Assembly (NCBI RefSeq): GCF_001435975.1
Contig: NZ_AYYR01000022.1
Coordinates: forward strand, 1 to 24,000
From: Secundilactobacillus collinoides DSM 20515 = JCM 1123
GTDB lineage: Bacteria > Bacillota > Bacilli > Lactobacillales > Lactobacillaceae
Reading direction: 5' to 3'
DNA: 24,000 bases
Part shown: piece after piece, positions 1 to 24,000 of the stretch
Layout of the letters: each line of letters begins with the position of its first letter
Numbering within the stretch: the stretch's first letter is position 1
Made by a program: the position numbers and the translations under genes
The notes under the pieces: generated by a model
The model's database searches: none
What the model saw: only the letters and a program-made list of their open reading frames with translations
Told to the model about the DNA's origin: nothing

Positions 1-40
1 AAAATATGCCCTGTGATACCAAGGGATCAGTCTGTCTTCA

Positions 41-69
41 TACTTTCAAGTTTCAGATAATGATATAAT
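41..69 (+). promoter_or_regulatory. Candidate sigma-A promoter with an extended -10 box upstream of the MazG-like gene
   Basis: TGaTATAAT at 61-69 is a perfect TGnTATAAT extended -10. There is no good -35 (TACTTT at 41-46). It lies ~120 nt upstream of the ATG at 188. Confidence 0.35.
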
Positions 70-187
70 TAATGAAAAAGAAAAATGATGATTTTATCTG
101 TACCATACACTAAAGATAGAACAAGAAATGCAGGGTGCCTGCAATACTTTTTACATTAAAAAAGTAATAATAGGTGAGGTTTTAAAG

Positions 188-511
188 ATGGAATATGAAG
201 AAGTTATTCAAGCGTTAGTTGATTTTAGAAACAAAAAGCAGTGGCAAGAATATCACACATTTCCTGCATTGGCGCGCGCTTTATCAGTCGAAGCGACAGA
301 GGTCAATCAATTGTTTTTATGGCAAGATAAAAGGCCTGACGAAGAACTATTACAAAATCAACAACTCGTACAAAATTTAAAGATGGAGTTGGCTGACACT
401 TTAACCTATGCATACTATATGTGTGAAAAATTAGGAGTGGAACCCAACGATGTCGTGACCGAAAAGCTGGAAATTAATAAAAAGAGACATTGGAAATTCG
501 ATAAAGAATGA
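188..511 (+). CDS. MazG-like / DCTPP1 (RS21-C6)-like all-alpha NTP pyrophosphohydrolase, 107 aa
   Basis: I chose the internal ATG at 188, preceded by GGTGAGG, over the ORF-track start at 128. The EXXE-x28-EXXD metal-binding signature is intact (EATE ... ELAD). The segment FRNKKQWQEYHTFPALARALSVEATEVNQLFLWQ resembles the DCTPP1 core (F..ER.W.QFH.PRNL.LAL.GEVGEL.ELFQWK). The size is typical of the family. Confidence 0.8.
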   Translation: MEYEEVIQALVDFRNKKQWQEYHTFPALARALSVEATEVNQLFLWQDKRPDEELLQNQQLVQNLKMELADTLTYAYYMCEKLGVEPNDVVTEKLEINKKRHWKFDKE

Positions 512-571
512 TAATGGATAATCTAACGAGACTCTTCTCTTAATAGTAACGTGGACAGGTGGCAAATCAGA

Positions 572-2326
572 ATGACAAGCATAAATCAACCAATAATTAA
601 AAAAATACCGTATGGGAAAGATTGTCTTAAAAAAATCAACGAGAAGAACAATCAGGCCGTCGAAACATACATCCTGAATTTTCCAACTGTATATATCGTG
701 AGCCAGAATACGACTAAAGCTGGAACAACAGCCGCCAAATATGAAGTGTATGTTGGAGAGACAAACGATATTAATCAAAGAACGGATCAGCATTTAAATA
801 CGGATGTGAAACCAAATAATTCTTGGGACAAATTTCTTAAAAACTCGAATAGCAATCTTTACATTATTGGTCATGATCACTTTAATAAGTCGCTAACCAT
901 GGATGTTGAGAATCGTTTAATGCTTTATTTAAGTAGTGTACCCAATGTTATAAAAGTAGATAATCGAAGAGAAAACGAGCAAAATCATTATTTTCCAGAA
1001 AAAGAAGCCTCACTTATATTTTCAAAAATTTGGGCGAAACTTCAGCAGGACAACAGCACCTTATTTCCGGTTGAATCAGTTATTAGAGATTCTGCAATTT
1101 TTAAGGCATCTCCATTTCATAAGCTAACAGATGAACAATTTCAGGCTCAGGGGAAAATAATAAACTGCATTCATAAAGCTATGCAGAATGAGACTGAAAA
1201 CCAGTTAATTCTGATCGAAGGAGCTGCAGGTACTGGTAAAACTGTGCTCTTGAGCACCATTTTCTATGCTGTGAGTCAAATTAAAAAGAATAATAGTCAC
1301 AACCAGACTGAATCAGTCTCAACTAGTCTTTTAGTCAATCAAAATGAACAGTTAAAGGTTTACAATGACATTGCTCAAAAACTCGGAATTGAAAAGAAAA
1401 AGGGAGAGGCTGTGATGAAGCCAGCCACTTTTATTCATAATTTTGAAAAAAAAGGTGAAGCGAAGTAACAAGCATTAGTGGACGTTGCACTTGTAGACGA
1501 AGCCCATCTACTATGGACACAAGGGACTCAGGGGTATAGCGGCGAAAACGAGCTGGCAGATATTCGGAAACATTCGAAGATTACATTAGCGATATTTGAT
1601 CCGCAACAAGTTTTGAGTAATAAAGGCTATATTGAATCAGAGGATTTTGAAAATGCTAGAGAAGAATCTAAGCGACAAAATAATTATATTACTCTAAAAA
1701 AGCAAATGCGTATTCAAGCATCTAAAGAGACTGTTGACTGGATAACAAATTTTGTCTATAAAGGAGAAGTAAGGCCATTCAAAAAAGACGAAATTTACAG
1801 TTTGAAAATATTTGATGATGCTGAAGCAATGCATCAAGCAATTAAAAATCAAAATACAGATTTTGAGAATAGCGGCCTATCCAGATTGGTAGCAACTTTT
1901 GATTGGGCATATACTGATGGGAAAAAGAATAATAACAGAGCTGATGGTAGATGGGTGGTAAACGCAGGAAACCTAACGTTACCTTGGAACAGCACAAAAG
2001 GGCAACTTCCTTGGGCTGAACGACCAGAAACAATTGATGAAATCGGATCAACGTTTACTATCCAGGGATTTGATCTTAATTATTGTGGGGTTATACTGGG
2101 ACCATCAGTTACATATCGGAAGGGTAAAGTTCAAATCATTTCCAAGAATAGCCAAGACAGTCATGCGACTGATAGAAGAATGTTAAAGTCGGGTGAATAC
2201 AAAGACGTCAGCAATGAACTATTATTGAACCAGTTGAATGTATTGATGACTAGGGGCGTGCATGGGCTATACATTTATGCGGTAGATGATGAGTTGAGAA
2301 AAGAATTGCATGCTCGTTGTGACTAA
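572..2326 (+). pseudogene. GIY-YIG nuclease domain + DUF2075-type P-loop NTPase/helicase-like protein, interrupted by one in-frame TAA (1466-1468)
   Basis: ORFs 551..1468 and 1478..2326 share a frame (1478-551=927, divisible by 3), separated only by TAA plus 3 sense codons (..KKGEAK*QALVDVALVDEAH..). N-terminal GIY-YIG-like motif: YIVSQ...YEVYVGETNDINQRTDQH. Walker A (GAAGTGKT) lies in the first half and Walker B/DEAH (LVDEAHLLW) at the start of the second. The C-terminal part is typical of DUF2075 (FTIQGFDLNYCGVILGP ... LNVLMTRGVHGLYIY). Likely start is ATG 572, preceded by AGGTGG. No usable RBS precedes GTG 1478. Confidence 0.8.
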
Positions 2327-2338
2327 GGAGTAGTTATT

Positions 2339-2770
2339 ATGAAACATCCAAAAAGTTATGACTCTGACAATTCAACTAGACAGCGAATGTCTAACGTACA
2401 TCTTAAGGGAGGCAAGGGGGAACAAATCTTAGCTAAAGCACTATGGCAAAACGGATACCGATATCGTAAGAACGACAAGTCATTGCCGGGTTCTCCAGAT
2501 ATTGCAGTTTTGAAATATCATCTTGCCATTTTTGTTGATGGTGAGTTTTGGCATGGGTATGACTGGGAAAATCGGAAAAAACGATTAAAAAGAAATAGAG
2601 ACTATTGGATCAAAAAAATAGAAGAAAACATGGCTCGGGATCAAAGAGACGATGCGTTATTGATTGAAAAGGGATGGCAACCAATTCATTTTTGGGAAAA
2701 AAAAGTTTTGAAAAATACTGATTATTGTGTTTCTCTCGTAGATTACTATGTAAGGTCGGAAAATCGTTGA
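2339..2770 (+). CDS. vsr: Very-short-patch repair endonuclease (T:G mismatch endonuclease), 143 aa
   Basis: Family hallmarks: RQRMSNVHLKGGKGEQILAKALWQNGYRYRKNDKSLPGSPDIAV...AIFVDGEFWHG. AAGGAG RBS at 2325-2330 lies 8 nt before the ATG. The gene starts 12 nt after the DUF2075 stop, so it is probably co-transcribed. Confidence 0.9.
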   Translation: MKHPKSYDSDNSTRQRMSNVHLKGGKGEQILAKALWQNGYRYRKNDKSLPGSPDIAVLKYHLAIFVDGEFWHGYDWENRKKRLKRNRDYWIKKIEENMARDQRDDALLIEKGWQPIHFWEKKVLKNTDYCVSLVDYYVRSENR

Positions 2771-2792
2771 ACTAGAGATGCAAAATTCAATA

Positions 2793-2801
2793 TGGTATAA
2801 T
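2793..2801 (+). promoter_or_regulatory. Possible upstream promoter (extended -10 TGgTATAAT) in the vsr-methylase spacer
   Basis: TGGTATAAT at 2793-2801. No convincing -35. It would form a tandem promoter with the one at 2840-2868. Confidence 0.3.
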
Positions 2802-2839
2802 TCGAACATACATTCGTCTAAACTATATCAAAGTAAAAG

Positions 2840-2868
2840 TTGATCAATTTTCATTTTTCTAGTATAAT
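2840..2868 (+). promoter_or_regulatory. Near-consensus sigma-A promoter for the methyltransferase gene
   Basis: TTGATC (2840-2845), a 17-nt spacer, then TATAAT (2863-2868). It sits ~35 nt upstream of the GTG start at 2904. Confidence 0.7.
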
Positions 2869-2903
2869 GGCAAAAGTAAGTATTTGGCGAGGAGAGAAAG
2901 TAA

Positions 2904-4166
2904 GTGAAAAAAAGAGTAGCTGAGTTATTCGCTGGTGTGGGCGGTTTTCGAGTTGGTATGGATAAACTCGATACTGGTTGGAATTTTGTATATGCTAATC
3001 AGTGGGAACCAGGTAGAAAAGCCCAATATGCTTTTGATAATTATGTAAAGCATTATGGTAAAAGTGAAAATAATACAAATGTAGATATCAATAAAGTTGA
3101 TAAAACAACAATTCCTGACATAGACTTATTGGTTGGGGGATTTCCTTGCCAAGACTATTCGGTTGCACATTCTGGAGCTAAGGGTATCGAAGGGAAAAAG
3201 GGTGTTTTATGGTGGGATATTCGTGACACGATTGAAGCAAAAAATCCACCTTTTGTATTACTCGAAAATGTTGATCGATTATTGTCATCTCCAGGGAAAA
3301 AACAGCGTGGACGCGATTTTGGTATGATTTTGTACACGCTTCACCAGCTAGGATATGACGCGCAGTGGCAGATGGTGAATGCTGCTGAATATGGATTCCC
3401 TCAAAGAAGAAGACGGGTCTTTATTGTTGCATACCGAAATGATACTAACTATGCTAAATCTATTAGTGATAAACGGTGCTTAAACGAGGCCTTAGTAAAA
3501 GATGGTATTATTAACAACACACTGAACATTGATCCTAACCTCACCCGTAATAAGGAAGCAAGGCTTGACGGTTTTATTGATATAGTAGATTTCTCAGATA
3601 ATTTTTCCTTCCACTTTGAAAATACCGGAATCACACGTGGAGATGATATTTTCAGTGCACACTATGAGCCTAAGTACGATGGCAATTATACGGTGTTAAA
3701 TGACATTGTTTTAGACCATGCTGACGATGAAAAACTGTATCTGGACGATGCTAAAACTAAGAAGTTTGAGTATCTTAAAGGTGCTAAAAAAGAAGAACGA
3801 ACTTCGAGCACAGGCTTTTCATATTACTATACCGAGGGCGGTATGTCCTTTCCTGACCCGCTGGATCGACCTGGACGGACAATGTTAACTTCAGAACATT
3901 CAGTGAATAGAAGCACCCACGTCGTTCGTGATAAAGAGAATAACAAACTTAGACTTTTAGATCCAATTGAAGCCGAACGATTACAAATGTTTCCAGATAA
4001 TTGGACAGAAGGAATGCCAAAAAGTTCAAGGTACTTCATGATGGGAAACGCTCTGGTAACCGGCGTCATAACAGAAATTGGTCGTAGTTTGGATAAAATA
4101 TTTGCAAATGAGCCTGACGACCTTACTCTAAATGAGACACTTAGTGCAAATCATGTGGCCCACTAA
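2904..4166 (+). CDS. DNA (cytosine-5)-methyltransferase, M.Sau3AI-like (predicted GATC -> GATm5C), 420 aa
   Basis: m5C-MTase motifs in canonical order: I FAGVGGF, IV GGFPCQDYS, VI ENV, VIII QRRRRVFIV, X GNALV. Long stretches match my recollection of M.Sau3AI (ANQWEP.RK, GKKGVLWW, ENVDRLL.SP..QRGRDF, TEGGMS, RTMLTSE.S.NRSTH, PIEAERL..FPDNWTEGMP). GTG start with a GAGGAG RBS. Confidence 0.9.
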   Translation: MKKRVAELFAGVGGFRVGMDKLDTGWNFVYANQWEPGRKAQYAFDNYVKHYGKSENNTNVDINKVDKTTIPDIDLLVGGFPCQDYSVAHSGAKGIEGKKGVLWWDIRDTIEAKNPPFVLLENVDRLLSSPGKKQRGRDFGMILYTLHQLGYDAQWQMVNAAEYGFPQRRRRVFIVAYRNDTNYAKSISDKRCLNEALVKDGIINNTLNIDPNLTRNKEARLDGFIDIVDFSDNFSFHFENTGITRGDDIFSAHYEPKYDGNYTVLNDIVLDHADDEKLYLDDAKTKKFEYLKGAKKEERTSSTGFSYYYTEGGMSFPDPLDRPGRTMLTSEHSVNRSTHVVRDKENNKLRLLDPIEAERLQMFPDNWTEGMPKSSRYFMMGNALVTGVITEIGRSLDKIFANEPDDLTLNETLSANHVAH

Positions 4167-4175
4167 ATTATATAT

Positions 4176-4225
4176 AAAAACTGTGATATTCGATTTTGCT
4201 GATTATTGAATATTACAGTTTTTTT
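4176..4225 (+). terminator. Rho-independent terminator after the methyltransferase gene
   Basis: An 11-bp stem (4181-4191 pairs with 4208-4218, one G:U), a 16-nt loop, then T7 at 4219-4225. An A-run precedes it. Confidence 0.8.
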
Positions 4226-4259
4226 GCACATTAGTATAGTTAGATAATGCTATAAACAA

Positions 4260-4289
4260 TTGAAATGTACCTGCTAAGTTAAGTATAAT
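4260..4289 (+). promoter_or_regulatory. Sigma-A promoter for the restriction endonuclease gene
   Basis: TTGAAA (4260-4265), an 18-nt spacer, then TATAAT (4284-4289). AGGGGG RBS lies just before the TTG start at 4314. Confidence 0.65.
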
Positions 4290-4313
4290 GACAATAACGC
4301 AGGGGGTATTGCA

Positions 4314-5786
4314 TTGAAATCAGATTATGATAGTAAAGAAAAAGTTCACAAACGAGCTGAGGAAATCTTGGGTATTCCTTTTGGTGAATTAGCAAAAGAT
4401 GTCAACTCAAAAAAGACCAAGAACAGTGTTGGAGATCTCTTTGAGTCATGGTTCGGTAAAGCCAGAGATTCCGCTAGCGAACCTGATTTAGGGGTGTCTG
4501 AATTGAAAGCAACACCATATATTAAACGTAAGGGTGGGCAGTATAGCGCTAAAGAAAGACTCGTTCTCAATATCATCAATTATCAGAACCTAGCTGATGA
4601 GGAATTTGAGACGAGTCATTTTTACCATAAAAACAAAGTTATTGAATTGGCATTTTATGAATATATTAAGGATAAACCACGATCTGAATGGACTTTTAGT
4701 GAAGTGGCTTTGTTTGAAATGGCGAAAAACCCTACAGATTACGCAATCATTCGAAACGATTGGGATAAGATTCAAAGATACGTTAAGGAGGGGCATGCCG
4801 AGAATCTAACGGAAAGTTTGACTGATTACCTGGCGGCTTGTACTAAGGGTGCTAACGCACAAAGTTTAAGGACTCAACCTTATTCGGATGTTAAGGCTAA
4901 GCAACGTGCCTTTTCTTTGAAGACAAGTTATATGACCCAATTACTCAGAGAATATATTCTTGGAGACAAAAAATCCGATTTTATCTTAAAGAACTCACGA
5001 GAGGCTGCAGACAAATCCTTGGCAGATGTTCTAATTGAAAAATTGTCACCATACTTTGGTCAAAACTCGATTGATATATGCACAGAGTTAGGCGTTAAAA
5101 TTAGGCCCGGTATTAAAAATTATAATAGTTTATTAATTCGCGCCATGCTTGGTTTTGACACTAGCAAAAAATCTGGGCTTGATAACATTTCTGAGTTAAA
5201 TAAGGCTTCCTACTTGATTAAAACTGTTCAATTTGATTATGCAGGTACAAACAGTGAGAGCATGTCTTTTCCGTCATTTAAGTTTAAGGATTTAGTTCAA
5301 GAACAGTGGAAAGATGAAGATAATAATCCATCTGCTAAATTGAATATTCTAATGTCTGAAAGTACATTTGTTTTTGCGATATTCCAGCATAGTTCCGTAG
5401 ATAATGAAGAGTCAGATAATGTGTTTAAGGGAATCAAATTCTATAAAATGCCTCAGGCCATTATTAATAATGAAATTTACTGTGTCTGGCAAGATACTAT
5501 TGACACATTAAACGAAGGCGTGAAGCTTTGGCGTGACGGCCGCGGAATTCGAAATAATTTTGTTAACGCGGGTGATCAACGTGTTATTCACGTTAGACCT
5601 CATGCAGGTTATGCTAGTTATATCGATAATGGGTACGCTAATGAATTACCTGTGCCTTCTAGGTGGTTGGGCGACGAAAAGGACAAACCGAGACAGTTTT
5701 CATCACAGTATATGACCAATCAATGCTTCTTTTTGAATAACAAATTTATTCGTGATATTGTTAGAGATTTGGTTCAGATTCATTAA
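4314..5786 (+). CDS. Type II restriction endonuclease, Sau3AI family (tandem MutH-like domains; predicted GATC), 490 aa
   Basis: Length matches Sau3AI (~489 aa). The N-terminal half matches my recollection of Sau3AI (SVGD.FE.WFGK..DS...PD, ELKATP, KERLVLNIINY, IELAFYEY, CTKGANA.SLR.QPYSD.KAKQRAFSLK). The C-terminal half also matches (ESMSF.FKF..L..E.W, FKGIKF..MP, NNFV, HVRPH). It is adjacent to an M.Sau3AI-like gene. Confidence 0.88.
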   Translation: MKSDYDSKEKVHKRAEEILGIPFGELAKDVNSKKTKNSVGDLFESWFGKARDSASEPDLGVSELKATPYIKRKGGQYSAKERLVLNIINYQNLADEEFETSHFYHKNKVIELAFYEYIKDKPRSEWTFSEVALFEMAKNPTDYAIIRNDWDKIQRYVKEGHAENLTESLTDYLAACTKGANAQSLRTQPYSDVKAKQRAFSLKTSYMTQLLREYILGDKKSDFILKNSREAADKSLADVLIEKLSPYFGQNSIDICTELGVKIRPGIKNYNSLLIRAMLGFDTSKKSGLDNISELNKASYLIKTVQFDYAGTNSESMSFPSFKFKDLVQEQWKDEDNNPSAKLNILMSESTFVFAIFQHSSVDNEESDNVFKGIKFYKMPQAIINNEIYCVWQDTIDTLNEGVKLWRDGRGIRNNFVNAGDQRVIHVRPHAGYASYIDNGYANELPVPSRWLGDEKDKPRQFSSQYMTNQCFFLNNKFIRDIVRDLVQIH

Positions 5787-6136
5787 TATACGTCTTTTTG
5801 GACAGGTATTAGTTAAAAATAAGAAAATCGCGACAAAAATTGTGTTGGTTTATAATCTTTTTTAGATACACATACTTAAATCATACTCAAAAAATGTATC
5901 TTATGATTTAAAAACATCTCTACCATTTAAAATCGGTTTCTGTCTTGATTTTTAGTGCATAGAAGAGAAAATATTCGGAAGTGTTGAATTGTTAAAAACA
6001 ATTAGATCAAATCCAATAAAATATACAAAAAGACCGAACAATATTATTGACTTAACTTTTTTTTAGATTGCAAATTGTACTGAAAACAAAGAATAATTGC
6101 ATACTAAAAAAGAAAACGCTTACTGGAGGGCTAATC

Positions 6137-7878
6137 TTGGTAGTAATTCCACCTAAAATGACTGATCATAATAAAATTGTAAATATGCGACGGCAATTGG
6201 CACAAATAGTTGCTAGTTACCATAATGATTATGATGTTTTGGCTGAAATTTTACAGAATGCGGTTGATTCAGTTAAACTGAGATTGGAAGAAAAAAGAAA
6301 GGGTATCAACCCAAAATATTAATTCAGTTTAATTCTGATAATGAAGAAATTAAAGTTACCGATAATGGGGTAGGAATGAATAGTGAACTACTTTCCGATG
6401 CAGTCCAGCTTTTTGAAACTGGTAAAAAGGAAGACGATAATTCAGTTGGGGAGAAGGGAGTTGGACTAACATTCTCAATATTTCAGAGTGATTTTGCTGA
6501 AATAGATAGTTTTGACGGGACAGAAAAATCCAGGCTTGTTGTGAAGAATGCAAGAAAATGGTCAAAAAGTACTACTGATGAATCATTAGACTTACCAATC
6601 GATACAGACACTGAAATTAAAAAGCGTGGGACCACGGTTATTTTAGGGCAATTAATGGCAGGGGATTTATTTAATTTAACCTTTAAGTAGTTGTAATTTT
6701 TAATTCGTACTAGAACTTCAATTGGTGATACGAAAAGAATGATGGGACCAAAAGGAAACCTCCCCAATGTACATGTAGAATTGACCTATATCAATAGTTA
6801 TCAGGTCAAAAATGCAATTTCAAAAGAAATTAAATTTGAATATTACTGGTTAGACGATATTAAAGAGCCCAATCCTAATTTGATTGTCAGTTTGGAGAAT
6901 TTTAAAAGAATTTTCAAAAAAGAAGGAACTAACCAACGAGACTATGAAAAAATGGCCTATTTAAAAAATCGGTACGTAACGGATAAAGGCCGTTTGACAA
7001 TTAACAATAAAAAGGTTGCGTATGTTGTCTATTTTGCTTCTTCAGCTGATAGTAATGAAAAACAATCAGAACAGGCAGATTTAATAAATTCAAAAGACCG
7101 TACAATAGTGAAGGTTGAACCTAATTATGTAAAAATTCAAAACGGCGTTACTTTGAGTGTAAAAGGAATGCCTACTGGAATAGAAATTAGTACAGATCAA
7201 CTCAAAGGTGCACTTGGTTACGCTCGCAGGATGTTTATGCTTATTGAAGATGCAGGTGTAAACTTTGATATCGGAAGAAAAACTATTTCGTCAGGTCCCA
7301 CTCTAAAACGATATAAAGAGGTAGCAAGCGATGAATATAGAAAGTATTTGGATAATGTAATGCCTTGGGTGAAGGATGAAAGAGCAAGAGTACCGCAGAA
7401 CGAAACCAAGGATGTTACATTTAATAAGCTCCGTGAGTGTCCAAAGATGATGTATGCTGAGAATACTGATTTTATAATAAAGCCAAGGCAAGAAGAATCG
7501 GTTACTGGTATCTTCTTTGAACAGCTAGGTAAAGGAAAATTTCCGGGAGTTGCAGTATATGAACATGGCTATGCAAATATCTATGATTTATATTTTGCTT
7601 TTCAAGATGGAGACAAAGTTATTGAATTTAAGCAAAGAATAGCAAGCTTTTTAAAGAATCTATCAGCTAATAATAAAAATTGGAATGAAATTGATTATCT
7701 TGTAATGTTTGAACTGAAAGATAAAGATAAACAGGATTTACAAAAAAAACATATAATTATTGAAAGTGTAAAGCCAACTATTAACAATCTACATGCAACG
7801 TATACGTTGTATCGTGGTAACGACATAAGAACGATACAATTAATCGAGTTGAAAAATATCATATCCATGAAAATATAA
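6137..7878 (+). pseudogene. GHKL (Bergerat-fold, MutL/MORC/HATPase_c_3-like) ATPase with a possible C-terminal PD-(D/E)xK-like module; disrupted by a -1 frameshift and two in-frame stops
   Basis: Three ORF fragments (6068..6322 in frame 2; 6376..6690 and 6739..7878 in frame 1). Motif I is EILQNAVDS in fragment 1. Reading frame 1 back from 6376 gives ..KKKGYQPKILIQFNSDNEEIKVTDNGVGM (motif II DNGVGM), so the frame switch falls in the A-rich run at 6288-6300, consistent with loss of one A. Motif III is GEKGVGLTF. In-frame TAG at 6688-6690 and TAA at 6694-6696. C-terminal pattern: EESVTG...IYD-x12-EFK. Likely start is TTG 6137 (GGAGGG RBS at 6125-6130) or ATG 6158. Confidence 0.75.
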
Positions 7879-7889
7879 AAAGTCCGGAT

Positions 7890-9056
7890 TTAGAAATCAT
7901 TTGATGAAGATAGGATATCTTTTGCAACGTATTGTCTGTGGTATTGAAGGTATGTTTGGTGGCCTTTAAGTTGCGCGAAAGTGCGTGAAGTATCTAAATG
8001 TAATATTTTTAAGTCTTTTTTTGTTAATAAATTGGACACACAAAGATGATTATGAGTGTCGAACGAAATTAGACCTTTATCAAAAAGTTTATCATGAATT
8101 GCGCAGAGCAAGAGCCCATTATTAGAATCGATTTTTTCTTGGTCATTAGAGTTAGCCCAAGGTTTAATATGACTTGCAATCAACAATTTAGAACAATCGA
8201 GTCCACAAACAAGGCACCTATGCTGTTTTTGCAAAAGAGTATGTCGAAATTGGCTTTGAGTTATGCGTTCTTTTGCTTTGACTGTGGCTTCATTTTGACC
8301 ACCGGACAACGAAAAAATCTTATTCATAATTTTTTTATTAGAACTAATAGGTTTTAAATGAATGAAATTTGACCAACTTTGCGGAACGATGCTGTTTTTG
8401 GCAGATTTTCCCTCTTTTAGATGGGTAAGCCATTCTTTTTTAATTGAGGTAGTTTGATCAATGTAAAATTTTGCCTCATAATTTGGTATATTGTTTTTTT
8501 CTCTAATGGATTTCAAACCATTGGGTATTGGGTAAGCGAGTCCCATGTATTCAACACGATTATCTGCAAACAACTTAAAATATAAAATTGGAAATGCTTG
8601 GGTTGACTGTGCAAAATTTTCAGAAAATATTTCGTCCAAATAGAAATTACCCTTTTTGGGGGTATTAAAAATATTTTGGGAAGCTTTGTTATCACCATGA
8701 TAAGTTAACAAATGATTTCCAGAGTCAAAGTCGTCTGACCAAATATTTGCTTTAGCTTTTTCTGCGGATGTAATGACTAGAAATGCGTGTTCCGTGCTGT
8801 TGCTTCGCTTTGATTGGGGCGCTAGGTTAACCATTCTAAAGCCACCGTTAGTGCCAGTTGAAGTGTGTAAATTGTTTTTTTTCCTGTCAAGTTTATTCTC
8901 GGAAATGAAATTCTTCGACATTTTTGTTGTTGTTAATGCGTGAAGCACGTCGCTATTTTTTAAGTTGATTCCGGCATAAATAGTCTCCGGAATTAAATCG
9001 CAGCTCTGTAGCTCGGATGTTGATAATTCAAGTTTTTTTAATGTAGTCAAAATCAT
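7890..9056 (-). CDS. HNH (HNH_2-type) endonuclease with an SRA/PUA-like N-terminal domain; candidate Type IV modification-dependent restriction enzyme, 388 aa
   Basis: C-terminal HNH motif: CLVCGLDCSKLLIASHIKPWANSNDQEKIDSNNGLLLCAIHDKLFDKGLISFD. The N-terminal segment AFLVITSAEK...WSDDFDSGNHLLTYHGDNK...FPILYFKLF..NRVEYMGLAYPI follows the SRA/YDG pattern (vLs.ggYeDD.D.G..l.YtG.GG ... Y.G.Y.v). AAGGTGG RBS lies upstream of the ATG at 9056. The HNH call is strong; the SRA call is tentative. Confidence 0.75.
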   Translation of the reverse strand: MILTTLKKLELSTSELQSCDLIPETIYAGINLKNSDVLHALTTTKMSKNFISENKLDRKKNNLHTSTGTNGGFRMVNLAPQSKRSNSTEHAFLVITSAEKAKANIWSDDFDSGNHLLTYHGDNKASQNIFNTPKKGNFYLDEIFSENFAQSTQAFPILYFKLFADNRVEYMGLAYPIPNGLKSIREKNNIPNYEAKFYIDQTTSIKKEWLTHLKEGKSAKNSIVPQSWSNFIHLKPISSNKKIMNKIFSLSGGQNEATVKAKERITQSQFRHTLLQKQHRCLVCGLDCSKLLIASHIKPWANSNDQEKIDSNNGLLLCAIHDKLFDKGLISFDTHNHLCVSNLLTKKDLKILHLDTSRTFAQLKGHQTYLQYHRQYVAKDILSSSNDF

Positions 9057-9245
9057 TAGCCACCTTCTATACTTATTAATCTACAATACAATAAGTTATG
9101 GCCTTAACGTAAGGTGAAAAATAATTATGTATAAATAAAAATATTCAATTTTTAAGGCCGAGCTTGTAACGATTTAATGGATTAAGAATGATTATTTTCC
9201 ACATCTGCTTTTTATAATGGAACTACAAAGGTGGGAGGATACCAT

Positions 9246-10154
9246 ATGAATCTGAATCAAATGCTTTACCTCACGGAGCTTGGGAAAACAAAAACCATCT
9301 CTCAGGCCGCTAAGAATTTGAATATCTCACAAGCCGGTCTGAGTCAGTCCCTAGATAAGTTGGAGGAAGAACTCGGCTTGCGATTGTTTAACCGGACCCG
9401 CAGTGGGATAACGATTACTGAGGCTGGTAAGCAGGTCGTCGCGCACGCCAAGGCAATCGAAAATCAACTTGGCCTGATTCGCCAGTATTCAACTCAACAG
9501 CGAACGGTCGTAGATCCGCCGTTACGGTTTGGGGTGATGAACGAGGTACCCAATTCGCTGTTAAACTGGTTGCTGCAGTTTCAGGATCAACATTCTCAAT
9601 TTAAAGCGTACCTCCAAGAAGCGAGCAGCATTCAGATTATTAAAGGTGTAAAAACCGGTGATTACGATGCCGGATTGATTGCCATTAACAAGGCTCATTT
9701 TGCACTACTGGAAGAACTCGATTTTACTGAAGTCGGGCAAGGACAGTTCAAATTGTACATGACGCCTAATCACTACTTAGCGGACCATCCGGACCCGATC
9801 CCCATCTCACTTATCCGCGAGCAGGAGTTTGCCTTATTCATCGACGACTACATCTCGGAATATGTGGGTAAGATCGAACAAAGATATGGCGCCTTGAACA
9901 TTATTATGCAGTCAACTTCATTCCGCATTGTGCTTGAAACGATGAAGAAGTTTCAGGCCGTATCCATCATCCGCAACTCGCAGCTGCATAATCGGCTGTA
10001 TGATTTTGAAAAACAAGCGATGGTCGAACACAATCTCGATATGTTTGATTTTAAGGATGACCAAGCATTTCGATACGGCATCATTCGGCGACCGGGGAAA
10101 CAGCTGACCAACTTGCAGACGCAATTTGTGACCGGTATTGGTCGCATTCAATAG
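9246..10154 (+). CDS. LysR-family transcriptional regulator, 302 aa
   Basis: N-terminal wHTH: MNLNQMLYLTELGKTKTISQAAKNLNISQAGLSQSLDKLEEELGLRLFNRTRSGITITEAG. ATG 9246 is preferred over GTG 9231 because GGGAGG then serves as the RBS. Confidence 0.9.
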   Translation: MNLNQMLYLTELGKTKTISQAAKNLNISQAGLSQSLDKLEEELGLRLFNRTRSGITITEAGKQVVAHAKAIENQLGLIRQYSTQQRTVVDPPLRFGVMNEVPNSLLNWLLQFQDQHSQFKAYLQEASSIQIIKGVKTGDYDAGLIAINKAHFALLEELDFTEVGQGQFKLYMTPNHYLADHPDPIPISLIREQEFALFIDDYISEYVGKIEQRYGALNIIMQSTSFRIVLETMKKFQAVSIIRNSQLHNRLYDFEKQAMVEHNLDMFDFKDDQAFRYGIIRRPGKQLTNLQTQFVTGIGRIQ

Positions 10155-10172
10155 TCACCTAAAGGAGAACTC

Positions 10173-10832
10173 ATGATGCAGCAAATTACTGGCAACATTG
10201 AAATTCGTAACGAACAACCCTCTGATTATCGAACGGTGGAGGAACTCACCCGAAAGGCGTTTTGGAACGTGTACATTCCAGGGTGTTACGAACATTATCT
10301 TGTGCACACCATGCGCGACCATCCCGATTTTGTGCCCGAATTAGCTTTTGTCCTGACTGTTGACGGCGCAATTGTTGGAGATGTCATGTTTACGAAAGCA
10401 AAACTGACCGATGAAAACGATGAGATCAAACAGGTTTTGACCCTCGGACCAATTGCCATTCATCCTGATTATCAGCACATGGGGTTGGGGAAAAAACTAA
10501 TTGCCCATTCACTTGAACGGGCTAAACATCTGGGTTTTGACACGGTTGTACTTATGGGTGACCCGCAAAATTATGTTGGTGCCGGATTTAAGAGCGCGAT
10601 GCGGTATGATGTTTCAATTGGGCGGCATCAATATATGACTGCGTTACTCCTCAAAGAACTGCAACCACATTGTTTGGCCGGACACGCGTGGCATTTTCAT
10701 AGCAGTCCCATTATGGACGTTGACCCCGCCGTTGCGGATGAATTTGATCAGACGTTTGAACCATTGGAGAAAAAATGGCAACCAAGCCAAGAAACTTTTT
10801 ACATCATCAGTCGATCATTTATGGCACAGTAA
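10173..10832 (+). CDS. GNAT-family N-acetyltransferase (COG3153-like), 219 aa
   Basis: Acetyl-CoA binding core: IAIHPDYQHMGLGKKLIAHSLERAKHLGFDTVVLMG. It starts 18 nt after the LysR stop with an AAAGGAG RBS, so it is probably co-transcribed. Confidence 0.8.
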   Translation: MMQQITGNIEIRNEQPSDYRTVEELTRKAFWNVYIPGCYEHYLVHTMRDHPDFVPELAFVLTVDGAIVGDVMFTKAKLTDENDEIKQVLTLGPIAIHPDYQHMGLGKKLIAHSLERAKHLGFDTVVLMGDPQNYVGAGFKSAMRYDVSIGRHQYMTALLLKELQPHCLAGHAWHFHSSPIMDVDPAVADEFDQTFEPLEKKWQPSQETFYIISRSFMAQ

Positions 10833-11073
10833 CTGGTCAGTAATTCGCCTTAATTCGTAATAACGAGTCGATTATAGGCTTTGTAATCAAGGAATCGTTC
10901 AAGTATCATTAAATAGAGAAGAGAAGTATATTTCGGGAAAAGATTATGTGAATGTCGAAGTTTCAACGTGCCAGCCGATTTTCACAACAGATTCTAACTT
11001 ATTGGCATTCGTTATTGGAGGAGTGTCCAAATCCTGACGACATAAAAAGCTGACCATATAGGGGTTGAAAAGA

Positions 11074-11619
11074 ATGAAATTACAGACCATAGCTGCAGCG
11101 GGGGTTGCTGTACTATCGCTCGGAGTAACTGCCGTGACGGCACAAGCCAAGACTTGGCACTACCACGTCACATCCTCGAATAGTTTTTCTACATCAAGCT
11201 ACCATCGCGCTTACTTGTACGGTGGTCGAAACGATCAATTTGTGTCGCTATACACAACTGCGAAGGCGGCTAATTCTCAAGATTCTACGCATTACCACAG
11301 CAACTTTAGCGATTTTGGCCGTAACAAGACTTACTACGCCGAGAAGGTGAAAGGTTATTCACGAGTTTACAAACTCAAGTATAAGGGCAAGGCTTACTAC
11401 ATGAACACGAAAGACGCTGGCGTCTATCGCTATAATGCTTGGCGATTGGGCAGCAAGATTGTTTCATTTGCTAAGCCGACCAATACCAGTTATGTCATGT
11501 TAAAGGCCAAGAATAAATTCAATAAGTCACAGCCTTGGTACTATAACTATGGTGGAAAAGCCAATCCAATTTATAACAAGTATCAACTTTCCAGCAAGGA
11601 AAATTGGTATATTAAGTAA
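11074..11619 (+). CDS. Secreted protein of unknown function, Tyr/Lys/Asn-rich, 181 aa
   Basis: Sec signal peptide MKLQTIAAAGVAVLSLGVTAVTAQA|KT. I recognise no family motif. ATG 11074 is preceded by AGGGG. Confidence 0.6.
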   Translation: MKLQTIAAAGVAVLSLGVTAVTAQAKTWHYHVTSSNSFSTSSYHRAYLYGGRNDQFVSLYTTAKAANSQDSTHYHSNFSDFGRNKTYYAEKVKGYSRVYKLKYKGKAYYMNTKDAGVYRYNAWRLGSKIVSFAKPTNTSYVMLKAKNKFNKSQPWYYNYGGKANPIYNKYQLSSKENWYIK

Positions 11620-11636
11620 CCATTTTTATGACAGAT

Positions 11637-11680
11637 AAAAACGGTGACCGACGCCTGAAAGCGCTGGTTACCGTTTTTTA
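11637..11680. terminator. Bidirectional rho-independent terminator between convergent genes
   Basis: Stem 11641-11650 pairs with 11665-11674 (two G:U), plus an inner CGC/GCG stem. It is flanked by A5 upstream and T6 downstream. Confidence 0.8.
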
Positions 11681-11685
11681 ATTTT

Positions 11686-13116
11686 TTACATATTTGCAAC
11701 AGCATTCCGTCCAGAAAATGCCGCGTAGCCTGCAGTGCTCCCTGGCAACGTCACCGCGTAAGTGTCACCAACCAGCATCCCAGCAGCGTCATTCCCAGCC
11801 GCATAGAGGCCCGGAACGGGATACCCGTAATCATTCAACACTTCATTGTCGTCGCTGACTCGAATGCCACCCAGGGCACAAGCCATCCCAACGCCGAGTT
11901 CAACAGCATAGAACGGACCATCAGACACCGCGGTCAGGTAAGTTTTATCTTTCCCAAAGTCGGTATCCGCACCAGTATCAACCAGCGCGTTGTACCGCGT
12001 AACCGTGTCTGGAAGTTTTGCCAGTCCAAGTTTCGTGGCCAATTCTTCCAAACTGTCAGCCTTAGTCAGGTAACTGGCGTGCTTGCCTAAATCGGTTTCA
12101 ATCTCACCTGGTAGTTTATCCAATTTATCCGGCGAAACGGGGGAGTTACCGACTTCCTTAAACAGGCCGACGTTCGCTAAATGATCCACCGCCGCCTGGT
12201 CAAAAATTGAGAACACTCGCGACTGCGTCAATATGGCACCACCTGCGTGACACATGTTGTCATTCACATCTTCATTGACGAACCTTTCACCGCGCTCGTT
12301 GACCCATAAAATAGCTTCCTGCGTCGCAACAACACCCAATTGTGACATCATGTGCACAAACGGTGGGGTTTGCCGGTCGTAGATGGCACCGCCGCCGTAC
12401 TGGATGGCGCCCATTGAGTAATGCTGTGCACCTGCTGCCCAAGCTAATTGCATGCCGTCACCGGTAGACTTGCCGTCACTCACTGTCAGCAAGCGACCCA
12501 CAAACGGTGTCCGTTCCTTGATCAGTTCGGGATTATCGACATAACCGCCAGTTGCTAAGAGCACATTCTGTGCCCTCAAATCTCTGTATTGGCCCGTAGC
12601 TTCGTTTTTCACCGCAAGTCCGGAAATATGACCATTGGCCTGCAGCAATTTCTGTGCGCTGACACTAGTTGCAAACTCAACCCCGTATTCATCAGCTTTG
12701 GCCTTCAATTTTTCAATTGCGGCGTGGCCTCCGCCTTCAAAGGTGTGAATAGTCGGCCAACTCTTGCCTTGAGGACCAACTTTTGTAAACGTGACGCCAA
12801 GTGACTGTAACCAATCGATCGTGGCACCGCTGGCATCAATTAGTTTCTTAAGGTGTGGTGCACTGGCTTCGTAATGGGAATAGGTGAGTTCATCTTGCAA
12901 CAATTCAGTTTTATCGATTGAAATCCCAGCGTCTTTCTGCATCGTGCTGTCAACGCCCATGGCGCCTTCAACATAGTTGCCATCGCCGCCCAGAGTGCGG
13001 CCTTTTTCCAGTACCAGTGTGGCCAGTTTCTTTTCGCCGGCCGCTACGGCAGCTGCTAACCCACTCAGGCCGCCGCCAACAATCACTAAATCATAATCAG
13101 TTTTTTTCGGAAACAT
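11686..13116 (-). CDS. FAD-dependent oxidoreductase, FAD_binding_2 family (soluble fumarate reductase / KstD / urocanate-reductase-like flavoprotein), 476 aa
   Basis: N-terminal dinucleotide fold DLVIVGGGLSGLAAAVAAGEKKLATLVLEKGRTLGG. C-terminal FAD contact motif GLYAAGNDA...GSTAGYAAFSGR. AGGAGG RBS. No signal peptide and no FMN_bind domain. Confidence 0.85.
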   Translation of the reverse strand: MFPKKTDYDLVIVGGGLSGLAAAVAAGEKKLATLVLEKGRTLGGDGNYVEGAMGVDSTMQKDAGISIDKTELLQDELTYSHYEASAPHLKKLIDASGATIDWLQSLGVTFTKVGPQGKSWPTIHTFEGGGHAAIEKLKAKADEYGVEFATSVSAQKLLQANGHISGLAVKNEATGQYRDLRAQNVLLATGGYVDNPELIKERTPFVGRLLTVSDGKSTGDGMQLAWAAGAQHYSMGAIQYGGGAIYDRQTPPFVHMMSQLGVVATQEAILWVNERGERFVNEDVNDNMCHAGGAILTQSRVFSIFDQAAVDHLANVGLFKEVGNSPVSPDKLDKLPGEIETDLGKHASYLTKADSLEELATKLGLAKLPDTVTRYNALVDTGADTDFGKDKTYLTAVSDGPFYAVELGVGMACALGGIRVSDDNEVLNDYGYPVPGLYAAGNDAAGMLVGDTYAVTLPGSTAGYAAFSGRNAVANM

Positions 13117-13132
13117 ATGAGAGACCTCCTAT

Positions 13133-13870
13133 CTAGCCCTTCAGCCCAACGGATGCACCACCATCACTCAAGATCGTTTGCCCGGTCATGAAGGTGGCTT
13201 CGATTGCCACAAAGACGTAAATCTTAGCAAGCTCTGCGGTCGTTTCAAACCGTTTCATCGGCACCGTCGGCAAGACAGCCTTCAAGAAATCGCCCTGTGT
13301 CAGTGGACTTTCAGTTAAACCTGGTGCGATGCAGTTGACACGGATGTTCTTGTCCGCGTAATCAACAGCAGCGGCTTGAGTCATCCCCATGATGCCGTTT
13401 TTAGCGGCGTTGTAAGCACCCATACCACCTGGGTTGTAGATACTGCCAAGTGCGCCGGAGTTGACGATGGATCCGAAGCCCTGTTTTTCAAATAATTTGA
13501 TTTCGGCTCGCATGCACAGGAACGTACCGCGCAAATCCAAATTAATGGTCTTGTCGAAATCGTCGTCTGTTAATTCAGCAAATGGTTTTAATACGCCACC
13601 ACCAGCGTTATTCACCGCGTAATCCAAACGACCGAACTGCGCTATGACCTTGTCCAAGCCGCTATTGATACTATCGGTATCGGTCACGTCCATGACCAAC
13701 CCGGTGATGGTTCCCTCATATTTACTGTCCAGTTCCTTAGCAGCATCGGTGACCTTCGGATTGTAGTCAGTCAGGACAACATCATTGCCAGCCTTTGCAA
13801 AAGCCTCGCTGACTGCCAGACCAATTCCTTGAGCAGCTCCCGTAATTAACGCAACGTTATTTTTTGTCAT
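13133..13870 (-). CDS. Short-chain dehydrogenase/reductase (SDR), 245 aa
   Basis: TGAAQGIGLA cofactor motif, NNAG, and a Y-x3-K catalytic pair (YNAAK). I chose the internal ATG at 13870 (GGAGGT RBS) over the ORF-track start at 13936. The stop lies 16 nt upstream of the FAD oxidoreductase start, so the two genes form an operon. Confidence 0.88.
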   Translation of the reverse strand: MTKNNVALITGAAQGIGLAVSEAFAKAGNDVVLTDYNPKVTDAAKELDSKYEGTITGLVMDVTDTDSINSGLDKVIAQFGRLDYAVNNAGGGVLKPFAELTDDDFDKTINLDLRGTFLCMRAEIKLFEKQGFGSIVNSGALGSIYNPGGMGAYNAAKNGIMGMTQAAAVDYADKNIRVNCIAPGLTESPLTQGDFLKAVLPTVPMKRFETTAELAKIYVFVAIEATFMTGQTILSDGGASVGLKG

Positions 13871-13977
13871 GGTAAAGACCTCCAAATTTTGTGATTGAGC
13901 TGATTTGAATTGCTCAATAATTATCATTCGAGACAAGTGTAACCGATTTCAAAAGGGCTGGCGTAGACAGAAAAATA

Positions 13978-14010
13978 GAAGTGTCTACTTAAATTTCAAG
14001 TAGACACTTC
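13978..14010 (-). terminator. Rho-independent terminator of the TetR gene; a perfect 13-bp hairpin that may also act as an operator
   Basis: GAAGTGTCTACTT (13978-13990) pairs perfectly with AAGTAGACACTTC (13998-14010) around a 7-nt loop. On the minus strand the hairpin is followed by TATTTTT. It starts 4 nt after the TetR stop and lies ~110-140 nt upstream of the SDR start. Confidence 0.75.
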
Positions 14011-14013
14011 CTG

Positions 14014-14553
14014 TTATAGAATCGATGTGATGCCTTGAGACAACGAGTCACCTGCCAAGCGAATCATGTCATCGGTAGGCATGTCGTCATGAGTCAAAAA
14101 CCAGTTTAATGTTGTGATGGTCGAGGCGGAAAAGAGGTCGGCAAAGTAGTCCAGTGTCTGTTCTGGCGTCAATCGTGTCTTGCCGACTTCATCCTTGATG
14201 ATGGCCTTGATGCGTCCCTGGAACTCTGTCAGCAGGTTGAATTGCCCATTTTGAACGCGCATCAGCAACTGCATGTCATCCCGGTGATCATTGATAAATT
14301 GCATGCCCTGCCGCACTGATTCTTGATTGGCAGTACCATTTGCGGTGATTGCCTGGGATACGCCAATCAGGTACGTTTTGACCAGCGAGAAAAATGCTTC
14401 ACGCGCCAGCTCACTTTTATCCGTGTAGAGCTGGTAGAAATAAGTTCGCGTCAAGTGCACCCGGTTCATGAGCTGGGACACGTTAATTTTATCGTAGCCT
14501 TCTTCTTCCAACAGGGCTAAGAAAGCGGTGATAATTTTCTTTTCAGCAGCCAT
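14014..14553 (-). CDS. TetR/AcrR-family transcriptional regulator, 179 aa
   Basis: N-terminal HTH: IITAFLALLEEEGYDKINVSQLMNRVHLTRTYFYQLY. ATG 14553 is preceded by GGGGTG. Confidence 0.85.
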   Translation of the reverse strand: MAAEKKIITAFLALLEEEGYDKINVSQLMNRVHLTRTYFYQLYTDKSELAREAFFSLVKTYLIGVSQAITANGTANQESVRQGMQFINDHRDDMQLLMRVQNGQFNLLTEFQGRIKAIIKDEVGKTRLTPEQTLDYFADLFSASTITTLNWFLTHDDMPTDDMIRLAGDSLSQGITSIL

Positions 14554-14638
14554 AATGCGCACCCCACAATCGATAATTTAGTAGACAATGTCAATGGTTC
14601 TCTTGAACCTGTATAGTTCCATAATACACATTAAAACC

Positions 14639-14650
14639 TGACATTTGTCA
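14639..14650. promoter_or_regulatory. Palindromic operator-like site TGACA-N2-TGTCA overlapping a TTGACA -35 box of the TetR promoter
   Basis: TGACATTTGTCA at 14639-14650. On the minus strand it reads cTTGACAAATGTCA. A second related site, GACAATGTC, lies at 14584-14592. Confidence 0.4.
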
Positions 14651-14654
14651 AGTT

Positions 14655-14689
14655 ATGAATTACACAATCATGAATTACACAATCATGAA
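14655..14689. repeat. 15-bp tandem direct repeat, 2.3 copies (TGAATTACACAATCA)
   Basis: TGAATTACACAATCA occurs at 14655-14669 and 14670-14684, followed by TGAAT at 14685-14689. The repeat overlaps the PucR-family stop codon (14683-14685) and lies upstream of the TetR promoter. Confidence 0.9.
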
Positions 14690-16158
14690 TCTTTCCTACT
14701 CTGATCCTCTCTTGGTGTTCGCCGTGAGTGGGGCAGAGGCACTTTGTTTTGACTGTACAGAATCAAAAATCCCATCCGATAATCTAAATTTTGTTTGCCA
14801 AAACTAAAATCATAATCAAGCAGTTTTTTGATTTTGCCGATTCGGTACAAGAGTGTATTGGGATGGATATGCAAATCTGCCGCTGCCTGTTTCGTATTCT
14901 GATCATCGTAGAGGTACAGGTGCACGGTTGTCAGATAATCGGTATTGTGATGGGCGTCATAGGCCATCAAATACTGCAGGTCGGGATGCACGTAATCACT
15001 CAGATTGACCCGTCCCTTGACGTGGTCGATTAGTTCCAGCAACGCCACGTCCTGGAAGAACAGAATCCGATCTGGCAGTGGTACCGTTACCGCATAAGCC
15101 TGCACAGAGACACACTGTTGATAAGCCGCGCTGGCACGTTCAATGGCGTGAAATGGGGCACTGAGTGTAATTAAAAAATCGTATTTTTCTGCATATTGAT
15201 ATAGGGTTAGCAACGTTGATTTCATGGTGTTCAAAGGCTGGTCCGTGCTGCAAATGATTACCAGACTGGTATTTTCGATGCAGTAACGCAAATTTCCCAG
15301 CAACGGTGTCAATACCCGCAAGAAATCATTGATCATCACGGATTCCAGCGCTGTGGCGAAAGTGATTCGCATGATGTACGTGGATTGCTTTGAATCCAAA
15401 TGCCAATCGTGTAACTCAGCGGTATTGACCGTTTGACTGTGAATCAGATCCAATAATGTGTTGGAAAAATAGGCTGATGGCAAACTGCTAGCCAGTTGAT
15501 CTGTCGGAGCAGCCATGGTTTCGATTTGATGAACTAGAACATCACCGATTCGGCGTAGCAGTCCAAAGATGTAGGCAGCCTGATGACGGTCGGTCAACGG
15601 TGTGGCAAAGGTGAAGCCGGGTTTGATTGAAATTGCTGCTAATTGCGTCTGCATCGTATCACTAAAAATCAGGCTTCCGCTAACGTCTGCCAGGGTGGGC
15701 AATAACCGGTGAACCATGGATTCTGTTGAGAGGTGGCCCAGAGAACCGTACGTTGATGAAATCAATAATTGATCGTGATGGTCAAACAGAATCAGGGATT
15801 GATCCAACTGTTTTGCAAACGTGTCTAGGTAGGCTTGAATTGGTAATTGCGCGGCTAGGCCGGCTTGAATGTGTTCGAAAGTCTGGCTGGCGACATAGTC
15901 CCACCGCAACGCGGCCAGTACCTGATCATTCAATTGGTCGAGCGAGAGCGGCAAGTCTACCAGGATATCGTTTCGTGTTAGGGGCTTTTCTGATTGCACC
16001 CTTAAAGCATAGAGTTGCACATTGTTAATTGTGTGAAGAAATAAACAATTTTGCTGAGAATTAAGTGTTGCTTCATAAATTGAAGCGTTTATTAGCGTAC
16101 TATTGTTAACGTGCGTTGTGGGATTACCCAATATCGTAAGCAAGTCATTTACATGCAT
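14683..16158 (-). CDS. PucR/CdaR-family transcriptional regulator, 491 aa
   Basis: C-terminal PucR-type HTH: NTKQAAADLHIHPNTLLYRIGKIKKLLDYDF. The long N-terminal region has the size of a ligand-sensing domain. The gene is divergent from the reductase operon. Confidence 0.85.
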   Translation of the reverse strand: MHVNDLLTILGNPTTHVNNSTLINASIYEATLNSQQNCLFLHTINNVQLYALRVQSEKPLTRNDILVDLPLSLDQLNDQVLAALRWDYVASQTFEHIQAGLAAQLPIQAYLDTFAKQLDQSLILFDHHDQLLISSTYGSLGHLSTESMVHRLLPTLADVSGSLIFSDTMQTQLAAISIKPGFTFATPLTDRHQAAYIFGLLRRIGDVLVHQIETMAAPTDQLASSLPSAYFSNTLLDLIHSQTVNTAELHDWHLDSKQSTYIMRITFATALESVMINDFLRVLTPLLGNLRYCIENTSLVIICSTDQPLNTMKSTLLTLYQYAEKYDFLITLSAPFHAIERASAAYQQCVSVQAYAVTVPLPDRILFFQDVALLELIDHVKGRVNLSDYVHPDLQYLMAYDAHHNTDYLTTVHLYLYDDQNTKQAAADLHIHPNTLLYRIGKIKKLLDYDFSFGKQNLDYRMGFLILYSQNKVPLPHSRRTPREDQSRKDS

Positions 16159-16311
16159 TATTGATTGATTCTCCTTTTAAATACTGTTTCTTTGTCATTA
16201 TTTTACCGCTATTTTTGTGGCATAACACAATGAAAATAAAGCGTATACATTTTATAGTTAAAAGTGAAATAAAACACAATGTATTTTTGTATCGTGATAG
16301 GAGGAAATATC

Positions 16312-18117
16312 ATGAAAGATGGTATGTATACAGCAACTGGTCAGGGACAAGACGGTGAGTTAACGGTCAAAGTCACAGTTACGGACGGCAAACTAGCAGA
16401 TGTTGAAGTGGTCGACAATCATGAGACCCCAGGTGTTTCAGAAAAAGCCTTAACGGAAATTCCCAAAAGAATAGTTGACGGTCAATCCTACAACGTTGAT
16501 GTTGTTTCAGGTGCCACCAAAACATCACAGGGCATTTCTGGCGCGGTCAAAGCTGCCTTAGTCCAAGCAGATGTGGGAGAAGCCTTTAGTGCTCACGTTA
16601 CACAAACGTCTGCCGACGACCAGCCTGTCAAACATTTATCTGCCGATCTGGTCATCATCGGTGCCGGTCCAGCAGGGTTAGCTGCCGCAGTCACAGCTGG
16701 CGAACACGGTCTCAAAGCTGCCGTTTTCGAAAAGAATGGTGTGGCCGGGGGAACTGCCAATATGGGGATGGGACCGCTGGGCATCGATACGGACATTCAA
16801 CGCAAGGGCTTCAATGACATTTCCGTCCCCGAAGCCCTTGAAGAGCACATGACTTACACTCATTACAGAGTTGATGAAGACCTCGTTCAAACCTATTTCA
16901 ATCTTTCTGCAAATACTATCCAATGGTTGGAAGACATGGGGGTTAAGTTTGCTGGTGCTTTCAAGTACTTCAAGGAATCAAACGCCACTTGGCATGTTGT
17001 TCAGCCGGATGATGGCAGTCAACCAGGGCCAGGGGCAGCTGCGGACATGAACAAACATCTGAAAGCGCGAGCAGAAGCCCTTGGTGCCACTTTTTATCTT
17101 GAAACACCAGCCACCGCAATTACTCGAAACAACGGCCAGATCACTGGGGTTACAGCTCAGGCCACTAACGGTCAACGTTACAATGTGACTACACAAGCTG
17201 TATTGGTTGCGACTGGTGGGTTCGGATCCAATAAGAAAATGCTGCACGACGAACTCGGCTTGAATTTAAACGAAGATTTCTTCACGTTCAACGTTCCAGG
17301 AATTGAAGGCGACGGCTTACGGATGATGTGGCAGGCAGGTGCCAAGAAAGACACCGCGTCAGAAAACGTCGAAACGATTTATTTGCTCCCCGATAATTTT
17401 CAGTATTTTAACGCTGACGCAGCGTTCAGACAGCCGAACCTTCTGATTAATCAGCGCGGTGACCGGTTCATGAACGAGGGTGACATGGGGAATACAACGT
17501 TCACTGGAAATGCTTTGCGATTGCAACCAGGTAACTATGCGTACTGCATTATGGATCAAGCAATGTTGGACGACTACAAGTCAAATGGTCCGGCCATTGC
17601 GGACATCGTACACCCAGCCAGTTGCTTTGTTGATGCTGAAGATGAGATCAAGAAGGCCATCGCAAACGACTACGAAGGTATTATTGTGGCGGACACTTTG
17701 TCAGAACTGGCTGACAAACTGTGTATTGATGAGGCTAAGCTGCAAGACACAATCGATCACTACAACCAGCTTTGTGTACAGAATCTCGATACGGATTTTC
17801 ACAAACCAGCGAAGTTTTTGAAACCAATTCGCGGGAATGGCCGCTATATTGTTGGCAAGTACTTCACCGGTGCTTATTCAACGTTGGGCGGTATTCGGAC
17901 CAACAAGCTTGGCGAAGTTTACGCGGGTGCCGATGAAATCGTCCCGGGTTTGTATAGTGCCGGTCAGGATGCTAATACCATCTATGGCGACAGCTATAAC
18001 TTTACGTTGCCGGGCAATTCCATGGGATTCGCTGTAAATTCCGGACGGATGGCAGCGGATGGTCTTGCAGCCTACTTAAAGGCGACCGGGTCTGCGAAAA
18101 CGCCGGTTGGGGCATAG
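16312..18117 (+). CDS. FMN_bind-domain + FAD_binding_2 flavoprotein reductase (flavinylated fumarate/urocanate-reductase-like), 601 aa
   Basis: The N-terminal ~85 aa form an FMN_bind domain with the covalent-flavinylation motif SGAT (16507-16518). This is followed by DLVIIGAGPAGLAAAVTAGEHGLKAAVFEKNGVAGG and a C-terminal GLYSAGQDA...GNSMGFAVNSGR. ATG 16312 is preceded by TAGGAGGA. No signal peptide. Confidence 0.88.
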   Translation: MKDGMYTATGQGQDGELTVKVTVTDGKLADVEVVDNHETPGVSEKALTEIPKRIVDGQSYNVDVVSGATKTSQGISGAVKAALVQADVGEAFSAHVTQTSADDQPVKHLSADLVIIGAGPAGLAAAVTAGEHGLKAAVFEKNGVAGGTANMGMGPLGIDTDIQRKGFNDISVPEALEEHMTYTHYRVDEDLVQTYFNLSANTIQWLEDMGVKFAGAFKYFKESNATWHVVQPDDGSQPGPGAAADMNKHLKARAEALGATFYLETPATAITRNNGQITGVTAQATNGQRYNVTTQAVLVATGGFGSNKKMLHDELGLNLNEDFFTFNVPGIEGDGLRMMWQAGAKKDTASENVETIYLLPDNFQYFNADAAFRQPNLLINQRGDRFMNEGDMGNTTFTGNALRLQPGNYAYCIMDQAMLDDYKSNGPAIADIVHPASCFVDAEDEIKKAIANDYEGIIVADTLSELADKLCIDEAKLQDTIDHYNQLCVQNLDTDFHKPAKFLKPIRGNGRYIVGKYFTGAYSTLGGIRTNKLGEVYAGADEIVPGLYSAGQDANTIYGDSYNFTLPGNSMGFAVNSGRMAADGLAAYLKATGSAKTPVGA

Positions 18118-18172
18118 TAGCACGTAAAGCAAGATGGATTGAAAAGTGTTGATTTTTGAAGGAGCGATTTTT

Positions 18173-20212
18173 ATGAGTCAAGCACCTATTATTGAACATC
18201 CGGGTATGGTCAAGTATCCTCATCTATTTAGTCCGGTGACGATTCGCGGTAAACGATATAAAAACCGGATGATTGCAGCACCAACGATGTTTATGCATGC
18301 GAGTTATTTCATTCCTAAAATGCGAGAGAATATCTATCGGATGGTTGAACAACGTGCTGCCGGTGGATTTGGTTGTGTTTCGACCGGTGAAATGCCACTG
18401 AATTTTGAAGAAGCGCGGACACTATTCCAAGAGCGCAAGATTGATTTTACAAAATATGTCGGTCCTGATTTTGAAATCGCCAAAGCATACGCGGACCGCA
18501 TTCGTGCCAAAGGTGCACTGTCCTACATGGAATTCTCACATGAAGGCAGCCAAGCAGCTGAAGCAAAGGTACCTTGGGGTCCTGAAGACATGACGCGTGA
18601 CGACGGTGTCAAGGTTAAAGGCATGGATGAGGCAATGATGGCCAAAGTCTGCAACGACTTTTACCAGATTTCTCGATTTGCGAAAAAATGCGGTTTTGAT
18701 GGTGTAATGCTTCATGGTGGCCATGGCTTCCTGCTTCAACAATTTATCTCACCATGGACAAACCACCGAACTGATCAATATGGTGGCAGTATGGCCAATC
18801 GCTCTCGCTTTCCAAAAATGATTTTGGAGGCCTGTCGAAAAGGAATCGGTGAGGACGGTATTCTTGAATTACGGTTCTCCGCGGAAGACGGTGTACCTGG
18901 AGGCATGACCATTGATGACACGGTAGAATTCTGCAAAGAAATTGACGGCATGGCCGACATTTTACACATTTCCAACGGTCTAAAATGGTTGGGTAATCAA
19001 ACGAAGACGTTCTCATCATTCTTGGAACCTCACGGGTTAAATGTAGAATATGCTGCAAAAATCAAAGCGGCGGTCAAAAAATCGTATGTTGCTACAATTG
19101 GCGGTTTTAACGGTCCCGAGTTGGCCGAAAAAGTGATTGCAGAAGGTAAAGCAGATTTTGTTGAATTTGGTCGTCAATGTTTTGCAGATCCGAACATGCC
19201 AAATAAGGCACTTGATGGCGAGGAAGATAGTATTCGCCGCTGTGTGCGCTGCTTCAACTGTTATCCAGGATTTTGCGAACATCCAACTGATATTCCATTG
19301 GATAAGAAAATTGGCCCTGAAAAGGCTGCCAAAATATACTCGCCGTTGTCGATGGGGCAGTGTGCTATTAACCCCGAAAGCGGCTTCGGGTTTTATCCTG
19401 ATTCTCTGCCGACGCCACAGTCAGCACATAAAGTCCTGGTAATTGGCGGCGGTGTTGGTGGTTTGCAGGCGGCTATTACAGCTAAGAAGCGTGGCCATGA
19501 CGTTGTGTTGGTTGAACAATCAGACCATTTAGGCGGGACAGTTAATTTCACGAACGAAGATGAAGACAAAATTGATTTGCGTAACGCCAAAAATGTAATT
19601 ATTCGTGATGCTGAGAAGAGTGGTGCGGATATTCGACTTAATACTGAGGCTAATGCAGATCTTATCAAAAAAGAAAACCCGGATGATGTCATCATCGCTG
19701 TGGGTGCCCACTCAGTTGTGCCCAATATTCCTGGCATTGAAAAAGCCACGAATGCCTTAGACGCTTACGCTGAAATGAATCATCTTGGCAAGCACATTGT
19801 TATTGTTGGTGGCGGTCTGGTTGGTTGTGAAGTTGGCCTTCATTTAGCCCGTCATGGCAAAGATGTCACAGTTGTTGAAATGCAGGATATGATGGCGGAA
19901 GAGACTTTCGGTTATTATCGCAACGCGTTGTTAAATGAGATGGATCATCGACACATGAAACAAGTTCTTAAAGCCAAATGTATTGCGTTTACGGATGATG
20001 GTGTTTTGATTGAAAAAGAGGGACAGCAGCAACTATTGAAGGCAGATTCTACCTGTTTTTCGATGGGGATGGCGTCAAATAGTGACACCGTAGACAATCT
20101 AAAACGTGACGCAGCTGATGCAAAGACCTGGGTCATTGGTGATGCAGATCACGCGGGGAAGGTGGCAGATGCTGTCCGAAGTGGTTACATGGCAGCAATG
20201 AAAATTATTTAA
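18173..20212 (+). CDS. Old-Yellow-Enzyme-type NADH:flavin oxidoreductase fused to an FAD/NAD(P)-binding domain with an Fe-S cysteine cluster (2-enoate reductase / 2,4-dienoyl-CoA reductase / BaiCD-BaiH class), 679 aa
   Basis: OYE TIM-barrel motifs: FDGVMLHGGHGFLLQQFISP..N.R.D.YGGS..NR.RF. Cys cluster CVRCFNCYPGFC...QCAINP at 19241-19363. Two Rossmann motifs: VLVIGGGVGGLQAA and IVIVGGGLVGCEVG. ATG 18173 is preceded by GAAGGAG and lies 55 nt after the upstream gene. Confidence 0.88.
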   Translation: MSQAPIIEHPGMVKYPHLFSPVTIRGKRYKNRMIAAPTMFMHASYFIPKMRENIYRMVEQRAAGGFGCVSTGEMPLNFEEARTLFQERKIDFTKYVGPDFEIAKAYADRIRAKGALSYMEFSHEGSQAAEAKVPWGPEDMTRDDGVKVKGMDEAMMAKVCNDFYQISRFAKKCGFDGVMLHGGHGFLLQQFISPWTNHRTDQYGGSMANRSRFPKMILEACRKGIGEDGILELRFSAEDGVPGGMTIDDTVEFCKEIDGMADILHISNGLKWLGNQTKTFSSFLEPHGLNVEYAAKIKAAVKKSYVATIGGFNGPELAEKVIAEGKADFVEFGRQCFADPNMPNKALDGEEDSIRRCVRCFNCYPGFCEHPTDIPLDKKIGPEKAAKIYSPLSMGQCAINPESGFGFYPDSLPTPQSAHKVLVIGGGVGGLQAAITAKKRGHDVVLVEQSDHLGGTVNFTNEDEDKIDLRNAKNVIIRDAEKSGADIRLNTEANADLIKKENPDDVIIAVGAHSVVPNIPGIEKATNALDAYAEMNHLGKHIVIVGGGLVGCEVGLHLARHGKDVTVVEMQDMMAEETFGYYRNALLNEMDHRHMKQVLKAKCIAFTDDGVLIEKEGQQQLLKADSTCFSMGMASNSDTVDNLKRDAADAKTWVIGDADHAGKVADAVRSGYMAAMKII

Positions 20213-20224
20213 TTGAATAACCAA

Positions 20225-20291
20225 GTGTAACCCCCAAAAATGGCCACGTGTCAGTTATCAAAACACGTGTCACAACGGGGGTTCACTTTTT
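20225..20291 (+). terminator. Compound rho-independent terminator after the reductase operon
   Basis: Outer stem GTG(T)AACCCCC (20225-20235) pairs with GGGGGTTCAC (20277-20286). An inner 7-bp stem forms between the two CACGTG copies. T5 follows at 20287-20291. Confidence 0.7.
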
Positions 20292-20318
20292 GATGGATGC
20301 AGATGAGGAGGATTTTAT

Positions 20319-21707
20319 ATGACGAAACAGATTAAAAGCCCGTTTTTGGTCGTCTTGGGTGTTTTAGTCATTAATTTTTTAGGATTGTTTTCAGAAACGG
20401 CATTGAATATTGCGTTGCCTCAAATCGGGAAGACCTTCCAAGCAAGTTCCGGGCAAACACAATGGCTCGTTTTGGGATATACCATGGTCATTGGCATTGT
20501 TTTGCCGTTAACGACATTGATTTCGCGGTGGGTGAAAGCTAAAACGATTTTGGCTTTTGCGGCAATCGTGTTTATCTTCGGGGCGGTGGTTGCTGCGTTG
20601 GCACCCAACTTTACCTGGTTGTTCGTTGGTCGGACGATTCAAGGCATCAGCACTGGACTATTCATGCCACTCCTGTTTTCGGTAACGTTACTGGTGTATC
20701 CCAGTAACAAATTAGGCACGGCCATGGGCATCATTGCGGTGGTAATGAACTTTGCACCGGCAATTGGCCCCTCGCTTTCCGGTGTTATTGTAAACTATTT
20801 GTCGTGGCGGTGGATATTCATTATCTTTGTGCCGATTTCAATCGTTGCGCTGATACTTATTTTGCTGACGGTGCCGGATGTTATCGAGCAGACTAAGCCA
20901 AAAGTTGATCTGCTTTCGGTTTTAGATTCAATACTGGGGTTTGGCTTGTTGATCACTGCAGTTGGGTTGTTCAGTACCGTTGGGTTTAGCTCAGTCGGTG
21001 TATATGTTTTATTGGCGGTTGCCATAATTTTTGTTGTGGTTTACGTTCGCCGACAGCTCAAATTGGTGAACCCAGTTCTGAATTTTAAAATTTTTAAATC
21101 ACGAAAGTACACAATTGCGGCGATTATTGCAACATTGAATTTTGCGATGATCATGGCTGCAATGTACATCATTCCTCAAATGTTGCAGAGCGGACTTCGG
21201 TTTTCGGTCAGCGAGGCGGGATTGATTTTGCTGCCAGCGGGACTGGTCAACGCCTTTGTATCGCTCATGGCGGGTCACTTATATGACTCGTTTGGAGCAA
21301 AAAAACTGGTTCGAATCGGCGCATTACTTGCGTTGATCGGTATTTTGCTATTGTTGCGTGTGCACTCAAATTCATCACTTTGGTACGTCATCGGGGTGGA
21401 TATTATTTTAATGGCCGGGTCGGGACTATTGCTGTCACCAGCACAAAGTTATGGACTCGGTGATCTGAGCGGAACTGATTCAAACGACGGCAGTACGATT
21501 ATGAACACACTGCAACAAGTGTTTGGCGCGTTGTCGGTCTCGATTGCGACAACGTTTTTGATTATTGGTCAACATGTGAGTGACAGTAATCACAGTTGGA
21601 TTCGATATATGTCTGGCGCACACATGTCCTTTTTATGGGTCACGATTCTGATGGTTGGGTTGACGTTTTTTGCTTTTAAGATTGTTGACGAAACGGAACA
21701 CTCTTAA
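20319..21707 (+). CDS. MFS transporter, DHA2 (EmrB/QacA/LmrB-like, 14-TMS-type) drug:H+ antiporter family, 462 aa
   Basis: Highly hydrophobic throughout. MFS motif A-like GRTIQGISTG. The size and helix count are typical of DHA2. GAGGAGG RBS. Confidence 0.85.
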   Translation: MTKQIKSPFLVVLGVLVINFLGLFSETALNIALPQIGKTFQASSGQTQWLVLGYTMVIGIVLPLTTLISRWVKAKTILAFAAIVFIFGAVVAALAPNFTWLFVGRTIQGISTGLFMPLLFSVTLLVYPSNKLGTAMGIIAVVMNFAPAIGPSLSGVIVNYLSWRWIFIIFVPISIVALILILLTVPDVIEQTKPKVDLLSVLDSILGFGLLITAVGLFSTVGFSSVGVYVLLAVAIIFVVVYVRRQLKLVNPVLNFKIFKSRKYTIAAIIATLNFAMIMAAMYIIPQMLQSGLRFSVSEAGLILLPAGLVNAFVSLMAGHLYDSFGAKKLVRIGALLALIGILLLLRVHSNSSLWYVIGVDIILMAGSGLLLSPAQSYGLGDLSGTDSNDGSTIMNTLQQVFGALSVSIATTFLIIGQHVSDSNHSWIRYMSGAHMSFLWVTILMVGLTFFAFKIVDETEHS

Positions 21708-21721
21708 GAATGGAGAAACTT

Positions 21722-22237
21722 ATGATGAAAAAACAACTGCACGGTCTTGCCTTATTTAGAGTATGTTGTATCGCAATTGTCATTGTTTTTTGTATTATTA
21801 GTTTGATTAAATTACCTGAGATTCTTTTCGGGAATGTCACCGGTTGGTTACCTGTTGTTATGTTAAGTCTGTACGTTGCTATTGCAATGCCACAGGGGAT
21901 GAACTATTCGCTATTGATGGAATGCTTGTTTGGCACCATATATGGCATGATTATGGGCACCGTTTTTTCAATTTTTATGCCAGGTATCGCCATTGGATTT
22001 TGGCTACTGCTTTCCTGTCGCCTTTCTGGACATTTTCCTGTTGTGATGAATGACTATGGCCTGACCATTGCTACCGTGTTTGCAATTCCAGGTGTGGCTG
22101 GACTCAACCACATGATGATGGCTGTGCCGACATTCATTGTAGGTGCCATCATTGTTACTGTGCTGACAGTAGTTATCGTCCAACATAGAACTAAGAAGGC
22201 GGTTGTCACGACGCAACATCCCGTCAGTGGTCGATAG
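21722..22237 (+). CDS. Small integral membrane protein of unknown function (about 5 TM helices)
   Basis: The ORF starts 2 nt after the MFS stop. Candidate starts are ATG 21710, 21722 and 21725; GGAGAA at 21712-21717 favours the latter two. It loosely resembles the FUSC/ArAE-type exporter N-terminal region, which is weak evidence. Confidence 0.6.
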   Translation: MMKKQLHGLALFRVCCIAIVIVFCIISLIKLPEILFGNVTGWLPVVMLSLYVAIAMPQGMNYSLLMECLFGTIYGMIMGTVFSIFMPGIAIGFWLLLSCRLSGHFPVVMNDYGLTIATVFAIPGVAGLNHMMMAVPTFIVGAIIVTVLTVVIVQHRTKKAVVTTQHPVSGR

Positions 22238-22427
22238 CCGATAAATGTCGAATCGACTGTGTCGGTAAATTCACGTGAAATCGTAATTAGACTTGAAGAA
22301 ATACTGTAAATTTTATTGAGATAATAATAACGCGCCCCACCTGCGTTAGCCATGCTCTAAATTTTCCAAAGTGCTAACATTAGGTAAGGAGCGCTTTTTG
22401 AGTACTCTCGATAAGGGAGGATGCTAT

Positions 22428-23813
22428 ATGAACAGACAGATTAAAAGCCCATTTATGGTTGTTTTGGGTGTTTTAGTCATAAATTTTTTAGGATTATTTT
22501 CGGAAACCGCGCTGAATATTGCGCTGCCACAGATTGGTAAAAGTTTTCAAGTTAGCTCCGGACAGACTCAGTGGCTGGTCCTTGGGTACACGATGGTGGT
22601 GGGTATCGTTTTGCCACTGACAACTCTGATTTCACGGTGGGTAAAGCCAAAAATTATTTTAGCGTTTGCTGCCATCGTGTTTATTTTGGGTTCACTTATT
22701 GCTGTGTTGGCACCAACGTTTGCCTGGTTATTTATTGGCCGGACGATTCAGGGGATTAGTACTGGACTGTTCATCCCGTTATTGTTTGCTGTCACGTTAT
22801 TAGTTTATCCGGCAAATAAATTGGGGTCAGCAATGGGTATCATTGCCGTGGTCATGAATTTTGCACCGGCACTTGGACCGTCGCTTTCCGGTATCATCGT
22901 CAATTGTCTTTCATGGCGCTGGATTTTCATTATCTTTATTCCGATTGCTGTGGTTGCACTGATATTAATTCTGCTGACAGTGCCAGATGTGATTAAACAA
23001 ACTAAACCAGAGGTCCATTTTTTATCGGTTTTATATTCTGTTTTAGGGTTCGGATTACTAATCACTGCCGTTGGGATGTTCAGTGACTACGGGTTCAAAA
23101 ATATTGGGTTATATGCCTTATTGGCAGTCGCCATTCTTTTCGTGGTGATTTATGTTCGGCGGCAGCTTAAATTACCGGCGCCGATCTTAAATTTTAAAAT
23201 CTTCCATTCAAAGAAATATGCGCTGGCAACCATTATTGCAAGCCTAAATTTTGCGATGGTGATGGCAGCAATGTACATTCTGCCACAGATGTTGCAGAGC
23301 GGGCTTCAATTTTCTGTGAGCGAGGCCGGATTGATTCTGCTACCGGCAGGGGTTGTTAACGCCTTTGTTGCGTTGATGGCCGGACGCTTATACGATTCAT
23401 TTGGTGCCAAAGGACTTGTCCAAATCGGTGCCATACTTGCACTGATTGGCATTTTGCTGTTATTACGCGTGCAAGCTGGCACTTCACTATGGTATATCAT
23501 CGGTGTCGATATCATCTTAATGGCTGGCTCTGGGCTTTTGCTCTCACCCGCCCAAAGTTATGGCCTGGGCGATCTGGGTGATAAGGATTCAAACGATGGC
23601 AGTACCATTATGAACACCCTGCAACAGGTTTTTGGTGCGTTATCTGTTTCGGTGGCGACAACTTTTTTGATTGTTGGCCAACACGCGAGTCAAAGCAGCA
23701 GTGGCGCTGTTAGGTACGTAGCAGGTGCGCATGTTTCCTTCCTTTGGGTGACGGTGCTACTGGTTTGCTTAACGTTTTTTGCTTTTCGGCTTGTAGATGA
23801 GAGAAGACAATAG
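22428..23813 (+). CDS. MFS transporter, DHA2 family, paralogue of 20319..21707, 461 aa
   Basis: Collinear with the first copy over its full length and, by eye, roughly four-fifths identical in protein. ATG 22428 is preceded by AAGGGAGGA; the ORF-track extension back to 22371 is rejected. Confidence 0.88.
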   Translation: MNRQIKSPFMVVLGVLVINFLGLFSETALNIALPQIGKSFQVSSGQTQWLVLGYTMVVGIVLPLTTLISRWVKPKIILAFAAIVFILGSLIAVLAPTFAWLFIGRTIQGISTGLFIPLLFAVTLLVYPANKLGSAMGIIAVVMNFAPALGPSLSGIIVNCLSWRWIFIIFIPIAVVALILILLTVPDVIKQTKPEVHFLSVLYSVLGFGLLITAVGMFSDYGFKNIGLYALLAVAILFVVIYVRRQLKLPAPILNFKIFHSKKYALATIIASLNFAMVMAAMYILPQMLQSGLQFSVSEAGLILLPAGVVNAFVALMAGRLYDSFGAKGLVQIGAILALIGILLLLRVQAGTSLWYIIGVDIILMAGSGLLLSPAQSYGLGDLGDKDSNDGSTIMNTLQQVFGALSVSVATTFLIVGQHASQSSSGAVRYVAGAHVSFLWVTVLLVCLTFFAFRLVDERRQ

Positions 23814-23914
23814 CTCTTTTTTAAGTCAAGAAGAGCGCTCAAGCGTCACTATTGTGTCCTCTGGAAGCATCGGGTATCAGACTTATCCGCAGTAGAAATT
23901 TAAATCTAGAAATT

Positions 23915-23955
23915 AAAAAAACGCTAGTGAGAAATAATCACGGCGTTTCTTTTTG
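23915..23955. terminator. Rho-independent terminator, A-run/T-run flanked and possibly bidirectional
   Basis: Stem AAACGCT(A)GTGA (23919-23930) pairs with TCACGGCGTTT (23938-23948) around a 7-nt loop. It is followed by TTTCTTTTT. It lies ~100 nt downstream of the second MFS stop. Confidence 0.6.
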
Positions 23956-24000
23956 TTCTTATTATCGAGTTGATTCATTTTTAATCAATTTTACAGGTAA

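Follow-up and report, generated by a model that had tools for sequence, protein, structure and literature searches.

The first genes of a contig of Secundilactobacillus collinoides DSM 20515 = JCM 1123 (NZ_AYYR01000022.1) raise the question of why a MazG-type pyrophosphohydrolase is encoded beside a nuclease-helicase, and whether these genes belong to phage defence or to the upkeep of a neighbouring m5C methylase. The window analysed comprised the first 24,000 nucleotides of this contig.

Gene content and the interrupted helicase-nuclease gene

Analysis of the window revealed three closely spaced genes on the forward strand, in the order given by the preliminary description. The first (188 to 511) encodes an intact MazG/DCTPP1-like all-alpha NTP pyrophosphohydrolase of 107 amino acids. 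The second (572 to 2326) encodes a GIY-YIG nuclease joined to a DUF2075 (SF1B-type) helicase and consists of 584 codons, one of which is a nonsense codon. The third, vsr (2339 to 2770), encodes a T:G mismatch endonuclease and starts 12 nt past the stop of the DUF2075 gene, which is overlapped by an AAGGAG motif upstream of vsr. They are followed on the same strand by a Sau3AI-family restriction-modification (R-M) system (2904 to 5786), composed of a C5 methylase (2904 to 4166; PF00145, TIGR00675, PADLOC MTase_II) and a MutH-fold restriction endonuclease (4314 to 5786; NF040973 at 5.7e-136, PADLOC REase_II).

The MazG start was placed at the ATG at position 188, as the alignment with its relatives begins at residue 1. 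The extended -10-like motif TGaTATAAT (61 to 69, forward strand) is a candidate cassette promoter; it is present in the sequence without a -35 element, and a consensus promoter scan made no call there. The window begins at the contig end, so that this candidate is seen without the DNA further 5'. Between it and the MazG start codon lies a hairpin followed by a T-run (129 to 152, forward strand), a terminator-like site in a leader with a fold z-score of -2.0. This hairpin may terminate a unit located 5' of the window, or it may act as an attenuator.

The MazG protein matched Pfam family PF12643 (MazG-like/all-alpha NTP-PPase) with 33.8 bits (cut-off, 27), and its best matches in the Protein Data Bank (PDB) were the pyrophosphatase 4qgp (2.6e-13), human DCTPP1 (3.5e-5), and mouse DCTPP1 (7.8e-5). 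The resemblance to DCTPP1/RS21-C6, the vertebrate dCTP pyrophosphatase 1, was thereby confirmed. Among the PHROGs, a phage "pyrophosphatase" family was matched at 6.5e-9. The proposed EXXE-x28-EXXD site is present as E35-x2-E38 and E67-x2-D70, separated by 28 residues, and this acidic quartet of metal ligands is spaced as in DCTPP1, also a member of PF12643. Comparison of 66 sequences (the window's copy and 65 partners) revealed no substitution at E35, E38, E67, D70, W19, H23, W45, and Y74. The last four are the counterparts of DCTPP1 Trp47, His51, Trp73, and Tyr102. In DCTPP1, Trp47 and Trp73 form a sandwich in the cytosine pocket, His38 and His51 act as selectivity filters, and C5-modified dCTP is the preferred substrate (PMC13291643). 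The MazG proteins thus keep the Trp-Trp sandwich and the equivalents of His51 and Tyr102, whereas all partners compared have Leu, Ile, or Val at the His38 position, the window's subgroup has His at the Tyr129 position, and overall sequence similarity to DCTPP1 is low (E value, 3.5e-5).

The fusion of a GIY-YIG nuclease with a DUF2075 NTPase was likewise found as described, with both Pfam domains and both Walker motifs. The GIY-YIG domain (674 to 977, forward strand; residues about 35 to 135) matched PF01541 marginally, with 23.1 bits against a cut-off of 22.6; the same domain is precomputed for most homologues. Residues Y41, Y60, R70, H74, E113, and N131 are invariant among the homologues, and G62 is also conserved. 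PF09848 (SLFN-g3 helicase, formerly DUF2075) matched the two halves of the gene with 47.8 and 243.6 bits. An AlphaFold2 model (pLDDT, 82.6; pTM, 0.82) gave Upf1, Senataxin, Dna2, SLFN11, and RecD as best Foldseek matches. Searches of NCBIfam and PHROGs revealed no informative family, and sequence profile searches of the PDB gave only P-loop-level matches, e.g., to ORC1.

Of the first two genes, only that of MazG has an uninterrupted frame in this genome. The helicase-nuclease gene is broken by a single in-frame TAA (1466 to 1468, forward strand) between Walker A (GAAGTGKT; 1220 to 1243) and Walker B (DEAH; 1496 to 1507). This stop lies within a six-codon insertion that is unique to the window's copy and is lacking in three relatives of the same genus. 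The gene also sits on a long branch (1.02, compared with a median of 0.13), its divergence exceeds that predicted from its MazG partner, and it departs from the consensus at 4 of 137 highly conserved columns (median, 1). These features indicate that the helicase-nuclease gene of this genome is probably a pseudogene. A still functional protein, with the TAA being an assembly error or the two halves reassembling into a working enzyme, would agree with a single lesion in a variable linker and with the retention of all but those four conserved columns. The putative halves would be residues 1 to 298 and a product restarted at GTG 1478. This alternative is unlikely, given that the stop parts Walker A from Walker B inside one P-loop domain, that GTG 1478 lacks a well-spaced ribosome-binding site, and that both the insertion and the excess divergence would remain to be accounted for.

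Conservation and distribution of the MazG-helicase pair

The pair proved to be conserved outside this genome. When the 80 nearest related loci of other species were compared, 66 showed a MazG-like gene immediately next to the helicase gene and in the same orientation; it was positioned upstream in 28 of these and downstream in 38, and the two genes often overlapped, which suggests translational coupling. A divergent arrangement represents a third form and was found in one genus. In the reverse test, carried out on 300 Lactobacillaceae genomes, 38 of 48 strong MazG matches adjoined a full-length helicase-nuclease. The prediction that MazG and the helicase-nuclease constitute a conserved two-gene cassette is therefore strongly supported. 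No third conserved gene was found among the related loci examined. In Granulicatella, an HTH pair near the cassette is lineage-specific.

The pairing is not obligatory, and each partner also occurs alone. The helicase-nuclease lacked MazG in 14 of the 80 closest loci, with at least six independent losses of MazG, and in about 24 of 63 in the Lactobacillaceae sample. Conversely, 7 of the 48 strong Lactobacillaceae MazG matches stood alone among housekeeping genes, where HAD hydrolases are found around them. The best 150 of 4,888 representatives of the MazG subfamily ranged from 95 to 358 amino acids and included some tandem duplications; no MazG-helicase (Rosetta-stone) fusion was present among these 150. 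A homologue on a Bacillus cereus megaplasmid (34% identity) had no MazG within 6 kb.

The helicase-nuclease was detected in at least 406 species of Bacilli, Clostridia, and Actinobacteria. Within Lactobacillaceae, its distribution is patchy, with full-length copies in about 63 of 300 species, i.e., about one in five. Actinobacterial and clostridial copies were nested in Bacilli clades of the tree, and copies of the cassette were found on plasmids. Searches of phage genomes gave only four weak matches, which indicates that the cassette is not typically phage-borne. The locus is syntenic in nine Levilactobacillus species, suggesting long vertical retention, and its synteny is stable in Carnobacterium too.

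The cassette is mostly flanked directly by ordinary metabolic or transport genes, and defence-like flanking genes amounted to about 3 to 5 of 55 non-redundant ones. The defence neighbours included McrBC, class 2 DISARM, and a Nudix protein with a SauUSI-like Type IV enzyme, and a Sau3AI-type R-M system was present beside the cassette in Granulicatella and Streptococcus. AspBHI-like, GmrSD-like, and DISARM-m5C systems also recur beside it. Taken as genomic behaviour, this pattern is compatible with defence; the plasmid copies, the horizontal transfer, and the McrBC, DISARM, and Type IV neighbours would favour such a role.

Relatives and predicted function of the cassette

The closest known system is Nhi of Staphylococcus epidermidis (SERP2475), a nuclease-helicase whose anti-phage activity has been validated and which is encoded by a single gene (Bari et al., bioRxiv 10.1101/776245). 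Both proteins consist of an N-terminal nuclease fused to a DUF2075 helicase, are similar in size and domain order, and are found in Firmicutes including staphylococci. The helicase fold of the model, which resembles Upf1 and DNA2, overlaps with the structural neighbours published for Nhi (Dda, Upf1, and DNA2; bioRxiv 10.1101/776245), and further Nhi-like systems have been described (Millman et al., bioRxiv 10.1101/2022.05.11.491447). The nuclease differs, being of the PD-(D/E)XK type in Nhi and of the GIY-YIG type here, and Nhi acts as a single gene, whereas the GIY-YIG/DUF2075 family is usually accompanied by MazG. The PADLOC Nhi model PDLC02372 gave no match to the full-length protein or to two intact homologues at E values up to 10; it did match two short DUF2075 paralogues in this genome.

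The PADLOC check that had been suggested returned no catalogued system for the cassette and no family-level match for either protein. MazG had no match in PADLOC v2.0.0, and the helicase-nuclease gave only P-loop-level or GIY-YIG-level matches (mad8, PtuA, PDC-S14, and AbiO at 1e-5). Identity with AbiO was rejected because that match covers Walker A only (2.6e-5). A stronger AbiO match (2.7e-16) was confined to a remotely related DUF2075 protein of another genome, also paired with MazG. The literature search found no paper containing both DUF2075 and MazG or treating their pairing, and no phage-protection experiment for the GIY-YIG/DUF2075 family; a fusion of DUF2075 to GIY-YIG is noted briefly in a single paper (PMC6765204).

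Three other groups share single features with the cassette. The pair formed by Nudix (PADLOC candidate PDC-S07) and a SauUSI-like PLD-helicase-DUF3427 Type IV enzyme likewise joins an NTP pyrophosphohydrolase to an ATP-dependent nuclease-helicase, with both proteins belonging to families unrelated to those of the cassette. This pair directly adjoins the MazG cassette in five places, and one genome has MazG alone, without the GIY-YIG helicase, downstream of it; no SauUSI-like enzyme was found in the window's own genome. SauUSI-type enzymes require modified cytosine (PMC6765204). The group III Schlafen proteins (SLFN11, SLFN5, and SLFN13) also carry a PF09848 helicase domain (Foldseek to SLFN11, 1.3e-7), but their N-terminal RNase domain is absent from the bacterial protein, which has a GIY-YIG N terminus instead. 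Finally, nucleotide-depletion defences employ dCTP deaminase or dGTPase. MazG is among the predicted, unvalidated defence domains of DefensePredictor (PMC13092281), and a MazG-containing system has been predicted in the PUA-Cal-HAD preprint (10.64898/2026.01.15.699771). All of these resemble the cassette in having a dNTP-hydrolysing enzyme as an actual or predicted anti-phage component. The putative hydrolase of the cassette, small and apparently constitutive, accompanies a nuclease-helicase and is not a stand-alone effector gated by a sensor.

On balance, we favour the reading that positions 188 to 2326 contain a degenerate version of a conserved cassette, as yet unnamed, which, in intact copies, would combine an effector nuclease-helicase with a dCTP-type MazG in anti-phage defence. 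The preliminary description had proposed a two-gene module of a nuclease-NTPase and a nucleotide-pool enzyme; the pairing stands, but the nuclease-helicase of this particular copy is broken. In intact copies, the nuclease-helicase would act as the effector, unwinding invading phage or plasmid DNA in an ATP-driven manner and nicking or cutting it, as Nhi does. MazG would be active, with a cytosine-type base pocket, and would convert dCTP or C5-modified dCTP to the monophosphate, by which phage DNA synthesis may be starved or modified nucleotides barred from host DNA. Either partner may be able to act alone. In the present genome, the TAA that separates the two Walker motifs would have inactivated the nuclease-helicase and left MazG intact.

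A more specific proposal, to be regarded as tentative and rather improbable, is that MazG is a pyrophosphatase for C5-modified dCTP (5-methyl or 5-hydroxymethyl) allied with nucleases directed against modified cytosine. It could starve phages that make hypermodified-cytosine DNA, or it could guard against autoimmunity by excluding salvaged modified nucleotides from DNA that would otherwise be cut by the cell's own modification-dependent nucleases. The conserved DCTPP1-type pocket fits this proposal, as do the recurring McrBC, SauUSI-like, AspBHI-like, GmrSD-like, DISARM-m5C, and Sau3AI-m5C neighbours and the one Nudix-Type IV-MazG arrangement without the helicase.

A role outside defence has to be weighed as well. 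MazG might clear a non-canonical dNTP, and the GIY-YIG helicase might remove the same lesion from DNA, in analogy to the sanitise-and-excise pairing of RdgB and endonuclease V. The mostly housekeeping flanking genes, the steady synteny in Levilactobacillus and Carnobacterium, the stand-alone MazG copies among HAD hydrolases, and the occurrence of GIY-YIG as the incision domain of UvrC are consistent with such a repair pair. We consider it possible but not probable, since the patchy spread, the transfer across phyla, the plasmid copies, the local clustering with R-M, Type IV, and DISARM genes, and the parallel with the architecture of Nhi all argue against it.

MazG could also hold a toxic nuclease-helicase in check or regulate it, through the local nucleotide or alarmone level that gates the nuclease; E. 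coli mazG, located downstream of mazEF, and the nucleotide-gated Gabija system provide models. The close adjacency and frequent overlap of the genes in either order would suit this role, as would the intact MazG beside a dead partner in this genome. It is nevertheless unlikely: the many helicase-nucleases that persist after independent losses of MazG indicate that the nuclease is not lethal without it, and MazG has further been encountered both by itself and next to an unrelated Type IV enzyme.

Assignment of vsr and significance of the cassette

The preliminary description had offered as its other reading an m5C damage-control set accompanying the methylase, in which MazG clears 5-methyl-dCTP and Vsr mends deaminated m5C, as one unit with the helicase-nuclease. 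Three genes closely packed just 5' of an m5C methylase, the preference of DCTPP1 for C5-modified dCTP (PMC13291643) together with the largely conserved cytosine pocket of MazG, and the Sau3AI-type R-M systems beside the cassette in two other genera are in line with this reading. So is the distance between cassette and C5-methylase, which is within 10 kb in 5 of the 11 genomes possessing both. The vsr product itself matched TIGR00632 with 128.8 bits (cut-off, 97.85) and PADLOC Vsr. Yet the 80 closest related loci contained no Vsr homologue, and a C5-methylase occurred in three of them, all from one lineage. Across the 300 Lactobacillaceae genomes, a C5-methylase was carried at the same rate by MazG-positive (16/57) and MazG-negative (59/243) genomes, i.e., there was no genome-level association, and the six same-genus genomes with MazG all lacked a C5-methylase. 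MazG follows the helicase-nuclease, not the methylase. By these counts the m5C set is largely refuted as a general explanation, and we regard it as very unlikely.

The lack of Vsr homologues in all 80 loci assigns vsr to the adjacent Sau3AI-type m5C R-M system. On this comparative evidence, vsr would lie outside the conserved cassette and belong functionally with the downstream m5C methylase. Located 3' of the dead gene and co-oriented with the cassette, it is probably co-transcribed here, riding on the transcript of that gene, and would serve the adjacent R-M system.

The annotation of vsr should accordingly go with the Sau3AI-type R-M system, and in this genome the cassette would be carried along, inactive, within a defence island. 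If the intact cassette is anti-phage, a widespread two-gene relative would join the Nhi class of nuclease-helicase defences, and a DCTPP1-like nucleotide-sanitising enzyme would for the first time be tied to a bacterial immune nuclease. Vertebrate DCTPP1 and the Schlafen-type helicases would then be linked to a bacterial conflict system, and the cassette would offer a concrete route to the policing of modified-nucleotide pools during infection.

Gene content and the interrupted helicase-nuclease gene

Analysis of the GC profile of the window, the start of which is a contig end, revealed a low-GC block at positions 1 to 9230 (GC 0.32 to 0.39; core DNA, 0.42 to 0.51). The first three genes lie where a preliminary description had placed them: a MazG-like gene (188-511, + strand; 107 amino acids, PF12643), a GIY-YIG/DUF2075 gene of 584 codons (572-2326, +), and vsr (2339-2770, +), which starts 12 nt downstream of the stop codon of the second gene. 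The pyrophosphohydrolase motif described for the MazG-like protein was read as E35xxE38-x28-E67xxD70, and the fusion of the second protein was recovered with a marginal GIY-YIG profile match (23.1 bits; cut-off, 22.6) and a strong PF09848 match. The extended -10 promoter fared less well. The motif TGaTATAAT is present at 61-69, but it lacks a -35 element, was not called by the promoter scan, and is separated from the MazG start codon by a GC-rich hairpin with a T-run (129-152) that scores as terminator-like on both strands. Downstream, still within the low-GC block, follow genes for a C5 DNA methylase (2904-4166, +) and a Sau3AI-family endonuclease (4314-5786, +), and two open reading frames without a Pfam match (6376-7878, +). 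An enzyme with AspBHI_N and HNH_2 domains, predicted to be m5C dependent, is encoded at 7890-9056 (-), 3.7 kb from the active-looking m5C methylase; the two are presumably compatible through differing sequence contexts.

The reading frame of the GIY-YIG/DUF2075 gene is interrupted by a TAA (1466-1468) that falls downstream of Walker A (1220-1243) and upstream of the DEAH box (1496-1507); the frame is the same in both halves. Alignment with three same-genus orthologues placed the TAA inside a six-codon insertion unique to the window's copy, in a poorly conserved linker immediately upstream of Walker B. Family-invariant residues are otherwise nearly all kept. The protein departs at 4 of 137 columns conserved at ≥95% (median, 1; 81 sequences), its terminal branch in the helicase tree is long (1.02; median, 0.13), and it is 4 to 8 identity points beyond the divergence predicted from its MazG partner. 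The cassette copy in the window is probably broken; taken together, these sequence features suggest either a moderately old pseudogene or a gene under relaxed constraint.

Conservation of the MazG and helicase-nuclease pairing

The readthrough protein has thousands of full-length relatives (557 to 630 amino acids, identity up to 53%), mostly in Lactobacillales. In a pattern scan that took a single genome from each species, 406 species encoded a relative, and the best 80 of these loci were fetched. In 66 of these 80 loci the helicase gene has a MazG-like gene of the same orientation as its direct neighbour, either upstream as in the window (28) or downstream (38), often overlapping; one genus has the two in divergent orientation. 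Clustering of all 852 called genes of the 80 loci found no third conserved gene. Among 300 Lactobacillaceae genomes, about 63 encode a full-length helicase-nuclease, 39 of them with an adjacent MazG gene. Conversely, a strong MazG match was found in 48 genomes, and the full-length helicase-nuclease is adjacent in 38; of the others, 1 lies on a plasmid-like contig with a distant DUF2075 protein as the partner, 2 are cut at contig ends, and 7 are stand-alone. The two-gene module proposed earlier is therefore real and conserved beyond this genome. Because adjacency persists across three different arrangements, these gene orders are good evidence for a functional link. This link is preferential, not obligatory; the MazG-less state requires at least six independent changes on the helicase tree.

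At one locus (L098:1778-3798, -), on a 4.6-kb plasmid-like contig with a DUF536 gene, the gene for a distant DUF2075 protein (25% identity; first 180 amino acids without a Pfam match; PADLOC AbiO match, 2.7e-16) is immediately followed by a MazG gene, the product of which shares 62% identity with the MazG of the window. The MazG partnership thus reaches beyond the GIY-YIG form.

The best PDB matches of the MazG-like protein were the pyrophosphatase 4qgp (2.6e-13) and the human (3.5e-5) and mouse (7.8e-5) forms of DCTPP1, the vertebrate dCTP pyrophosphatase 1. The four acidic metal ligands and the equivalents of DCTPP1 Trp47, His51, Trp73, and Tyr102 are kept in all 66 MazG sequences (the window's copy and 65 partners); the position of DCTPP1 His38 is Leu, Ile, or Val in every one. 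From these conserved residues, MazG is predicted to be active and to have a pocket that is largely of the cytosine type; the substrate is likewise a prediction.

Vsr and the C5 methylase

The preliminary description also offered an m5C housekeeping set, in which the pyrophosphatase and Vsr serve the methylase; as a general explanation it was rejected. No Vsr homologue was found in the 80 loci, and a C5 methylase occurs in only 3, all of one Granulicatella/Streptococcus lineage, where it is part of a Sau3AI-type restriction-modification system. Genome-wide rates of PF00145 are alike in MazG-positive (16/57, 28%) and MazG-negative (59/243, 24%) Lactobacillaceae, and none of six same-genus MazG carriers has it. 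A methylase lies within 10 kb of the cassette in 5 of the 11 genomes with both it and the paired cassette; genes in defence islands would be expected to cluster in this way. The three-gene order stands as described, but vsr belongs to the methylase, outside the two-gene module.

In Granulicatella and Streptococcus (L047:5351-5882, L062, and L043), overlapping open reading frames for a small protein and an XRE-type HTH protein sit between the restriction-modification system and the cassette; they could form a controller or toxin-antitoxin-like pair.

Relation to Nhi and evidence for a defence role

Nhi (PD-(D/E)XK plus DUF2075) and Nhi-like enzymes are validated single-gene anti-phage nuclease-helicases, and the closest predicted structural homologues of Nhi, according to its authors, are Dda, Upf1, and DNA2. 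The AlphaFold2 model of the cassette helicase-nuclease (pLDDT 82.6, pTM 0.82) matched the SF1B helicases Upf1, Senataxin, Dna2, SLFN11, nsp13, RecD, and Pif1. The predicted helicase fold and the domain logic are shared with Nhi, whereas the nuclease is GIY-YIG. The PADLOC Nhi model did not recognize the cassette protein; weak matches to the helicase region (2.2e-8 and 6.7e-16) were obtained with two short paralogues of the same genome. These DUF2075-only proteins (approximately 390 to 410 amino acids; contigs C95:211-1389, -, and C93:29609-30736, +) lack GIY-YIG, and the short form is present in most Lactobacillaceae genomes searched. No PADLOC model covering the MazG partner and, in the literature searched, no paper describing the pairing were found; DefensePredictor lists MazG as a predicted, unvalidated defence domain.

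The evidence that the cassette is an accessory, mobile gene set is mixed but leans that way. Its distribution among the 300 genomes is patchy, Lactobacillus and Bacillus plasmids carry copies of it, and the helicase tree places Alloscardovia inside a Streptococcus/Granulicatella clade, Clostridia inside Bacilli, and Companilactobacillus with Enterococcaceae, all of which was counted for defence. Recurring neighbours also favour this role: McrBC in S. folii, class 2 DISARM in L. fungorum and L. zeae, and a Nudix gene with a SauUSI-like Type IV enzyme at four loci and on one L. plantarum plasmid. Against it, immediate flanking genes are mostly housekeeping, only about 3 to 5 of 55 being defence-like, and the locus is syntenic in nine Levilactobacillus species.

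On the L. plantarum plasmid (NZ_CP028230; L093:3348-6645), the Nudix gene (PADLOC candidate PDC-S07, 2.4e-46) precedes one for a PLD-helicase-DUF3427 Type IV enzyme (PDLC03658, 1.6e-262). Here too an NTP pyrophosphatase is paired with a nuclease-helicase, and the arrangement recurs, directly adjoining the MazG cassette, at L001, L051, L042, and L102; the order at L102 is Nudix-Type IV-MazG, the DUF2075 gene being absent. The L. fungorum cassette is flanked by genes for a NOV_C-domain protein and for a 189-amino-acid protein of unknown family (L086:7044-7493 and L086:9776-10345), adjoining the DISARM genes.

A role of the MazG partner in policing C5-modified dCTP, jointly with modification-dependent nucleases, seems rather unlikely. 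A defence role of the two-gene module is somewhat favoured; the preferred reading is that of an undescribed GIY-YIG variant of the Nhi-type nuclease-helicase defences, accompanied by MazG.

Follow-up and report, generated by a model that had tools for sequence, protein, structure and literature searches.

The region from position 6137 to 7878 of the window, i.e. of the 24,000 nucleotides of Secundilactobacillus collinoides DSM 20515 (contig NZ_AYYR01000022.1, positions 1 to 24,000) which were analysed here, is probably a recently inactivated gene for a paraMORC3-type single-protein ATP-dependent nuclease, most likely a lone defence effector that became a neighbour of the other genes of its defence island by co-localisation. 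The widespread family to which it belongs normally occurs alone and, judged by analogy, is probably directed against phages. The features of the region are compiled in Table 1.

Table 1. Position, strand and basis of assignment of the features identified in the window.
Feature	Position	Strand	Evidence or remark
Vsr very-short-patch repair endonuclease, Dcm accessory	2339..2770	+	Pfam Vsr E 3e-24
C5 cytosine methyltransferase (Dcm), cognate methyltransferase of the Sau3AI module	2904..4166	+	Pfam DNA_methylase E 2e-65
Sau3AI-family type II REase, intact	4314..5786	+	NF040973; Pfam MutH E 3e-20; PADLOC REase_II E 8e-129
paraMORC3-type GHKL ATPase-nuclease pseudogene, ~580 codons	6137..7878	+	three-frame translations, tblastn, family search
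GHKL (Bergerat) ATPase domain	6236..6690	+	Pfam HATPase_c_3 E 3.1e-7, HATPase_c E 3.7e-7
GHKL motif I, ExxxN	6245-6259	+	
Frameshift, one-base indel in the A-rich run GAAGAAAAAAGAAAGGG	6292..6304	+	tblastn with P0002
GHKL motif II, DNGVGM	6361-6378	+	
GHKL motif III, GEKGVG	6448-6465	+	
GHKL motif IV, GT of RGTTV		+	columns invariant in the family
Two nonsense codons, TAG 6688-6690 and TAA 6694-6696, one Leu codon between them	6688..6696	+	
Middle (transducer) domain, Hsp90-middle/S5-like	6697..7410	+	AF2 model of homologue P0012
PD-(D/E)xK-like nuclease domain, 155 aa	7411..7875	+	AF2 model, invariant residues, weak fold matches
Q-E	7489-7494	+	helix 1 of the C-terminal domain
D	7585-7587	+	start of strand 2 of the C-terminal domain
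E-x-K	7624-7632	+	strand 3 of the C-terminal domain
AspBHI_N (SRA-like) and HNH_2 modification-dependent endonuclease, intact	7890..9056	-	Pfam, PADLOC

Anatomy of the pseudogene

As stated in the preliminary description of this DNA, a gene of about 580 codons follows the Sau3AI-like gene on the plus strand, and it is indeed broken, namely by one frameshift and two nonsense codons. The intact homologues P0002-P0005 matched the region over the full length with 36-41% identity in tblastn searches, and the best full-length homologues reached E 1e-128. Translation would start at TTG 6137, which is preceded by GGAGGG at 6125-6130, or alternatively at ATG 6158, and this frame A closes at TAA 6320-6322. 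Two HSPs obtained with P0002 lie in different frames and overlap exactly at the site of the frameshift; the homologue has EEKKNGYQ at this site, against EEKRKG and KKKGYQ in the two frames of the window. The two nonsense codons lie in the second frame and occupy the positions of EQL(V/K)F in the intact homologues, and the TAG codon replaces Gln177, which is nearly invariant in the ATPase-nuclease family. The last open stretch (6739-7878) is identical (100%) to P0001, a 378-aa 'hypothetical protein' of Secundilactobacillus collinoides.

Of the family positions that are catalytic or invariant, 20 were checked, and the repaired pseudogene sequence keeps all of them; the inactivation is therefore regarded as recent. 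Together, the match to HATPase_c_3, the full-length homologues and these retained positions put the homology signal of the pseudogene far beyond chance. Upstream, an AT-rich gap of ~350 bp separates the pseudogene from the Sau3AI-family gene, and thus the two genes are not translationally coupled.

ATPase and middle domains

The former assignment as a GHKL ATPase was borne out, since HATPase_c_3 exceeds its Pfam cut-off with the window gene, as does HATPase_c, and the Bergerat-fold motifs quoted before are present (EILQNAVDS 6245-6271; DNGVGM; GEKGVGLTF 6448-6474). In about 70 loci, and likewise in the repaired gene of the window, the residues E35, N39, D69, G71, G73, G98, K100, G103 and T158 do not vary. 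By similarity, the GHKL module stands nearest to those of Hsp90/HtpG, sacsin and Topo VI-B. MutL was tried as an identity of the ATPase and rejected (NF000951 equivalog, 12.9 bits vs a cut-off of 391, covering residues 55-93 only), and neither MutL_C nor DNA_mis_repair matched the window ATPase in Pfam.

In the members of the family, Pfam finds the GHKL domain only. Modelled with AF2, homologue P0012 (pLDDT 88) aligns with the N-terminal and middle domains of Hsp90, TRAP1 and HtpG across 410-440 columns (E between 1e-15 and 1e-13), and the Hsp90 middle domain is S5-domain-2-like. The middle domain of the family bears the invariant motifs KGMPTGI and FDIGRK, and the R/K there would be the gamma-phosphate sensor.

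C-terminal nuclease-like domain

The E...D...ExK pattern that had been read from the C-terminus is present as Q-E, D and E-x-K (Table 1), and the domain is predicted to adopt a PD-(D/E)xK-type fold with this pattern conserved, in line with the earlier proposal of a nuclease core. The AF2 model (pLDDT 94.5) shows alpha-beta-beta-beta-alpha-beta topology, and QE, YD and E-F-K are invariant among the C-terminal domains of the family members. The best fold matches obtained with Foldseek are weak but consistent and comprise Hjc, VRR-NUC, phage nucleases and REases; none of the matches to solved or annotated nucleases was significant (best E 0.14 in the PDB and 0.023 in the viral library). Neither the domain nor its profile matched any sequence in Pfam, PADLOC or the PDB, although E-values up to 10 were allowed. 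Since no structural match is significant, the assignment as nuclease rests on the motif, the topology and the consistent weak matches.

Distribution and neighbourhood of the family

The ATPase-nuclease family (~570 aa) comprises 344 representatives at E≤1e-30, counted as 50%-identity clusters, and 301 matches were obtained in a word-indexed family search. The proteins are tripartite: the GHKL ATPase is followed by the Hsp90-like middle domain and then by a domain of 155 aa with alpha-beta-beta-beta-alpha-beta topology and E-D-ExK, and both catalytic centres are strictly conserved. The family occurs sporadically in Bacillota, Bacteroidota, Pseudomonadota, Acidobacteriota, Actinomycetota, Planctomycetota, Cyanobacteria and archaea, a distribution which resembles that of horizontally transferred genes. 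The closest relatives of the window gene are carried alone, by plasmids, integrative elements and contigs with flanking IS elements: one in L. paracasei is flanked by IS elements, one sits in an element with integrase, Rep and FtsK, one adjoins a phage-type amidase, and one is located on the L. plantarum plasmid pLL441-5 (9 kb). Within the Lactobacillales clade to which the window gene belongs, no methyltransferase adjoins the members examined.

The neighbour survey covered about 80 loci, including a few near-duplicates, with crude ORF calling. A Sau3AI gene was found near a family member in 1 of 80 loci, and conversely none of 80 Sau3AI loci contained a family member and one contained a distant GHKL-nuclease; in the same Sau3AI loci, Dcm occurred in 75/80 and Vsr in 40/80. 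When 793 neighbouring ORFs were clustered by BLAST, no cluster occurred in more than 5 of 81 loci, and among 146 immediate neighbours scanned with Pfam 185 families were recognised, none of them in more than four proteins. Within these loci the family has no conserved partner; according to PADLOC, its neighbours are varied defence and methyltransferase genes.

In the window, the Sau3AI-family REase reached 454 bits with NF040973 (cut-off 300), and the Dcm is 52-53% identical to the Sau3AI-adjacent Dcms of two other loci, L033 and L147. Vsr, which had been reported nearby, was verified by Pfam; its presence is explained by Dcm. Vsr accompanies 40 of the 80 Sau3AI-Dcm loci. The stretch 2339-5786, with Vsr, the C5 methyltransferase and the two-domain MutH-like REase, is typical of Sau3AI-type R-M systems and holds nothing unusual. 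Vsr, Dcm and Sau3AI make up an ordinary R-M module that is sufficient by itself, and the ATPase lies outside the conserved module (0 of 80 loci). Downstream, the gene with AspBHI_N and HNH_2 domains (Pfam RE_AspBHI_N E 6e-22, HNH_2 E 2e-13; PADLOC HNH and mREase_II) is convergent with the pseudogene and ends 11 bp from its stop codon; due to this orientation the two do not form one operon. A GIY-YIG-DUF2075 gene in the same low-GC island is broken as well.

Relationship to known systems

The reference to the paraMORC work of the Aravind group in the preliminary description proved right. The window family matches paraMORC3 of Iyer et al. 2008 by architecture and description. These proteins combine GHKL, S5 and an RE-fold domain with E-D-ExK; one subset stands alone and another adjoins Dcm, Vsr and RE-fold genes, and paraMORCs do not possess the MORC-specific GhXhhpXXRhl motif of the S5 domain (PMC2292703). 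The window family shares the N-terminal GHKL domain, whose ATP motifs are intact, the S5-type middle domain (AF2 alignment to Hsp90-type folds), the additional C-terminal globular domain with E-D-ExK and the wide sporadic spread with a stand-alone and a Dcm/Vsr/RE-fold-linked subset. However, the authors stress Proteobacteria and Bacteroidetes, whereas the clade of the window belongs to the Lactobacillales. Furthermore, profile searches with the C-terminal domain of paraMORC3 recover RecB-family nucleases (PMC2292703), but such matches were not reproduced with the window family's C-terminal domain in Pfam, PADLOC and PDB sequences.

The same architecture is known from VcSduA (Shedu type I-D), which consists of a GHKL ATPase and a DUF4263 nuclease and guards against phages (PMC12137116; bioRxiv 10.1101/2023.08.10.552793). 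Phage protection is lost in its E27A (ATPase) and K557A (nuclease) mutants, and the authors equate the GHKL-middle-nuclease architecture with paraMORC3 (PMC12137116). Like VcSduA, the members of the window family are single polypeptides with GHKL motifs I-IV, an Hsp90/MORC-like middle domain and a C-terminal PD-(D/E)xK domain, and they are encoded by stand-alone genes in defence islands. The catalytic Glu and Lys residues are about 448 residues apart in the window family vs 530 in VcSduA. DUF4263 (PF14082) was unmatched at E≤10 by the window protein, 38 members, 10 distant relatives and isolated C-terminal domains; no PADLOC Shedu model matched the family, and no Shedu chain was among the top structural matches of the C-terminal domain. 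Because the DUF4263 and PADLOC Shedu models miss the window family, the likeness to VcSduA and Shedu is one of architecture only.

For the ATPase and middle domains, Hsp90/HtpG is the best match in sequence and structure. In contrast to Hsp90/HtpG, the window family is mobile and patchily distributed, and it possesses the nuclease domain in place of the C-terminal dimerisation domain.

Alternative explanations

MutL of E. coli is the activator of MutH and also stimulates Vsr; in the window, too, genes for a GHKL ATPase, for a GATC nuclease of the MutH fold and for Vsr stand together. The preliminary description took these for a mismatch-repair-like trio, in which the ATPase would act like MutL, as a third component for the loading, licensing or regulation of the Sau3AI REase and/or Vsr. 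Beside the location of the ATPase gene, directly downstream of Vsr-Dcm-Sau3AI on the same strand, two further loci are in favour of this reading: in L033, Sau3AI, Dcm and an ATPase with only 29% identity to that of the window are packed operon-like with a 13-bp gap between Dcm and the ATPase, and in the Sau3AI locus L147 a distant protein with GHKL and E-D-ExK is encoded 2 kb downstream. Nevertheless, such a role is very unlikely. The co-occurrence is not conserved among the loci surveyed; intact homologues are not enriched beside Sau3AI/MutH genes, a comparison which had been fixed beforehand as a test of the trio, and the linkage in either direction (including the one distant relative) is not above that of several other defence genes. 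The nearest relatives of the window gene are all solitary, and the gap of 350 bp separates the genes in the window. The ATPase differs from MutL by the lack of the MutL C-terminal domain, its GHKL domain is nearer to Hsp90/Topo VI-B, and with a conserved nuclease of its own it needs no external one. The R-M genes have stayed intact beside an ATPase gene with three lesions, so the module is evidently maintained without the ATPase. Moreover, the C-terminal MutH-like domain of Sau3AI reportedly activates the enzyme in cis (bioRxiv 10.64898/2026.04.21.719898), and Sau3AI thus needs no MutL-like activator in trans. What stands of the role formerly proposed is the fallback, an independent ATPase-nuclease effector.

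It is unlikely, too, that the ATPase-nuclease is tied to the C5 methyltransferase (and Vsr) rather than to the REase, as a second, ATP-dependent restriction arm from which the host is spared by 5mC. Dcm is the most frequent close neighbour and is adjacent in L033, L052, L061, L077 and the window, with Vsr immediately upstream in L061 and L077, and Dcm-Vsr-paraMORC operons have been reported (PMC2292703). On the other hand, ~90% of the loci are without Dcm within 10 kb, the Dcm-linked members are the most divergent (24-29% identity to the window gene), methyltransferases do not adjoin the window's Lactobacillales clade members, and the window Dcm is the standard Sau3AI partner (75/80 loci; 52% identical to other Sau3AI-linked Dcms). 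A modification-dependent system formed with the SRA-HNH and/or the DUF2075 helicase-like protein, into which the Sau3AI module was inserted later, is highly improbable: HNH or SRA-HNH genes adjoin family members in L005, L006, L028, L033 and the window, DUF2075 lies next to them in L005 (with a gap of 69 bp), L069 and L074, the MazG-DUF2075 pair of the window recurs beside a Companilactobacillus homologue, and HNH genes adjoin paraMORC1 (Iyer et al., PMC2292703), but each association occurs in just 3-5 of 80 loci with varying order and orientation, the window HNH gene is convergent with the pseudogene, and no repeats or scars at the R-M module mark an insertion. Least probable of all is a housekeeping function outside defence, as a paralogue of the Hsp90/HtpG chaperones or a DNA-repair factor. 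The N-terminal two thirds do match HtpG/Hsp90 best, and stand-alone paraMORC3 proteins may have roles other than R-M (Iyer et al., PMC2292703). The sporadic, apparently horizontal distribution, the carriage of relatives by a plasmid, an integrative element and contigs with flanking IS elements, the varied R-M and defence genes as neighbours, the strictly conserved nuclease motif and the proven anti-phage function of VcSduA with the same architecture all argue against it, as does the dispensability of the gene in this strain, where it is a pseudogene.

Proposed mode of action

The preferred reading thus remains that of a single-protein, ATP-dependent nuclease, and both the analogy to VcSduA and the island context point to a defence role of the family. 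We infer that its proteins dimerise and that their nuclease activity is gated by ATP. In intact relatives, the GHKL domains would dimerise upon ATP binding, and the middle domains would form a clamp or cavity engaging DNA or perhaps a client derived from the phage. The C-terminal nuclease, gated by the ATPase cycle, would then cut invading DNA. The S. collinoides pseudogene would be a remnant of such an effector, situated in a low-GC defence island beside the Vsr-Dcm-Sau3AI module, an SRA-HNH type IV enzyme and the broken GIY-YIG-DUF2075 gene.

In the three cases in which a GHKL-nuclease occurs with Dcm/Sau3AI (the window, L033 and L147), the ATPases come from three separate lineages. It is conceivable, but quite unlikely, that Dcm-based modules, Sau3AI R-M systems among them, have repeatedly taken up GHKL-nucleases of the paraMORC3 type as a second, ATP-dependent restriction arm which shares the self-protection by 5mC. 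If this were true, the window would represent a decayed two-nuclease R-M system.

Organization of the low-GC island

The gene investigated here is located in a low-GC island, which extends from position 1 to about 9100 of the window and shows a G+C content of 31–39% in comparison to 42–51% in the remaining window. The step in G+C content at about 9100 is sharp and lies just upstream of a gene for a LysR-type regulator (9231–10154), while the left end of the island is situated beyond the window. Neither an integrase, a tRNA nor flanking repeats were seen within the window. Repeats that could be scars of an insertion were sought on both sides of the R-M module, with matches at chance level only, and a promoter and terminator scan of the region 5600–9300 gave nothing interpretable.

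Genes of the low-GC island
Gene	Position	Strand	Remark
MazG-like gene	128–511	+	
GIY-YIG and DUF2075/SLFN-g3-helicase gene	551–2326	+	broken by in-frame stop
Vsr	2339–2770	+	
C5 methyltransferase	2904–4166	+	
Sau3AI-family restriction endonuclease	4314–5786	+	NF040973, 454 bits
GHKL ATPase-nuclease pseudogene (this study)	6137–7878	+	
AspBHI_N/SRA-like and HNH_2 endonuclease	7890–9056	-	

In the island, the genes of the R-M module are intact, and so is the HNH gene. The latter encodes a modification-dependent endonuclease, is oriented tail-to-tail with the ATPase pseudogene with 11 bp in between, and thus occurs together with a 5mC methyltransferase gene in one island; a set of AspBHI-like mREase, Sau3AI, Dcm and ATPase is also present in locus L033 of the survey described below. 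The GIY-YIG-DUF2075 gene is a single gene interrupted solely by an in-frame TAA (1466–1468). It aligns end to end with an intact 586-aa homologue of Companilactobacillus (45% identity) and is thus a second pseudogene of the island. The pair which it forms with the MazG-like gene (128–2326) recurs intact in Companilactobacillus (L069:11921–14003), where it is located beside an ATPase gene of the family on the opposite strand.

Anatomy and decay of the ATPase-nuclease gene

According to three-frame translation and to tblastn searches in which the closest intact homologues served as queries, the region contains one gene with a length of about 580 codons. It starts with TTG at 6137, seven bases downstream of GGAGGG; an alternative ATG is found at 6158. 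Because the start is located about 350 bp past the stop codon of the Sau3AI gene, both genes are not translationally coupled. The homology switches frame within an A-rich run (6292–6304), where the homologue reads EEKKNGYQ. In the second frame, the nonsense codons TAG (6688–6690) and TAA (6694–6696) occur at positions at which intact relatives possess EQL(V/K)F, with the TAG in place of Gln177, which is nearly invariant. The preliminary description had called the gene broken, which was confirmed by this one frameshift and the two nonsense codons. Since the three lesions are independent, a sequencing slip is excluded and the gene is a real pseudogene, which as judged from its sequence is inactive in this strain. 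Phase variation at the A-run was considered and rejected, as the run comprises only about six A and two nonsense codons follow further downstream. The 378-aa product of the remaining ORF (6739–7878) has an identical counterpart among the NCBI proteins of Secundilactobacillus collinoides. After repair in silico, all of the invariant ATPase and nuclease positions checked are kept (20/20), which argues for a recent inactivation.

Domain composition of the protein and its family

In the Pfam analysis, the GHKL domain alone was detected (HATPase_c_3, E 3e-7; HATPase_c, E 4e-7). The best NCBIfam models were of the sacsin type and of the HSP90 family, and the MutL equivalog reached 12.9 bits versus a cut-off of 391. 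A protein search yielded 301 relatives, nearly all with a length of 560–600 aa and annotated as 'ATP-binding protein', and 344 cluster representatives were retrieved at E ≤ 1e-30 when the profile was searched exhaustively. No match was obtained when a phage collection was searched with the family. The PADLOC match to Tiamat (TmtA) was limited to the GHKL region of a model with 1,655 positions, and membership in this system was therefore rejected.

An alignment of 38 family members (A1) showed invariant residues in motif I (E35, N39, D42), motif II (D69, G71, G73), motif III (G98, K100, G103) and motif IV (T158). The middle domain contains the invariant stretches KGMPTGI and D-x-G-R-K, and the last 160 residues contain Q436-E437, Y467-D468, E481 (at least 90%), K483, K498 and D515. 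In an AF2 model of the family member P0012 (pLDDT 88), 410–440 columns aligned to the N-terminal and middle domains of Hsp90, TRAP1 and HtpG (E 1e-15 to 1e-13).

The C-terminal 155 residues encoded in the window were modeled with a pLDDT of 94.5 as an alpha-beta-beta-beta-alpha-beta fold, in which E28 opens helix 1, D59 is located just before strand 2, and strand 3 carries E72-x-K74. In the model, this placement is the canonical arrangement of PD-(D/E)xK nucleases. Comparison of the fold with the PDB gave Hjc and VRR_NUC (E 0.14–0.19), and a viral library gave VRR-NUC, 'nuclease', 'restriction endonuclease', Holliday junction resolvase and Mrr (best E 0.023); none of these matches is individually significant, and almost all named ones belong to the PD-(D/E)xK superfamily. 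This domain was detected by none of the sequence models of Pfam, PADLOC and the PDB, and zero matches at E ≤ 10 resulted when the C-terminal alignment was used as a profile against the PDB. The earlier assignment of a GHKL ATPase with a nuclease-like C-terminal core was thus right, and the motifs quoted for it are all present.

In six relatives of 600–630 aa (P0268, P0272, P0278, P0292, P0316 and P0334), the match to the family profile ends at about position 515–535; their tail after the ExK core seems to be different, and none of them shows a DUF4263 match. Very distant actinobacterial relatives (L080, L082 and L085; 24% identity) have kept all ATPase residues and lack the QE/D/ExK nuclease residues.

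Linkage to the Sau3AI restriction-modification module

It had been proposed that the MutH-fold endonuclease, the ATPase as a MutL analogue and Vsr form a mismatch-repair-like trio, and a recurrent linkage of Sau3AI-family enzymes to this ATPase family had been named as a check. The trio was not supported by neighborhood surveys in either direction. The forward survey comprised 78 family loci, with one genome per species, plus loci from exact look-ups; after removal of exact duplicates, 80 loci besides the window remained. Only in one of these (L033) was a Sau3AI homologue present near the ATPase. No neighbor cluster recurred in more than five loci (793 ORFs from a distance of up to 6 kb, clustered by BLAST), and among the 146 immediate neighbors, which represent 185 Pfam families, no family occurred in more than four proteins. 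MutH was absent from the 25 most frequent of these families, and PADLOC assigned mixed methyltransferase and defense matches to the same neighbors, none above four. Sau3AI neighbors were no more common than HNH, DUF2075 or type I R-M neighbors.

For the reverse survey, 80 Sau3AI-family loci from metagenomes were used (median 11.7 kb of sequence per locus). A Dcm homologue was found in 75 and a Vsr homologue in 40 of these loci, whereas the family HMM matched two ORFs, both weakly. The first encodes a GHKL-only protein and lies 7 kb away from the Sau3AI gene. The second, situated in L147 at 2 kb downstream of Sau3AI, codes for a distantly related GHKL protein of 594 aa, which possesses a QE/D/EFK motif of its own. 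Vsr, Dcm and Sau3AI therefore represent a standard module, to which the ATPase does not belong. A MutL-like partner is also mechanistically unneeded, because Sau3AI is described as an autoinhibited enzyme whose own C-terminal MutH-like domain activates it in cis, unlike MutH, which requires MutL in trans (2026 preprint, bioRxiv 10.64898/2026.04.21.719898).

The linkage to Sau3AI of about 1% in each direction is what co-localization in defense islands would give. With about 80 loci per survey, a weak real association may nevertheless exist, most plausibly through Dcm and less so through the MutH-like nuclease: a GHKL-nuclease is located downstream of a Dcm-Sau3AI pair in the window, in L033 and in L147, with ATPases from three lineages, and in L033 alone the ATPase gene appears to belong to the same operon as the genes of a Sau3AI R-M system. 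In this Lachnospiraceae MAG (L033:4898–11474), genes for an mREase (418 aa), Sau3AI, Dcm, the family ATPase and an uncharacterized protein of 232 aa are tightly packed on the same strand, with gaps of 13 bp before the ATPase gene and 16 bp before the last gene. On the metagenomic contig L147 (5364–11903) the order is Dcm, Sau3AI, a 382-aa gene of no assigned function and the 594-aa GHKL protein, whose C-terminus is covered by no Pfam model. The alternative given in the preliminary description, an independent ATPase-nuclease effector, proved to be the right one, as no conserved partner occurs in the 80 family loci and the closest relatives are solitary.

Genomic context of intact family members

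The nearest intact relatives (36–42% identity) are located on IS-flanked contigs of L. paracasei, on an element that also encodes an integrase, Rep and an FtsK-like protein, and on a contig with a phage-type amidase gene just upstream. The 9-kb plasmid pLL441-5 of L. plantarum carries another member (32% identity to P0012), beside which an HTH regulator and a YafQ/DinJ toxin-antitoxin pair are encoded. Further members were found in defense islands of varied composition: in Sporosarcina, the neighbors are a type I R-M system as well as DUF2075 and SRA-HNH genes, and in Priestia they are GmrSD_N, AAA_23 and HNH_2 genes. In the Sporosarcina locus (L005), the DUF2075 gene lies 69 bp upstream of the ATPase gene. 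In pLL441-5 (NZ_CP114879.1, L170), which originates from a cheese isolate, the intact member (1622–3358) is the largest gene of the plasmid.

Relationship to paraMORC3 and Shedu and putative mechanism

Proteins of the paraMORC3 kind were described computationally in 2008 and are defined by a GHKL and an S5 domain, by an RE-fold domain at the C-terminus that contains E-D-ExK, and by a sporadic distribution (Iyer, Abhiman and Aravind, PMC2292703). Every feature that could be compared matches the family, the likeness being one of described features and not of the authors' sequences. The Shedu-type protein VcSduA also consists of a GHKL ATPase and a C-terminal PD-(D/E)xK nuclease, DUF4263; its protection against phages was shown in 2025 and is abolished in the E27A and K557A mutants (Adams et al., PMC12137116). 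The family shares this architecture, whereas neither its members nor their distant relatives match DUF4263 or the PADLOC Shedu models; Pfam scans of the relatives of about 600 aa and of the L147 protein likewise revealed no DUF4263. Because the architecture agrees with VcSduA and the sequence does not, the family is filed as paraMORC3-type with a Shedu-like architecture, and membership in Shedu is not demonstrated.

One polypeptide holds two strictly conserved predicted catalytic centers, has no obligatory partner, and is carried on mobile elements and in defense islands. Presumably, the GHKL domains dimerize, driven by ATP, and the middle domains form a clamp, which would engage DNA in the manner of MORC and Topo VI-B. 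Alternatively, the clamp might engage a client protein as in Hsp90, a role on which Gu et al. speculated (bioRxiv 10.1101/2023.08.10.552793). The ATP cycle would then control the C-terminal nuclease, which would degrade invading DNA.

Significance

For the locus itself these results matter little, as the gene is dead, its kind has been known since 2008 and a protein of the same architecture was shown to act against phages in 2025; it is a new, decayed member of an already known kind. The attractive but unsupported interpretation as a MutH-MutL-Vsr analogue is dropped from the leads. Since sequence searches with Pfam, PADLOC and the PDB do not detect the nuclease domain, current defense-finder tools will miss such genes. 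Both catalytic centers are conserved almost perfectly across phyla, and for this reason intact members, such as WP_343577040 of L. paracasei and WP_070084863 on pLL441-5, the latter plasmid being a convenient natural construct for functional testing, are good candidates for a predicted Shedu-like, ATP-gated nuclease.
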